64,000 nt of DNA from an uncultured Verrucomicrobiae bacterium (GTDB lineage: Bacteria; Verrucomicrobiota; Verrucomicrobiia; Limisphaerales; UBA11358), in assembly GCA_963789335.1 (NCBI GenBank), contig CAWBKH010000002.1:985355-1049354 (forward strand), in the 5' to 3' direction. Position 1 is the first letter of the stretch, and each line of letters starts with the position of its first letter. Under the pieces are notes generated by a model. It was not told the origin of the DNA. It ran no database searches and worked only from the letters and a program-made list of their open reading frames with translations. The position numbers were made by a program, and so were the translations under genes. This document shows positions 1 through 64,000 of this stretch, one piece after another.

Positions 1-79
1 CGAACTCGCACGCCTGGCCGATGATGATCGGGCCGGCACCGATGATGAGGACGGAATGAATGTCAGTGCGCTTGGGCAT
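1..79 (-). CDS. carB: carbamoyl-phosphate synthase large subunit, first 26 codons only (gene runs off the left edge)
   Basis: Reverse translation from the ATG at 79-77 gives [26 protein letters not shown], the conserved CarB N-terminus. Confidence 0.8.
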
Positions 80-83
80 CTTT

Positions 84-118
84 TGATTTTCGATTTGCGA
101 TTGCCGATGTACGATTTG
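84..118. repeat. tandem heptamer array, 5 units (TGATTTT CGATTTG CGATTGC CGATGTA CGATTTG)
   Basis: Period-7 repetition read directly. It is the reverse complement of the (T/C)AAATCG units seen at 7618-7645 and 44177-44204. It lies in the carB 5' region. Confidence 0.7.
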
Positions 119-425
119 AAAACAGTCCAAACCGCCGCTCGTTTGGTTGCCGAAATTCCGGCTCACCCAATCGCCTTGCAAAACGGCCATGAATTCAACA
201 CGGAGCGGGCGTAAAAGGGAAGGGAAAACTGTAACCGTTCAATCAATATGGCCATCTCAAAACTGCGTGGGCGTTTTGATTCTTGACCCGATACCTCGCG
301 ATTACTACCCTTTTCGGGTCTGCATAAATCGGTTCAGTTTCTTCGCAAGCATGCAGGGGCATTCCCCGAGTCAAATTCGCGAATCGCCGCCGCAGATTTG
401 TTGGCCGAAGTGAGTTGCAACAAAC

Positions 426-2246
426 ATGATTAACAAACGTTGGTTCAAACAACTTCCCGATATCGGCGAGGAAGCAAGTTTCCTCCGCAAATGGGGATTT
501 ATCGGCATATTAGTCGGCATCGGCGCGGGAGTGGGAGCTTTGGCGTTGATTTGGTTGATCCAACTGATTTCCCACTATCTGCTCGGCAATCTGGTCGGTT
601 ACACGCCACCGGCGCCGGGCGGCGAAGGCGGCGCTGGCCAATATGTTTTTAAAATGACCCGGCCCTGGCTGCTGCCGTTGATCACGGGCGCGTCCGGTTT
701 GGTCAGCGGTTTTCTTGTCTGGAAATTTGCCCCGGAAACGGCGGGCATCGGCACCAATGCAGCCATCCGCGCGTTTCATGCCAATGAGAAAATCAAGCTC
801 CGGACCTCGCTCTTCAAACTGGTCACCTCCGCCATCACCATCGGGGGCGGTTTGACGTCCGGGCGCGAAGGTCCCGTGGCGCAAATCGGGGCCGCGACCG
901 GCGCCTGCATCGCTGACGCCCTCAAGCTCACGGTACGGGAACGCAACATCGCGCTGGCGGCGGGACTGGGGGCAGGCATCGCTGCGATTTTCAAGGCGCC
1001 GCTGGCCGGTGCCATCATTGGCGCGGAGATTTTTTACACCGAGGATTTCGAGGTGGAAGCGCTGGTGCCGGGTCTGATTGCCTCGGTGATTGGTTACACC
1101 ATTGTTGGCTCGGTCATGGGATTTCAGCCCATCTTCAACCCGCCCGCCGAAATGATGCAATTCGATCATCCCTGGTCGCTGGTCTTGTTTGCCCTGTTGG
1201 GCGTGGGCTGTGCCCTGCTGGCAAGGTTTTTGTTCGGCTTTTATTTTCGCACCGAACGCTTTTTCAAGCGGTTTCCCTTGTGGCTCGCGACCACCATCGG
1301 CGGCGTTTGCACGGGTGTGATTGGTCTGGCGATTCCGTCCGTGATCGGGACCGGATACGGCTGGGCGCAATTCGCCATCACTCAGAACACCGTCTTGCTG
1401 CCGCCGCTCATGTTGTTCCTGGCGGCGTTCGCTGAAATCATTGGCGCTTCGTTGACGCTGGGTTCGGGCAATTCCGGCGGCGTATTCGGCCCCAGCGTGG
1501 TGACGGGCGGAATGTTCGGCGGCGCCTTCGGCTGCGCGGTGGTTCACTTCTTTCCGTCGCTGCACGCGCATGTTGGCGACTTTGCCATCGTGGGCATGGT
1601 GGCGTTTTTTGCCGCCGCCGCCAAGGCGCCGATTTCCACCATCATTATGATTTCGGAAATGACCGGCGGTTATGCGCTTCTGGCGCCGGCCATGTTTGCG
1701 GTCGTTACGGCTTTTATCCTGTCGGGCAAGCGCACGATTTTTCCGGCCCAAGTCCACAGCCGGATTGATTCGCCCTTTCACGCTGATGAATTTGAGCCGA
1801 TTGTTCTTCACCACGTCAAGACCAGCGACGTTATGATTCATCTGCCGGTTTGCCTTAATATCAACACCTCCGTCGCCGATGCCATCAGTTTGATGGGCGA
1901 TTATGGTCTCAGCGGATTGCCCGTGGTGGAGCAGCACAAGTTATGCGGCCGCGTGACCTTGCTGGCGTCCCATCGGGTCCCGGAAGAAAAACGGCAGAGC
2001 GTCCAGATCAGGGAGATCATGACCTCCGAGTTGTATCGGGCCTACCCGGATGAAGACCTGTTCACCATCCTCAAACGGTTTGCGGCCCACGATGTCGGCC
2101 ATCTCCCGGTGGTGACACGGAAACGACCGGATTATCCCGTTGGCTTGATTACCCGTTCCGGACTCTGGACGGCTCTGGAAACCGCCAGGGAACTGCGTGC
2201 TGCGCGGAAGGAAAGGGCGGATGCAACGCAGGGAATAATTTCGTAA
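426..2246 (+). CDS. ClC-family voltage-gated chloride channel with C-terminal CBS pair
   Basis: 606-aa ORF, multi-pass membrane protein. ClC selectivity motifs GREGP and GSGNSGGVFGPS are present. The C-terminal roughly 140 aa look like a CBS-domain pair. Confidence 0.9.
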   Translation: MINKRWFKQLPDIGEEASFLRKWGFIGILVGIGAGVGALALIWLIQLISHYLLGNLVGYTPPAPGGEGGAGQYVFKMTRPWLLPLITGASGLVSGFLVWKFAPETAGIGTNAAIRAFHANEKIKLRTSLFKLVTSAITIGGGLTSGREGPVAQIGAATGACIADALKLTVRERNIALAAGLGAGIAAIFKAPLAGAIIGAEIFYTEDFEVEALVPGLIASVIGYTIVGSVMGFQPIFNPPAEMMQFDHPWSLVLFALLGVGCALLARFLFGFYFRTERFFKRFPLWLATTIGGVCTGVIGLAIPSVIGTGYGWAQFAITQNTVLLPPLMLFLAAFAEIIGASLTLGSGNSGGVFGPSVVTGGMFGGAFGCAVVHFFPSLHAHVGDFAIVGMVAFFAAAAKAPISTIIMISEMTGGYALLAPAMFAVVTAFILSGKRTIFPAQVHSRIDSPFHADEFEPIVLHHVKTSDVMIHLPVCLNINTSVADAISLMGDYGLSGLPVVEQHKLCGRVTLLASHRVPEEKRQSVQIREIMTSELYRAYPDEDLFTILKRFAAHDVGHLPVVTRKRPDYPVGLITRSGLWTALETARELRAARKERADATQGIIS

Positions 2247-2272
2247 ATCCCCACCGGGCTGCGCTCAGGCGA

Positions 2273-3289
2273 TTAAAGCAATCGCGCTTGATTTCCTGCC
2301 GTCGGATTCAAGCCGAGTTTTTTATAGCTCAATTCCGTCGCGACGCGGCCCTGCGGCGTGCGATTTAAGTAGCCTTCCATGATGAGATACGGCTCATAAA
2401 CTTCCTCAATCGTGTCCGGTTCCTCGCCCACGGCCACAGCGAGGGAATTGACTCCGACCGGTCCGCCGCCGAATTTCAGGATGACGGCTTCGAGAATGCG
2501 TTTGTCCATTTCGTCGAGACCACTTTGGTCAATTTCCAGCATCGCCAGTGCTTTGTCCGCGACCTCGGCGGTGATGCGGCCGTCGTGCCGGACCTGCGCG
2601 TAATCGCGGACGCGCCGGAGCAGATTGTTAGCGATGCGCGGCGTGCCGCGACTGCGCCGGGCGATTTCATGCGCGCCGGCCGGCTCGATTTCCACCTTCA
2701 ACAGGTGCGCGGAGCGCACAATAATCGTCTCCAAATCCGCGGCGACGTAATAGTCCAGCCGTTCACGCACGGCAAAACGCGTGAGCAACGGCGCGGTAAG
2801 CAGGCCGCTACGCGTGGTCGCGCCGATAAGGGTGAACCGGGGTAGATTCAACCGAACGCTGCGCGCGTTCGGTCCCTGGTCAATGATGATGTCCAGTTTG
2901 AAATCTTCCATCGCCGGATAAAGGTATTCCTCGATGGTTTTTTGCAGACGATGGATTTCGTCAATGAACAGCACGTCGCCTTCTTCGAGATTCGTCAGCA
3001 GGCCGGCGAGGTCACCCGCTTTTTCAATCGTCGGGCCGCTGGTGCTTTTGAGATTCGCGCCCATCGCCTTGGCGAGAATGTTGGCGAGCGTGGTTTTGCC
3101 GAGGCCGGGCGGGCCGTTCAGCAAAATGTGATCCAGCGCTTCTTTGCGTTTCTTTGCGGCGGCTACGGCGATTTCGAGCCGCTCTTTCACCTTGGGCTGC
3201 CCGGTGAATTCGGAAAAGAGCAACGGGCGCAGCGTCAACTCCAAAGCCGCGTCGGGTTTGTTCAAAGTGGAAATCGGCCGTTCAGACAT
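2273..3289 (-). CDS. ruvB: Holliday junction branch migration helicase RuvB
   Basis: Motifs [19 protein letters not shown] and Walker [16 protein letters not shown]. The ORF extends to 3370, but the MSERPIS start at 3289 matches the usual RuvB N-terminal length. Confidence 0.9.
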
Positions 3290-3409
3290 TGCGTTGAGAA
3301 TGGAAAATGCGCCGCCCAGCGGCAAGCGCGATTCCATCCCCATCCCAAACGCGAGGGCTTGGAAGTACATATTTTCGCAGTTTTTGGCAAAAAATGCTGG
3401 AAAATCTTG

Positions 3410-5902
<2,493 letters not shown>

Positions 5903-5917
5903 CCGTTGAATCTTCAG

Positions 5918-5957
5918 ACTCCCTCCGGGTTCGCGCCGGGAGGGAGTTTTGCTTTTT
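5918..5957 (+). terminator. rho-independent terminator after hppA
   Basis: Stem ACTCCCTCCGG / CCGGGAGGGAGT with a 7-nt loop, followed by TTTGCTTTTT. Confidence 0.75.
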
Positions 5958-6005
5958 GCCAAATAAGGCTCGAAAAGCGCCGGTCAAGCTCCCAGATTGG
6001 AAGCG

Positions 6006-7316
6006 ATGGATTTGATTCAGCGCTCCATTCAACTTGGCTGGCAACTGCGCGTCTTTTTCACCGAAGACGTTTTCGCCCCCGCCAATCTGGTTTTGAAAGA
6101 GGTGCTGGCCGATGGCGCACCGCGCAAAGTCTTGCTTGTTCTCGATGAAGGTTTGACCCGCCATCACCGGAACGCCGGATTGCCTTCAAAAATTGCCTCT
6201 TATTTTCAAACGCATAGCGCCGCACTTCAATTGGTTTGTCCGCCGCTCATCATTCCCGGTGGAGAAGCTGCCAAAAATTCCAGCGCGTGCGTTTCGCAAA
6301 TTCACTTGGCCATCAACCAATTCCACATTGACCGGCATTCCTACTTGATTGCCGTTGGTGGCGGCGCGTTGCTGGACGTCGCCGGCTTTTCCGCCGCCAC
6401 CGCGCACCGCGGCGTGCGCCACGTGCGCATCCCTACGACCGTTTTGAGCCAGGCTGATTCCGGCGTCGGTGTCAAGAATGGCCTCAATGCCTTCGGCAAA
6501 AAGAATTTCCTCGGCACGTTCGCGCCGCCGCACGCGGTCATCAACGATTTCAACTTGCTCGCCACGTTGGCAGCGCGCGACAAATGCGCTGGCTACGTTG
6601 AAGCCGTGAAAGTCGCCTGCATCCGCGACAAACATTTCTTTGACGAACTCGAACGCGAGGCGGAGAAACTGGTGGCATTTGAGCCTGATGCGATGAAGCG
6701 GCTCATTTATCGCTCCGCCGAATTGCATCTGCACCACATCGCCGCCAACGGCGACCCATTTGAGCGTGGCTCGGCGCGTCCGCTCGATTTCGGCCATTGG
6801 GCGGCGCACAAGCTGGAACAGCTCTCCAACTTTCAGATCCGTCACGGCGAGGCCGTCGCCATAGGTATCGCAATTGATGTGCTTTACTCGCGCAACGTCG
6901 GCCTGCTCGATGCTGTGTCCGCCGAACGCATTCTGGCCTTGCTGCAAAAACTGGAACTGCCACTGTCCACTTGCGATATGACCCGGCGAAGTTATCCCGA
7001 AGGCTCGCCGTTCGTCGAAAAGGTCGCGGACGCCTTTGACAAACTGGATTTGCAGAAATTGGACGCTGAAGTAAAAGTGCGTCCAGACAAGTTCCCGGAG
7101 GCGATGAGTGAACTGGATGAGTTATTCAGGAGCGCCCCGCCGTTCCGTCTCGAACTGGTGAATGGCCTGGAAGAGTTTCGCGAACACCTTGGAGGTGAAT
7201 TAACCATCACATTGTTGAAAAACATCGGCGAAGGTGTGGAAGTGCATGCGATGAATCCGGCCCAAATTGACGAAGCGGTCGAGGAACTGTGGAAGCGCTG
7301 CCACCAGCAGGTCTGA
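6006..7316 (+). CDS. sugar-phosphate cyclase / 3-dehydroquinate-synthase-like superfamily protein (probably not canonical AroB)
   Basis: GGGALLDVAGFSAATAHRGVRHVRIPTTVLSQADSGVGVKNGLN matches the DHQS-fold nucleotide and metal-binding region. C-terminal GLEEFREHLGG is present. The protein is about 75 aa longer than typical AroB. Start is ATG 6006 (or TTG 5997). Confidence 0.7.
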   Translation: MDLIQRSIQLGWQLRVFFTEDVFAPANLVLKEVLADGAPRKVLLVLDEGLTRHHRNAGLPSKIASYFQTHSAALQLVCPPLIIPGGEAAKNSSACVSQIHLAINQFHIDRHSYLIAVGGGALLDVAGFSAATAHRGVRHVRIPTTVLSQADSGVGVKNGLNAFGKKNFLGTFAPPHAVINDFNLLATLAARDKCAGYVEAVKVACIRDKHFFDELEREAEKLVAFEPDAMKRLIYRSAELHLHHIAANGDPFERGSARPLDFGHWAAHKLEQLSNFQIRHGEAVAIGIAIDVLYSRNVGLLDAVSAERILALLQKLELPLSTCDMTRRSYPEGSPFVEKVADAFDKLDLQKLDAEVKVRPDKFPEAMSELDELFRSAPPFRLELVNGLEEFREHLGGELTITLLKNIGEGVEVHAMNPAQIDEAVEELWKRCHQQV

Positions 7317-7317
7317 T

Positions 7318-8799
7318 ATGAACCGCCTTGCCGTTATCAACGTTGTCGGCTTGGTCGAAGCGCTCATCAGCGAACACACGCCGCGCATCGCGGAATTTCG
7401 CCAGCACGGCGCGCTGGCCCAAATCGTGCCGGCATTCCCGGCGGTCACCTGCCCCGCGCAATCGAATTACCTCACCGGCAAATTGCCGTCGCAGCACGGC
7501 GTCGTCGGCAACGGCTGGTACGATCGCGAGCTGTCTGAAGTCCAATTCTGGAAACAATCGAACCATCTGGTGCAAAGCCCAAAAATCTGGGATGAACTCC
7601 GAAAGCAATCTGAATTAGTAAATCGTAAATCATCAATCGTAAATCTGTTCTGGTGGTTCAACATGTATTCGAGCGTGGATTATTCCCTCACGCCGCGCCC
7701 GATGTATCCTGCCGATGGCCGGAAGGTTTTCGATGTATATTCCCGGCCGTATTCAATTCGCACGGAAATCAAGCGCGACCTCGGCGAATTCCCGTTCTTC
7801 GGTTTCTGGGGCCCAGCGGCAGGGATCAAATCCCCGCAAGGTTCCGCTGATTGCGCGACGCGCTGGATTGCCGAGTCCGCGAAGTGGATTGAAAACAAAT
7901 ATCAACCGACGCTAAACCTGATTTATCTGCCACATCTCGATTACAATTTGCAGCGATATGGACCGTTCGGAGTTCCGCCTTCAGGCGGCAAGGTTGAAGC
8001 GCATCCACCCGCGAACCGCCTGAAGGCGGAACTCCAAACCAAAATCAATCCCGCCATCATTCCTGACCTGCACGCGATTGATGCCATCGTCGGCGACCTG
8101 ATTAATTTCTTCAACAAATGCGGCGTGCAAGTCGTGTTGCTCTCCGAATACGGCATCACGAACGTGGACACGCCGGTTCATCTCAACCGGATTTTCCGCG
8201 AGCAAGGCTGGCTGGCGGTGAAGGATGAACTCGGCCTGGAAATTCTCGACGCAGGCGCAAGCAAGGTTTTCGCCGTAACGGATCATCAGGTTGCACATAT
8301 TTACCTCAATGATGCGTCGCTGGAAAAATCTGTGCGCGAACTGCTGGAGAAGACCGAAGGCGTGGAAAGCGTTTTAGGCAAAACGGAAAAAATCACGGCG
8401 GGTATTGACCATCCGCGCGCCGGTGATTTGATGGTCGTGGCGAAGGAAAACGCGTGGTTCACCTATTATTACTGGCTGGACAACGTCCGCGCGCCGGATT
8501 TCGCGCGGACGGTGGACATCCACCGCAAGCCGGGCTTCGACCCGGTGGAACTGTTTCTCGACCCGACGATTCCGCTGCCGAAATTGAAAATCGCCTGGCG
8601 CTTGCTGCAAAAGAAACTTGGTTTCCGAATGTTGATGGACGTGGTCCCGCTCGACGCAACGCTCGTGAAAGGCTCGCACGGCCGGCGACCGATGGACAAA
8701 ATAGACTGGCCGGTGTTCATTACAGAACGACCGGAAACGTTGGACACAAAGCAGATTGAATCAACGGATGTGTTTCACGTCTTACAGCAGCATCTTTAA
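7318..8799 (+). CDS. alkaline-phosphatase-superfamily enzyme (nucleotide pyrophosphatase/phosphodiesterase-like)
   Basis: N-terminal VINVVGL...P, FPAVTCPAQSNYLTGKLPSQHGVVGNGW (metal/nucleophile-region motif of type I phosphodiesterase/NPP) and SEYG. The ATG at 7318 follows the upstream stop (TGATATG). Confidence 0.7.
   Translation: MNRLAVINVVGLVEALISEHTPRIAEFRQHGALAQIVPAFPAVTCPAQSNYLTGKLPSQHGVVGNGWYDRELSEVQFWKQSNHLVQSPKIWDELRKQSELVNRKSSIVNLFWWFNMYSSVDYSLTPRPMYPADGRKVFDVYSRPYSIRTEIKRDLGEFPFFGFWGPAAGIKSPQGSADCATRWIAESAKWIENKYQPTLNLIYLPHLDYNLQRYGPFGVPPSGGKVEAHPPANRLKAELQTKINPAIIPDLHAIDAIVGDLINFFNKCGVQVVLLSEYGITNVDTPVHLNRIFREQGWLAVKDELGLEILDAGASKVFAVTDHQVAHIYLNDASLEKSVRELLEKTEGVESVLGKTEKITAGIDHPRAGDLMVVAKENAWFTYYYWLDNVRAPDFARTVDIHRKPGFDPVELFLDPTIPLPKLKIAWRLLQKKLGFRMLMDVVPLDATLVKGSHGRRPMDKIDWPVFITERPETLDTKQIESTDVFHVLQQHL
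7604..7645 (+). repeat. tandem heptamer array (GCAATCT GAATTAG TAAATCG TAAATCA TCAATCG TAAATCT) inside the phosphatase CDS
   Basis: Period-7 repetition read directly; it is translated as ...QSELVNRKSSIVN... Confidence 0.7.
7969..8035. repeat. palindromic element: GGAGTTCCGCCTTCAGGCGG - 27 nt - CCGCCTGAAGGCGGAACTCC, inside the CDS
   Basis: Perfect 20-bp inverted repeat read directly; translated in-frame as GVPPSGGKVEAHPPANRLKAEL. Confidence 0.85.
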
Positions 8800-8870
8800 T
8801 CCGTCGGCGTGACAAAAAAGAAACTCAAATCTTCGCTTGTTCCCCACATCTTCGACCATAAACTCCCCTC

Positions 8871-9122
8871 ATGCCGGAAGTGATGCGAACGCGCGGGTTT
8901 CGGTTCTTCTTTTTCAGCCGCGAAGGTCACGAACCGCCGCACATCCACGTGGAGCGCGCGGAGAAATACGCGAAATTCTGGCTGGAGCCGATGGTCGAAC
9001 TGGCCGAGTCCCGCGCCTTCCGCAGCCATGAGTTGACGGCCTTGCGCGAAATGGTTGAAGAATATCGGGAACAGTTTATACTGGCTTGGAATGAATACCA
9101 CAACCGCCAAACCGGTGGCTGA
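8871..9122 (+). CDS. DUF4160-family small protein
   Basis: 83 aa. MPEVMRTRGFRFFFFSREGHEPPHIHV matches the DUF4160 signature (…EH.PPH.H…) as I remember it. Confidence 0.7.
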   Translation: MPEVMRTRGFRFFFFSREGHEPPHIHVERAEKYAKFWLEPMVELAESRAFRSHELTALREMVEEYREQFILAWNEYHNRQTGG

Positions 9123-9330
9123 CGCGGTGAACGTAACGTTCACCGGTGATGCGCTGGTGGTGACGCTGGCCGACGGGCGGCAGGTGTCCGCCCCGCTGGA
9201 ATGGTTTCCGCGTTTGCGCGCGGCCACGGCCCGGCAACGCAAAAACTGGCGGCTCATTGGCGGCGGTGTCGGCATTCATTGGGAAGACCTTGACGAGGAC
9301 ATTTCCGTCCGCAGTTTGCTGGCGCAATAA
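9091..9330 (+). CDS. DUF2442-family small protein
   Basis: VTLADGRQVSAPLEWFPRLRAATARQRKNWRLIGGGVGIHWEDLDEDISV matches the DUF2442 pattern. The start is uncertain: ATG 9091, or GTG 9115 overlapping the upstream stop as GTGGCTGA. Confidence 0.65.
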   Translation: MNTTTAKPVADAVNVTFTGDALVVTLADGRQVSAPLEWFPRLRAATARQRKNWRLIGGGVGIHWEDLDEDISVRSLLAQ

Positions 9331-9360
9331 CCTTAATGCCCAACCGGTAGGTTGAGCAAA

Positions 9361-10125
9361 CTACACAAGCGTTCGTAGAAAAGCCAACGTCCGCTCGCAG
9401 ACTCTTGGTTTCACCCAACGGGGAGTGCTTCGTTGAATTGCATTCAGTTCTGTGAACGTTCCAAAATGACGCTGCATTTTTGAATCGAGGACAAATATTG
9501 GATGTCCCCCGCTGTCAGTTCCTTTCTCATCGGCGCTGATTTTTACGGCTTTCTTCAGCAATCGGCTGCCGCGCCCGCCTTTCACCAAGATGAGTTTAGC
9601 GAAACGTTCCGGTTCCTTTTCGTTGAGGATGTGCCAGTTCTTGGAATATAGATTGAGCAAGCCTTTCTGCTTCATGTCCGCGTAAGTGCCAGCACACTCG
9701 ATGATAAAGTGGCCGACGATGAAAAGTCCCGGCGGCGTTTTACAGCCGCCCCAGCCCTGTAGGCCCGCGTAAAAGACAAGCGCATCTCCACGGTTGAGGC
9801 TTTTCAGACTTTGTTTTGGGGCAGTCGGGTCGCCATAGGTAAAGGTGTCGAATTCCGGGTCGAAATGCATAAAAGCATTTCGCATCTTTTGTTTGCGTCC
9901 GTCGGGGAAATACTCAACTAACTTTCTTCCGTGCCGGCCCTGGGTGTTGCCATAAGTCCGCCCCAAAAGGTCGCGGTCGGCATCAATTGGAATGAATTCG
10001 AAAGAACCATCAGCAAAAATCGGCCCAAGCATTCCGCCAGAGCCCGAATCTATGCCAACGCGAAGCAAGACAACCTGAGACTTTTGATTTTTAACATCCC
10101 GCGCAATGCTTTCTGTTCTTGCCAT
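9361..10125 (-). CDS. hypothetical protein, 254 aa (no confident family)
   Basis: Long ORF in a lower-GC segment with no overlapping alternative. N-terminal motif VVLLRVGIDSGSGGMLGPIFADGSFEFIPID. It overlaps the upstream gene by 35 nt. Confidence 0.7.
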   Translation of the reverse strand: MARTESIARDVKNQKSQVVLLRVGIDSGSGGMLGPIFADGSFEFIPIDADRDLLGRTYGNTQGRHGRKLVEYFPDGRKQKMRNAFMHFDPEFDTFTYGDPTAPKQSLKSLNRGDALVFYAGLQGWGGCKTPPGLFIVGHFIIECAGTYADMKQKGLLNLYSKNWHILNEKEPERFAKLILVKGGRGSRLLKKAVKISADEKGTDSGGHPIFVLDSKMQRHFGTFTELNAIQRSTPRWVKPRVCERTLAFLRTLV

Positions 10126-10702
10126 AATCGTGACGTTTGGTTTGTGATTCCAGTTCTTTCACTTTGTTACGCAGCTTGTTCAGAATGTTTTTGGTTTTTT
10201 GAAGATGTGAACGAATCTGTTCGGTCTCCTTTTCGGTGGCGAGATATTTCCACCTGCCATTTTTTACATCGTTCAAGACGTATGCGTCGTCTGCTGAAAC
10301 AAAATGCGATTTAGTTTCATCGCCAACAAAGAAGCCACATTGTTGTGGATTTTCGGGATCAAAGGGTGAAGCGGCTGACTGAATGGACTCGCTCAACTCG
10401 CGCCAAACTTTTTCCTTCGCGCGATATAAAAAACCGACGACGAGAAGTTTGCCGTTTCTTGGATGGCCTTTTTTGAAATAGCGGGTTATCAGAAATAGAT
10501 ATTTTACTTGTCGCCGGTTTGCCGATTTTATTCGGCCATTCATGCACTTGCTGCACCAATTCTCTGTGAGGTTTTCGTAGTGCGGTTCTGTCTTGTGTCC
10601 TTGACGTTGGGTGTTAATCACGTCACGGACTGGTAATACCTCACCGGCGCAGTGGTAAAAATATTGAAAGACACCGGCGATTTTCGGGTTCGGTATTTTC
10701 AT
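10091..10702 (-). CDS. hypothetical protein, 203 aa, Cys/His-bearing (no confident family)
   Basis: Long ORF in the lowest-GC part of the islet. Has HCAG near the N-terminus, WCSKC in the middle and HCAGC at the C-terminus. A Lys-rich helical tail precedes the C-terminus. Confidence 0.65.
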   Translation of the reverse strand: MKIPNPKIAGVFQYFYHCAGEVLPVRDVINTQRQGHKTEPHYENLTENWCSKCMNGRIKSANRRQVKYLFLITRYFKKGHPRNGKLLVVGFLYRAKEKVWRELSESIQSAASPFDPENPQQCGFFVGDETKSHFVSADDAYVLNDVKNGRWKYLATEKETEQIRSHLQKTKNILNKLRNKVKELESQTKRHDYGKNRKHCAGC

Positions 10703-10758
10703 GGGTTAATTAAACCGCTTCTGTTATTCCAAACCACTACAAACTCCGTTGCTTCAAT

Positions 10759-12000
10759 TTACCTTCTCCGTCTCGCCATGCCGAAGTGGTAGCCGCCGTG
10801 GACGCGCGAGCCGCGCGCTTTGCCCGGGAACCCGCCGGGTTTCTGGCCGGCTTTGCCTTCCTCGAACAGTGCGGTGTAGCGATAATCGAAATTCTCCATT
10901 TTCACGCGCGGGATTTTCTGGCTGATGAAGCGTTCGATGGCAAAAACGTGGCTCGCATCCTCGGCGGTCATGATGGTAAAGGCGTCGCCGCTCGCCTCGG
11001 CGCGGCCCGTGCGCCCGATGCGATGGATGTAATCCTCCGGATGTTGCGGCACGTCGTAGTTGATGACATGGCTCACGTCCGCGATGTCCAGCCCCCGCGC
11101 GGCAATGTCGGTGGCCACGAGCGCTTCAAATCGTCCGTCGCGAAAACCCTTAAGTGCCTGCTCGCGTTCGCGTTGGGTGCGGTTCGAATGCAGCACAGCC
11201 ACGGCGTGATTGTTGCGCTTGAGCAGGCCCGCGACGCGGTCGGCACCGTGCTTGGTCCGGCAAAAGACCAGCACCGAATTGTAATCCACCCGCTTCAGCA
11301 GTTCGAGCACCAGATCGGCTTTTTGCGAATCGGCCACGGGATAAATGACGTGCTTGACCGTTTCGGCGGGCGTCCGGCGCGCGCCGATTTCGATCGTTTC
11401 CGGATTGCGCATCGCCCACTGGATGAGCGTTTCAATCTGCGGTGGAATGGTTGCGGAAAACAGCGCCGTGTGCCGCTGGCGCGGGCAGCGTTCGACGATG
11501 CGGCGCACGTCAGGAAGAAATCCCATGTCGAGCATCCGGTCGGCCTCGTCGAGCACCAAAAACTGGACCTTGTCCAACCGCACCGTGCCGCGTTCAAGAT
11601 GATCCAGCAAACGACCGGGCGTGGCGACAATAATGTCCGTGCCCGCCCGCAAGGCATCGTTCTGGCGTCCGTAACCCACGCCGCCAAACACGACGGCGAT
11701 TTTCAAATTGGTGAAGCGCGCGTAATCGCGAAAGGCCGTTTCCACCTGCGCGGCAAGTTCGCGCGTCGGCTCGAGGATGAGTGCGCGGGGGCCGGTGGAA
11801 AGATGCTGGCCAAGCTTCGAAAGAATGGGCAGGGCGAACGCAGCGGTCTTGCCGGTCCCGGTCTGCGCGCTGCCAATGACGTCGCGCCCGGCGAGCACGA
11901 GCGGAATGGCGCGGAGCTGGATGGGCGTCGGTTCAACATAACCAGCGGCGCGCACGCCGTCGAGAACTGTCGGGACCAGACCTAATTTACTGAAAGGCAT
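10759..12000 (-). CDS. rhlE: DEAD-box ATP-dependent RNA helicase
   Basis: Q-motif region, AQTGTGKTAAF, DEAD, SAT and HRIGRTGRA are all present. Confidence 0.9.
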   Translation of the reverse strand: MPFSKLGLVPTVLDGVRAAGYVEPTPIQLRAIPLVLAGRDVIGSAQTGTGKTAAFALPILSKLGQHLSTGPRALILEPTRELAAQVETAFRDYARFTNLKIAVVFGGVGYGRQNDALRAGTDIIVATPGRLLDHLERGTVRLDKVQFLVLDEADRMLDMGFLPDVRRIVERCPRQRHTALFSATIPPQIETLIQWAMRNPETIEIGARRTPAETVKHVIYPVADSQKADLVLELLKRVDYNSVLVFCRTKHGADRVAGLLKRNNHAVAVLHSNRTQREREQALKGFRDGRFEALVATDIAARGLDIADVSHVINYDVPQHPEDYIHRIGRTGRAEASGDAFTIMTAEDASHVFAIERFISQKIPRVKMENFDYRYTALFEEGKAGQKPGGFPGKARGSRVHGGYHFGMARRRR

Positions 12001-12044
12001 GAGTAATATTAGCAGGGCGGCAAATTAAAGGAAGCAATGAATTT

Positions 12045-12068
12045 ACAGCAGCCGACATGTGCCGGCTC
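12045..12068 (+). repeat. REP-like hairpin ACAGCAGCCGACATGTGCCGGCTC (variant of the GTAGCAGCCG...CGGCTC family)
   Basis: Close match to the three copies at 38055, 38598 and 38649. AGCCG/CGGCT stem. Confidence 0.6.
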
Positions 12069-12110
12069 ACTTTTTTGGACAAGTCGGGCGCACCTGCCCC
12101 ACGGTTGCGA

Positions 12111-13829
12111 TTATGACGGCGACTCAACTGCCTCCTCGTTCGGTTCTTCAGGCGGCGTAACGAGGGATTCGGCCGGGGCGGGTTCGGCCGCCGCAATGGA
12201 TTCTGCGGTTGGCGACGGAGCCTCGGCTGGCGCTTGAATTTCCGGCGCAGGTTCGGGCGGCGTTTGAACTTCCGTGCCCGGCACAACGGTGGTCTCAGCT
12301 TGCCGTCCAAGCTCCGTTGCCGACGCGGTTTCAGCTTCGGCCGCCGTTTTTTTCTCCGGTTTCGGCGGCCGGGGCGCGGGTTTCTTGGCGGTTTCCAGCC
12401 GCCCGTCGGCGAACTCAATGACGTGGCCTTGATGCACCAGCCAGTGCAAATCGGCGATGATGGCGTTTTGCTCCGCTGTCGGTTCGGCGGTTGGAGTGCC
12501 GCTCTTAGGCGGTTCTTGGGCACCGACCGCCTGAAGGCGGGACTCCGAACCCGGTGCCTCCGCTTCAGGTTTGATTTCGATAACCGCCGGCTGCGGCGTC
12601 GGCGCGAGCGTTTCGATCAACTGCCGCCGGCTGCATTTCGGATGCGCGTTAACGTGGGCGATGATGCGCTTGATGCTTTCCGACACCGGCGTGGTTTCGA
12701 GGTCGAGAAACTGCGGGCGCGCGACGGAAACGTGGGTGAAAGTCTTGTTGACCTTGAAAAACTGCAGGCCATGCGTGGCCAGTTGCCGGCTGAGTTCGGT
12801 GGCCAGTTGCAGCGGAAAATGTCTTTGCTGCTCCCATTCCATGCGCACCAACCGTTGCAATTCGCGGCTGCGCAAATTGCGGCTCGGCACGCCGACGACC
12901 GTGTGCGACTCGACGGATTTGATGATCGTCTCCTTGTGGACGGCGCGGAAATGTTTTCCCACCTCTTCCAGACTCGGCAGTTTGAGCGGTTCGGGCACAT
13001 TAAGCACCACGTATTCGGTCTTGAAACTCTGTTCCTCGACCCACTTCTTGACGACCGCCTCGTCCTTCACGATTTTCACGCGCGCCTTGAAGGCGTCGAA
13101 CGGCATTCGGGCGAACCGCTCGACGTGCAATTTGCGCAACCGGTTCTGGTAATCGTGATGGTTCGGCGGGCCGAGAATCACGCCGCTCATGCCGCATTGT
13201 GCGACAAACGTGTAGGTGCCCTTCGGCGGCTCGGTGGCCGTGCGTTCGGCCTGATAAAACGTGGTGAAATGGCTTTTCAGGACGTGCGCCACTGCCTCGT
13301 CCTCGCTCAGCCACGGCGTGTCGTCGAGCGCACACACAAACAGCGGTTGCGCAACGGCGCCTTCGGGCTTTTTCTTCACCGCCAACCGGACGGCATAGCG
13401 TTCCGGCTTTTGCAAAACGAGCTGGGCAATCTGGAAAAGCGGATACGCCCGTCCGGTCATCTTGATCTGGCGCGCGAGCGATTCAACGCCCCTCTCGTCC
13501 GGCAGAAAAACCACGGCGATTTCCGGCAGCGGCGCAGGCGGTTCGCGGTGTTCGCGTTCGCTCCGGTCATCGCGCCGGTCGAAACCCCTTTTACGATCGC
13601 GGTCGCCAGATTTCGGGCCGGAGCGCGGCGGACGGGGACCGCGACGTTCGCCGAATGATTCACCGCGCGGCTCTCCGCGACGGCCTTCACGCCGGCGATC
13701 GCCGCGTTCCGCTGGCTCGCCGGCAAACTTTTCGTAGCGATTGGCCTCCGGCTTTTCTTGAGCCCACGCGGGCTGGAACAAATTTTCCAGATCCAAATCC
13801 ATGTCGGGAATGCTGCTCATGGGAAACAA
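12111..13829 (-). CDS. hypothetical protein with Arg-rich N-terminal and Pro/Ala/Glu-rich C-terminal low-complexity regions
   Basis: 572-aa ORF. The N-terminus reads RGDRRREGRRGEPRGESFGERRGPRPP...DRDRKRGFDRRDDRSEREHRE. The central roughly 330 aa are non-repetitive. It sits between recA and the DEAD-box helicase on the same strand. Confidence 0.7.
   Translation of the reverse strand: MFPMSSIPDMDLDLENLFQPAWAQEKPEANRYEKFAGEPAERGDRRREGRRGEPRGESFGERRGPRPPRSGPKSGDRDRKRGFDRRDDRSEREHREPPAPLPEIAVVFLPDERGVESLARQIKMTGRAYPLFQIAQLVLQKPERYAVRLAVKKKPEGAVAQPLFVCALDDTPWLSEDEAVAHVLKSHFTTFYQAERTATEPPKGTYTFVAQCGMSGVILGPPNHHDYQNRLRKLHVERFARMPFDAFKARVKIVKDEAVVKKWVEEQSFKTEYVVLNVPEPLKLPSLEEVGKHFRAVHKETIIKSVESHTVVGVPSRNLRSRELQRLVRMEWEQQRHFPLQLATELSRQLATHGLQFFKVNKTFTHVSVARPQFLDLETTPVSESIKRIIAHVNAHPKCSRRQLIETLAPTPQPAVIEIKPEAEAPGSESRLQAVGAQEPPKSGTPTAEPTAEQNAIIADLHWLVHQGHVIEFADGRLETAKKPAPRPPKPEKKTAAEAETASATELGRQAETTVVPGTEVQTPPEPAPEIQAPAEAPSPTAESIAAAEPAPAESLVTPPEEPNEEAVESPS
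12493..12546. repeat. palindromic element GGAGTGCCGCTCTTAGGCGG - 14 nt - CCGCCTGAAGGCGGGACTCC inside the CDS
   Basis: Same arm sequences as 7969-8035; translated on the minus strand as ESRLQAVGAQEPPKSGTP. Confidence 0.8.
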
Positions 13830-13840
13830 CTTTGCAACGG

Positions 13841-14923
13841 TCAGGCTGCCGCGCGCTGGGTGAGGATGGCGCTCACGATTTTTTGGGCGAGCGCGGGGTT
13901 TTCAGTAAGCGCCTTTTGTGCGGCGTCCTTGCCCTGGCCGATCAACTCGCCCTCAAACTGCAACCAGGCGCCTTTCTTGGCCACGACATTGGCCTCGACC
14001 CCAACGTCGAGGATGCTGCCTTCCTTGTTGATGCCGTGATTGTAAAGGATGTCAAACTCGGCCTCGGCGAACGGCGGCGCGACCTTGTTTTTGACGATCT
14101 TGACGCGGACGTGATTGCCGATGGCGTTCCCGGCGGCGTCCTTGAGCGTGTCCTTGCGGCGGATGTCAATGCGCACGCTGGCGTAGAATTTCAGCGCCTT
14201 GCCGCCGGGCGTCGTCTCGGGATTGCCAAACATCACGCCGACTTTTTCGCGCAATTGATTGGTGAAAATGCAGGTGGTTTTGGACTTGGCCAGAATCGCC
14301 GTGAGTTTGCGCAAGGCCTGACTCATGAGCCGCGCCTGCATGCCCATGGTCGCCATGCCCATCTCGCCTTCGAGTTCCGCCCGGGGCACCAGCGCGGCGA
14401 CGGAATCAATGACGATGACGTCCAGCGCATTTGAGCGCGCGAGGGTTTCGCAAATTGTCAGCGCCTCCTCGCCGGAATCCGGTTGGGACACGAGCAAATC
14501 ATCCAGGTTCACGCCAAGTCTTTTCGCGTAACCCGGATCCAGCGCGTGCTCGGCGTCAATGAAAGCCGCCAGCCCGCCACCCTTTTGCGCGTTCGCGATG
14601 ACGTGCAGCATGAGCGTGGTTTTGCCGGACGATTCCGGCCCGAAAATTTCCACCACGCGCCCGCGCGGAATGCCGCCCACGCCGAGCGCCAAATCCATCG
14701 CCAGCGAACCGGTCGGAATGACATCAATTTTTACCTGCGCCCGGGCGTCGCCGAGGCGCATGATGCTGCCTTCGCCGTAACTCTTGGTGATGGTGGCGAT
14801 GGCAGCCTCCAGTTCGCGTGTGTGCGGCGCGGTGGCTTTCGGTTCGACGGCGGATTTGTCGGCGGCTTTCGGAGGCATAAATTTCGGGGCAACTTTTGTT
14901 GTTGGTCTTCCGAACTGAGACAT
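13841..14923 (-). CDS. recA: recombinase RecA
   Basis: [10 protein letters not shown] Walker [11 protein letters not shown]-type motif ([21 protein letters not shown]), [26 protein letters not shown]. There is a roughly 35-aa N-terminal extension. Confidence 0.95.
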
Positions 14924-15025
14924 TAGTCAATTGGCTTGAAATAGTCAAATGCCAGATGAAGCCGTGAAAAATCGGGGAATCGTTTCCAGGTTGAAAATTG
15001 CCGCCATCTGCGGCAGTTTGCCACG

Positions 15026-15547
15026 GTGAAATTTGCAAAGCATTTCGCGTTGGTCCTGGTCGTGGCTTTGGTTGCCGGCTGCAAAAAGGCCGAAACCACC
15101 GCCCAACCGCTCTCCATTGAGAATTCGCTGCCCACCCAGGCGCAGCCGAAATTGCCGACCATTAAAATTTATCTCGGCCCGGAAACGTTGGACGCCGAAC
15201 TGGCGACCACCCCGCGCGAGGAGGAGACCGGCCTGATGTATCGCACCAACATCACCGACCAGACGGCCATGCTGTTCGTCCTGCCGCAGCAGATGCGCGC
15301 GTCGTTCTGGATGACGAATTGCCCCGTCTCGCTCTCCGCTGCTTACATCGGCCCAGACGGCGTCATTGAGGAGATTCATCATCTCGAAAAGAACGACAAC
15401 GTGCCGGTGGTGGCGTCCGCCGACAACATCCAATACGTTCTGGAAGTCAATGACGGCTGGTTTCAACGGCATCACGTCAGCACCGGCACGCTGATCCGCA
15501 CGGAAATCGGCTCGTTGCCGCAGACGTTTTTTCGAAACCGGCAATGA
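15026..15547 (+). CDS. DUF192-family lipoprotein
   Basis: Lipobox LVAGC. EETGLMYR...MLFV...FWMTNCPVSLSAAYI...YVLEVNDGWF matches the DUF192/COG1430 pattern. Confidence 0.75.
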   Translation: MKFAKHFALVLVVALVAGCKKAETTAQPLSIENSLPTQAQPKLPTIKIYLGPETLDAELATTPREEETGLMYRTNITDQTAMLFVLPQQMRASFWMTNCPVSLSAAYIGPDGVIEEIHHLEKNDNVPVVASADNIQYVLEVNDGWFQRHHVSTGTLIRTEIGSLPQTFFRNRQ

Positions 15548-15555
15548 GGCAAAGC

Positions 15556-17133
15556 TTATCGCGGTACGGCGCGGAAATACTTGGCCGGGTTATCCGAGCC
15601 TTCATGGTACCATTCAGTAACTGAACCGACATTCGTCACCGTGGCGAGTGAAGTCCAATCGCTTTCGTCGGTGGAAATCTGCAAGGACGCCTGTCCTCCG
15701 ATGGGAACCCGCAAATGCCAGGTGATATTGGTTAATTGGACAGCAGGAGAAAAATCGGTGTCGAAAAAGCGGAGCCGGATGGTAAACCCGGTGTGGACTG
15801 AATCAGCGGCTAACGGATAAACGATAGGCAGATTTGTTGAATCATCAAAGGATGCCCAGCCTGTATTGCTGAAAAAAGTTCCATAGATTCCGGTTTCGAC
15901 TGCCGGACCGAGTTTGTGAAAAGTGATTTTGATGGGACCTTGAATTACGCCTGGCCCTTCGTCGTTGGTATTTCCATTAACCACGGCATTGTTCAACCAA
16001 CTGGCTGTGCCGGTACGCACAAAAAGCGGCGTTCGTGGTTTGTTTTCCCCCGTGTCGGCGGCGCAGAAAAGGATGTCCGGTCGGGTTACATGGCGTTCCA
16101 CTTCCTGCCACGTTACCGTGTTATGGTTGATATAAATATCCTTGAATCGGCAGGAGGTCGGTAGAAAACGACCGTTCTTGGAATTAACCGGCTGCGGCGC
16201 CAACGTGATTTTGTCAATACCCGGCCGCCACGCCCCTTTCACGAACGAATGTCCGCGTCGGTCATATAATCCATGCCCGATGGGATGCACCGACCGCAGC
16301 AGTGTTTCATAATTGATATTCTCCGGCGAGTACAGATAACGAAGCCCGCCAACATCGTCACGAGTCAGTCCATTAAAAAAATGTCCGGCACTTGGAGTCC
16401 AAACCCAATCAGCGACCGCAAGGAGGTTTACAAGTGGATCTACAGGAAGAGAAAGTGGAATTGCATAATCCAAGCTCTGGTCCGGCCAAAGCTGAATGTC
16501 CAAATAACCACCGTAGAGTTCATCATTCACAGAAGTGCTTGGCTCGAGCGTTTCGGGATCAAAATTCCGCAAGATAATTTGATTGGAAATTGCGTCGCCC
16601 GGCCCCCAGAATTGGGAGTTGAGAAAAGGGCTGTTCGGATAAATAACCGCCGGATCGAGTCGCCGCAGCACGTAAATGAAACGAGTTGGCTGCGCCAAGC
16701 CCATGTGTTCCAATAAAAGAGCAAGCGCCATGGACTTCAAGTCATAAAGATTTTCAGCTTGGGCTTGAAAATTTTCATACTGGCCCACGGTAGGATAGTT
16801 GGTCAGGACGATGGTTGAAGCCGGTGGCAAATCGTTGAGGGTTTGAATCGCGTCTTCCACCGCAGTCACGCCATTGCTGCCGAAATAATCCAGAAACGAT
16901 TTATCAAATCCGTAAGTCACCACCGGAACGTTCCAGCGATAACCGTCACCGATGTTCATTGGGCCGCCGATGTCGCCAAAGGGATCGGCAAACGTGGTTT
17001 GGGGCGGACCAAAACCGTTGGTCGTAGTCATCCACGGTGTAAATGGCCCGAGCAGCGAAAAAGCGCCGGTTCGAACCGCGAACAGGGATAAAAGGCAAAG
17101 CATTCCCAAAGTCAAAAGAGAGGTTCGTTTCAT
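15556..17133 (-). CDS. secreted hypothetical protein with a C-terminal ...YFRAVPR module
   Basis: The signal peptide MKRTSLLTLGMLCLLSLFAVRTGA starts at 17133; the ORF-track start at 17223 is upstream read-through. No recognisable catalytic motif. Confidence 0.7.
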   Translation of the reverse strand: MKRTSLLTLGMLCLLSLFAVRTGAFSLLGPFTPWMTTTNGFGPPQTTFADPFGDIGGPMNIGDGYRWNVPVVTYGFDKSFLDYFGSNGVTAVEDAIQTLNDLPPASTIVLTNYPTVGQYENFQAQAENLYDLKSMALALLLEHMGLAQPTRFIYVLRRLDPAVIYPNSPFLNSQFWGPGDAISNQIILRNFDPETLEPSTSVNDELYGGYLDIQLWPDQSLDYAIPLSLPVDPLVNLLAVADWVWTPSAGHFFNGLTRDDVGGLRYLYSPENINYETLLRSVHPIGHGLYDRRGHSFVKGAWRPGIDKITLAPQPVNSKNGRFLPTSCRFKDIYINHNTVTWQEVERHVTRPDILFCAADTGENKPRTPLFVRTGTASWLNNAVVNGNTNDEGPGVIQGPIKITFHKLGPAVETGIYGTFFSNTGWASFDDSTNLPIVYPLAADSVHTGFTIRLRFFDTDFSPAVQLTNITWHLRVPIGGQASLQISTDESDWTSLATVTNVGSVTEWYHEGSDNPAKYFRAVPR

Positions 17134-17242
17134 AAGTCGGTCTCTATTTTTGATTCTGCTTGATTGTATCATGGCTCCAAACGCTGTCAAGCAAACATTA
17201 TTCCGCTTTGTGTGGTTGCGCATTCGTTGCTAATTTCCAGCC

Positions 17243-18565
17243 ATGGTTCACATCGAATCGGAAAAACTATTTGCCGAGGCACTAAAATTCATTCCCGGCG
17301 GCGTGAACTCACCGGTGCGCGCCTTTCGCGCCGTCGGCGGCCAGCCGTTCTTTGTCAATGAAGCCAAGGGCGCGCACGTCTGGGACGTGGACGGCAACGA
17401 ATATATTGATTACGTCTGCACCTGGGGCCCGGCGATTCTCGGCCACGCGCATCCGAAAATCGTTTCCGCCGTCAAAGCCGCCGCCGACCGCGGCACGAGC
17501 TTCGGCATTCCCAATCCATTTGAAGTGACGATGGCAAGGCTGATTTGCTCACTCGTGCCGAGCGTGCAAAAGGTGCGCATGACCAATTCCGGCACCGAGG
17601 CGTGCATGAGCGCCATCCGCCTCGCGCGCGGTTTTACCCGCCGCGACAAAATCATCAAGTTCGACGGCTGTTATCACGGCCACGCGGATTCGCTGCTCGT
17701 CAAAGCCGGCTCCGGCGCGCTGACGTTTGGTAATCCCGACAGCGCGGGCGTGCCGGCGGCGTTCACGCAGCACACCATCGTTTTGCCGTTCAACGATATT
17801 GACGCAGTGAAGGCCGTGTTCGATGCGAATAAAAATCAAATCGCTGGAATCATTGTCGAGCCGGTGCCGGGCAATGCCGGAGTTTATCTGCCAAAACCGG
17901 GCTACTTGGAATTTCTCGGTGAAATCACCAGTGCCAACGGCGCGCTGTTAATTTTCGATGAGGTAATGACGGGCTTCCGGCTTGCGCCCGGCGGCGCGCA
18001 GGAACGATTCGGGATCGCGCCGGATTTGACGTGCTTCGGTAAAATCATCGGCGGTGGCCTGCCGGTGGGCGCGTTTGGCGGGCGCGCGGACATCATGGAT
18101 TTGCTCGCGCCGCTGGGACCGGTTTATCAAGCCGGCACGTTAAGCGGCAATCCACTCGCGATGGCAGCGGGCATCGCGGCGTTGGAGGAACTGAACGTTG
18201 GTAGGGACGCTGCGCTGCGGCGTCCGGACAGCGCAGCACGCTGTCCCTACCAACAGCTTGAAGAACTCGGCGCGCAACTGGAAGCCGGCCTGAAAGACGC
18301 CGCGAAGGCCGCAAACGTTCCGGTCCAATTTAACCGCTGCGGTTCGATGTTTTGCGCATACTTTACGAGCGAGCCGGTTCACAATCTGGCCGATGCGATG
18401 AAAAGCGACCGTGCGCGGTTCGCCAAATTCTTTCATGGGATGGTTGATGCAGGTGTTTACCTCGCGCCATCGCAATTCGAGGCCGGCTTTATTTCCACCG
18501 CCCATGCAGAGACGGACATTGATCAAACGGTGAAAGCAGCGGCCACCGTTTTGCGGAGGCTGTAA
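17243..18565 (+). CDS. hemL: glutamate-1-semialdehyde 2,1-aminomutase
   Basis: Class III aminotransferase motifs, [13 protein letters not shown], and FDEVMTGFR...FGKIIGGG with the PLP lysine context. Confidence 0.95.
18200..18251 (+). repeat. 52-nt palindromic element GGTAGGGAC...GTCCCTACC inside hemL
   Basis: Terminal 9-bp inverted repeat plus inner GCTGCGCTG/CAGCGCAGC stem. 43/52 nt are identical, without gaps, to 62589-62640. Confidence 0.85.
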
Positions 18566-18656
18566 CCTTTATCCTCCGGAGCCGTCTCACAGGCTATGAC
18601 GCAGCGTCATATCGGCGCGGCGTAAAACAAACCAACCTAACGAAAGACAAAAGCTT

Positions 18657-19148
18657 ATGAAAGCCACCAAATTGGTGCTAATCACGGCGTTGGCGATGGG
18701 CAGTTTGCTGGCGCTGAGTCCGGCCTTGCGCGCGGATGACGCCACGAACACCCCGTCGGTCACGCCACCGGCGGGCGGGCCGCCGCCCGGCGACCGCGGA
18801 CCGGGCATGAGGGGTCGAGGCCCCAACTTCGACATGATCGCGCAACGACTCAACTTGACTGACGACCAGAAACCGCAGGTCCAGGCGATTCTCGGCGATC
18901 AGCGGAAACAGATGCGGGACGTATGGCAGAACCAGGACCTGTCGCGTGAAGACCGCATGGCAAAAATGAAGTCTATCCGCGAAGACACTGATACGAAATT
19001 GAAAGCCGTTCTCACGGCTGATCAATTTGAGCAATGGCAAAAAATGGAATCTCGAAGAATGCGCGACCGACGAAACGGCCCGCCCGGAGGTCCGCCTCCG
19101 GAAAACGGCGGCACCAACACCCCGCCAGCCACACCGCCGCAAACATGA
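18657..19148 (+). CDS. periplasmic LTXXQ-motif (Spy/CpxP-like) protein
   Basis: Signal peptide, LTDDQKPQVQAIL, LTADQFEQWQKM, and Pro/Gly-rich ends. Confidence 0.7.
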   Translation: MKATKLVLITALAMGSLLALSPALRADDATNTPSVTPPAGGPPPGDRGPGMRGRGPNFDMIAQRLNLTDDQKPQVQAILGDQRKQMRDVWQNQDLSREDRMAKMKSIREDTDTKLKAVLTADQFEQWQKMESRRMRDRRNGPPGGPPPENGGTNTPPATPPQT

Positions 19149-19182
19149 TTCGTGGGGACATCCGTTTCGTGGGGACATCCGT
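19149..19182 (+). repeat. perfect tandem duplication of the 17-mer TTCGTGGGGACATCCGT
   Basis: Read directly; it begins immediately after the stop codon. Confidence 0.9.
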
Positions 19183-19186
19183 TGAC

Positions 19187-19219
19187 AGAGGGACGGCTTA
19201 GGCCGTCCCTTTTCATTTT
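19187..19219 (+). terminator. rho-independent terminator
   Basis: GGGACGGC TTAG GCCGTCCC followed by TTTTCATTTT. Confidence 0.8.
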
Positions 19220-19412
19220 GATTGTAACATTTCTGCCCCACCGTTGTATTCAAAATCAGTGTAAAAGCATCAGAATTACCTTGGCCACCGCGCTGAACTT
19301 CCGCGGAAGGCTGATGACACCTTCACTGGCGGGCGCGACACCGCCGCGCCGGACGCCCGCGCAGATTCCATTTGAGCAAAACCGTCGGAACCGGTATTTT
19401 GGGCGTTGCCTT

Positions 19413-19489
19413 GCGCGCGTAGCTCAATTGGATAGAGCGTCGGCCTCCGGAGCCGAAGGTTGTGGGTTCGACCCCCGCCGCGCGTACCA
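19413..19489 (+). tRNA. tRNA-Arg (anticodon CCG), CCA encoded
   Basis: Manual cloverleaf: acceptor GCGCGCG/CGCGCGT, D arm GCTC-AATTGGATA-GAGC, anticodon arm TCGGC-CTCCGGA-GCCGA, variable loop AGGTT, T arm GTGGG-TTCGACC-CCCGC, discriminator A, then CCA. Confidence 0.9.
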
Positions 19490-19498
19490 GTGGAGAAT

Positions 19499-22084
19499 TT
19501 AGTTTGATCGTTGAGTCTTGATGGAAACACTGGCTGCTTCCAAGCCGTCTGACACGGCTTTAAGTTTAATAGTGCCGGTTTGTCCTGCCTTGGAGCGAAC
19601 GATGGCAAGGCAATGACCATTGAAGGCGTTGCGGACATGTGATGGAAACGAGGTCAAATCCGTCGGGTCGCCGTTGTCGGTGGCCACGATTTCGCCCGGG
19701 CCGGAAATTTCGAAATGAACCAGATTATCCGCCCGCGGCACCATCAAGTCATTCCTGTCTTCAACCGTCAATGTGACGAAGGATAGGTCTTTCCCATCCG
19801 CCCGGATTTTGTCGCGGTCGGCGTTCAAAGCGAGTTTTGCCGCCGGGCCAGTCGTTTGCACGACATCGGTCGCCCATTGCTTGCCGCCTTTGTAGGCGAC
19901 GACTTTGACTTTGCCCGGTTCGTATTTCACGTCATTCCAGCACAGGCGGTATTGGTATTCTCCTTTTTTCTTCAATCCAAGGGATTTGCCGTTGAGGAAC
20001 AGTTCGGCGGAGTCGCCGGAGGTATAGACAAACACCGGTGTGACCTGTCCCACGCGGTCCGGCCAGTTCCAACATTGAGGAACGATGTGCGCCATCGGCA
20101 AATCGGGCCGCCAGTGCGCCTGATATAGATAGAAACGGTCTTTCTTGAAACCAGCGAGGTCAACGATTCCGAAGTAAGAACTGCGGGAAGGGTCATTGTA
20201 AGCGTCGAATGGCGTCGGCTCGCCGAGATAGTCAAAGCCGGTCCAGACAAATTCGCCCGCGACGAACGGATTTTCATCCTGGCCTTTGAATTCGGTGTCG
20301 GGAATCGTCGCCCACGGCGGCGCGGAAAGGTCGTAGGAACTCATCTGGAAATCGCGTTTGCCATCGTTCTTGTTGGTGCTGACGGGATAAAAGTATTCGC
20401 CGCGCGAGCTGATGCAGGAGGCGGTTTCACTGCCGAAAATCGGCAAACCAGGATTCGCCGCATGCACCTTGGCATACAGGAAAGGTTTGTAGTTATAGCC
20501 GAAAACGTCGAGGTTTGTCTGAAAACCGTCGAAGCCGGATGCAATGTGGTCGCAGGCGGCAGTGGTTGGGCGCGTTGGGTCTTCCTCGTGGGCGATGCGG
20601 GTCAGTTCGGCCGCAATCCGCGGCCCGGCATGCGTTCCCTGGTCGGGCACTTCGTTGCCGATGCTCCAGAGAATGATGCTGGGATGATTGCGGTCGCGTT
20701 CCAATTCCGCCCGCCAGTCCTTCTCATGCCAGTCGTCGAACAGCAGATGATAATCGTTTGGCCGCTTCCCGCGCTCCCAGCAATCAAAGGATTCGTCCAT
20801 TACCAACATGCCCATCCGGTCGCACAAATCCAGCAACTCCGGCGCGGGGGGGTTGTGGCTGGTGCGGATAGCGTTGCAGCCCATCTCTTGAAGAATCTGA
20901 ATCTGACGCTGCAACGCGCGAACGTTGACCGCCGTGCCCAGCGCGCCCAGGTCGGCATGGTCGCAGACACCGTTAATTTTAACGTGTTCGCCATTTAAGA
21001 AGAAACCGTGGTCGGGATCGAACTTGATGGTGCGGATGCCGAAGGGCGTTTGATATTGGTCAACCAGTTTGCCGTCTCGTTCGATTGAAGTTACAACGAC
21101 ATACTCCTGCGGTTTCTTCAGGCTCCATAGTTGCGGATCTTTGATTTTAATTTGCGTTTCATTCGACTGGTTTCCATGGGCGGGCAACTTTACCCCATCC
21201 ACGGTGATTGAAGCCACGCTCCTGCCGGTGTCACCGTCTGTATTGAGTTCGTAAATCTCATTTTTCACGGACACGGTGGCGTCGGCATTCGCGTCGTTGT
21301 CCACGGTGACTTGGATTTTCACCGTGGCGGCGGAAGAAGTGACTTCCGGTGTGGTGACATAAGTGCCCCAGTGTCCCACATGCACCGGTCCGGTTTTCAT
21401 CAGCCAGACGTTGCGGTAAATGCCGCCGCCCGGATACCAGCGCGAGGAATCGGGTGGATTGTCGAGTCGGATGGCAAGGACGTTCTCGGCGCCGGCATTG
21501 ATATATGGCGTCAGGTCACGTTCCCATGAGGAATAACCGTAGGGCCAGCCACCGATGTAATGACCATTAAGCCAGACATTCGCGTAAGACATCGCGCCAT
21601 CCACGTCCAGGTAAATGCGGCGGCCTTGGTCGGAGGCGGGAACGACGAAGTGCTTGCGATACCAGCCGACGCCTTCCCAAGGCAGCTTGCCGGTTTCGCC
21701 GGGAGCTTCCTGATTAAACGGACCTTCGATAGCCCAGTCATGAGGAAGGTTCAACTGCTGCCAGCCGTCGTCGTTGCAGTCTGGTTGAACGTAGGAAACA
21801 TCGGCACCGAGGTTGCCGGATGGACGCGCCGTTGGTTTGCCGTCCTTGACAAACTCATTGCCGGTGGCCATCACCCAGGGTTTGATGTTCGTGTAACTCA
21901 GTTCGTCGCCGATGCCGGGCGGATCATTCTTTGTGAAACGCCAATCTGAATCAAACGACAGCCGTTCGCGCACGGGGACTGACGCTGAAACGGCGGCGGT
22001 CAACAGGTTCAAGGCAAATAGGACAGCGATAATCAGATTCCACCAGCCAATTTGAAATGATTTGAAAGACATGGTTGTTTTCAT
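19499..22084 (-). CDS. glycoside hydrolase family 2 (beta-galactosidase-like), secreted
   Basis: 861 aa. Signal/anchor, NAIRTSHNPPAPELLDLCDRMGMLVMDE, and WSIGNE (acid/base region). Confidence 0.85.
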   Translation of the reverse strand: MKTTMSFKSFQIGWWNLIIAVLFALNLLTAAVSASVPVRERLSFDSDWRFTKNDPPGIGDELSYTNIKPWVMATGNEFVKDGKPTARPSGNLGADVSYVQPDCNDDGWQQLNLPHDWAIEGPFNQEAPGETGKLPWEGVGWYRKHFVVPASDQGRRIYLDVDGAMSYANVWLNGHYIGGWPYGYSSWERDLTPYINAGAENVLAIRLDNPPDSSRWYPGGGIYRNVWLMKTGPVHVGHWGTYVTTPEVTSSAATVKIQVTVDNDANADATVSVKNEIYELNTDGDTGRSVASITVDGVKLPAHGNQSNETQIKIKDPQLWSLKKPQEYVVVTSIERDGKLVDQYQTPFGIRTIKFDPDHGFFLNGEHVKINGVCDHADLGALGTAVNVRALQRQIQILQEMGCNAIRTSHNPPAPELLDLCDRMGMLVMDESFDCWERGKRPNDYHLLFDDWHEKDWRAELERDRNHPSIILWSIGNEVPDQGTHAGPRIAAELTRIAHEEDPTRPTTAACDHIASGFDGFQTNLDVFGYNYKPFLYAKVHAANPGLPIFGSETASCISSRGEYFYPVSTNKNDGKRDFQMSSYDLSAPPWATIPDTEFKGQDENPFVAGEFVWTGFDYLGEPTPFDAYNDPSRSSYFGIVDLAGFKKDRFYLYQAHWRPDLPMAHIVPQCWNWPDRVGQVTPVFVYTSGDSAELFLNGKSLGLKKKGEYQYRLCWNDVKYEPGKVKVVAYKGGKQWATDVVQTTGPAAKLALNADRDKIRADGKDLSFVTLTVEDRNDLMVPRADNLVHFEISGPGEIVATDNGDPTDLTSFPSHVRNAFNGHCLAIVRSKAGQTGTIKLKAVSDGLEAASVSIKTQRSN

Positions 22085-22179
22085 AAGGATCGCGTTGACA
22101 GCCTTTTAATTACGAGGAAGGAGATTTCGTTTCAATACTTTACTGACTTCAATGGCAGCCGTTTAGCCGGACTTTGCAT

Positions 22180-22194
22180 AGCCTCACAAATGTA
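22180..22194 (-). promoter_or_regulatory. conserved 15-mer TACATTTGTGAGGCT (copy 1, oriented toward the GH2 gene)
   Basis: Exact 15/15 match with 27473-27487 and 29318-29332; about 95 nt upstream of the GH2 ATG. Confidence 0.6.
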
Positions 22195-22258
22195 TAGTTT
22201 TGATGCCTTGGCGAATTTCCTGATGCAACAATACATTTCGCAAGTGTAACATCGGCCC

Positions 22259-23560
22259 ATGCGCACAATTTTCCCTGTCTGGCGACGCGCGTGGACGCAT
22301 GCCGCCGTCTTTTCATTTCTGGCCGTTGGATGCGTGGGTTCCCTTCACGCCGCGTCCGAAACCAATTCACGACCATTCTATCTGGGCGCGGACATTTCCA
22401 CCCTCCTGCAGGTCGAGCAACGCGGCGGCATTTACATGGACGGCGACAAGCCCGGCGACGCGCTGGCCATTTTCATGAAGCACGGCTGGACTTGTTTCCG
22501 GTTGCGCATTTGGGTGGACCCCACCAATGGCGTGAACGGACTGGAATACACGATCAAGCTGGCCAAACGCATCAAGGACGTCGGCGGAACGTTCATGCTG
22601 GATTTCCATTATTCCGACTGGTGGGCCGATCCGCAAAAGCAGAACAAGCCCGCCGCCTGGGCCAATCTGGATTTTGACGCGCTGGTCCAGCGAATGCAAA
22701 CCTACACCGCCCACGTCATCAAAACGCTAAAGGACGCCGGTGCCACGCCGGATTTCGTTCAGATCGGCAACGAAATTACCGGCGGTATGTTGTGGCCCGA
22801 CGGCCAGGTGAAAGTTCCGCTTTCCACCGTCAAGGTGTTCCAAGGCGATGTAAAGGTAATCAAACCGCCTGAACCCTACAACGACGCCAAACAATGGAGC
22901 CATCTTATTCGTCTCATCAACGCGGGCATCGCCGGCGTTCGCTCGGTCACCACGCCCCGGGACCACGTTCGCATCATCATTCACATTGATTGCGGCGGCG
23001 ACTGGCCGGTCACCAAGTGGTACTTTGATCATCTTGCCAAAGCCGGGGTGGACTACGATATTATCGGCCAGAGCTATTATCCGAACTGGCACGGCAGCTT
23101 GCAGGATGTCCGCGACAATCTGCGAAACACAATTGAGCGTTACCATAAAGACGTGATGATCGTCGAGACCGCATATCCCTCACGGGATGTTCATCCCTCA
23201 CCGGCTGCGGCCAAGTACATGGTCTGGCCCATGACGCCAGCCGGACAAAGGCAATTTCTGTCTGACTTGATCAAAACGGTCAAGGCCGCGCCTGATGGCC
23301 GTGGGATTGGCGTCATCTACTGGCATCCGGAAGCAACCTATATTCCGGGAGCCACCGGCTGGTGGAGCCGGCCCGACGCGAATTCGCTTTTCAATGACCG
23401 CGGTTATCCGCTTCCGGCAATGAATGTGCTTGCCCCGTGGAGTAACGCGCCGAGTGCAGACGAGAGCCAGATGGGGAAATACTCCACGGGGCAAGGTCTT
23501 CAGCCCGAACCAAACTCCGGAATGGTCAATGCAAAAAATCCAGCCGAGTCTCATGATTGA
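22259..23560 (+). CDS. glycoside hydrolase family 53 (arabinogalactan endo-beta-1,4-galactanase)
   Basis: GADISTLLQVEQRGG, FRLRIWV, VQIGNEITGGMLWP and IGQSYYPNWHG are GH53 hallmarks. Confidence 0.85.
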   Translation: MRTIFPVWRRAWTHAAVFSFLAVGCVGSLHAASETNSRPFYLGADISTLLQVEQRGGIYMDGDKPGDALAIFMKHGWTCFRLRIWVDPTNGVNGLEYTIKLAKRIKDVGGTFMLDFHYSDWWADPQKQNKPAAWANLDFDALVQRMQTYTAHVIKTLKDAGATPDFVQIGNEITGGMLWPDGQVKVPLSTVKVFQGDVKVIKPPEPYNDAKQWSHLIRLINAGIAGVRSVTTPRDHVRIIIHIDCGGDWPVTKWYFDHLAKAGVDYDIIGQSYYPNWHGSLQDVRDNLRNTIERYHKDVMIVETAYPSRDVHPSPAAAKYMVWPMTPAGQRQFLSDLIKTVKAAPDGRGIGVIYWHPEATYIPGATGWWSRPDANSLFNDRGYPLPAMNVLAPWSNAPSADESQMGKYSTGQGLQPEPNSGMVNAKNPAESHD

Positions 23561-26500
23561 ATTCCTGCGGTCGTACCCACGGCGCTCGGGCGGAAGTTCC
23601 CCAAGCCGGTTGGGGTACGCCAAGAGCTTGAGTTGCTTGATGCTCTGGACTGGTTTGCTGGCGCTGGTTGCGCTTCCAGCGGCGGGCCAAACTCCGGTTG
23701 CATCGGTTCTTCAGCAGGTGACCAATGTTGTTCAGGTTTCCAGGCTCGCTTCTCAAAATCCAGACACCGCCTATTCAATCCATCTGGAGGGTAACATTTT
23801 GTGGGCAAATCCGGCGCGCGGAAAATTTGTTTTGCAGGACGCCTCTGGCACCGAGGAATTGGAGATGAATTTACATGGACAATCCGTGCAACCGGGTCAG
23901 CGGGTGCGACTGGATGGCGAGGGCACCATCGCGAGACGAGGAGCGGGTTTTCAGCTCGGCGTCATGGGGCCAGTAGTGGATGACGATGGCATCCATACGA
24001 TGATTGAAAAGTCCGGGTCTGTTTATTTGCGGGCCGGTCGGCATCCGTTTTGCGTGGACTGGTTTAATGGCCTCGAAAAATACGGGTTGGAGGTGGAGTA
24101 TCAGGGACCCAATCTACCCCGTCAAAAAATTCCCGATTCGGCGCTCTTCCGGGTCCAAACGAACGCCGCCGGCGCCACCAATTTTGTAAACGGATTGGAT
24201 TACGCCTGCTATGCAGTTACCGGCGAAGTTTTGTCTGACTTCAGTCTGTTGACGCCGCTTAAAACCGGGACCGTCTCCAATTTTGACCTCAGTGTCATGA
24301 CCCGCAACGATAACGTGGGACTGCAATTTACCGGCTTGCTTCAAGTGCCAAGTGAAGGCCTCTATACTTTTTATCTCAAATCAGACGATGGCAGTCAATT
24401 ATACATTGATGACCGGTCGCTCCAGTTGGAAGTAATCGGGCAGGTGGAACTCCCGAAAGCGCGCAAGATGATTATCGGGCAGATGCTGGACAAGAACTGT
24501 GATTATCAAAGCGTTGTGGTTGAAGGGAGGATAACGTTTGTGAGCCAACGAAAGGATGGCTGGGAACTGGAATTAGCTTCCGAAACCGGCCGCCTCCAAC
24601 TGGAGTTGGCCGATGGCACCGGCCTGTCGGCGGAACACCTGTTGAACAGCCTGGTCCGGGTGGTTGGGGTTTGTCAAAGCGCCTACGACGCCAATGGGGA
24701 GAAAGTTGGCGGCATCCTGTTGGTATCAAATAAACGCGCAATAACAATTCTCCAAGCAAACAGCCCGACAATCAAAAATCTGGATGCCAAGCAGGGAATG
24801 CTTCCGGTACTGACTACCGCCAGCGAAGTCCATCAGTTAACCCGGGAAGAGGCACAGCGTGGATATCCCGTCAAAATCCAAGGTGTGGTTACCTGTGTCC
24901 TGCCGGAACGCCAGGCCTTTACCATTCAAGATACCACCCGCGGGCTCTATGTGGTTGATTCCTCCGAGAGCCGATCCGTGCCGCCCAAAATCGGCGAGTA
25001 TTTGGAGGTCGAAGGCAAAACGGATCCGAGCCTGTTCGCTCCGATCGTTGACGCGGATCGTGTGAGAGAACTGGGTGTGGGGCGTTTGCCCCAGCCGGTG
25101 CATCCCGCCTGGGATCAACTGATGAATGGAAGCCTGGATGCCCAGTATGTCGAGTTGCAAGGCATTGTCACAACGGTCAGCACCAATAGTGCGACTCTGT
25201 TTACCGGGGACGGTCGAATCAAATTGGAGTTGCGGGTCATCGGGATGAAAACGGCGCAAATGGAACGTTTTGAGGACGCCGTCGTTCGCGTGCGGGGATG
25301 TTTGTTCGCGTCTTGGGATTATGTGACGCATCAGGTAAAAGTGGGTGAGATTCGGGTTTATGGTGCGGAAATATCGGTTGATCAACCCGCCCCGGCGGAT
25401 TTATTTTCACTTCCCCTGAAAACCGTTGCGGAATTGCTGCAGTTTAATCCGCAAGCCGGTGTGTTCCAGCGGGTTAAAGTCTCCGGACAAATTATTCATG
25501 CACAAGCCCCGGAATATTACATGATGGACGGTAAAAATGGTCTGCAATTTGTTCTAAAGAAGCCAGTTCCGGAACTGGAACCTGGCGACCTGGTGGAAGT
25601 TGTTGGTTTTCCAGGATTGAGCGGCGCTTCTCCCCTTTTGCACGAAGCGGTGGCGCGCAAGATCGGTCACGCTGCTTTGCCCGAAGCAAGAAAGTTGTCC
25701 CCTAACAATTTAATCCAGGAGGAGTATGACTCGACCCGCGTGAAGGTGGACGGGTTGCTGATGAGTGTGAGAGAAACACCGGTCGGCCAGGCGCTGGAGA
25801 TGCGGAACGGCGTCCGCACCTTTATGGCCCGACTGAACATGAAGGATTATTCGGCACACTCGCTCGCCCCGGGCAGTCGTTTGGAATTGGTTGGAGTCTA
25901 TCTTGGCGAAGGCGGAAACCGGGCCATCGGCCAAGACATCACTTCCTTCGAGCTGTTGCTTAATTCCCCTGCGGACATCACAGTGCTGGCGCGGCCCCCA
26001 TGGTGGACGCTCGAACGATTGCTGATCATCGTTGGAGTACTGGTGTGCGTGCTGGCCGCCGCCGCCCTGTGGATTACTCAACTGCATCGGCAGGTGGAAC
26101 AACGTACCACGGAACTTGGAGCGCAAATCCAGCAACGCCAGAACGTCGAGCACCAGCGGGCCATGGAACAGGAACGCGCCCGAATTGCCCAGGATCTGCA
26201 CGATGAACTCGGCTCGGGCATCACGGAAATCAGCATGCTGGCCGCCCGGGCGAAATTTGCGACCGCCCCCGACGAAAAACGAAACCGATATCTGGAACAG
26301 GCACGCGAGAAAGCGCGGGAGATGGTCACCGCCCTGGACGAAATTGTTTGGGCGATGAACCCGAGGCACGATTCCCTGGCATCATTGGTCAGTTATTTTT
26401 GTCTTTACGCGGATCGTTTCCTAGGTTTGGCCAATATTGGCTGGCGCCTGGAAGGTATGCCCGGAACATCCGATCCCATGGTGGATTCACGGCATCGGCA

Positions 26501-26774
26501 CCAATTATTTCTAGCTTTCAAGGAAGCGCTGACCAATGTGGTGCGTCACTCCGGCGCTTCTGAAGTGCGCTTCAGCATCCGGGTTGAACAGGAACAATTG
26601 CGGTTGACCATTGCCGACAATGGACATGGGTTCTCTTCGGAGGGCCACACCGAAGAAATGGACGGCGTGGTCAATATGCAGACGCGCATCGAGAAATTGG
26701 GCGGAAGATTTGAAATAACCAGTGAAACCGGGCATGGTACTACGGTTCGGTTTTACATGCCTTTAGATTCATGA
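23529..26774 (+). CDS. sensor histidine kinase (HisKA_3 type) with a large extracytoplasmic region containing a PA14-like domain
   Basis: C-terminal RIAQDLHDELGSG (H-box) and DNGHGF...GHGT (HATPase). One TM helix near aa 860. PA14-like segment GLEVEYQG...GLYTFYLKSDDGSQLYIDD. The start is uncertain (23529 or 23553). Confidence 0.8.
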   Translation: MQKIQPSLMIEFLRSYPRRSGGSSPSRLGYAKSLSCLMLWTGLLALVALPAAGQTPVASVLQQVTNVVQVSRLASQNPDTAYSIHLEGNILWANPARGKFVLQDASGTEELEMNLHGQSVQPGQRVRLDGEGTIARRGAGFQLGVMGPVVDDDGIHTMIEKSGSVYLRAGRHPFCVDWFNGLEKYGLEVEYQGPNLPRQKIPDSALFRVQTNAAGATNFVNGLDYACYAVTGEVLSDFSLLTPLKTGTVSNFDLSVMTRNDNVGLQFTGLLQVPSEGLYTFYLKSDDGSQLYIDDRSLQLEVIGQVELPKARKMIIGQMLDKNCDYQSVVVEGRITFVSQRKDGWELELASETGRLQLELADGTGLSAEHLLNSLVRVVGVCQSAYDANGEKVGGILLVSNKRAITILQANSPTIKNLDAKQGMLPVLTTASEVHQLTREEAQRGYPVKIQGVVTCVLPERQAFTIQDTTRGLYVVDSSESRSVPPKIGEYLEVEGKTDPSLFAPIVDADRVRELGVGRLPQPVHPAWDQLMNGSLDAQYVELQGIVTTVSTNSATLFTGDGRIKLELRVIGMKTAQMERFEDAVVRVRGCLFASWDYVTHQVKVGEIRVYGAEISVDQPAPADLFSLPLKTVAELLQFNPQAGVFQRVKVSGQIIHAQAPEYYMMDGKNGLQFVLKKPVPELEPGDLVEVVGFPGLSGASPLLHEAVARKIGHAALPEARKLSPNNLIQEEYDSTRVKVDGLLMSVRETPVGQALEMRNGVRTFMARLNMKDYSAHSLAPGSRLELVGVYLGEGGNRAIGQDITSFELLLNSPADITVLARPPWWTLERLLIIVGVLVCVLAAAALWITQLHRQVEQRTTELGAQIQQRQNVEHQRAMEQERARIAQDLHDELGSGITEISMLAARAKFATAPDEKRNRYLEQAREKAREMVTALDEIVWAMNPRHDSLASLVSYFCLYADRFLGLANIGWRLEGMPGTSDPMVDSRHRHQLFLAFKEALTNVVRHSGASEVRFSIRVEQEQLRLTIADNGHGFSSEGHTEEMDGVVNMQTRIEKLGGRFEITSETGHGTTVRFYMPLDS

Positions 26775-27406
26775 CCAAAATTGCCATTGTAGAAGACAAT
26801 CGGGTAATTCGTGAAAGCCTCATGGAATTCGTTCATGCCGACCCGGAATGTCGTTGTGTCTGTGCCTGTGCGACGGCGGAGGAGGCCTTGAAAGTAATTC
26901 CCAAACACGAGCCCGAAATCGTGTTGATGGATATTCAATTGCCCAATATGTCGGGCATTGACTGCATCGCTCAACTCAAACAGATACTGCCATCGGTCCA
27001 CATCATCATGGTAACCGTGTATGAAGACACCGAGCGGATATTCAAGGCCTTGCGCATGGGTGCCTGCGGTTATTTATTGAAACGTTGCGCGCCCGAGGAA
27101 CTTATTGCCGCAATCCGCGAGGTGCGGCAGGGCGGCGCGCCCATGTCGCGGGAGATCGCGCGCAAGGTTATCGCTTCATTTCAAGAACCGCTGACGACAG
27201 CCATGGAGGTGGAGGACCTCACGTCCCGCGAACGGGAGATTCTGGAATTGCTGGCCGACGGATTCCCCAACAAGGAAATTGCGGACCGCGTCGGACTGAC
27301 CGATGGCACGGTGCGCTGGCATCTTCGGCACGTTTACAACAAATTGCACGTCCGCTCCCGCACTGAAGCTGCGCTCAAATTCCGTTCCACCAAACAGGAT
27401 AAATAG
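26771..27406 (+). CDS. NarL/LuxR-family response regulator
   Basis: REC domain (VLMDIQLPNMSG) plus C-terminal LuxR HTH (LTSREREILELLADGFPNKEIA). ATGA overlap with the kinase. Confidence 0.9.
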   Translation: MTKIAIVEDNRVIRESLMEFVHADPECRCVCACATAEEALKVIPKHEPEIVLMDIQLPNMSGIDCIAQLKQILPSVHIIMVTVYEDTERIFKALRMGACGYLLKRCAPEELIAAIREVRQGGAPMSREIARKVIASFQEPLTTAMEVEDLTSREREILELLADGFPNKEIADRVGLTDGTVRWHLRHVYNKLHVRSRTEAALKFRSTKQDK

Positions 27407-27472
27407 GATAGTCGTTGAGCTAAAACAAGTTACACTATTTTGACTAGACTAAAGGCAGGCCTCGCAATACTC

Positions 27473-27487
27473 TACATTTGTGAGGCT
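27473..27487 (+). promoter_or_regulatory. conserved 15-mer TACATTTGTGAGGCT (copy 2)
   Basis: Exact repeat; 61 nt upstream of the PEP-CTERM gene ATG. Confidence 0.6.
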
Positions 27488-27548
27488 AGGCAATTTCAGG
27501 GGTTGGGGCATAATCAAAGCAATTAGCAAACCCGTAACTCAATAATCT

Positions 27549-28319
27549 ATGAAAGCTGTTTCTTATATTACTTCGGTAGTTGCCGCGTTAACATTGGCCA
27601 CGCTGCCCGCCAAAGCGCAAGTCACTTATACTGGCACCGGCACCGCGAACGGCGGCGGCGCGAATGGAGAAGGCATTAGCAGTGTGGTGATCAACAACAC
27701 CGCAAGTGATATCACTTTTACGATTAATTCGAGTGCGGCGCAGAGTGCATACGTTCAGTATTATGTGCTGATGCAGTATGTTGGTCAGGGGGCCAGTGGA
27801 AGTTCAGCACTTTTCAACTCGGCGGGGGCCTTAAACGGTTGGGGCCCCAGTCTTGGCATCAGTACTGGTGAAAACGCCTTCGCCGCCACTTGGAACACTG
27901 GTGCCAGTGCAGAAACATATAGCGGTGGTGTTTGGACGCAAAATGCATCAGTGAGCTATGATGCTGGCGGCACGGGAGATAATCTCCTCACGTTCACCGT
28001 ACCGTTAAGCAGCCTCGGGTTGAGTGTCGGCAGCCAGTTCTACTTCGACGTTGTATCATCGTATCCCAATGCTGAAGGGCAATCTGCTTATGGTTCATTG
28101 GACAGCACGAGTGGTTATCCCGCCGAAACAGATGGTCTTTATACACCTTGGAACGGGACCTCAGCTTATGACGCTGCTACGGATGCCGGTGGTACGACCT
28201 TCGGTACGGCGGCGAGCATGTACACCGTCGTACCCGAACCGGCCACGTACGCTTTGTTTGGATTGGGTGGTTTGCTCATGATCATGCGCCGCCGGGTACT
28301 CGCTACTCGCCAGTCTTGA
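27549..28319 (+). CDS. PEP-CTERM sorting-domain secreted protein
   Basis: Signal peptide, Gly/Ser/Thr/Ala-rich body, and C-terminal VPEPATYALFGLGGLLMIMRRR. Confidence 0.85.
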   Translation: MKAVSYITSVVAALTLATLPAKAQVTYTGTGTANGGGANGEGISSVVINNTASDITFTINSSAAQSAYVQYYVLMQYVGQGASGSSALFNSAGALNGWGPSLGISTGENAFAATWNTGASAETYSGGVWTQNASVSYDAGGTGDNLLTFTVPLSSLGLSVGSQFYFDVVSSYPNAEGQSAYGSLDSTSGYPAETDGLYTPWNGTSAYDAATDAGGTTFGTAASMYTVVPEPATYALFGLGGLLMIMRRRVLATRQS

Positions 28320-28339
28320 TCCAGGTCATTGTGAAAGAG

Positions 28340-28380
28340 AAAAGTGCTGCTTGTGGAAACGAGTGGCACTTTTGTTGTGT
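28340..28380 (+). terminator. probable terminator hairpin
   Basis: AAAAGTGCTGC / GAGTGGCACTTTT stem (11 bp including wobbles) with a 12-nt loop and a GTTGTGTTG tail. Confidence 0.5.
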
Positions 28381-28466
28381 TGTCGTGGGAGTCGGCTTTC
28401 CAGATCAAAATTCGACGCTTTCGTTAGCTCGGGTGACCAGCCTGTGCGTTGGAAAGATTCACCTGT

Positions 28467-29267
28467 ATGCCTCCAATATCGCAACAGATGTCCCGTAACC
28501 ACCAGCCCAAAGCGTTCCCGGCTTTCGCTCTGATTGAATTATTGGTGGTGATAGCCATTATTGCCGTCTTGGCAGCCTTGCTCCTGCCTGCGCTGTCGGC
28601 GGCCAAATTCCGCGCCAAGTGCATTAGTTGCACGTCGAACTACCGTCAGTGGGGCATTGTGGCCAACATGTATGCCGGCGACAACTCGAGTGGGATGCTG
28701 CCATCTTTCTCCCTGCCCGGCAACGTCAGCGGCCATAACGCGTGGGATGTATCCTTGGACATGGTTCCGGGGTTGGCGCCTTATGGTCTGACCATACCGA
28801 TGTGGTTTTGTCCGGTGCGGCCCAATGAGTATGATGCAGCCAATGCTCAATTCAGCCACTACTACAATCGCCCGATTTCCAATCTGACGGATCTGAATCG
28901 GGAATTGCAATTACGTAATGGCAATACCGGTAGCTTCGTGGTCTTATACCATGCCTGGTGGGTGCCGCGCGCGCTCGGCGATCCCCGGTTCCAGTTTCCT
29001 TCACCCGATTTGGCAGGCACGTACTGTCGCACCACCAATGGCTGGCCAAGCCGGGTGACAGATCGGATCACCAGCACACAACCGATCATCAGCGATTATT
29101 GTTACGCGTCGGGCTTTAATACGAATACGGCGGCAATGCTCGCGGGTCATTCCATTGGGAACAGGGTGGTCAACGTCAACCTGGCGTTCGCCGATGGCCA
29201 CGTGGAGACCCATCAGCGTTCCATCATCCAATGGCAGTACACCGGCGTGGACTCAGCCTTTTATTGA
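28467..29267 (+). CDS. pseudopilin-like protein (prepilin-type N-terminal cleavage/methylation domain)
   Basis: [29 protein letters not shown] and C-terminal [10 protein letters not shown], as in the H-X9-DG/DUF1559-like family. Confidence 0.8.
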
Positions 29268-29317
29268 AGGAATGACAACGACAATCTGTCATCATAAGAA
29301 GCGACAAATAAGAACCA

Positions 29318-29332
29318 TACATTTGTGAGGCT
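29318..29332 (+). promoter_or_regulatory. conserved 15-mer TACATTTGTGAGGCT (copy 3)
   Basis: Exact repeat; 86 nt upstream of ATG 29419. Confidence 0.6.
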
Positions 29333-29418
29333 GGATAAATCCCCAAAATCGCTCATAGTTGTACACACCATCATAGAAAACGACAACCAAAGTGCGTTCG
29401 TACAAACCAATTCAACGT

Positions 29419-30795
29419 ATGAAATTCTTTAAAACTTCGGCCCAAAAGTGCGGCTGCTGGTCAGCTATTTTCACACTCTCCGCCTTCACAGCGGCAGCAG
29501 ACATTCAGGTAACCTATAATGTGGACATGTCGGTCCAAGAACAGCTTGGAAACTTCAATCCGGCGAATGGGGACACGGTTTTTGTCAGTGGCAATTTTGC
29601 GACAACGAACGGTGTGTGGTTGCAAACGGCCACGGATGGATCAACCAACTACATATTGACGTTGGTGCCGGGCACGACCAACTATACTGGTACTTTTACC
29701 ATCACCAACGGGGTTGGAACTGAGGAGAATCACCAGTTTGTGATAAATCCGGGAGGCAATTTCGCCGGCACCTTGATATGGGAACCCAACGTCATCGGCG
29801 GTCCAAACCGATATTTCCCTGTGCCTGCTGTGAACACCAATTTGCCTCTGGTGTTTTTCAATGACGTTTCAAATGCAAATCAGTTGGTCACCATTCCCGT
29901 GACCTTTTCGGTGGACATGTCGGTTCAAAGCGCCTTGGGAAACTTCGATGAGGCCAATGATATTGTTTTGGTCAGCGGCGATTTCAACGGTTTCACCGCC
30001 AATTCCGCAACCGTTATGACGGATAACGGTGCCAATGTCTGGTCTGCGACTTTTGACGTTACCAACTCGATCGGCGCCACCGAAAACTATAAATTTCTCT
30101 TTCTACCCTTTAGCGGCAATCCTTCGAGTGTGTGGGAGGTGGACGGGGTCGGACCTAACGGTGCCAATAACCGCCAATTTGTACTTCCAGACACGGCTAC
30201 CAATCTGCCGATTGCTTACTTTAACAACCTTACCAATGCGAACAGTCTGGTCAGCATCCCTGTGACCTTCCAAGTAAACTTGGGTGTAAAGGACGCCTTG
30301 GGGACTTTCACGCCGGGTGTGGACACGGTCACAGTGTCCGGCGACATCTCGCTTAATGATTGGAGTGCCACAAGTTATCCATTGACGAATACTGTGGCCA
30401 ACCCTGACCTTTATACTGGCACTTATAATGTGGCCAACACGGTGGGTGCCACTACAAGTTATAAATTTGTGGTGGATGGCGGCAGCGGTTTGGGTTGGGA
30501 AGCCAACAATGTAGGGCCGGGGGGCGCTCAAAACCGTCAGCTTGTAGTGCCCAATTCCGCCACCAATTTGCCCATGGTGTATTGGAATAACATTGGCGAT
30601 CTTGGGAAGCTGTCCGTCAGCAACAACGCGGGTAACGCGGTCTTGAAGTGGACTGCGGGCACGCGGGTTCGCCTCCAGAGTTCCACCAGCCTGACCAGTG
30701 GCAGCGGCTGGCAGGATGTTCCCAACACCCAGGGATCAAATTCGGCGTCAATCAACATAAATGGAAAACAATTTTTCCGGTTGACTGGGCCGTGA
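29419..30795 (+). CDS. secreted protein with three tandem ~120-130-aa beta-sandwich-like (CBM-like) repeats and a C-terminal ...FFRLTGP module
   Basis: The repeats start at IQVTYNVDMSVQ (29503), IPVTFSVDMSVQ (29893) and IPVTFQVNLGVK (30255). Each ends ...NR(Y/Q)F..P....NLP..(F/Y)(F/W)N. Confidence 0.75.
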   Translation: MKFFKTSAQKCGCWSAIFTLSAFTAAADIQVTYNVDMSVQEQLGNFNPANGDTVFVSGNFATTNGVWLQTATDGSTNYILTLVPGTTNYTGTFTITNGVGTEENHQFVINPGGNFAGTLIWEPNVIGGPNRYFPVPAVNTNLPLVFFNDVSNANQLVTIPVTFSVDMSVQSALGNFDEANDIVLVSGDFNGFTANSATVMTDNGANVWSATFDVTNSIGATENYKFLFLPFSGNPSSVWEVDGVGPNGANNRQFVLPDTATNLPIAYFNNLTNANSLVSIPVTFQVNLGVKDALGTFTPGVDTVTVSGDISLNDWSATSYPLTNTVANPDLYTGTYNVANTVGATTSYKFVVDGGSGLGWEANNVGPGGAQNRQLVVPNSATNLPMVYWNNIGDLGKLSVSNNAGNAVLKWTAGTRVRLQSSTSLTSGSGWQDVPNTQGSNSASININGKQFFRLTGP

Positions 30796-30856
30796 GTCTC
30801 GGTGCAAACCGGCCACGCTGACGTTTTGTCAGCTTGGAATCGCAAACTGGAGCACG

Positions 30857-30905
30857 AAGCTGGAGCTGTTGAAAACGAAACCTGAAATAGCTCCAGCTTT
30901 GAGTT
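30857..30905 (+). terminator. probable terminator hairpin
   Basis: Perfect 11-bp stem AAGCTGGAGCT/AGCTCCAGCTT, 21-nt loop, then TGAGTT. Confidence 0.5.
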
Positions 30906-30936
30906 AATGTAAAAGAACTAAATCGAAAGCAGCATT

Positions 30937-32241
30937 TTGAAATTGAAGTTTATAAATCTGATATTATGCGCGGCGGCGCTTTTTGCCCCTTGGCAGTCGC
31001 CCGCGCAGAATAATTTTATCGCAGGCGCGGATCTTTCGCTCCTGGCCTATTTTGAAACGAACGGAATTGTGTACAAAGACAATGGTCAGACGGGAGACGC
31101 AATTCAAATTCTAAAAAATCACGGCATTAACTGCGTACGTTTGCGACTGTTCACGAGCAGCGCCGCGCAGGCGCAGGCCGATCCGTACAATTACATCAAC
31201 AATCTCACGTATACCGTCCCGTTGGCAGTGCGCGTCAAAAATGCCGGGTTGCAGTTCTGTCTTGATTTTCATTACTCGGACACCTGGGCCGATCCCGGTC
31301 ACCAGGCCATCCCTGACGCTTGGACAAACCTGGACTTCATCCAGCTTGTTCAACAGATGCGCACCTACAACAGCAACAGCATTGCCGCCTTTGCCGGCGC
31401 GGGAGCGATGCCTGATTATGTGCAGATCGGCAATGAGATCACCGCTGGCATGTTGTGGCCGTATGGATATGTTTCGGGCAGCTACAACACGTCATGGTCG
31501 CAACTCGGTCAATTAATGAAAGCAGCAGTTCAGGGCATCCACGACGCGGTGAATGCGACGGGCGCTCAAATGCCAAAAATTATTGTTCACATTGACCGCG
31601 GTGGAGATTGGAGCACCACGGAATGGTTTTTTGATAACCTGACCTATCAAGGGGTTCCTTTTGACATCATCGGCGAGAGCTATTACCCATTTTATCACGG
31701 ACCGTTGACGAATGTAACCACCTGTCTCAATAACGCCGCTCAACGCTACGGCAAGCCAATCTTCATAGCCGAGACAGATTTCCCCTGGATTTACTCGACG
31801 AACATTTACGGCATTCCGGCCACCACCAATGGTCAGGTTCAATTTGTGGTCGCACTGGCCCAAGTTGTGAAGATCGTGCCAAACAATTTAGGAGCCGGAA
31901 TTTTTTGGTGGGGAGCGGAATATCAATACCCCAACGCAAACGAGGCTGGAGTTGGCACCCGATCGCTCTTCGATAACAACGGCAACGTTCTGCCAGCGGC
32001 GGACGCCTTGGGCCAGCTCTCAGCTCCGATTGATTTAAACGTCAGCTTCAGCGGCTCCGATTTGATGCTGCAATGGCCATTGAGTGGAGCGGGAATGGAC
32101 TTGATGACGACAACAAATCTGGCGCCGCCAATGGTTTGGCAGTCTGTGACCAACCCCATTCAAAGTACGGGAACGGTGTATAATGTAACCCTGCCCTTGG
32201 ATTCCGTGCAGAGTCGTTTTTACCGTCTGCAATCAAATTGA
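30937..32241 (+). CDS. glycoside hydrolase family 53 (second copy) with a C-terminal ...FYRLQSN module
   Basis: GADLSLLAYFETNG, VRLRLF, VQIGNEITAGMLWP and IGESYYPFYHG. The start is a TTG per the ORF track. Confidence 0.85.
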   Translation: MKLKFINLILCAAALFAPWQSPAQNNFIAGADLSLLAYFETNGIVYKDNGQTGDAIQILKNHGINCVRLRLFTSSAAQAQADPYNYINNLTYTVPLAVRVKNAGLQFCLDFHYSDTWADPGHQAIPDAWTNLDFIQLVQQMRTYNSNSIAAFAGAGAMPDYVQIGNEITAGMLWPYGYVSGSYNTSWSQLGQLMKAAVQGIHDAVNATGAQMPKIIVHIDRGGDWSTTEWFFDNLTYQGVPFDIIGESYYPFYHGPLTNVTTCLNNAAQRYGKPIFIAETDFPWIYSTNIYGIPATTNGQVQFVVALAQVVKIVPNNLGAGIFWWGAEYQYPNANEAGVGTRSLFDNNGNVLPAADALGQLSAPIDLNVSFSGSDLMLQWPLSGAGMDLMTTTNLAPPMVWQSVTNPIQSTGTVYNVTLPLDSVQSRFYRLQSN

Positions 32242-32275
32242 CCATGTCGCAAGCAACAAAGATCAGAACAGAAAA

Positions 32276-33094
32276 ATGACGACCGAAAAGCGATTGAAAT
32301 GTTCTGCAACACTGTTGGGGTTCACCCTCATTGAATTGCTGGTGGTGATCGCAATTATCGCCATACTTGCAGCGATGCTGTTGCCGGCGCTGGCCGCGGC
32401 CAAAAAGCGCGGCCAAATGGCTGTTGATATCAGCAATAACCGGCAAATTTTGCTGGCAATGACCATGTATGCCGGAGACTACAACGATCGTATGCCCCAG
32501 CCCGGCTGGGGTACGTTTGATGATTGCTGGGCGTCCTCGTCGAATATAAACAATCATCTTGGCGGGAGCTATAGCCTTTATCAGCAAAATTACACTAATC
32601 AATTGGCGGACTTCCAAAATGGCCAGCTCTATCCCTACCTCAAGGATCCAAAGATCATGCTGTCTCCGGCTGATGTACAGAATCAGCAATTCTACCTGCG
32701 TCCAATCTATATTACCAGCTACGTTTGGAATGGTGCGGTCATCGGGTACGATAACGGGGCTTTCCCCACTTCCAGTGGCCACGTGCCCGTCCCCTTCAAA
32801 CTGGGCCAGTTCAAGTCAAGCGCGATCCTGATCTGGGAAGCCGACGAGACACAACCTTTCTTTTTTAATGACTTTGCCAATTATCCTGACCAAGGGATTT
32901 CAGGCCGTTATGGCAAGGGGGCGATAGTCGGATACTTCGATGGCAGTGCCGGGCGGATAAGTATCGGTGACTTTTCAGCCTGGGCTGGCTGCGCGAACGG
33001 TGTCTGGGACGTACAAGGTGGATCACGATGGCGATTTGTAAAAAATCTTCCCAATCAACTGTGGTGCAGCCCCATCAATAACGGTGCCCCGTGA
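32276..33094 (+). CDS. pseudopilin-like protein (prepilin-type N-terminal cleavage/methylation domain), second copy
   Basis: [32 protein letters not shown] and C-terminal VGYFDGSAG. Confidence 0.8.
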   Translation: MTTEKRLKCSATLLGFTLIELLVVIAIIAILAAMLLPALAAAKKRGQMAVDISNNRQILLAMTMYAGDYNDRMPQPGWGTFDDCWASSSNINNHLGGSYSLYQQNYTNQLADFQNGQLYPYLKDPKIMLSPADVQNQQFYLRPIYITSYVWNGAVIGYDNGAFPTSSGHVPVPFKLGQFKSSAILIWEADETQPFFFNDFANYPDQGISGRYGKGAIVGYFDGSAGRISIGDFSAWAGCANGVWDVQGGSRWRFVKNLPNQLWCSPINNGAP

Positions 33095-33398
33095 CCCATT
33101 CGAAGACGATCTTCGCCATTTTGTCAGCCGGGCCAATTTGCTCATGAAGATAAGCAACAAGCAGATTATTCAAACGCCGCTAACGGCCAACGAGATCAGC
33201 AAGCGAATATCGGATGTGAAGCTTAAGCCGGTCGGACAAAGACACGGATGAACGCTACAGTTTGATAGCCTAAAAAGCGCGGCTCGGACATTGGACTTAT
33301 CAAAACCGGATAACTTATCAGTGAAGCCATAGAATCATATCCGATTCTTTGCCATCTGGTTACAATGACACTTTTACGCTTGACGTTTTTCTCAAACC

Positions 33399-33424
33399 AG
33401 CTACCTTGTTAAAAAAAGGTAGCT
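33399..33424. promoter_or_regulatory. perfect 9-bp inverted repeat AGCTACCTT-N8-AAGGTAGCT upstream of padR (candidate operator)
   Basis: Read directly; it ends 13 nt before the padR ATG. Confidence 0.55.
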
Positions 33425-33437
33425 TGCGGTATATTTA

Positions 33438-33767
33438 ATGATGAGTGTGAACGAAAAATTTTCGGCGATCCGGAAGGGCCTGCTCGAATTCCTCGTGCTG
33501 CAGATTATCGCGGCGGAAAAGGTCTATGTGGCGGACATTTTGAAGCAGTTGAGCACGACTCAATTCGCCACCCAGGAAGGCACGCTGTATCCGTTGTTGA
33601 GCAAAATGCGCCGCGAAGGGCTTCTGGATTACGAGTGGAAGGAGTCCGAAGCCGGCCCGCCTCGCAAATATTACCAACTGACCGCGAAAGGCCGCGAGCA
33701 GTTGCGAGAAACGCTGGAGTATTGGATTGAGATCAACGGGACGGTGAAAAAACTGGGGCAAAAATAG
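33438..33767 (+). CDS. PadR-family transcriptional regulator
   Basis: LEFLVLQII...GTLYPLLSKMRREGLLDYEWKESEAGPPRKYYQLTAKGRE. Confidence 0.9.
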   Translation: MMSVNEKFSAIRKGLLEFLVLQIIAAEKVYVADILKQLSTTQFATQEGTLYPLLSKMRREGLLDYEWKESEAGPPRKYYQLTAKGREQLRETLEYWIEINGTVKKLGQK

Positions 33768-33784
33768 AAAGGAAACAACCTGTC

Positions 33785-34948
33785 ATGAATAAGGTCATTA
33801 CCATCAATCTGGGCGGCAACGCCTATCAACTCGAGGAAGGCGGCTATGACGCCCTGCGCGCCTATCTGGAAACCGCAACCGCCCGGCTGCAAGGCAATCC
33901 CGACCGGGACGAAATCCTCTCGGACATCGAACGGGCCATCGCGGAGAAGTTCCGCGCGCTTCTGTCCAGTCATAAAACGGTCGTCGAAACCAAGGAAGTC
34001 GCCGCTGTTCTCGCGCAGATGGGGCCGATTGAAGTGGAACCGGGCGAAACCACAGGCACGGGCGCAAGGAGTACCGGCAGCCAGAGCAGCGCGAGCGGAC
34101 AGAAGACGGCGGGAGAGGAACGGGCGGCAGGGAGTAGTGGAGCGCCAAGGCGGCTCTACAGGATTCAGGAGGGCGCGATGATTGCCGGCGTGTGCAATGG
34201 AATCGCCGCCTATCTGAACATCGATCCCACTCTCGTGCGGATTGCCTTCGTTCTTTTGACGATATTTTGGGGCATGGGCTTGATTGTCTATGTGGTGATG
34301 GCGATTGTGGTGCCCGAGGCGCGGTCGCCGGAAGAAAAGGCGGCGGCGTCCGGTTTCCCCTCGACGGCGCAGGAATTCATTCGGCGCGCGAAAGAAGGAT
34401 ATTACGAGGCGATGAGGGGCTTTCCGGACCGCAAGGCCCGCCACGAATGGCATCGCCGGTTTAAGCGGGAAATGCGCACGCATGCGGATCAGTGGCGGTA
34501 CAACTGGCACAGCTATTGGGCGCGACATGCACCGTATCATCCCGGAATGGGTTTTGCGCTGCCCTTGCTCTCGTTGCTGCAAGGCGCGGCGACGGTTCTG
34601 TTAATCTGCGCCCTAATCTCACTTCTGGCGACGGGCACCGTGTTCGGGCTGGTGCTCTCGGCCAGCGTGCCGGTGTGGGTCGCGGCGTTGCTGTTGCTCA
34701 TCGCCTACGGCATTCTCGTGGGACCGCTGAAATTTGCGCGGCGCTCGTGTTATTGGGGCTTGGGCCAATCGCAATGGGCTTGGTCGTTCGCTTCCTTTTT
34801 GGATGCAGCGATCTGGCTCGCGGTGGTCGTCGCCCTGCTGTGGCTGGCCGTCCATTATTTTCCGGAACTGCGCGACGCAATTCGCGGTATCCCTTCAGTC
34901 CTGCATCAAGCTGCGGACGACATCCGCACGTGGTGGCATGGGAAGTGA
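33785..34948 (+). CDS. PspC-domain membrane protein
   Basis: RLYRIQEGAMIAGVCNGIAAYLNIDPTLVRIAFVLLTIF plus several C-terminal TM helices. Confidence 0.8.
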   Translation: MNKVITINLGGNAYQLEEGGYDALRAYLETATARLQGNPDRDEILSDIERAIAEKFRALLSSHKTVVETKEVAAVLAQMGPIEVEPGETTGTGARSTGSQSSASGQKTAGEERAAGSSGAPRRLYRIQEGAMIAGVCNGIAAYLNIDPTLVRIAFVLLTIFWGMGLIVYVVMAIVVPEARSPEEKAAASGFPSTAQEFIRRAKEGYYEAMRGFPDRKARHEWHRRFKREMRTHADQWRYNWHSYWARHAPYHPGMGFALPLLSLLQGAATVLLICALISLLATGTVFGLVLSASVPVWVAALLLLIAYGILVGPLKFARRSCYWGLGQSQWAWSFASFLDAAIWLAVVVALLWLAVHYFPELRDAIRGIPSVLHQAADDIRTWWHGK

Positions 34949-34991
34949 GATGGGCGCACAGCCGTACAGAATGCTGAAAAAACCTTATTCA

Positions 34992-35411
34992 TTATAAACC
35001 AGATTGGCGAAAATCTCTGAGCGTTTGTCGCCAAGGTCTTATCCAGCGACCAGCATTCCGATGCTCCTCGAACAAAACGTCCTTTGCGTCGAGTTGTTCC
35101 CAGCACTGTTCTGCTTCTTTCAACCAACTGCCGACAATGGCGGGTGTTTGTGGGATTTCCGTTTTTACGCTGCCGAATTCGGGGATGTTCGGCACGCCGT
35201 TCGGCGTCGTCTCGATGCGCAGCACGTCCAGGCAACCGACTTGAATGATGGCCGCGCCGAAAAGGTCGGGCTGTGCGGTAATGGCCCGGCCAATCAGGAT
35301 GCCGCCGGCGCTGCCGCCTTTGCCGGCCAGCTTGGCAGGCGACGTGTATTTGGGCTGAACCAAGTATTCCGGCGCGGCTGTTTGTAACATTCTTGTATGT
35401 GTCCTCTCCAC
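34992..35411 (-). pseudogene. remnant of the C-terminal catalytic domain of an S9 prolyl-oligopeptidase-family peptidase
   Basis: YTSPAKLAGKGGSAGGILIGRAITAQPDLFGAAIIQVGCLDVLR matches the nucleophile-elbow region (GGS-x-GG...RPDLF). The >500 aa normally upstream are absent: only about 100 nt separate it from tkt. Confidence 0.7.
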
Positions 35412-35510
35412 TTTCCGCCGCGAGTCAAAAGCAAACGATACCGACTTTTCACCGTGCTCCCAATTTACCCATCATTTCACTCTTGGCTTTCGCCGCCTCT
35501 CGCGTAAACT

Positions 35511-37355
35511 ATGGGTTCCATGATTGATACTGATATTGAATTATTGAAGGGCATTGCGAACCAGTTGCGGATTCATTCGATCACCGCAACCACCGCGGCC
35601 GGCAGCGGTCACCCGACCTCGTGCTGCTCGGCGGCGGACTTGGTGTCGGCGTTGTTTTTCGGCCACATGCGTTATGACGCGAAGAATCCCCATTACCACA
35701 ACAACGACCGTTTTATTCTCTCCAAGGGTCACGCCGCACCGTTGCTTTACGCCGCGTGGGCGGAAACCGGTTTGTTCCCGACGGAAGAATTGTTGAAGCT
35801 CCGCAAATTTGGCAGCGACCTTGAAGGCCATCCGACACCGCGGCTCGCATTTGTGGATGTGGCCACAGGTTCGCTCGGCCAAGGTTTGAGCGTCGGGGCC
35901 GGCATGGCGCTGGCCGCGCGGCTCGACAAGCTTGATTACAACACCTATGTCCTGCTTGGCGACGGCGAAATTGCCGAAGGTTCCGTCTGGGAGGCCGCGT
36001 CGTTCGCCGGCGTTTACAAACTCAATAATCTTATCGCCCTCGTGGACGCGAATCGCCTCGGCCAGAGCGAGGCCACAGCCTTCGGCCATGACATCGGTGT
36101 TTATCGCAAACGGTTTGAAGCCTTCGGCTGGCGGGTGGAAGATATTGATGGCCATGATCTTGAAGAAATTTCGGAGGTACTCGGCGGCGTCGGCCTGAAC
36201 GATCAACCGCTGGCCATCATCGCCAAGACCTACAAGGGCGCGGGCGTTTCCTTTTTGCAGGACAAGGATGGCTGGCATGGCAAACCGTTGAACCAGGAAG
36301 AAGCGGCCAAGGCCATCGCCGAACTTCAGCCGAGTTCGAAATCCGGCGTCGGCGTGGCCATTCCCGCGCCGCATCAACTGCCCGCGCCGAGCAATGCCGC
36401 GCCCGCGAGTTACCCGCCGCTCAATTACAAAATTGGCGACTCGGTCGCCACGCGTGAAGCCTACGGCAACGCGCTCGCCCGCATCGGCGAAGTGGATCAA
36501 CGCATCGTTGCCGTGGACGGTGACACGAAAAATTCCACCTACGCCGATAAATTCTTCAAAAAATTCCCGGATCGTTCCATTGAAGGTTACATCGCCGAAC
36601 AAAACATGGTCGGCGTGGCCACGGGCTTCGGCGCGCGCGGCAAGGTGCCATTCGCCTCCACGTTTGCGTGCTTCTTCACGCGCGCGTTCGATCAGATTCG
36701 TGTCGCGGGCATTTCGCAGGCGAACTTGAAACTCGCCGGCTCGCATGTCGGCGTGAGCATCGGCGAGGACGGCCCGTCGCAGATGGGTTTGGAGGATCTG
36801 GCGATGATGCGTGCGATTGCCGGCAGCACGGTGTTGTATCCGGGCGACGCGGTTGCCGCTGAAAAACTGGTCGAACAGATGTCGCAAACCAAGGGCATCT
36901 TTTACCTGCGCACGTCGCGTCCCAAATCGCCGGTGATTTACAACAACGACGAGTCATTTCCCATCGGCGGCGCGAAGGTGTTGCGCCAAAATGCGGGTGA
37001 CAAAGTCACGGTCGTCGCCGCCGGCGTCACCTTGCTTGAAGCGCTCAAAGCCGCCGACACTTTGAAGAACGAAGGCGTCGGCATCACGGTTATTGACGCT
37101 TATAGCGTCAAACCACTCGGCAAGGACGCAATTCTAGCCGCCGCGCAAAAGACGAACAACACCGTCATCACCGTCGAAGACCACTATACGGAAGGCGGTT
37201 TGGGTGACGCGGTCGCGGGCGAGTTGAGCACGGACGGAATCAAAGTCCACAAGCTCGCCGTAACGGCGTTACCGCGCTCCGGCAAGCCGGAGGAATTGCT
37301 GGCGCACTTCGGCATTGACGCCGCAGGGATTGTGAAAAGGGTCAAGGCGTTATAA
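35511..37355 (+). CDS. tkt: transketolase
   Basis: SGHPTSCCSAADL, LGDGEIAEGSVWEA and GEDGPSQMGLEDLAMMR. Confidence 0.95.
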   Translation: MGSMIDTDIELLKGIANQLRIHSITATTAAGSGHPTSCCSAADLVSALFFGHMRYDAKNPHYHNNDRFILSKGHAAPLLYAAWAETGLFPTEELLKLRKFGSDLEGHPTPRLAFVDVATGSLGQGLSVGAGMALAARLDKLDYNTYVLLGDGEIAEGSVWEAASFAGVYKLNNLIALVDANRLGQSEATAFGHDIGVYRKRFEAFGWRVEDIDGHDLEEISEVLGGVGLNDQPLAIIAKTYKGAGVSFLQDKDGWHGKPLNQEEAAKAIAELQPSSKSGVGVAIPAPHQLPAPSNAAPASYPPLNYKIGDSVATREAYGNALARIGEVDQRIVAVDGDTKNSTYADKFFKKFPDRSIEGYIAEQNMVGVATGFGARGKVPFASTFACFFTRAFDQIRVAGISQANLKLAGSHVGVSIGEDGPSQMGLEDLAMMRAIAGSTVLYPGDAVAAEKLVEQMSQTKGIFYLRTSRPKSPVIYNNDESFPIGGAKVLRQNAGDKVTVVAAGVTLLEALKAADTLKNEGVGITVIDAYSVKPLGKDAILAAAQKTNNTVITVEDHYTEGGLGDAVAGELSTDGIKVHKLAVTALPRSGKPEELLAHFGIDAAGIVKRVKAL

Positions 37356-37380
37356 ACGCGGAAAATTTCCGAAATTCCAG

Positions 37381-37420
37381 AAGCGCGGAGAACTTTCTCC
37401 GCGCTTTTCTTTGGGTTTTC
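37381..37420 (+). terminator. rho-independent terminator after tkt
   Basis: AAGCGCGGAGA ACTT TCTCCGCGCTT followed by TTCTTTGGGTTTT. Confidence 0.8.
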
Positions 37421-37479
37421 GGCATTCGCAAGGTTATTTTTTGCCAATTTGGCGAAAGTGAGGCAAATTGTTGCGGGAT

Positions 37480-38043
37480 ATGAGCGCGAATGGGAAATCC
37501 CTCAAAGGCCAGTTGCTGCTGGACGGCGGTGATTTGAACGGCTCCTTTTTTCATCGCACGGTCGTGTTGATTTGCCAGCATGACACCGACGGAGCGTTTG
37601 GCCTCGTGCTCAATCACTCGCTCGGCAAAACGGTGGGCGAGATGATTGTTGCCGACCTGCCCGAAACGCTCAAGGAAGCGCCGCTGTATCTCGGCGGACC
37701 GGTGCAGCCCGCCGCCCTGAGCTTTTTGCACACGGACAATTTCATTCCCAACGCCGACGTGCTGCCCAATCTGGCGCTCGGACATTCGCTTGATGAACTG
37801 GTGGACATTGGTGAATCATTTTCGTCGGAGAAAAAAGTCAGAATGTTCGCGGGCTACGCCGGGTGGTCGCCCGGCCAGTTGGAGACCGAAATGAAGCGCA
37901 AGGCGTGGCTCACATTTCCCGCTTCCTTGGAACTGGTCTTCGAGACGCCGCCCGAACAGCTCTGGCAAAAAATCCTGAAAAGCAAGGGTGGCTGGCGCAA
38001 CAAACTGCTCTCGGCAATGCCGGAAGATTTGTCGTCGAATTGA
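37480..38043 (+). CDS. yqgE: YqgE/AlgH-family (UPF0301) protein
   Basis: FFHRTVVLICQHDTDGAFGLVLN, LYLGGPVQP and FAGYAGWSPGQLE. Confidence 0.85.
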   Translation: MSANGKSLKGQLLLDGGDLNGSFFHRTVVLICQHDTDGAFGLVLNHSLGKTVGEMIVADLPETLKEAPLYLGGPVQPAALSFLHTDNFIPNADVLPNLALGHSLDELVDIGESFSSEKKVRMFAGYAGWSPGQLETEMKRKAWLTFPASLELVFETPPEQLWQKILKSKGGWRNKLLSAMPEDLSSN

Positions 38044-38054
38044 ATTCAATCTTC

Positions 38055-38078
38055 GTAGCAGCCGCCGTGAGTCGGCTC
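38055..38078 (+). repeat. REP-like unit GTAGCAGCCGCCGTGAGTCGGCTC
   Basis: GTAG followed by an AGCCG/CGGCT hairpin. One of four related copies in the window. Confidence 0.75.
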
Positions 38079-38084
38079 TGAATT

Positions 38085-38150
38085 TTGTAGGAGTCGAGGT
38101 AACGAGACTGATTTTTGAAAGTCAGAGACTCCTTACGTCGTCTCCTACAA
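38085..38150. repeat. 66-nt imperfect palindrome bounded by TTGTAGGAG ... CTCCTACAA
   Basis: Terminal 9-bp perfect inverted repeat; the inner arms are partially complementary. Confidence 0.7.
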
Positions 38151-38260
38151 TCCGCCTGCATCCGCTTTCATGCGATTTCAGCGCGACCAGTCTGATTTCC
38201 GTCATCGCCCAGCCTCGTGCGTAAGCCACGCGACCCGTCACCCCTGCGGCATTCGGATTT
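38151..38260 (+). repeat. direct-repeat unit F1 (TCCGCCTGCATC...), with a 30-nt insertion relative to F2
   Basis: About 85% identity (hand count: 10 mismatches in 68 nt) to 38486-38565 outside the insertion. Confidence 0.75.
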
Positions 38261-38289
38261 CGATCGGTTCACCACTTCCCTCATCCCGG

Positions 38290-38415
38290 CCTTCTCCCCA
38301 AGGAGAAGGAGAATCCTCCGCCGTCTGCTTGAAAATTCGTGTGGCTGGTTTTGCCGGACGACCATCCGCCAAACCAGAACCGGACGCCTGCTATTTTCTC
38401 TCCTGGGGGAGAGGA
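38290..38415. repeat. hairpin-rich composite element (TCTCCCCAAGGAGA ... CTGGTTT-N19-AAACCAG ... TCTCCTGGGGGAGA)
   Basis: Two self-complementary end modules in inverted orientation flank an inner 7-bp stem. Confidence 0.6.
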
Positions 38416-38485
38416 AACAGGTGAGGGCGAGCGTCAAAACAAAATTCATTCCGACAATCGTTCATCCCAAAATGAAGAGTTCCCG

Positions 38486-38565
38486 TCCGCCTGCATCTGA
38501 TTTCCGTCTTCGCCAAGCTTCGTGCGTGAGCCACGCGTCCCGTTGCCCCTGCGGAATACGGCTTT
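38486..38565 (+). repeat. direct-repeat unit F2
   Basis: See 38151-38260. Confidence 0.75.
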
Positions 38566-38597
38566 GGCGTGCGCGGACATATCCGCTTTCATTTTGC

Positions 38598-38672
38598 GTA
38601 GCAGCGGATGTGAGTCCGCTCCATCTAAAAATCACCCCGCAAAATAATGAGCCGACTCACGTCGGCTGCTAC
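38598..38672. repeat. REPIN-like doublet: GTAGCAGCGGATGTGAGTCCGCTC (+) - 27 nt - inverted GTAGCAGCCGACGTGAGTCGGCTC (-)
   Basis: Two 24-nt GTAG-hairpin units in inverted orientation, ending 3 nt from the manA stop. Confidence 0.75.
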
Positions 38673-38675
38673 ATT

Positions 38676-39656
38676 TCAATTCGCCTCGACGCGCAATAAT
38701 ATCACCGTTGATTTCGTCAAAATTTTCGTCCGTTCCAAGGAAGCCGGTACCAGGCAAAACTGCCCTGCAGCGAGATTTACAGACACCGGAGCGCTCTTGA
38801 CTTCAAGCTCACCGCATACCGCGACAATGATTTGAAGTTTGCGCGGTTTCAAATTCAGACTCGCGCCGGGTTTCATTTCGAGCGCTTCGACGTTGAAAAG
38901 CCGACCATTCACCAACAGGCGTGATTTGACTTCGCTGCCGGCAAACCTGCTTTGAATCAGCGCCGGTTCAAAATCCTCAAAATTGATGCTGGCCAGTGAT
39001 TCCGCAACGTGAAGTTCGCGCGGTTTGCCGTCCAGGCCCACGCGGTTCCAATCGAACACGCGGTACGTTGTGTCTGAATTTTGCTGGATTTCAAAAATCA
39101 CAAGGCCCGCGCCGATGGCATGAACGCGCCCGCTCGGCAGAAACATGGCGTCACCCGCACGAACCGGAATCCGGTGAAAACATCCGACTACTTCGCCGGT
39201 CTGGATTTTCTTCTCGAATTCCGCGCCCGTGACGCCGCGCTTAAGCCCGACATATAATTCCGCGCCGGGCGCTGCGTCGGCTATAAACCACATTTCAGTT
39301 TTCGGTTCGCCGCCAAGTTTGGCGGCCTTGTCCACCGGCGGATGAACCTGCAAAGAAAGTTTTTCCCGTGCGTCGAGAATTTTGCACAGGAGTGGGAAAC
39401 GATTTCCGCCGGCAGGTTTCGCGTCACCAAGCAGTTCGGGCGCGTGATTCTCCATGAGCCAGCGCAAGTCCTTGCCCGCCAGCGGGCCGTTGGCGATAAC
39501 GCTGGCGTCGCCGGGCCGGTCGCTGATTTCCCATGATTCGCCGACGGGCACGCCGGACGGGAGTTTCTTGCCGTAGAGCCGTCCGATTTCGTGTCCGCCC
39601 CAGACACGTTCTTTGAAAATCGGGTGAAAAATGAACGGATAGAGCACGGGGATCAC
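38676..39656 (-). CDS. manA: class I mannose-6-phosphate isomerase
   Basis: KERVWGG, LSLQVHP and GDAMFLPSGRVHAIG. GTG start overlaps the accA stop (GTGA). Confidence 0.85.
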   Translation of the reverse strand: MIPVLYPFIFHPIFKERVWGGHEIGRLYGKKLPSGVPVGESWEISDRPGDASVIANGPLAGKDLRWLMENHAPELLGDAKPAGGNRFPLLCKILDAREKLSLQVHPPVDKAAKLGGEPKTEMWFIADAAPGAELYVGLKRGVTGAEFEKKIQTGEVVGCFHRIPVRAGDAMFLPSGRVHAIGAGLVIFEIQQNSDTTYRVFDWNRVGLDGKPRELHVAESLASINFEDFEPALIQSRFAGSEVKSRLLVNGRLFNVEALEMKPGASLNLKPRKLQIIVAVCGELEVKSAPVSVNLAAGQFCLVPASLERTKILTKSTVILLRVEAN

Positions 39657-40693
39657 GCCGTGGCGGCCGCGCGAACCATGACATTGGAGGCCGGGTTGGC
39701 AACCACCCTTGCCTCCTTGACGGGAGGCTGGGCTTTTTCGAGAAATTGCCCGTGGGCGCGGAATTTTTCGTAACGCTTTTTCAACCGCTCGGTGATTGGC
39801 AGCGCCAGGGTTTTCTCAAGATGTTTGAGCAAATGCCCCTTCAAATTTTCCGCGGTGGCCGCCAGATCCGTGTGCGCGCCGCCGAGCGGTTCGGGCACGA
39901 TTTCGTCCACGAGTTTGAGTTCGAGCAAATCCTTGGCGGTGATTTTGAGGGCGGCGGCGGCCCTGGCGGCGTTCGCCCGATCTTTCCACAAAATCGCGGC
40001 GCAACCCTCGGGACTGATGACCGAATAATAGGCGTTCTCCAAAATCAGCACGCTGTCGGCCACCCCGATGCCGAGCGCGCCGCCGGAGCCGCCTTCGCCG
40101 ATGACGGCGGCGATGATGGGCACTTCAAAGAGCGTCATTTCGCGGAGGTTGACGGCGATGGCCTCGGCGATGTGGCGTTCTTCCGCGCCAATGCCGGGAT
40201 ACGCGCCCGCCGTGTCAATGAGCGTGATGATGGGCAGGCCGAATTTGTTCGCCAGCCGCATCAGACGGAGCGCCTTGCGGTAGCCTTCGGGATGGGCGGA
40301 GCCGAAATTGCGCAAAATGTTTTCCTTGGTATCCCGGCCTTTTTGCGTGCCCACGACAACGACGCGATGGTCGCCCAATTTAGCAAAGCCGCCAACCATG
40401 GCGCGATCCTCGGCAAAGAGGCGGTCGCCGTGCAGTTCGTGAAAATCGGAAAAGGTCGTTGCCAGGTAATCCAGCGTGTAAGGACGCTTGGGGTGCCGTG
40501 CCACTTGCACGCGCTGCCACGCGGTAAGGTTGGAGAAAATCTGCCGCCGGGTTTCTTCCAGCTTCTTTTCAATAAGCTGAATTTCCTCCTCAAAGTTGAC
40601 GCCCAGCGAATGCTTCTCCGGGTGTTCACGGAGGTCATCAAGCTTGCCCTGCAGTTCGATAATCGGTTTCTCGAAATCGAGCTGATGTTTCAT
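39653..40693 (-). CDS. accA: acetyl-CoA carboxylase carboxyltransferase alpha subunit
   Basis: MKHQLDFEKPIIELQGKLDDL is the canonical AccA N-terminus; DTAGAYPG and GEGGSGGALG are present. The ORF-track TTG at 40726 is probably upstream read-through. Confidence 0.9.
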   Translation of the reverse strand: MKHQLDFEKPIIELQGKLDDLREHPEKHSLGVNFEEEIQLIEKKLEETRRQIFSNLTAWQRVQVARHPKRPYTLDYLATTFSDFHELHGDRLFAEDRAMVGGFAKLGDHRVVVVGTQKGRDTKENILRNFGSAHPEGYRKALRLMRLANKFGLPIITLIDTAGAYPGIGAEERHIAEAIAVNLREMTLFEVPIIAAVIGEGGSGGALGIGVADSVLILENAYYSVISPEGCAAILWKDRANAARAAAALKITAKDLLELKLVDEIVPEPLGGAHTDLAATAENLKGHLLKHLEKTLALPITERLKKRYEKFRAHGQFLEKAQPPVKEARVVANPASNVMVRAAATA

Positions 40694-40744
40694 GTGTCCG
40701 AAAACTATATCTTTTTGGCCTGACAATCAATGGCGAATTCCGTA

Positions 40745-40931
40745 AATGCGAAAGGCCGGACTTTCGTCCGGCCTCCGCGGTGACGAGGCTTATACGCCTT
40801 CACCCAGGCGCTCAGAAGGGTGACGCGGCCAACTTGGGGTCGCTGTTCGAGCCGCGCCACGAGCAAAACCTCTATGCCAACCCTAAACGAACAGCGAAAT
40901 CTTCATTCGTCACTGATTAATGGACGCGGAG
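40745..40931 (-). ncRNA. candidate structured leader/sRNA upstream of accA (three-helix fold plus intrinsic terminator)
   Basis: Promoter-like TTGAAT-16 nt-TATGTT at 40960-40933. P1 is CTCCGCG..GTGACGA pairing with TCGTCACCGCGGAG. P2 is CGCTGTTCG/CGAACAGCG (9-10 bp). P3 is TCACCC/GGGTGA. The terminator is AGGCCGGAC GAAA GTCCGGCCT followed by TTCGCATTT. Confidence 0.4.
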
Positions 40932-40956
40932 TAACATAAAACGGTTCAAAAAAAAT

Positions 40957-41703
40957 TCAAATTATTTTACCAGCCTCAATTTGGCTGAAAATCCACGTTT
41001 TTTGGCGTAATTGAATGACCCGGCCCAAAGGTGTTTTACCTGAAAAATCGAGCGACTCGCGGAGGGCCTTTTCCTTGCCCGCGCCTGAAATCAGGACCCA
41101 AACCTGTTTTGCCGCCGCAATGGCGGCGTAACTCAACGAAATGCGCCGGGGCGGCGGCTTGGGCGAATTGTCAACCGCTAGAAAGGGGGCTGTACAATGG
41201 ACGATTTCCGCCGGAGCGTCCGGAAACAGCGAAGCCACATGGCCATCTTCGCCCATGCCGAGAAAAATCAAATCCAGAATCGGCCAGCCGGCTTGGTCGG
41301 AGGGTGCGATTTGGCGAAGTTCCGACTCGGCATTTTTCACGGCGTCTGCAGGCGAATCTTCGCCGTGAACTCGGTGAATCTGATTTTCAGGGACTTTCAG
41401 TGGTGCGAACAATAGTTCGCTGGCCATCTTGAAGTTGCTTTCCGGATCATCTGGCGGCACGCAGCGTTCGTCCGCCCAGAAAAAATGCACGTGGGCGAAC
41501 GAAACCGTGCGCACCTCGGCCTGTTCGACGACCGATGCGAAAAATGTTCGCGTGATGCGCCCGCCGGACAAGGCGACACAATGCGATTTGCCCGCACGAT
41601 GGGCCGTTTCAATTTCATCCAGCCACGAGCTGGCGGCTACGCGAGCCAGTTCGTCGGCAGCGGCGAAGGAAAACAGTTCAAAGTTATTTCTGGGCGAGGT
41701 CAT
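40957..41703 (-). CDS. pgl: 6-phosphogluconolactonase
   Basis: HCVALSGGRITRTFF and FFWADERCVPPDDPESN. The ATG at 41703 gives an ATGA overlap with the upstream gene (ORF track start 41718). Confidence 0.85.
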   Translation of the reverse strand: MTSPRNNFELFSFAAADELARVAASSWLDEIETAHRAGKSHCVALSGGRITRTFFASVVEQAEVRTVSFAHVHFFWADERCVPPDDPESNFKMASELLFAPLKVPENQIHRVHGEDSPADAVKNAESELRQIAPSDQAGWPILDLIFLGMGEDGHVASLFPDAPAEIVHCTAPFLAVDNSPKPPPRRISLSYAAIAAAKQVWVLISGAGKEKALRESLDFSGKTPLGRVIQLRQKTWIFSQIEAGKII

Positions 41704-42167
41704 GGTGGGCTGGGGCAAACGACAAGCGCCGTTTTAATTGAATTGGCGATATAACACTGCTCGTGCGCCAGATGATGCAACTGTTCTTGGTCAGCGGGCG
41801 TGGGTAATTTCCCGCCGCCAAAAGCTATCTTTGGATTGAGTTTGACCAAACTGACCCAAGACACACCTTTTTCGTTTTTGGCCATTACGCCAACCGCCTC
41901 ATCGTCATAGCTGTCAACCTGGAATCCGGACTTGGAGGCCAGATGGAGAAACGTAAGCATGTGACAACTCGAAATCGCCGCCACAAAAGCTTCCTCCGGA
42001 TCGACATGTGCCGGATTCGAGTAGGGGACGGGCACAACGAACGGCGAAGGAGACGCCGGAACGGTGAAGCCGCCATCAAATACCCAGGTGTGCTCCCGCG
42101 AATACCTGCCCTTGAGAAACTCCGGGCTGGTTCGGCGCCATTTGATCGTTGCCTTGTGTTCAGACAC
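41700..42167 (-). CDS. OsmC/Ohr-family protein
   Basis: 155 aa. EEAFVAAISSCHMLTFLHLA and the C-terminal HEQCYIANS are typical of the OsmC fold with two Cys. Confidence 0.75.
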   Translation of the reverse strand: MSEHKATIKWRRTSPEFLKGRYSREHTWVFDGGFTVPASPSPFVVPVPYSNPAHVDPEEAFVAAISSCHMLTFLHLASKSGFQVDSYDDEAVGVMAKNEKGVSWVSLVKLNPKIAFGGGKLPTPADQEQLHHLAHEQCYIANSIKTALVVCPSPP

Positions 42168-42185
42168 GGATTGGTTCCCGCACGA

Positions 42186-43847
42186 TTACTTTATCATCTG
42201 TGGCTCATGCCAAGCGTGGCCGCTTTGCGCCAGCATGTCATCCGAGGCCACCGGTCCCCAAGTCCCGGCGGCGTAAAACTCCCGGTTCGTCAACGATTTG
42301 CCGTCCCAGCCTTTGCGAATGGAGTCCACGATTTGCCACGCGGTTTCCACCTCGTCGCGGCGGATGAAGAGCGTCGCATCCCCAACGATGGCTTCGAGCA
42401 ACAACCGCTCGTAGGCTTCGGGCGTGTACGCGCCGAACTCGGCGTCGTAGCTGAAGTGCATCCGGACAGGCCGCACGCCGAGGCTCATGCCAGGCACCTT
42501 GCCATTGAACCGCAGATAAATGCCTTCGTTCGGCTGCAAGCGCAACGCGATGGCGTTGGGATCCAGCTTGTTGCCGCCCGCGGCGAACAAAACGTTGGGC
42601 ACGGGGCGAAACTGCACACGCACTTCGCTGGCGCTCATCGGCAAATATTTGCCGGTGCGCAAGTAAAACGGCACGTCGGACCAACGCCAGTTGTCAATAA
42701 ACAGCTTCAGAGCGACGTAGGTTTCGACGTTGGAATCCGGTTTGACCTTCGGTTCCTGCCGGTAGCCGGGCACGGGCTTGCCATTGACCGCGCCGGCGAA
42801 GTATTGACCGCGCACAATCTGCCGCGCGACGTCGTCGGGCGTCAGCTCGCGGATGGATTTAAGCAGCTTGACTTTTTCGTCGCGGATACATTCGGCGGCG
42901 AGCGAGACGGGCGGCTCCATGGCAATGAGCGCCAGCACCTGAAGCATGTGGTTTTGCACCATGTCGCGCAACGCCCCGGCTTCCTCGTAATAACCGCCGC
43001 GGTCGCCCACGCCGATTTTTTCGCTCACGGTGATTTGCACGTGGTCAATCAGGTTCCGGTTCCAGAGCCGTTCAAAAATCGAATTGGAGAACCGGAACAT
43101 CAAAATATTCTGCACCGTCTCCTTGCCGAGGTAATGGTCAATTCGGCAAACCTGTTCTTCATGGGCGTAGCGCGTCAATTCGCGATTGAGCGCCTGCGCG
43201 GAGGCAAGATCATGGCCGAACGGCTTCTCCACGACGATGCGCTGCCAGCCCGCGCCGTCCTTGTGCAACAAGCCGGCGCGATGGATTTGCTCAATCACCT
43301 CGGCAAACTGGCTCGGCTGGGTGGCGAGATAAAACATCAGGTTTTCCCGCAACGGACCGCTGCCGAACGAAGTCAGCATTTCTTCGAGCCTTTTGTAGGC
43401 CGCGGCATCGGTGAGATCGCCCCGGCAGTAATACAAATTTCTGGCAAATTCCTTCCAGACCGCATCGTCCACCGGCTGGGTGCGCGAGAACTGGTTAAGT
43501 TCCTCGCGCAACTCGTTTCGCCACGACTCGTCCGTCTTGTCGCGCCGGGCAAAACCGATGACACGGAACGAGGCCGGCATTTGCTGGTCCTTGCAGAGAT
43601 GGTAAAACGCCGGGATGAGCTTGCGCGCCGTGAGGTCGCCGCTCGCGCCAAAAATGACGATGGAACAAGGTTCGAGCGGTTTGCGCTCGGCATTGATATT
43701 GTCATTGGCCGATTCTTCCGTGGAATTCGAGGTATTCACGGCCGCAACAATGGCGCAACGGACAAACAAATTCAACGCTTCTTCTAACGCGCGCTCAAAA
43801 AATGTCCGGCGTTCAGAAATTGCTCGCCCGGCAAGGTTGTTTTTCAC
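42186..43847 (-). CDS. zwf: glucose-6-phosphate 1-dehydrogenase
   Basis: IFGASGDLTARKLIPAFYHL, RIDHYLGKE and EPPV. The true start may be GTG at 43739, because ATG 43847 lies only 40 nt from the divergent purS. Confidence 0.9.
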   Translation of the reverse strand: MKNNLAGRAISERRTFFERALEEALNLFVRCAIVAAVNTSNSTEESANDNINAERKPLEPCSIVIFGASGDLTARKLIPAFYHLCKDQQMPASFRVIGFARRDKTDESWRNELREELNQFSRTQPVDDAVWKEFARNLYYCRGDLTDAAAYKRLEEMLTSFGSGPLRENLMFYLATQPSQFAEVIEQIHRAGLLHKDGAGWQRIVVEKPFGHDLASAQALNRELTRYAHEEQVCRIDHYLGKETVQNILMFRFSNSIFERLWNRNLIDHVQITVSEKIGVGDRGGYYEEAGALRDMVQNHMLQVLALIAMEPPVSLAAECIRDEKVKLLKSIRELTPDDVARQIVRGQYFAGAVNGKPVPGYRQEPKVKPDSNVETYVALKLFIDNWRWSDVPFYLRTGKYLPMSASEVRVQFRPVPNVLFAAGGNKLDPNAIALRLQPNEGIYLRFNGKVPGMSLGVRPVRMHFSYDAEFGAYTPEAYERLLLEAIVGDATLFIRRDEVETAWQIVDSIRKGWDGKSLTNREFYAAGTWGPVASDDMLAQSGHAWHEPQMIK

Positions 43848-43887
43848 AACATTCCTCCATTAGCCCCAAGGTTCTTGGGGCGCGAAG

Positions 43888-44130
43888 ATGAAAGCGAAAA
43901 TTGTTATTACGCCAAAGAAGGCCGTTGTGGATCCCCAGGGCAAAACCGTCAAAAACGCGCTTGAGCAAATGGGCTACCAGGGCGTGGCCGCCGTCCACGT
44001 CGGGAAATACATCGAAATCGAACTCGCGCCCGGCACGGACAAAACCGCTGCGCAAGCCGCGCTGAACGACGCGGCGCACAAGTTTTTGAGCAACCCAATC
44101 ATTGAGGATTACAAACTGGAAATAGAATAA
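43888..44130 (+). CDS. purS: phosphoribosylformylglycinamidine synthase subunit PurS
   Basis: 80 aa; VITPKKAVVDPQGKTVKNALEQMGY...NPIIEDY. Confidence 0.9.
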   Translation: MKAKIVITPKKAVVDPQGKTVKNALEQMGYQGVAAVHVGKYIEIELAPGTDKTAAQAALNDAAHKFLSNPIIEDYKLEIE

Positions 44131-44204
44131 CGGGATTTGTGATATACGATTTACCAACCGCTTGCCGGTTTGCGCGTAAATCGTAAATCGGAAATCGTGA
44201 ATCA
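44131..44204. repeat. nested hairpin filling the purS-purQ spacer: inverted heptamer arrays (..TACGATTTA / TAAATCG TAAATCG GAAATCG TGAATCA) around a GC-rich mini-hairpin AACCG-CTTGC-CGGTT
   Basis: Read directly. 19/23 identity between the reverse complement of the left arm and the right arm. Confidence 0.7.
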
Positions 44205-44206
44205 AA

Positions 44207-44920
44207 ATGAACTTTGCCGTTCTCCAATTCCCCGCCTCCAATTGCGACCAGGACGCCATTCACGCCCTGCGCGATGTGCTCGGCCAGTCGGCGCGCTACG
44301 TCTGGCACAAGGAAACCTCGCTGGGCGACGCCAACGCTGTCATCGTGCCCGGCGGTTTCAGTTACGGCGATTATTTGCGTTGCGGCGCGGTTGCGCGGTT
44401 CAGCCCGGTGACGCAGGCGGTGAAACAATTCGCCGACAACGGCGGTCTGGTGCTCGGCATCTGCAACGGCTTTCAAGTGCTCACAGAAGCCGGCCTGCTG
44501 CCCGGCGCGCTCGTCCGCAACCGCGACCTGCAATTCCATTGCGAACACATTTTCCTGAAGACCGTCACGCCCGACTCGCCGTTTACGAACAAAATCCCCG
44601 CGGGCAAATTGCTGAAAATTCCCATCGCCCACGGTGAAGGCTGCTATTTCGCCGACGAGGAAACCTTGGCAAAGCTCAAGGCGAACAACCAGATTTTGTG
44701 GCAATATTGCGACGCGGACAGCAACCTGACTGACACGGCGAACCCGAATGGTTCGCTGCTGAACATTGCCGGCATCTGCAACGAGCGCCGCAACGTGGCC
44801 GGCCTCATGCCGCATCCCGAACGCGCCAGCGAACTCGCGCTCGGCAGCGACGACGGCAAATGGATTTTGGAGAGCATGATCACCGCGCTCAAAAACAAAA
44901 ACGTCGCGCAAGTCGCTTAA
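44207..44920 (+). CDS. purQ: phosphoribosylformylglycinamidine synthase glutaminase subunit PurQ
   Basis: [20 protein letters not shown] and HPER. Confidence 0.95.
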
Positions 44921-44931
44921 TCCAAACGATC

Positions 44932-46233
44932 ATGCAAGATGACGGGTCACTTTCGCTTTTTTATGAAGTGCAGAAACAACTGCAAGGCGAAATTGCACTG
45001 GCAGGTCACGAGATAAAGACGGCACAGAACAACTTACTGGCTCTCAAAAAAACCGAAAACTTGGCATCTTGCTTTTTGGTTGATTACAAAAACGCTCCTC
45101 CGACTCAAGAATTTCAGTCCGGTTTAAAATTGACGCTTGCGCCAACCGGATTGCTGGTTTCGGGAATGGTCAATAATTATAGTTCCGTCCCAACTCTGAC
45201 AGAAAAATCGGTTTTGGCGGCGCAAATGCAAACAACCGTTTTGAGCGGTGTAGCTGCGTTTCTTTCCGAAATACCAATGGAATCGAGAGGTCTGTTTGTC
45301 AAAGTCGGGACAAGTTTGGCAGCTGACGCAACTGCGATTCAATCATATGAAGAACAGCTTTCGGTTATTCTGGAAAAACTAAAGCCAAGTTTACGCATTC
45401 AGTTAACTGGTGCGGTTGCTAGCTTGCGCGACGCCAACAATCCGGCACGATTTACGAACACGGCCAATAATCTGCGCGAATTGCTTCGAGAGTTGCTGGC
45501 TGTTATCGCTCCTAATGACCAGATAAAAACCAGCCAATGGTTTGTCCCAGATAAAACTTCCAAAACCGGTGTCACACGCCGACACCGAATTCAGTTTGCA
45601 GTTTATGGTTTCCTTTCAGAAGAGTCTTTTCCGAACAATCTAGCTGAAAAAGTTGATGACTTAACTGCTGATTTGCTCGAAAAAGTTGACAAGCTTTCTG
45701 AATTCACTCACACAACAGAAGCTGTTTTGAACAGCGACGAAAACGAGGCCTTGGGTTTATTTCAGGCAACGCTGCAATTATTTATTTTGCTTTTTGATAC
45801 AATTAAAGCTGCCAAAGATTGTATTCAGGATGATTTACAGATTGCTGTCCAAGATGCCCTAGCGCATTTGTTTATTTCGGACTTTTTTGACGAACTCGAC
45901 TGTCTTTCATCTCACACTCGTCCTCAAGATGCTGAAGACGTGGAAGTCGCAGTGGAAGAAATTGACGCAGAACGAATACATTTCAGCGGAAGCGGAAGCG
46001 TTTTATGCGAATTGCAATATGGTTCTGATTCCGATGTAAGGAATGGAGACGGACTTGAAATGACTGATTCGTATCCGTTCACCTTTCATGGTTGGGCATC
46101 CACAACCAATCCAAATGAGGTTAATGTGGAACGTGAATCGATTGAAATTGATACGAGTTCGTTTTACGGCGAGCCTGAAGAGGCGAACGAAAAAGAGATT
46201 TTGAAAAGCATAGATTCTTTAATTGAGATTCCC
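44932..46233 (+). other. low-GC insert/extension between purQ and the purL core
   Basis: Hand-counted samples give 45% GC (45001-45060) and 30% (45781-45830), against 68% in the purL core (47001-47060). Confidence 0.7.
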
Positions 46234-48660
46234 ATGACCGAACCCGCCATCACCCCAGAGTTGGTTGCCAAACACAACCTCACGCCGGACGAGTATAAGA
46301 AAATTCTCGATCTGTTGGGCCGCGAGCCGAGCTATACCGAGTTGGGCATTTTTTCGGTGATGTGGAGCGAGCATTGCAGTTACAAAAACACCCGCCCGCT
46401 CCTCAAAACCTTTCCGACCAAATCTAAAAAAATCCTCGTTGGCGCGGGCGAGGAAAATGCCGGCATCATTGACATCGGCGACGGCCTGGCCATCGCGTTC
46501 AAGATTGAGTCGCACAATCATCCGAGCGCGGTTGAGCCGTTTCAAGGCGCGGCCACCGGCGTCGGCGGCATCGTGCGTGATATTTTCACGATGGGCGCAA
46601 GGCCGATTTGCTCGGTCAACTCGCTAAGATTCGGGCCAATCACAAACGGGGAGCCGGAAAATGCAAACAATCGCAGATTGTTTGTGGGCGTTGTGGCCGG
46701 CATCGCACATTACGGCAATTGCTTCGGCATCCCGACCATCGCGGGCGAGGTTTATTTTGACAAATCCTATGAAGGCAATCCACTGGTGAACGCCTTCTGC
46801 CTCGGCGTGCTGCGGCACGAACAAATCGCGCGCGGCGCGGCCAAGGGCATCGGCAATCCGGTTTTTTATGTCGGTCCGCCAACTGGCCGCGACGGGCTGG
46901 CCGGCGCGGCGTTCGCGTCGCAGGATTTGACCGAGGAATCCGCCGAACAACAACGCGGCGCGGTGCAGGTAGGCGATCCGTTCATGGAAAAACTCGTGTG
47001 CGAGGCGTGCCTGGAACTGCTCGCCACCGGCGCGGTCGCGGGAATTCAGGACATGGGCGCGGCAGGTTTGACCTGTTCGACCTGCGAAACCGCCGCGCGC
47101 GCCGGCACCGGAATTGAGATTGAGCTGGACAAAGTTCCCCAACGTGTCCCGAATATGACGAGCTACGAGCTCATGTTGTCCGAATCGCAGGAGCGGATGC
47201 TCATCATCGTCCACAAGGGCCGCGAAGAGGAAGTGAAACGGATTTTCGACAAATGGGATTTGCCGTGGTCGGAAATCGGTTTTGTCACCGATACGGGCCG
47301 GATGGTGGTTAAGCATCACGGTCAAGTGGTCGCCGACATTCCAGCGAAGAAAATCGCCGACGAATCGCCGGTCTATCAGCGCGAGGCGACGGAACCGGAG
47401 TATTTGAAGCAAGTTCGCGCGATTCGGTTGGAAGAAATTCCCCAGACCCAAGACGCCAAATCCGATCTCCTGAAATTGCTGGCGTGGCCGACGATTGCGT
47501 CGAAGAACTGGGTTTACCGCCAATACGACCACATGGTGCGCGACGGTTCGGCAGTTTGTCCCGGCAGCGACGCGGCGGTGCTGCGCATCAAGCCGGATTC
47601 GTTGCCGGAAGTTTCGCGCGAAGACCGCGAAGTCGGCGAAGTAAATTCTGTGGCATCGCAACCTTTGCGTCCTTCGCGCAACAATTTTTCGGAAAAACTT
47701 ATTGCGCTGACGGTGGATGGCAATGGCGCTTATGTCTATCTCAATCCCTACGAAGGCGGAAAAATTGTCGTGGCTGAGGCCGCGCGGAATCTCGCCTGCA
47801 CTGGCGCGGTGCCGTTGGGTGTGACGGATAATTTGAACTACGGCAATCCGATGAAACCGGAGTTGTTCTGGCAGCTCAAGGAATCCGTGCGCGGACTGGC
47901 GGAAGCGTGCCAAGCGTTCAACGCGCCAGTGACCGGCGGCAATTGCTCGCTCTACAACCAAAGCCCCGCCGGCCCGATTGACCCGACGCCCACGGTGGCA
48001 ATGGTCGGCATCATCGAAAAACCGGAGCACATCACAACGCAATGGTTCAAGGACGAAGGTGACGCGATTGTTTTGCTCGGCGAACCGGTTGACAGAGACG
48101 ATCCGTTGCTGGGCCTCGGCGGCTCTGCTTACTTGCAGGTTGTGCATGGAATGAAGACCGGCACGCCGCCGCGTTGCGATTTGGAACAGGCAAGGATCCT
48201 GCACACCACGCTGCTGGGTTTGATTCAATCCGGCCTCATCAAGAGCGCGCATGATTGCAGCGAAGGCGGGCTGGCGGTCTGCCTGGCGGAAAGCTGCATC
48301 AGTCAATTGATCGCCCGCGCCACGCCAAGGTTGATTGGGGCAACGATTGATCTCACTCCGGTTGGGCGAGCATCCTCGCGAGCCGATGGAACTGCGGGCG
48401 ACGGCTCGTCAGTAGCCTCCCCCCACCAGATTCACGCATTACTGTTTGGTGAAACGCAATCTCGTATCGTCGTCACCTGCAAACCGCTTGAAGCAGTGAA
48501 AGTGGTGGAACGCGCAAAATTGCTCGGCGTCCCGGCGGTTCAGATCGGCAAAGTCGGTGGCGACCAATTGACCGTCAAAACCAGTGCCGGTGAATTCAGT
48601 GTGCCCGCGGCGGAACTGCACGACCAGTGGTGGAACGCCATCGCGCGGGCGATGGCTTGA
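44932..48660 (+). CDS. purL: continuous ORF: 434-aa low-GC N-terminal region of unknown function fused in-frame to a complete PurL (FGAM synthase II)
   Basis: No stop codon between ATG 44932 and 48660. The canonical PurL N-terminus [51 protein letters not shown] begins at ATG 46234 in the same frame. Confidence 0.8.
48360..48427 (+). repeat. 68-nt hairpin-rich element GGTTGGG...CCCCACC inside purL
   Basis: Inner stems GCGAG/CTCGC and GAGCCG/CGGCTC. It encodes [23 protein letters not shown] at a position where PurL homologues (from memory) have a much shorter loop. Confidence 0.55.
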
Positions 48661-48794
48661 GTTTTCTGAATCAGCCGGGAGCGTTTTTTGAACGTAAAAT
48701 TCACCTCACGACTCTCACTTTCAATGATTTCATCTATGAGTGGATTAACCACTGGTAATTTGCCACCGGCAGCGTAACCTCAGCGAAATCCTGC

Positions 48795-49757
48795 ATGCGA
48801 CAGTTTTTCACCATCGCCGCCAACGCCTTCATGGAATTAATCCGGCAGCCGGTGTTTTTGCTGCTGATGACGGGGTCGGTGGCGTTTGAACTTTTTCTGG
48901 CGGTGCCGTATTACTTCGCGTTCGGTGACGAGCCAAAACTGGTCAAGAACAGCGCGCTGGCGGTGATGTTGCTATCGGGATTGTTTGGGGCGGTGTTGAG
49001 CGCTTCCGCGTCGCTGGCGCGCGAAATCCGCGTGGGTACCGCGCTGGCGGTGTTGTCCAAACCGATCGGGCGCGCGCAGTTTCTGCTGGCCAAGTACGCC
49101 GGACTGGCGGCGGCATTGACACTGCTGACGTACGTGAACCTGGTCGGGGTGCTGCTGGCCGGCTGGATGTCGTTTGACGCCTATGGCAAAACCGATGTGA
49201 CTGCGCTCGGCATTTTCTCGCTGGCGGTGGCCGCGGCTTACGCGCTGGGCGGGTTCAGCAATTTTTTCCTGCGCCGGCCGTTCGTGAGCGACGCGGTCTG
49301 CGCGCTGGTGGTGACGGTGACGGTGGCGACATTTCTGATTTTGCGGTTCACGCATCAGGAAGAGAGCCTGGGTACTGCGGCGACAGTGGATTGGCGGCTG
49401 GTCCCGGCGGGGATTCTCATTTTGTTCGCGTTATGGATTTTGGCGGCGCTGGCCCTGGCGTGTTCGACGCGGCTGGACACCATTCCGACGTTGGCGGTCT
49501 GCTCGGCGTTTTTTTTGATCGGGCTGATGTCGGATTATTTCTTCGGCCAGCGCGCGGAGGCGGGCGATTGGTGGGCTTCAACGCTTTACACGGTCATCCC
49601 AAACTGGCAGCTTTTCTGGTTCGCCGACGCCATTGACATGGGCAAAAGCACATTCCAATGGGGTTATGTGGCCAAGGCTTTCGCCTACACCGTCGGCTAC
49701 GCGGGCGCGGCGCTGGCCATTGGCACGGCGCTGTTTGAGGAACGGGAATTGAGTTGA
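48795..49757 (+). CDS. ABC-2-type permease-like integral membrane protein
   Basis: 320 aa, about 7 TM helices. The N-terminal FMELIRQPVFLLL and LSKPIGRAQFLLAKY are typical of ABC-2 permease-like families. Confidence 0.5.
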   Translation: MRQFFTIAANAFMELIRQPVFLLLMTGSVAFELFLAVPYYFAFGDEPKLVKNSALAVMLLSGLFGAVLSASASLAREIRVGTALAVLSKPIGRAQFLLAKYAGLAAALTLLTYVNLVGVLLAGWMSFDAYGKTDVTALGIFSLAVAAAYALGGFSNFFLRRPFVSDAVCALVVTVTVATFLILRFTHQEESLGTAATVDWRLVPAGILILFALWILAALALACSTRLDTIPTLAVCSAFFLIGLMSDYFFGQRAEAGDWWASTLYTVIPNWQLFWFADAIDMGKSTFQWGYVAKAFAYTVGYAGAALAIGTALFEERELS

Positions 49758-49829
49758 AAATGAATTTTGAAGCGTAGAAGGGTGATACGTTGAAGCGGCA
49801 AAACGCTTCAATGTTTCGCCCCTTTAACG

Positions 49830-51740
49830 ATGGAACGAAGCGTTCAAAAACATGGTCTGGTGAATCTGGCCGCCACGGTGGTGATTTTCATCGCCGCGCT
49901 GGGCGCAGCCGCCTATGCGAATTCGCTGGCGGGGCAGGCCGCTTCGATCTTCCTCGGGTTGGGGATGCTGGTGGCGTTCGCCAGTTGGTTCCAGATGCGG
50001 CTCGAGGAGAACGAACGGCTGGAACGGCTGGAGGTGGAGGAACTCGCACGCACCCGGGGCGAAACGACGCTGTTCGAATCGAAGAGCGCGGAGGTTTTTC
50101 CGGCGCAGCGCGCGCGGGAACAGTTTGAGAAATTTTTCGCGCCGGGTTTCAGCGTGTTGTTGTTGTTGCTCGAAGGCGGCAGCGCCTATCTGCTCTGGCG
50201 CTGGATTTCCAGGACAACCGAAGGCATCGCGCCCGATCGCGCCATGCCGGCGCTCGCCTTCTTCAGTATTTTTGCGCTGCTGCTGTTTCTGATTGGCCGC
50301 TTTTCGGTAACCATTGCGCGGCTGGAAAATCACCGGTTGCTGAGGCCCAGCGCGAGTTTTTTGCTGCTGGGCGCATACGTCTGCTTCGTCACCGCCTTGG
50401 GGATTGCGGGGGTGCGAATGGGGTTTCCCAGCAGCGATGCCTACGTGGCGCGCGGGCTGACCGTGGTGCTGGGCTTGGTGGCGGTGGAAACCCTCGTCAT
50501 GCTGCTGCTCGAAATTTACCGCCCGCGGGTGAAGGGCAAGATCGCCCGCCCGCTGTTCGACAGCCGGATTGTCGGGTTGCTTGCCCAGCCGGAAAGCTTG
50601 TTCACCACGGCGGCGCAGGCGCTGGATTATCAATTCGGGTTCAAGGTTTCGGAGACATGGTTTTTCCTGTTATTGCGAAAAAGTCTGCCCGTTCTGTTTC
50701 TGGCACAACTGGCGGCACTGCTGCTGTCCACGTGCGTGGTGTTCATTGAGCCGGGCGAACAGGGCGTGCTGGAGCAATTTGGCCGGCTGGACCAAGCGCG
50801 CCCGGTTTTGAATCCCGGCGGGCATTTGATTTGGCCGTGGCCCATTGACAAAGTCTATCGGTATCGCACTGACCAAGTCCGGAGATTTGATGTCGGCTTC
50901 CAACCCACAGCGGAGAGTGAGAGGATGCAGACCATTTTGTGGACTGTCGTCCACACCAAAGAGATCAATTTTCTCGTTGGCAACGTGCCCCCGGCGACCA
51001 TCACCAACAATCTGGCCAATGCCGTTCCGGGCAACGTCGCTGAAAACCCGCTATTCTCAAAGGTCGCCCCGGTGGGATTGATTGACATCAGCATTCCGGT
51101 GCAATACCGCATCACCAACGTCCTGGACTGGGCTTACATCAACGCCGATCCGACGAACCTGCTCAACGACCTGGCCACGCGGACAGCGATCCATTACCTC
51201 GCGGGCCGCGATTTGAACGCGGTGCTCTCGCACGAGCGCAGCCAGATGGCGCAGTTGTTGCAACGGCGGATTCAGGCCGACGCCACCCGGCATCAACTCG
51301 GCGTGGAAATCCTTTTTGCCGGCGTGCAGGACATTCACCCACCGGTCAAAGTGGCGGGCGACTACGAACAAGTCGTCTCCGCCGGCCAACAGCAGGTTGC
51401 CGACACCAACGCCGCCGAGGCCGAGGCCATCCGCACTAATGCCATGGCGGGTGCGCAGGCGTTTGCCGACGTGAATCAGGCCCGAGCGACGCGGTTGCAG
51501 ACGGAACTATCCGCCTGGGCGCGCGCAGGGCTGTTCACCAACCAGATTGCCGCCTACGACGCCGCGCCGTCGGTCTATCGGCAGCGAGCCTATTATGGCA
51601 TGTTTCCCGCCGCCACGGCCAACGCCCGCAAGTACATTTTGCTGGTGACCAACACGCACAACGTGCTCATGTTTGACCTGGAAGATAAAATCCGCGAAAG
51701 CCTTTTGAACCTGAACGTGTCATCCACCAATTCGCCATGA
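49830..51740 (+). CDS. polytopic membrane protein with C-terminal SPFH/band-7 domain
   Basis: The N-terminal half has multiple TM helices. VLEQFGRL...PVLNPGGHLIWPWPIDKVYRY opens an SPFH-like domain, followed by an Ala/Gln-rich coiled region. Confidence 0.65.
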   Translation: MERSVQKHGLVNLAATVVIFIAALGAAAYANSLAGQAASIFLGLGMLVAFASWFQMRLEENERLERLEVEELARTRGETTLFESKSAEVFPAQRAREQFEKFFAPGFSVLLLLLEGGSAYLLWRWISRTTEGIAPDRAMPALAFFSIFALLLFLIGRFSVTIARLENHRLLRPSASFLLLGAYVCFVTALGIAGVRMGFPSSDAYVARGLTVVLGLVAVETLVMLLLEIYRPRVKGKIARPLFDSRIVGLLAQPESLFTTAAQALDYQFGFKVSETWFFLLLRKSLPVLFLAQLAALLLSTCVVFIEPGEQGVLEQFGRLDQARPVLNPGGHLIWPWPIDKVYRYRTDQVRRFDVGFQPTAESERMQTILWTVVHTKEINFLVGNVPPATITNNLANAVPGNVAENPLFSKVAPVGLIDISIPVQYRITNVLDWAYINADPTNLLNDLATRTAIHYLAGRDLNAVLSHERSQMAQLLQRRIQADATRHQLGVEILFAGVQDIHPPVKVAGDYEQVVSAGQQQVADTNAAEAEAIRTNAMAGAQAFADVNQARATRLQTELSAWARAGLFTNQIAAYDAAPSVYRQRAYYGMFPAATANARKYILLVTNTHNVLMFDLEDKIRESLLNLNVSSTNSP

Positions 51741-52642
51741 AAAAACGAAATCTGATAACCATCCTTACCGCCGCAGTGCTGGTCGTGATTTTCGTGCTGC
51801 TGCTGTTTACCTTTCAAGTCCGGCAATCCCAAGTGGCCGTCGTTACGACGTTCGGCAAGACGACCGGCGTTTATCATCCCGGATTGCATTTGCGCTGGCC
51901 GTGGCCGGTTCAGCAGGTTTACAAATTTGACCAGCGCATTCAGACCTTCTCGGACAAATTCGAAGAATGCCTCACCAAGGACAGCATTACTTTGTTGACC
52001 AGCGTCTATGTGGGTTGGAAAATCTCCAATCCAACGAACTTTCTCAACAGCTTTCCCAATGGCTCCATTGAAGCGGCGCAAAGCCAGCTTCAAAGCATCT
52101 TGACCAGCGCCAAACTGTCCGAGGTGGGCAGCAACACGCTCTCCGACTTTGTGAATGCAGACCCGAAGCAATTGAGGTTCGACGAGATTCAAAGCAACAT
52201 TGAAGAGATGGTCCAATCCCAGTTGCAGACCAACGACTACGGCATTCAAGTCGAATTTCTGGGCATTGAAAAGCTCGGGCTGCCCGAAGGCGTCACCGAG
52301 GCCGTTTTTACCCGGATGAAATCGGAGCGCCAGGTGCTCATTAGTCAGGCGCAAAACGAAGGCAAGGCGGAGGCCATCAAAATCAAGGCCAATGCCGACC
52401 GTCAGGCCAACGAAACACTGGCCAATGCCGAGGCCCAAGCCAAGCAGATTGAAGGCCAGGGCGTGGCGGAAGCCGCCAAGACGCTGCCCATCTTTCAGGA
52501 AAACCCCGGGCTGGCGGTTTTCATGCTGCGGATCAAGGCGCTCCAGGACTCGCTCAACCAAAAGTCCGTCCTGATCTTTGACCAGCGCACCCCGCCGTTT
52601 GATTTGTTCAGCGGCACTTGGACCAATCTGCCGGCAAAATGA
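51737..52642 (+). CDS. SPFH/band-7 protein (HflC-like)
   Basis: Single N-terminal TM helix, FQVRQSQVAVVTTFGK...GLHLRWPWPVQQVYKFDQR, and a coiled KAEAIKIKANADRQANE region. ATGA overlap with the upstream gene. Confidence 0.75.
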   Translation: MKKRNLITILTAAVLVVIFVLLLFTFQVRQSQVAVVTTFGKTTGVYHPGLHLRWPWPVQQVYKFDQRIQTFSDKFEECLTKDSITLLTSVYVGWKISNPTNFLNSFPNGSIEAAQSQLQSILTSAKLSEVGSNTLSDFVNADPKQLRFDEIQSNIEEMVQSQLQTNDYGIQVEFLGIEKLGLPEGVTEAVFTRMKSERQVLISQAQNEGKAEAIKIKANADRQANETLANAEAQAKQIEGQGVAEAAKTLPIFQENPGLAVFMLRIKALQDSLNQKSVLIFDQRTPPFDLFSGTWTNLPAK

Positions 52643-52649
52643 ATTTGCA

Positions 52650-52786
52650 GACGTGAAACATCGAACATCAAACATCGAACACCTGCCGCGACGGTGCGCG
52701 AGCACGGCGAGTCAAACGCCGAATGAAGCTGGCGCTCGCCACATTTTCGTTCGATGTTCGGTGTTCGATGTCCGGTGTTCGATGTT
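52650..52786. repeat. inverted pair of heptamer arrays (AACATCG x4 at 52657-52684; CGATGTT/CGGTGTT x5 at 52752-52786) around a ~60-nt GC-rich spacer
   Basis: Read directly. The arms are complementary over about 28 nt with 3 mismatches, one of which is G-U compatible. Confidence 0.8.
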
Positions 52787-52896
52787 TTTCCATTCCATCC
52801 CATGAGCGACGAGCACGATCATCCTCACGATCACGAGCACGAACCTCGCGCGCCGAGCCGGCGCCGGTAGCCCAGGACGATGCCGGTTCGCAGGCC

Positions 52897-53943
52897 ATGG
52901 CCGAGGCCATGCGCAGCAGCTTTGCGATTGTTAAATTCGTCATGGTGGCGCTGGTGATTCTGTTTCTCGCCTCGGGTATTTTCCAGGTCGGACCGCAGGA
53001 ACAGGCCATAATCCTCCGCTTCGGCAAGCCCGTCGGCACAGGTGAGCAAGCCCTGCTGGGTCCCGGATTGCACTGGGCCTTTCCGTACCCGATTGATGAA
53101 GTGGTCAAAATCCCCATCCGGCAAATCCAAAGCGTCCAATCCACGGTCGGCTGGTTTGCGGAAACGCCGGAACAGGAATTGAGCGGCAACCTGCCCCCGC
53201 CCGGGCCTTCCCTGGTTCCGGGCGTGGACGGTTATGCGATTACCGCGGACCACAACATCATTCACACGCAGGCGACGGTTTACTATCAGGTGGACAATCC
53301 GATCCGGGCGGTATTTGATTTTTCCGGCGGCACCAACTCTCCGCTCGGCATGGCGGGGGTTTCCAACGCGGTGTTGAATGTTTTGAACAACGCCCTGCTC
53401 TATACCGCCGCGCATTACAACGTGGACCAGGTGCTCTACAGCGACGTGGGCGGGTTTCAGGACGATGTTGGACGGCGGGTGATTCAACTGGCGGATCAGG
53501 AAAACCTGGGCATTACCATCCGGCAATGCAGCGTGCGTAGCATCCCGCCACGGCAGTTGCAGCAGATTTTTGATCAGGTCACCGAAGCGCGTCAAAACCA
53601 AGCCAAGGTACTCGACGATGCGCACAGCTACGAAAATCAGGTCACCAACAATGCCGACGCGCAGGCGGCGGCCATCCTCAATGAAGCCAAGAGCGCCAGT
53701 GTGCTTTACGTTCAATCTGTGCAAGCCGACGCGAAGGCGTTCAGCGACTTGTTGCCGAATTACAAAATCAATCCGGATTTGTTCGAGCAGGAGCAATTGG
53801 TGCAGGTGATGGGACAGTCGCTGACAAACGTGCAGTTCAAGGGTTATATGCCGACAACTGCCAATGGAAAACCGTCGGATTTGTGGCTATTGTTGAATCG
53901 TGAGCCGCCGGAGCCGCAAACCGGCGCGTCGGCCCAACAGTAA
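52897..53943 (+). CDS. SPFH/band-7 protein (HflK-like); the N-terminus may continue upstream through a frameshift
   Basis: TM helix FVMVALVILFLASGIF, then VGPQEQAIILRFGKPVG...GLHWAFPYPIDEVVKIP. The part of the ORF-track start at 52723 before 52897 translates the heptamer repeat and an out-of-frame His-rich ORF. Confidence 0.7.
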   Translation: MAEAMRSSFAIVKFVMVALVILFLASGIFQVGPQEQAIILRFGKPVGTGEQALLGPGLHWAFPYPIDEVVKIPIRQIQSVQSTVGWFAETPEQELSGNLPPPGPSLVPGVDGYAITADHNIIHTQATVYYQVDNPIRAVFDFSGGTNSPLGMAGVSNAVLNVLNNALLYTAAHYNVDQVLYSDVGGFQDDVGRRVIQLADQENLGITIRQCSVRSIPPRQLQQIFDQVTEARQNQAKVLDDAHSYENQVTNNADAQAAAILNEAKSASVLYVQSVQADAKAFSDLLPNYKINPDLFEQEQLVQVMGQSLTNVQFKGYMPTTANGKPSDLWLLLNREPPEPQTGASAQQ

Positions 53944-53977
53944 TTCAACATTCGCCTTTTAAATTTGTCATAATGTT

Positions 53978-55951
53978 ATGCAAGTCACATCGCTATTGAG
54001 CCATCACGAACACGAGCATCACCATGACCATGAGCATTCCGTGGTGCATCTGTGGCAGGCCGTCGCCGGAGTGGTGCTCGTCCTCAACGCCTACGTGGTG
54101 GATTGGCTGTTTACACAGGGCAGCGGCGTGGCCAGCGCCAGCGCCTGCGTGGGGGCGCTCATTCTCACCTATCCCATTGTCGTCACGGCCATCAAGGATT
54201 TGCGCGTCGGCCGTCTCAGCATCAATGAACTGGTCGCCATCGCCGTCCTTGCCGCATTCGCGTCCGGCAATTACAAGACCGCCGGCATCGTCGCTTTTTT
54301 CATGCTCACCGGCGAAATCATCGAGACCCGCACCGCCGAGGGCGCGCGGATGTCCGTCGAATCGCTCATCAAACTCACGCCCACCAAGGCGCGCCGCGTC
54401 AAAGCCGACGGCAGCGAGGAGGAAGTTGCCGCCAGTGAATTGGCCGTCGGCGACGTGATTCGCATTCGCCCCGGCGACAACGTCGCGGCGGACGGCGTCA
54501 TTCTCAGCGGCCAGGGTTCGTTCAACCAGGCGACCATCACCGGTGAATCACTGCCGGCGGACAAGAAAACCGGCGATGAAGTTTTCGCCGGCACGCAAAA
54601 TCTGACCGGCTTGCTGGAAATCAAGGTCAGCCGCGCCGGCCAGGACACGACGCTGGGCCGCGTGCGCGAACTGATCCTCGCGGCGGAAAAAACCAAGCTG
54701 CCCATTATGAAAATCGTGGACCAATACATGGGCTTTTACACGCCGCTCGTGCTGGTCATCGGCGCGCTCGTCTGGGCCTTCACCCACGATTTGAACCGCG
54801 TCATCGCCGTGTTCGTCGTGTCCTGCCCATGCGCGTTCATTCTGGCAACGCCGACCGCGATGGTCGCCGCGCTGTCCGCCGCCGCCCGCCTCGGCATTTT
54901 GATCAAGAACGTCGCCGACATCGAACTCGCCGCCAAAATCAACGCCTTCATTTTTGACAAAACCGGCACGCTGACGACCGGCCAACTGGCAGTCAGTCGC
55001 CTGGCCCCGGCGGGTGAAATCAAACCCGCCGAACTTCTGCGTTTGGCGGCCTCCGCCGAAAAATACAGCAACCACCCGACGGCCAAAGCACTGGCGCAGC
55101 TGGCGACCGAAGCCAGTGTGCCGCTGATCGAACCAAAAGATTTCAGCGAAGCCGCCGGGCGCGGCGTCAAGGCGCGGATCAATGGCGCGACCGTGCTGGT
55201 GGGCCGTGCGCAATGGCTCCGGGACAACGGCGTGGACTCGAATTTCGAGAAGTCCGTGGATTTGAACGAAACCGAAGGCTGGAGCTTGATTTTTGTCGCG
55301 CGTGACCATCAATGCGTCGGCTGGGTCGGTTTGCAGGACCAGACCCGCGCCGAGGCGAAGGAATCGCTCGCCGAACTGAAGGAGAATGGCGTCCGGCGCG
55401 TGGCAATGATTTCCGGCGACCGCCAACCGGTGGTGACGCGGGTGGCGGCCCAAATTGGCTGCGAAGAGGCCAAGGGCGATTGCCTGCCGCAGAACAAGGT
55501 CGAATTTGTCCGCGCCGTGAAAGCGAAAGGCTATCGCGTGGCGGTGGTGGGCGACGGCGTGAATGACGCGCCGGCGCTGGCCGCAGGCGACATCGGCATC
55601 GCCATGGGCGCGGCGGGCAGCGAAGTGGCCATTCATACCGCGACGATTGCGCTGATGAACAACGACCTGCGCCGGCTGCCGTTTCTGGTGAAGCTCTCGC
55701 GCAACACCCGCGCCGTCATCAACCAGAATTTCCTTTTTGGCGGGCTGTTCATTGTCATCGGTTTGACGGTCACGTCACTCGGCTACATCGGCCCGATTCC
55801 CGCGGCCATTCTGCATAACGTCGGTTCGTTGATTGTGATTTTCAACAGCGCCCGGCTCGTGCGCAAAGGCGAGGAACTGGAACATTTTCACCCCGAACCG
55901 GTTGAATCGCCGCGCGCCGCGACCGGACAATTGACGCCAAAACCGGCGTAA
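53978..55951 (+). CDS. heavy-metal-translocating P1B-type ATPase with His-rich N-terminus
   Basis: HHEHEHHHDHEH N-terminus, TGES, transmembrane CPC (SCPCAF), DKTGTLT and GDGVNDAPAL. Confidence 0.9.
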   Translation: MQVTSLLSHHEHEHHHDHEHSVVHLWQAVAGVVLVLNAYVVDWLFTQGSGVASASACVGALILTYPIVVTAIKDLRVGRLSINELVAIAVLAAFASGNYKTAGIVAFFMLTGEIIETRTAEGARMSVESLIKLTPTKARRVKADGSEEEVAASELAVGDVIRIRPGDNVAADGVILSGQGSFNQATITGESLPADKKTGDEVFAGTQNLTGLLEIKVSRAGQDTTLGRVRELILAAEKTKLPIMKIVDQYMGFYTPLVLVIGALVWAFTHDLNRVIAVFVVSCPCAFILATPTAMVAALSAAARLGILIKNVADIELAAKINAFIFDKTGTLTTGQLAVSRLAPAGEIKPAELLRLAASAEKYSNHPTAKALAQLATEASVPLIEPKDFSEAAGRGVKARINGATVLVGRAQWLRDNGVDSNFEKSVDLNETEGWSLIFVARDHQCVGWVGLQDQTRAEAKESLAELKENGVRRVAMISGDRQPVVTRVAAQIGCEEAKGDCLPQNKVEFVRAVKAKGYRVAVVGDGVNDAPALAAGDIGIAMGAAGSEVAIHTATIALMNNDLRRLPFLVKLSRNTRAVINQNFLFGGLFIVIGLTVTSLGYIGPIPAAILHNVGSLIVIFNSARLVRKGEELEHFHPEPVESPRAATGQLTPKPA

Positions 55952-55975
55952 TGGCGGCACGCCCGCTCTTTGCTT

Positions 55976-57190
55976 ATGCCCGTCGCTGAATTAAATCCAC
56001 CATCGCCAACCGCCAACCCAAAATCCGCCGAGGTCGTCGTGTCCGTCCGCGGGCTGACGAAAATCTTCAAGGATTTTTGGAACCGCCCGAAGGCACGCGC
56101 CGTGGACAAGGTGGACTTTGAAGTGCGGCGAGGCGAGGTGTTTGGGCTGCTCGGGCCAAACGGCTCCGGCAAGTCCACGACGGTGAAGCTGATTCTGGGC
56201 CTGCTGTATCCAACGAAAGGACACATCGAAGTCTTCGGGCATTCGCCGCGGCACGTGCAGACGAAATCGCGCATCGGTTATCTGCCGGAGGAATCGTACC
56301 TTTACCGCTACCTCAATTCGCGGGAAACATTGGATTTTTTCGGGAACCTTTTTCACCTGTCCCGGGACGAACGCCACAACCGCACGGAACAATTGCTCGA
56401 AATGGTCGGGCTGGGCAAAACCCAGACGCGGGTCATCGGGGAATTTTCCAAGGGCATGCAGCGCCGCATCGGCCTGGCCCAGGCACTGATCAACGACCCC
56501 GATCTGGTGATTCTCGACGAGCCGACTTCCGGCCTCGATCCCATCGGCTGCCGCGAGGTGAAGGATTTGATTCTCGCGCTGGCGCGCCGCGGCAAGACGG
56601 TGATTTTGAGCAGCCATCTGCTCGCGGACGTGGAGGACGTCTGTGACCGCGTGGTGATTTATTACGGCGGCAAAATTCAGGCGATGGGCACGCTCAAGGA
56701 ACTGCTCGCCACGCCGGACACGCTGCGCATCACGACGCCGGTATTGCCGCGTGAAACGCTCGAACGCGTGCTGGAAATCATCCGTCATGACGCGGCCGCC
56801 GACCAGGTGCGCGTGGACAATCCGACGCAAAATCTGGAAAGTTACTTTCTCGACGTGGTGCAGCGGGCACGCCAGGCCGCAGCTGAAACGAGTGGCGCGG
56901 TTTCCGGCGCGCGCGTGGCGGCATATTTGCGCGCGGACGTTCAAGAGCAACCCGCTGCGGAAAAAATCCTGGAACGCCTGGCTTTGCCGGAAGCCGCCCG
57001 GCGGGTGGCCGCGCCGCAGCCCGTCCCGTCGGCAGAACCCGCGATCAACGAACAGAAGCTCGAAACTTTGACAAAAGCAACGGAACCGACGGCATCACCG
57101 GCCGAATCCATTCCCGCTGCCGAGGAAGTCCCGGCGGATTTGGCGAAAGCGGATGAGAAGCTTTCGTCGTTGCTGAACAAGCCCAAATAG
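55976..57190 (+). CDS. ABC transporter ATP-binding protein with ~150-aa low-complexity C-terminal tail
   Basis: GLLGPNGSGKST, LSKGMQRRIGLAQAL-type signature (FSKGMQRRIG) and ILDEPTSGLD. Confidence 0.9.
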   Translation: MPVAELNPPSPTANPKSAEVVVSVRGLTKIFKDFWNRPKARAVDKVDFEVRRGEVFGLLGPNGSGKSTTVKLILGLLYPTKGHIEVFGHSPRHVQTKSRIGYLPEESYLYRYLNSRETLDFFGNLFHLSRDERHNRTEQLLEMVGLGKTQTRVIGEFSKGMQRRIGLAQALINDPDLVILDEPTSGLDPIGCREVKDLILALARRGKTVILSSHLLADVEDVCDRVVIYYGGKIQAMGTLKELLATPDTLRITTPVLPRETLERVLEIIRHDAAADQVRVDNPTQNLESYFLDVVQRARQAAAETSGAVSGARVAAYLRADVQEQPAAEKILERLALPEAARRVAAPQPVPSAEPAINEQKLETLTKATEPTASPAESIPAAEEVPADLAKADEKLSSLLNKPK

Positions 57191-57234
57191 TAACGGTTCG
57201 ACGGCGTTCCGGCCCCGCCGAGACTGATTGATAA

Positions 57235-58611
57235 ATGCAACGATTATTTGCTATTGCCTGGTTGACATGGAAGGCCGCGCTTCGATTCCGGCTCTTTCTG
57301 GTCGTTGCCGTGCTGTTGCTGGCGGCGGTCGTTGGCTTACCCGTTTTGATCAAGAGCGACGGCACGGCGCGCGGGTTCACGGAAATTTTGATCACCTACA
57401 CCCTGAGCGCCATCACTGCCTTGCTCGGACTTTCGACGCTCTGGCTCTCCTGCGGCACGCTGGCGCGGGACATTGAGGAATGCCAGATCCAGGTCGTCGC
57501 GACCAAACCCGTGGCGCGCTGGCAAATCTGGCTGGGCAAATGGCTGGGCATCGTGTCGCTCAACGCGGCGTTGCTGGCGCTGTCGGGCGCGAGCGTTTAC
57601 GGCTTGCTGCAATGGCGTGCCACCCGGCTGCCGGCGGCGGAGCAGGAGATTTTACGCACCCAGGTGCTCGTGGCGCGCGGCGCCGCGCGACCGCCGGACT
57701 ACAGCGCAGAAATTGACACCCAGACCGAGCAACTGTTGCGGGCGCGCTTGAAACAAACTCCCCTTTCGGGTGCGAATCTGGCGACAGTACGGCAGCAAAT
57801 CCGCGAGCAGGTCAAGGCCACCTATCAACTCGTGCCGCCCGGGTACACCCGCGAATGGCAAATTGACCTCGGTTTCGCCAAAAATTTCCTGCGCGGCAAG
57901 CCGCTGCAATTGCGCGTGAAATTTGACACCGCGCAGGTCGGCCTGTCCGGCACCTTTGTCGGCCAGTGGCGGGTCGGCGAACCGGAAACGGCCAACGCCT
58001 GGTACAGCGGACCGATGAGTCTGTCGCCGAACACCTACCACGAGATTGACATCCCGCCGGATCTTTACGACCGCCAAGGCGTGCTGACGATTGATTTTTT
58101 AAATGCCAACAACACGTCCCTGTTGTTCCCGATGAACGACGGGATGGAGGTATTGTATCCCACGGGCGGGTTCGCGCTGAATTTTGTCCGCGGGCTGGGA
58201 ATCCTTTTTTGCTGGATGGCGCTGCTGGCGGCCATCGGACTGGCTTCGGCGAGTTTCCTGTCGTTTCCGGTCGCCACTTTTTTTTCGCTGGCCATGCTGG
58301 TGGTGGTGTTCTCCAGCGGGACGCTGGCCAACGCGGTGTCTCTGGGCACGCTCGGCCTCGGCAACCCGGGCACCGGCCCTTCCCCGGCGGACGAGGTGCT
58401 GCTGCCCCTTTACAAGGGCATCTTGATGGTGGTCAATTTGGTGAAAAATTTCTCGCCGATTGATGCGTTGAGCAGCGGGCGCGCCATTCCATGGGGCGAA
58501 CTGGGCGCCGCGTTTGGGCAAATTGTCTTGCTGTTCGGCGGCGTCATCGGACTGATTGGCATCGGTCTGTTCGCACGGCGTGAACTGGCCACGGCACAGG
58601 GAAATCAATGA
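57235..58611 (+). CDS. ABC-2-like permease with a large extracytoplasmic loop
   Basis: 458 aa. TM helices at both ends and a roughly 170-aa central soluble region. It follows the ATPase gene. Confidence 0.55.
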   Translation: MQRLFAIAWLTWKAALRFRLFLVVAVLLLAAVVGLPVLIKSDGTARGFTEILITYTLSAITALLGLSTLWLSCGTLARDIEECQIQVVATKPVARWQIWLGKWLGIVSLNAALLALSGASVYGLLQWRATRLPAAEQEILRTQVLVARGAARPPDYSAEIDTQTEQLLRARLKQTPLSGANLATVRQQIREQVKATYQLVPPGYTREWQIDLGFAKNFLRGKPLQLRVKFDTAQVGLSGTFVGQWRVGEPETANAWYSGPMSLSPNTYHEIDIPPDLYDRQGVLTIDFLNANNTSLLFPMNDGMEVLYPTGGFALNFVRGLGILFCWMALLAAIGLASASFLSFPVATFFSLAMLVVVFSSGTLANAVSLGTLGLGNPGTGPSPADEVLLPLYKGILMVVNLVKNFSPIDALSSGRAIPWGELGAAFGQIVLLFGGVIGLIGIGLFARRELATAQGNQ

Positions 58612-60158
58612 AGCCGCGCGCGAAGAAAGTCCTGTTGCTATTGCTGGCGGCGGCCTTGCTCGCTGGTTCCGGCCAGATGCAAAAGTCGTTAAACCAGGAC
58701 CGGAACAAGCTGGACCTGACGCGCATGACACCGCTCAAAGACGCGCCGCCGTTGCTGGCGTTTACGACCGTGGCGCTGGGTGGTTTTCGCGGATTGATCT
58801 CCAATCTCCTCTGGATTCGCGCCAATGAGCTGCAGCAGGAGGATAAATTTTTTGAAATGGTGCAACTCTCCGACTGGATCACCGACCTCGAGCCGCATTT
58901 CCCGCAGGTCTGGGCGTTTGAAGCCTGGAACATGGCTTGGAACATCTCCGTGAAGTTCAAGGATTTTTCGGACCGTTGGCGCTGGGTGCAGGCGGGCATG
59001 AGGCTGTTGCGGGACGACGGCCTGCGCTACAACCCCGACAACATTCTCATCTTCCAGCAGTTGAGCTGGATCTTCCAAAGCAAGATGGGACAAAACATGG
59101 ACGACGCCAATCAATACTATAAGGAACAATGGGCCAACGACATGATGCCGTTCTTCGGCCCATACGGGACGAATTTTGTCGAACTGCTCCATCCGCAAAC
59201 CGCCGAAGCCAGAACGCGCGTCCAGGAGTTCCGTTACAAATATAAAATGGATCCCGCTTTTGCGGAAAAAGTGAACGAACAATGGGGACCGCTCGACTGG
59301 CGCGTGCCGGAAGCCAGCGCGATTTACTGGGCCGCGCTCGGTTTGGAACGGGCGAAGGAAAATCCGAGCAAAGTAAAGGAATCCGATTTAATCCAGCTCC
59401 GCCGCTCCATTTACCAATCCATGCTACAAGCATTTTATCATGGTCGGCTGGTCATCAATCCCTTTGACAAATCGTATGATTTTTATCCAGATCTCGATCT
59501 GGTCTCCAAGGTCAATGACGCCTACGAAACCGAGTATGCCGAGGAATCTGATCCCAATCAGAAAAACGGCATCAAACATGCCCAGCGGAATTTCCTGCGC
59601 GACGCCGTTTATTTTCTCTACGAAGACAACCAGATTGCCGAGGCCGCGAAATGGTTCACTTATCTCTGCCGGAAATTTCCAGACCAGCCTCTCCTCGACA
59701 ACGACACCAATTCCCTCCCGTCGCAAATGACCCTCGACGAATACGCCGTCGCGTGCGTACAGGAAGATGTCGGTGGCACGGACCAGGACCGCACCACGGC
59801 TGCGGTCCAAGGCTTGCTTGCCAACTATTACGAGTACCTCGCCATTGGCCAGGATGACCGGGCTACCATTGCCAAACTGCTGGCCGCCAAAATTTACCAG
59901 AATTATGTCGCCAAAACCGCCCATTTCGACAACACCAAGCGGATCGCTTTGCCGCCGTTTGCCGATCTCAATCGCACGGTGCTCAACCGGTTGCTGGATT
60001 CCAAACAGGGGTTGCCCTATGCCGCGCGTGCCGTGTTGCGCACCCAGCTCAGGCTGCCGCCGGAATCCGTTTCCACCAACGTGCCGCCCGCTGCTGCCAT
60101 TTCCACCAACGCGCCCGAAGTCGTGGGCACGAACACCTCCAGTTCCGTCACCAAATAA
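58608..60158 (+). CDS. hypothetical protein with N-terminal signal/anchor, coupled to the ABC permease
   Basis: 516-aa ORF with an ATGA overlap with the permease gene. I recognise no motif. Confidence 0.6.
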   Translation: MKPRAKKVLLLLLAAALLAGSGQMQKSLNQDRNKLDLTRMTPLKDAPPLLAFTTVALGGFRGLISNLLWIRANELQQEDKFFEMVQLSDWITDLEPHFPQVWAFEAWNMAWNISVKFKDFSDRWRWVQAGMRLLRDDGLRYNPDNILIFQQLSWIFQSKMGQNMDDANQYYKEQWANDMMPFFGPYGTNFVELLHPQTAEARTRVQEFRYKYKMDPAFAEKVNEQWGPLDWRVPEASAIYWAALGLERAKENPSKVKESDLIQLRRSIYQSMLQAFYHGRLVINPFDKSYDFYPDLDLVSKVNDAYETEYAEESDPNQKNGIKHAQRNFLRDAVYFLYEDNQIAEAAKWFTYLCRKFPDQPLLDNDTNSLPSQMTLDEYAVACVQEDVGGTDQDRTTAAVQGLLANYYEYLAIGQDDRATIAKLLAAKIYQNYVAKTAHFDNTKRIALPPFADLNRTVLNRLLDSKQGLPYAARAVLRTQLRLPPESVSTNVPPAAAISTNAPEVVGTNTSSSVTK

Positions 60159-60199
60159 TTTTCGACGCCGCCCGGCGTCTCGCGTAGTTTAATTCGCCT

Positions 60200-61954
60200 G
60201 TGACGAAAAAACATTCCAGTGGCCGCCCGCTGCGCGTCGGCCTGATTTCGCTCGGCTGCGCCAAAAATCTCGTGGACGCCGAAATCATGCTCGGTTCGCT
60301 CCTTAAAAGCGGCGTGGAAATCACCAATGACGCCGCGCAGGCCGACGCCGTCATCGTCAACACCTGCTCGTTCATTGACTTTGCGCAGGAGGAGAGCGTG
60401 GACACCATCCTCGAATCCGCCGAGGTTCGCGAAGCGAAAAATCGCGGCCAAAGCCTGATTGTTTCCGGCTGCCTGCCGCAGCGGTTCCGCGACGAATTGC
60501 CAAAACTCCTGCCCGAAGTGGATGCGTTCATGGGCATTGACCAGGTCGCGCAGGTTTCGGAAATTGTCCGCAAGGCTGTGGCAAGTCGGGCAGCAAAAAT
60601 CGAGAAACATCGAACAGCAAACATTGAACGCCGAAAATCCAAGGAAAAAATCACCGGCCAGTTTGCAGAATTGGAGAAAAGCCGCACTGCCGGCGAACGT
60701 GAAAAATCCGAGTCCGTTCGCGGCGCGGAAAAATTTGGCAAAACAAAAACTGTTGTGGCTCCGTCCTCAACTCTCGACCCTCGGTCCTCGACCATTCTGA
60801 ATGTCACCCAACGCCCGACGTTCATCCCCGACTTTGCCACGCCGCGCTTCCGACTGACGCCGAGACATTTCGCCTACGTCAAAATCGCCGAGGGCTGCAA
60901 CCATCCGTGCAGCTTTTGCATCATCCCGCGGATGCGCGGTTCGCATCGCAGCCGGCAACAAACGGACATTGTGGCCGAAGCGAAGGCGTTGATTGCTGAT
61001 GGCGTGAAGGAAATCAATCTGATTTCACAGGACTCGACTTACTACGGATTGGATTTGCGCCCAAACCAATCGCGCGCGATTTCGTCACCGGAGAAATTTT
61101 CCGCCGCGGCCAAATCGCTTGCCGCCGATGCCACGACCATTTGCACACTGCTGCGTGAATTGAATGCGCTGCCCGGCGATTTCTGGATTCGCCTGCTGTA
61201 CACGCATCCGGCGCATTGGACGGATGAACTCATCCAGACCATCGCCGAATGCCCGAAGGTGGCGCGCTACGTGGACATTCCGCTCCAGCACATCCAGGAA
61301 AACATGCTCGAACGGATGCGCCGCGAAACTTCACAACAATACATCGTGGATTTAATTAAGAAAATCCGCGCAGGCGTGCCGGGCATCGCGCTGCGGACGA
61401 CCTTCATCGTCGGTTTTCCCGGTGAAACTGAGGCGAGCTTCAACACGCTCCTCGATTTCATCTGCGGAACAAAATTCGAGCGGCTCGGCGTGTTTACTTA
61501 TTCCAAGGAAGACGGTACCCGCGCCGGCGCCATGGCCGGGCACATTCCCGATAAAATCAAAAAACACCGACGCGAACTCGCCATGGCCGAGCAGCACAAA
61601 ATCGCCCGGCAGATTTCTGAATCCTTCGTCGGCCGCGAAATCAAAGTGCTCATCGAAGGCAAGGCGGACGCAAAACAACTGCAAACCGCGAACGTCAGTT
61701 CCTGGGAACACGGCTTCGTCCGCGAATCCGAAACTCTCAACCCTCAATTTTCAACCCTCAACTATTTGATTGGCCGCAGCGAGGCAGATGCGCCGGACAT
61801 TGACGGTCGGGTTTATGTTCGCGGCGAACTTCCGATTGGCGAATTTGCCCGTGTCAAAATCGTCGGCCACACCGATTACGATTTGATGGCCGAAACAACA
61901 AGAATTGGCGAAACAAGTTCGACCGACATGACAAATCGAGGCAAGTCCAGATGA
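60200..61954 (+). CDS. rimO: ribosomal protein S12 methylthiotransferase RimO (with repeat-derived insertions)
   Basis: LGCAKNLVDAEIMLG, radical-SAM CNHPCSFCIIP, and TRAM-like C-terminus ...GRSEADAPDIDGRVYV. GTG start. Confidence 0.85.
   Translation: MTKKHSSGRPLRVGLISLGCAKNLVDAEIMLGSLLKSGVEITNDAAQADAVIVNTCSFIDFAQEESVDTILESAEVREAKNRGQSLIVSGCLPQRFRDELPKLLPEVDAFMGIDQVAQVSEIVRKAVASRAAKIEKHRTANIERRKSKEKITGQFAELEKSRTAGEREKSESVRGAEKFGKTKTVVAPSSTLDPRSSTILNVTQRPTFIPDFATPRFRLTPRHFAYVKIAEGCNHPCSFCIIPRMRGSHRSRQQTDIVAEAKALIADGVKEINLISQDSTYYGLDLRPNQSRAISSPEKFSAAAKSLAADATTICTLLRELNALPGDFWIRLLYTHPAHWTDELIQTIAECPKVARYVDIPLQHIQENMLERMRRETSQQYIVDLIKKIRAGVPGIALRTTFIVGFPGETEASFNTLLDFICGTKFERLGVFTYSKEDGTRAGAMAGHIPDKIKKHRRELAMAEQHKIARQISESFVGREIKVLIEGKADAKQLQTANVSSWEHGFVRESETLNPQFSTLNYLIGRSEADAPDIDGRVYVRGELPIGEFARVKIVGHTDYDLMAETTRIGETSSTDMTNRGKSR
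60606..60640 (+). repeat. heptamer array AACATCG AACAGCA AACATTG AACGCCG AAAATCC inside rimO
   Basis: Same unit and same translated frame (KHRTANIER) as the intergenic array at 52657-52684 (KHRTSNIEH). Confidence 0.75.
60759..60793 (+). repeat. heptamer array CTCCGTC CTCAACT CTCGACC CTCGGTC CTCGACC inside rimO
   Basis: Period-7 repetition read directly; translated as APSSTLDPRSST. Confidence 0.75.
61736..61763 (+). repeat. heptamer array CTCAACC CTCAATT TTCAACC CTCAACT inside rimO
   Basis: Period-7 repetition read directly; translated as TLNPQFSTLN. Confidence 0.75.
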
Positions 61955-63396
61955 GCAAACCGCCAAAATCGCAATGGGACTTCGGCGAATTGTTTCCGAC
62001 GGAAGCAACGCGGAAAGTTTTGTCGGTCTCGGAATTGACGGCACAGGTCAAGCAGCTGCTGGAAAAACAGGTTGGCTCGGTGTGGGTGAGCGGTGAGATC
62101 ACCAATTTGCGGACGCAATCTTCGGGGCACCTGTATTTCACGCTCAAAGACGCCGGAGCGCAGTTGAGTTGCGTGCTGTTCCGGGGCGAGGCGGTCAGGA
62201 ACCGCAGCGTGTTGCAGGACGGCCAGAAGGTTCTCCTGCAAGGCGACGTGACGGTTTATGAAGCGCGCGGACAATATCAGCTCATCGTGCGCGCGGTGGA
62301 GTTGCAGGGTGTGGGCGCGCTGCAAATCGCCTTTGAGAAGCTCAAACAAAAGCTCGCGGCGGAAGGATTGTTTGCAACGGAACAGAAACGTCCGTTGCCT
62401 GAATATCCACAACGCGTCGGCCTAGTGACGTCGCCCACCGGCGCGGCGATTCGCGATGTGCTGCATGTCCTGCAACGGCGGAATCCGGCGCTGGAAATCA
62501 TTCTTGCGCCGTGCCGCGTGCAAGGCGACGGCGCGGCGGAGGAAATCGCAGCCGCCATCCGGCTGCTGAATGAGTGGCATGCATCACAGGTAGGGTCGTC
62601 GCGCTGCAACGACCGGACGGCGCAGCGCGCCGTCCCTACCGAAAATGGATTGGACTTGATTTTAGTAACTCGCGGCGGTGGCTCGCTGGAGGATTTATGG
62701 GCGTTCAACGAAGAAGCCGTGGCGCGGGCGATTTTTGAATCGGCAGTTCCGGTGATGTCGGCGGTAGGACACGAGATTGATTTTACCGTCAGCGACTTTG
62801 TCGCGGACGTCCGAGCTGCCACGCCGAGCGCCGCCGCGGAAATCATCACCGAGGGCGTGTTCGCCAGCCGTGAGTTTGTGGCCGAAGCGCCGGGCCTGCT
62901 GCGGCGAAGGGTCCGCCAACGGCTGGAAAGTGCCACCGCGGAATTCGAGCAACTCAAAGCGCGCTTGACCCGATCCCATCCGCGTCGGCAGTTGAATGAA
63001 TTTCTGCAACGGCTGGACGACCTGCAAAACGGTTTGCTGCGCTGTGCGAAGCAGGGAACAAAAGAACGGCAGGTAGCTTGGCACAATCTGGCAACGCGGC
63101 TCCTGCGTGTGCGTCCGACGCAGTTGTTGAAGCAGCGGCAAGAACTTTTGAAAACGAGCCGGCATCGGTTGCGGGAGCTGGCGTTGGTTAGCCTGCGGAA
63201 TTGGCGGAATCGTTTTGGTGCAACGGAAGCCAAATTGCGTTTGCTCAGTCCGGGGCAGGTTTTAGCGCGTGGTTATTCCATCACCACGGACGCCGCAACC
63301 GGAACGGTTTTGCGCGAGGCTGCTGAAGTGGAAACCGGTCAGCGTTTGAAAACGCGGCTAAAAACTGGCGAAATCTTCAGCCGGACCGAGAAGTGA
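61951..63396 (+). CDS. xseA: exodeoxyribonuclease VII large subunit
   Basis: [10 protein letters not shown]...GHLYFTLKD (OB fold) and [16 protein letters not shown]. ATGA overlap with rimO. Confidence 0.9.
   Translation: [481 protein letters not shown]
62589..62640 (+). repeat. 52-nt palindromic element GGTAGGGTC...GTCCCTACC inside xseA
   Basis: 43/52 identical to 18200-18251. It is translated in a different frame ([17 protein letters not shown]). Confidence 0.85.
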
Positions 63397-63462
63397 AGGC
63401 CACGATTGCAAGCATCTGACTCTGTACTGGACGGGCATAGCGGTTTTCCTTATCTTGTTTTC

Positions 63463-63726
63463 ATGTCAAAATCAGCCAAGGCCGACACGGTCAAGGGCAG
63501 CCTTCCGTTTGAAGAGGCCTTGAAGAAACTGGAAGGCATCGTTGAGGCGATGGAGTCCGAGGATTTGCCGCTCGAAGCCTTGCTGGCCCAATATGAAGAA
63601 GGCACCCGGCTCGTGAAAATCTGCCAGGAAAAACTGGCCGAGGCGGAATTGAAGATCCGGCAGTTGGAGAAGAACGCCGCCGGCGAAATGAAATTAAAAT
63701 CCTTTGAAGAAAACGCGAATGCGTGA
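63463..63726 (+). CDS. xseB: exodeoxyribonuclease VII small subunit
   Basis: LPFEEALKKLEGIVEAMESEDLPLEALLAQYEEGTRLVKICQEKL. ATG 63463 is preferred over the ORF-track start at 63406. Confidence 0.9.
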   Translation: MSKSAKADTVKGSLPFEEALKKLEGIVEAMESEDLPLEALLAQYEEGTRLVKICQEKLAEAELKIRQLEKNAAGEMKLKSFEENANA

Positions 63727-63728
63727 TT

Positions 63729-63801
63729 GGTTAACTGAGTTAAATAAGTTAAATCTGGCGAACGCGCCGAAACTGATTTAACTCATTTAGCTTATTTAAC
63801 C
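63729..63801. repeat. nested hairpin: inverted arrays of a 9-mer (GAGTTAAAT AAGTTAAAT / ATTTAACTC ATTTAGCTT ATTTAACC) around the GC-rich mini-hairpin GGCG-AAC-GCGCC
   Basis: Read directly. About 22 of 26 arm positions are complementary. Confidence 0.7.
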
Positions 63802-63816
63802 CGCTTGAACAACAAT

Positions 63817-64000
63817 ATGAGCCGATATCTCGACATGGTGGACGGACCGGAGCACGTCAAAAAGCTGACGGCCTCGCAACTGTTGCAACTCGCCGACGAA
63901 ATCCGGCAGGAACTCATCTCGGTGCTGGCCAGAAACGGGGGGCACCTCGGTCCAAACCTTGGCGTCGTTGAATTGACGCTCGCGCTGCACCGTGTCTTCA
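63817..64000 (+). CDS. dxs: 1-deoxy-D-xylulose-5-phosphate synthase, N-terminal fragment (continues beyond window)
   Basis: [61 protein letters not shown] is the conserved Dxs N-terminus. Confidence 0.9.

What the first reader, a model, noticed from the sequence alone, without database searches (positions are those of the whole stretch)
62589..62640. Second copy of the 52-nt element, inserted in xseA in a different reading frame
Seen: GGTAGGGTCGTCGCGCTGCAACGACCGGACGGCGCAGCGCGCCGTCCCTACC is the same length and orientation as the hemL copy, with 9 substitutions. It is read one frame over, as [19 protein letters not shown].

The segment lies just before the conserved (T/G)RGGGS(L/I)EDLW motif. 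E. coli XseA (from memory ...[22 protein letters not shown]) has a much shorter linker there.

Inference: the element is open in at least two frames. That is what one expects of a repeat which persists inside genes.
Basis: partly seen in the sequence, partly recalled or inferred. Interest (0 to 1): 0.6.

Follow-up and report, generated by a model that had tools for sequence, protein, structure and literature searches.

The report
REP doublet (REPIN) inside xseA
The 52-base element in xseA is a copy of a small mobile palindromic repeat (two GTAG-tagged REP hairpins, with its own RAYT transposase in related genomes) read through as 17 extra amino acids in a tolerant loop of the enzyme; this behaviour is already documented in Verrucomicrobia.

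Summary
The quoted 52-mer is at 62589-62640 inside xseA (61951-63396). It differs at 9 of 52 positions from a copy in hemL (18200-18251) and is read one frame over.

It is a doublet of two GTAG-tagged REP hairpins placed tail to tail (a REPIN). A public-genome scan found at least 119 loci, almost all in Verrucomicrobiota MAGs. Across 73 distinct copies the two-hairpin fold is 97.8% paired, with 149 compensatory cells. A single long hairpin does no better than shuffles.

In five related genomes a REP-associated tyrosine transposase (NCBIfam NF047646, above cut-off) is flanked by the same repeat. At least 37 of 125 copies lie in frame inside long ORFs; all 20 tested have Pfam domains.

The XseA insert is absent from E. 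coli and from basal verrucomicrobial XseA. Close relatives carry about nine different repeat types at the same site, and the HemL loop behaves the same way.

Being open in 4 of 6 frames is expected from GC content alone. Intragenic GTAG REP dimers in Verrucomicrobia were described by Di Nocera et al. 2013.

Verdict: a new member of a known kind, of modest interest.

The parts
62589..62640 (+). The 52-nt REP doublet (REPIN) inside xseA, translated as [17 protein letters not shown]
   Evidence: Exact match. It belongs to a family found at 119 or more loci in public genomes. It differs by one base (A at 62608, element position 20, which breaks pair 12-20) from the form found in L128 and L210 xseA and in other genes.
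62589..62593 (+). Left tag GGTAG (contains the GTAG tetranucleotide), which pairs with the right tag
   Evidence: Invariant in all copies, but this was forced by the search pattern. The TAG within it closes the third reading frame.
62594..62614 (+). REP hairpin 1 (GGTCGTCGC GCT GCAACGACC)
   Evidence: Nine-bp stem; 7 of its 9 pairs show changes on both sides across 73 distinct copies; 98.3% of cells are paired.
62615..62635 (+). REP hairpin 2 (GGACGGCGC AGC GCGCCGTCC)
   Evidence: Nine-bp stem; 5 of its 9 pairs show changes on both sides; 96.0% of cells are paired. The RNA fold of the region gives -38.4 kcal/mol, z = -4.4.
62636..62640 (+). Right tag CTACC (complement of GGTAG)
61951..63396 (+). 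xseA (exodeoxyribonuclease VII large subunit), the host gene; the insert occupies residues about 213-229
   Evidence: Pfam Exonuc_VII_L 6e-100 plus OB folds. Match to PDB 8TXR at 2.6e-96, with the alignment split at the insert.
18200..18251 (+). Sister copy of the doublet inside hemL, read as [17 protein letters not shown]
   Evidence: The hemL loop is equally variable among orthologues.
17243..18565 (+). hemL (glutamate-1-semialdehyde 2,1-aminomutase), host of the sister copy
   Evidence: Pfam Aminotran_3 2e-77; orthologues are named hemL by their sources.
63463..63726 (+). xseB (ExoVII small subunit), downstream context only
   Evidence: Pfam Exonuc_VII_S 9e-20. The order rimO-like, xseA, xseB, dxs is conserved in L003.

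Best explanation
The element is a REPIN: two GTAG-tagged REP hairpins placed tail to tail (GGTAG, hairpin, hairpin, CTACC). It belongs to a family spread through soil and freshwater Verrucomicrobiota.

Such elements are non-autonomous. The proposed mechanism (inferred) is that a single-copy HUH/Y1 enzyme, a REP-associated tyrosine transposase (RAYT), recognises the GTAG tag plus hairpin in single-stranded DNA and mobilises the doublet in trans.

One copy came to lie in the short surface linker of XseA, between the helix ending ...LLNEW and the strand [12 protein letters not shown]. It may have arrived by transposition, or by recombination with an allele that already carried it. There it adds 17 codons without a stop. 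It persists because that loop tolerates almost any insert.

What stays conserved afterwards is the DNA or RNA hairpin pair, not the peptide.

Shown here: family membership, hairpin covariation, RAYT linkage in related genomes, in-frame residence in many real genes, and orthologous retention.

Inferred: mobilisation by the RAYT, neutrality for ExoVII function, and the presence of a RAYT in the source genome.
For: Architecture. Both window copies fold as an outer stem plus two 9-bp hairpins, with z-scores of -4.4 to -5.7.

Family size. They contain 125 copies, 105 of them exactly 52 nt.

Covariation. On 73 distinct 52-mers the two-hairpin model is 97.8% paired, against 87.4% in shuffles. Twelve pairs and 149 cells change on both sides, and 0 of 500 shuffles reach this. 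The single long hairpin gives 81.8%, against 82.8% in shuffles.

Transposase. In L083 two identical copies flank an ORF with the HUH motif (PDHIHLL) and the tyrosine motif (YILDNPVRAGLV). It hits Pfam Y1_Tnp at 28 bits (cut-off 23) and NCBIfam NF047646 REP-associated tyrosine transposase at 99.8 bits; the L022 gene scores 104.7 (cut-off 80). All five RAYT loci examined (L083, L022, L207-L209) have same-family REPs on both sides. L207-L209 share the gene order DoxX, DLH, RAYT, peptidase S46, and L083 and L022 have an orthologous gene ending ...WKKLLKQL directly upstream of the RAYT (domain not tested).

Intragenic census. 37 of 125 copies lie at least 50 codons deep in ORFs of 200 aa or more. 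All 20 tested have Pfam domains: LeuRS, PolA, MutS, AroA, IlvD, GlmS, RNase R, GcvP, DNA ligase, RibD and others.

Conservation. Orthologous copies are 92.6% identical, against 81.3% for the +/-150-nt flanks; the element is the more conserved in 24 of 25 pairs. Among xseA copies 7 of 8 substitutions are non-synonymous, and they fall in loops, are compensatory, or break a pair.

Literature. [quoted passage not shown]
Against: The source genome could not be reached: the window's XseA is not on record in the contig index. So neither its copy number nor its RAYT was checked. The window holds only two copies and no RAYT homologue.

No empty/filled pair was found, so the inserted length (51 or 54 nt) and the target site are undefined. 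The flanks show only A or T at position -1 (107 of 124 copies) and no target-site duplication.

No transposition has been demonstrated for this family.

The invariance of the tags and of the central CCGGAC was imposed by the search pattern.

Element conservation above that of the flanks could also come from gene conversion or from a host-level function.
Confidence: 0.85

Rival explanations
1. The intragenic hairpin pair is kept because it serves the host at the RNA or DNA level. It could pause ribosomes between XseA domains, stabilise or process the mRNA, or bind gyrase or IHF as E. coli REPs do. On this reading its REP ancestry is incidental.
For: Orthologous copies are more conserved than their coding flanks in 24 of 25 pairs. 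Some changes are compensatory, for example pair 13-19 GC to CG in L005, and TCATC/GATGA against TCGTC/GACGA in L009 and L094. The predicted folds are very stable, -38 to -44 kcal/mol.
Against: Close relatives carry unrelated repeats, heptamer arrays or nothing at the same site, so no particular structure is required. Copies decay: GTAG has become GCAG in L001, a 21-nt internal deletion is seen in L001 glmS, and the window copy has a broken pair. Hosts of intragenic copies are functionally unrelated.
Confidence: 0.1
2. The inserted residues are a selected protein module, a linker or interaction peptide acquired by XseA. On this reading the DNA repeat is secondary.
For: The peptide [17 protein letters not shown] is nearly invariant in 18 XseA orthologues that are otherwise 75-87% identical.
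Against: The same DNA is read in a different frame in hemL and in 17 other genes, as GRDxALRRPDxAARRPY. 88 of 125 copies are not in long ORFs. 7 of 8 substitutions in xseA copies are non-synonymous. Distant XseA lack the residues. Relatives as close as 3-4% amino-acid divergence outside the linker carry a completely different insert class.
Confidence: 0.03
3. The variety of inserts at this site does not come from repeated transposition. A few old linker alleles are instead moved among strains by homologous recombination, and the window's copy arrived as part of such a tract.
For: L210 (this element) and L211 (a different repeat) are 95% identical over xseA. Blocks away from the linker are mostly 92-100% identical (the first 100 nt 87%), the four blocks within about 200 nt of it 76-94%, and the linker block 45%. 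Insert classes are scattered over the XseA tree. Same-class frequency falls from 0.97 below 3% divergence to 0.23 at 3-6%.
Against: This concerns how the allele reached this genome, not what the element is, so it is compatible with the main explanation. Each allele still needs an original insertion. Nested and composite inserts (P0042 in XseA; P0207 and P0239 in HemL) show that new events happen in place.
Confidence: 0.4

Closest known systems
GTAG-tagged REP families of Opitutus terrae (GTAG-17 to GTAG-20), Di Nocera, De Gregorio and Rocco 2013, BMC Genomics 14:522 (PMC3733652)
   Same: Same phylum. A GTAG tag followed by a 6-9 bp stem. Dimers whose partners are only 1-2 bp apart. About 70 supplement rows list intragenic REPs in O. 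terrae, many as dimers encoding 15-30 residues, and often in replication or repair genes. The TAG of the tag supplies stop codons. GTAG is degenerated to GTGG in some copies, as in L022.
   Different: The hairpin sequence differs: the O. terrae peptides are VGPALAAG, GTGVPPV and GRDARAT, not [10 protein letters not shown] or VGSSRCDD. xseA and hemL are not on their list. That paper notes different REPs at about the same recB site in two Xanthomonas species, but not a whole clade with nine insert types in one loop.
REPIN-RAYT systems (Bertels and Rainey 2011, PLoS Genet, PMC3116915; Bertels et al. 2017, PMC5581495)
   Same: Two inverted REPs form the unit. A single-copy RAYT is flanked by its own REPs. 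In L207-L209 the RAYT sits in the same gene neighbourhood in different genomes, which fits vertical inheritance.
   Different: The classical REPINs of Pseudomonas are about 70-110 nt with a spacer and are extragenic. Here the two hairpins abut, giving 52 nt, and at least 30% of sampled copies are inside genes. Spacer-containing versions do occur next to the RAYT (L207, L209).
E. coli REP/BIME with TnpA-REP (RayT) (Ton-Hoang 2012; Messing 2012, PMC3479197; Corneloup 2021, PMC8266576)
   Same: GTAG plus an imperfect palindrome, recognised and cleaved as single-stranded DNA by an HUH/Y1 enzyme. The RAYT here passes the same NCBIfam equivalog model.
   Different: No biochemistry exists for the verrucomicrobial enzyme, and the E. 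coli REPs are extragenic.
Rickettsia palindromic elements (RPE; Ogata et al. 2000 Science, cited from my own knowledge; discussed in PMC3733652)
   Same: Palindromic repeats inserted in frame in housekeeping genes, tolerated in surface loops, and later decaying.
   Different: RPE-1 is 100-150 bp. The short RPEs carry a CGTC tag, not GTAG, and have no known dedicated transposase. There is no sequence relation.

Membership tests
GTAG-tagged REP / REPIN | A short G+C-rich hairpin preceded by a conserved GTAG tetranucleotide | tested here: met
   GGTAG plus a 9-bp stem with a 3-nt loop, on each strand. The conservation of the tag itself was imposed by the search pattern.
GTAG-tagged REP / REPIN | Two REPs in inverted orientation form the repeated unit, and each hairpin evolves as its own helix | tested here: met
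   The two-hairpin model is 97.8% paired, with 149 double-change cells and 0 of 500 shuffles reaching this. The single long hairpin gives 81.8%, no better than shuffles at 82.8%.
GTAG-tagged REP / REPIN | Many dispersed copies per genome | tested here: inconclusive
The window has 2 copies in 64 kb. The source genome could not be fetched.
GTAG-tagged REP / REPIN | A cognate RAYT gene flanked by the same REPs | tested here: met
   Met in 5 of 5 related genomes examined: L083, L022 and L207-L209. Not testable for the source genome; there is no RAYT in the window.
GTAG-tagged REP / REPIN | Most copies lie outside genes (the 'extragenic' in the name) | tested here: met
   88 of 125 sampled copies are not inside long ORFs. 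The xseA and hemL copies are intragenic exceptions of a type already recorded for GTAG REPs.
GTAG-tagged REP / REPIN | Mobilisation (cleavage and transposition) by the RAYT | not testable with these tools
   This needs biochemistry, or detection of new insertions in populations.
RAYT (REP-associated tyrosine transposase), for the linked gene | HUH and catalytic Tyr motifs, and a score above the curated family cut-off | tested here: met
   PDHIHLL and YILDNPVRAGLV motifs. NF047646 scores 99.8 and 104.7 bits against a cut-off of 80. The IS200 model scores only 22.6 and 17.9 against a cut-off of 55.
RAYT (REP-associated tyrosine transposase), for the linked gene | Same chromosomal neighbourhood across genomes | tested here: met
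   DoxX, DLH, RAYT, peptidase S46 in L207-L209. In L083 and L022 an orthologous gene ending ...WKKLLKQL lies directly upstream of the RAYT; its DLH domain was not tested. Copy number per genome was not measured.
Classical MITE | Terminal inverted repeats plus a target-site duplication | tested here: not met
   No direct repeat flanks the copies: 66 of 124 have none and 43 have 1 nt, which is chance level.
Rickettsia palindromic elements | RPE consensus, with a CGTC tag in the short RPEs | tested here: not met
   The tag here is GTAG and the hairpins are unrelated. RPE tags are as described in PMC3733652. The two behave alike but are not the same family.
Described RNA family (Rfam) | A match at the gathering score | tested here: not met
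   Only a tRNA was found in the window, at 19413-19486.

The most novel reading that the evidence does not exclude
In this verrucomicrobial clade, tolerant loops of housekeeping enzymes act as landing pads that are almost always occupied. This is seen in the XseA linker and the HemL loop, and probably in the RimO linkers. Occupancy is near saturation, with about nine interchangeable repeat types, including several GTAG REPIN families and heptamer arrays. Some inserts are nested or composite. Together these suggest that resident hairpins attract further insertions, or are replaced, rather than the loops merely filtering random hits. That would make REPIN families compete for fixed intragenic sites, and would make the alleles a recombining hypervariable cassette inside essential genes.
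Probability: 0.25. Interest if true: 0.6.

Novelty: new member of a known kind. Interest (0 to 1): 0.35.

Why it matters
On its own the xseA copy is one more in-frame REP insertion, a phenomenon catalogued in 2013.

It matters a little more for three reasons.

First, it defines a widespread REPIN-RAYT pair in uncultured soil Verrucomicrobiota, including Ca. Udaeobacter. The covariation is unusually clean and the intragenic share is unusually high, at 30% or more of sampled copies. That makes the family a good system for asking how REPINs interact with coding sequence.

Second, annotators and protein modellers should expect 17-residue GRDxALRRPDxAARRPY or [17 protein letters not shown] inserts in many enzymes of this clade, and should treat them as repeat-derived.

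Third, the same loops in XseA and HemL carry many different repeats in near-identical proteins. This gives a natural experiment on insertion targeting against selective filtering against recombination.

Tried and rejected
**Reaching the source genome.** The window's XseA (P0001, on a 2,275,075-bp contig) is not in the contig index and carries no accession. None of the 120 best RAYT homologues sits on a contig of that length.

**RAYT in the window.** tblastn found none. The pair of REPs at 38055 and 38650, about 550 nt apart, flanks only non-coding repeats.

**Single long hairpin.** Rejected on covariation.

**Target motif or duplication.** Only A or T at position -1, and no target-site duplication. 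A relaxed search for the true element ends was uninformative, because the loci had been chosen with the strict pattern.

**Empty-site search.** Joining flanks and searching all loci found only orthologous filled sites or sites filled with something else.

**AlphaFold model of XseA.** The model is poor (mean pLDDT 52.6). The insert falls in a coil with pLDDT below 50, but I do not rely on it. The break in the alignment to PDB 8TXR is the better evidence.

**'Open frames as adaptation'.** Rejected by shuffles.

**'Very fast turnover of inserts'.** This was suggested by different insert classes in proteins only 3-4% diverged. I tempered it after the L210/L211 alignment showed a mosaic pattern that points to recombination.

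**Rfam.** No family matched.

Full report
**Observation**

The quoted 52-mer is at 62589-62640 (+), exactly as written. It is unique at up to 3 mismatches, and none of 100 shuffles matched. The frame GGTAGGG-N38-CCCTACC occurs twice in the window, at 18200-18251 and 62589-62640, where 0.01 is expected. The two copies differ at 9 of 52 positions.

xseA is the ORF 61951..63396 (481 aa; Exonuc_VII_L 6e-100). hemL is 17243..18565. The hemL copy begins at codon position 1 and reads [17 protein letters not shown]. The xseA copy begins at codon position 3 and reads [17 protein letters not shown].

Against the solved E. coli XseA (8TXR) the alignment splits precisely at the insert. Query residues 209-231 face one E. 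coli residue.

Two caveats apply. The element is nearly its own reverse complement, with 9 mismatches direct against 11 inverted. And 52 nt cannot be the net inserted length, because it is not a multiple of 3.

**Anatomy**

Both copies fold into an outer stem (GGTAG/CTACC) that encloses two adjacent 9-bp hairpins, with z-scores of -4.4 to -5.7. Each half is therefore GTAG followed by a hairpin, which is the signature of a REP. The whole is a tail-to-tail REP doublet.

**Family**

Nearly all were Verrucomicrobiota MAGs: Verrucomicrobiae, Ca. Udaeobacter, Chthoniobacterales and Limisphaerales. They hold 125 copies, 105 of them exactly 52 nt.

I compared two structural models on 73 distinct 52-mers.
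- The two-hairpin model pairs 97.8% of cells, against 87.4% in shuffles.
- In that model 12 pairs and 149 cells change on both sides, and 0 of 500 shuffles reach this.
- Sliding the 3' partners by 1-3 columns drops pairing to 33-51%.
- A single long hairpin pairs 81.8%, no better than shuffles at 82.8%, and two of its positions almost never pair.

The tags and the central CCGGAC are invariant only because the search pattern required them.

**Transposase**

In L083 two identical copies, 475 nt apart, flank an ORF with the HUH motif (PDHIHLL) and the tyrosine motif (YILDNPVRAGLV). It passes Pfam Y1_Tnp (28 bits, cut-off 23). It also passes the NCBIfam equivalog for REP-associated tyrosine transposase (99.8 bits, cut-off 80). 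The L022 homologue scores 104.7 bits. Both fail the IS200 model.

L022, L207, L208 and L209 show the same picture, with a same-family REP or doublet on each side of the gene. In L022, L207 and L209 the gene ends in TGG TAG, so the tag's TAG supplies its stop codon. L207-L209 share the gene order DoxX, DLH, RAYT, peptidase S46. L083 and L022 have an orthologous gene ending ...WKKLLKQL directly upstream of the RAYT, though I did not test its domain. The family has 1215 detectable homologues, some named RayT by JGI.

This is the classical REPIN-RAYT arrangement. I could not show a RAYT in the source genome. The window has none and the source contig is not retrievable.

**Copies inside genes**

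Of the 125 copies, 37 lie at least 50 codons deep in open frames of 200 aa or more that have a coding GC profile. They are read either as GRDxALRRPDxAARRPY or as [17 protein letters not shown].

All 20 that I tested have Pfam domains, and in several the element lies inside the domain alignment itself (for example Radical_SAM in L009, ILVD_EDD_N in L030 and Glyco_hydro_3 in L044). They include LeuRS, DNA polymerase I, MutS, AroA, IlvD, GlmS, RNase R, GcvP, an ATP-dependent DNA ligase, RibD and an MqnC-like enzyme.

The element is open in 4 of 6 frames, and the TAG inside GTAG closes the third frame on each strand. This is not a special property: 85-97% of composition-matched shuffles have four or more open frames.

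**What is conserved**

I compared 25 pairs of orthologous copies (the same gene and the same site in different MAGs). The element is 92.6% identical on average, against 81.3% for the +/-150-nt flanks. It is the more conserved in 24 pairs, and the 25th had no usable flank.

Among five xseA copies, L128 and L210 carry the common form. The window copy differs by one base (G to A at 62608, Asp to Asn), which breaks pair 12-20. Seven of the eight substitutions seen are non-synonymous. They lie in loops, are compensatory (pair 13-19, GC to CG), or break pairs.

The constraint therefore acts on the hairpins, not on the peptide. Decay also occurs. GTAG has become GCAG in L001. L001 glmS keeps only a remnant with a 21-nt internal deletion, where L066 glmS has a full copy.

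**The site**

XseA proteins at 40-45% identity have about 5 residues between ...LN.. and (D/E)V(L/I)IV.RGGGS. Basal verrucomicrobial XseA at 55-63% identity have 6-8 unstructured codons. Removing 17 codons from the window's linker leaves HASQENGL, which is 8 residues, the basal length. This fits a 51-nt net insertion but does not prove it.

Among 120 orthologues of 74% identity or more, almost all carry something at this site:
- this element, in 18;
- four to five other palindromic doublets, such as GTAGCAGCGGACG...CGGCTGCTAC, GT(A/C)GCGGCGGTC...GACCGCCGC(T/G)AC and GTAGGACNGGC...GCCTGTCCTAC;
- long inverted repeats;
- tandem heptamers, for example (AACATTC)n, where NLQ against NLQPSTFNLQ is a gain of 3 units.

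Four orthologues have only the minimal linker NLQ (two heptamer units). The DNA of several inserts is shown.

These other families are dispersed repeats too. One of them sits in the window's intergenic region at 38598-38672.

The HemL loop behaves the same way. It holds [53 protein letters not shown], heptamer-encoded SPKSKVQSPKSK, longer inserts and composites. One orthologue has no insert.

**Turnover or recombination?**

Insert classes are scattered over the XseA tree. The chance that two proteins share a class falls from 0.97 below 3% divergence to 0.23 at 3-6%.

The closest pair with different classes for which I obtained DNA is L210 (this element) against L211 (another repeat). It is mosaic. 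In 100-nt blocks, identity away from the linker is mostly 92-100% (87% in the first 100 nt). It is 76-94% in the four blocks within about 200 nt of the linker, and 45% in the linker block itself.

Homologous recombination of linker-bearing tracts therefore explains at least part of the scatter. Nested and composite inserts (P0042, P0207, P0239) show that new events also happen in place.

**Comparison with the literature**

Di Nocera et al. 2013 (PMC3733652) defined GTAG-tagged REP families across phyla. They found them abundant in the verrucomicrobium Opitutus terrae and noted dimers with 1-2 bp spacers. [quoted passage not shown] They also saw different REPs at about the same recB site in two Xanthomonas species.

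Bertels and Rainey defined REPINs and their single-copy, vertically inherited RAYTs.

The present element fits these definitions. Its hairpin sequence, its hosts (xseA, hemL) and the scale of the loop hot spots are not in those lists.

**Verdict**

It is wrong to read meaning into the open frames. The element is a new member of a known kind, and its interest is modest. The most novel reading still open is that these loops are targeted, competitively occupied landing pads.

Noticed in passing
window 38044-38675: An intergenic region packed with other GTAG REP families. There is a full doublet at 38598-38672 (GTAGCAGCGGATGTGAGTCCGCT...AGCCGACTCACGTCGGCTGCTAC) of the family that fills the XseA linker in L006. 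There is a single REP at 38055-38087, and a 70-nt direct repeat at 38191-38260 and 38496-38565. No ORF with a transposase signature lies between them.
   Followed up: partly
window 60587-60648 and 61732-61762 (inside the rimO/miaB-like gene 60200..61954): Heptamer-type tandem arrays lie inside the coding sequence of the gene upstream of xseA. They sit in the 115-residue linker between the UPF0004 and Radical_SAM domains and in the stretch before the TRAM domain. The same kinds of heptamer array fill the XseA linker in relatives.
   Followed up: partly
window 52657-52681 and 52749-52786; 7604-7645; 44176-44203: Further heptamer arrays (AACATCG, GTTCGAT, GTAAATC), partly in inverted pairs. Their genic or intergenic position was not checked.
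   Followed up: no
window 7965-8039 and 12527-12550: Another hairpin repeat, GTTCGGAGTTCCGCCTTCAGGCGG, in three copies, two of which form an inverted pair 27 nt apart.
   Followed up: no
L001 3399-5294 (glmS) versus L066 5070-6983: L066 glmS carries a full copy of the 52-nt element ([18 protein letters not shown]). L001 glmS has a remnant at the same site with a 21-nt internal deletion (AGSSR|RAAPA). Both intragenic copies in the L001 genome have GTAG mutated to GCAG.
   Followed up: partly
L028, L048, L087, L125 (Chloroflexia MAG JBBQZS): Four identical copies share the same frame, GGTAGGG..CCGGAC..CCCTACC, but have A+T-rich hairpins (GTGGGTTTATAACCCAC and GGGTTTGAAACCC). The tag and junction seem to be shared across phyla while the stems differ.
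   Followed up: no
L022 5965-5970; L207 and L209 downstream of the RAYT: The RAYT gene ends in TGG TAG, so the TAG of the downstream REP's GTAG tag serves as its stop codon. In L207 and L209 the downstream doublet has a spacer of about 30-40 nt between the two hairpins instead of none.
   Followed up: partly
L026, L027, L056, L058, L059, L091, L106 (MAGs labelled Acidoferrum, Hyphomicrobiales, Sulfopaludibacter, Bifidobacteriaceae): These MAGs carry elements identical to the verrucomicrobial forms. HemL proteins 86-87% identical to the window's are also labelled Limnocylindrales or Sulfopaludibacter. This is probably mis-binning rather than horizontal spread.
   Followed up: no
L110 5480-5531: A copy identical to the window's xseA copy, including the A at element position 20, sits in a different gene in another MAG. 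That gene is orthologous to the element-bearing genes of L009 (Pfam Radical_SAM + CofH_C, MqnC-like) and L094. This could be a shared subfamily or a parallel mutation.
   Followed up: no
P0042 (XseA); P0207 and P0239 (HemL): These are composite inserts. A second repeat is nested inside the 52-nt element ([28 protein letters not shown]), or two families are fused ([30 protein letters not shown]).
   Followed up: no
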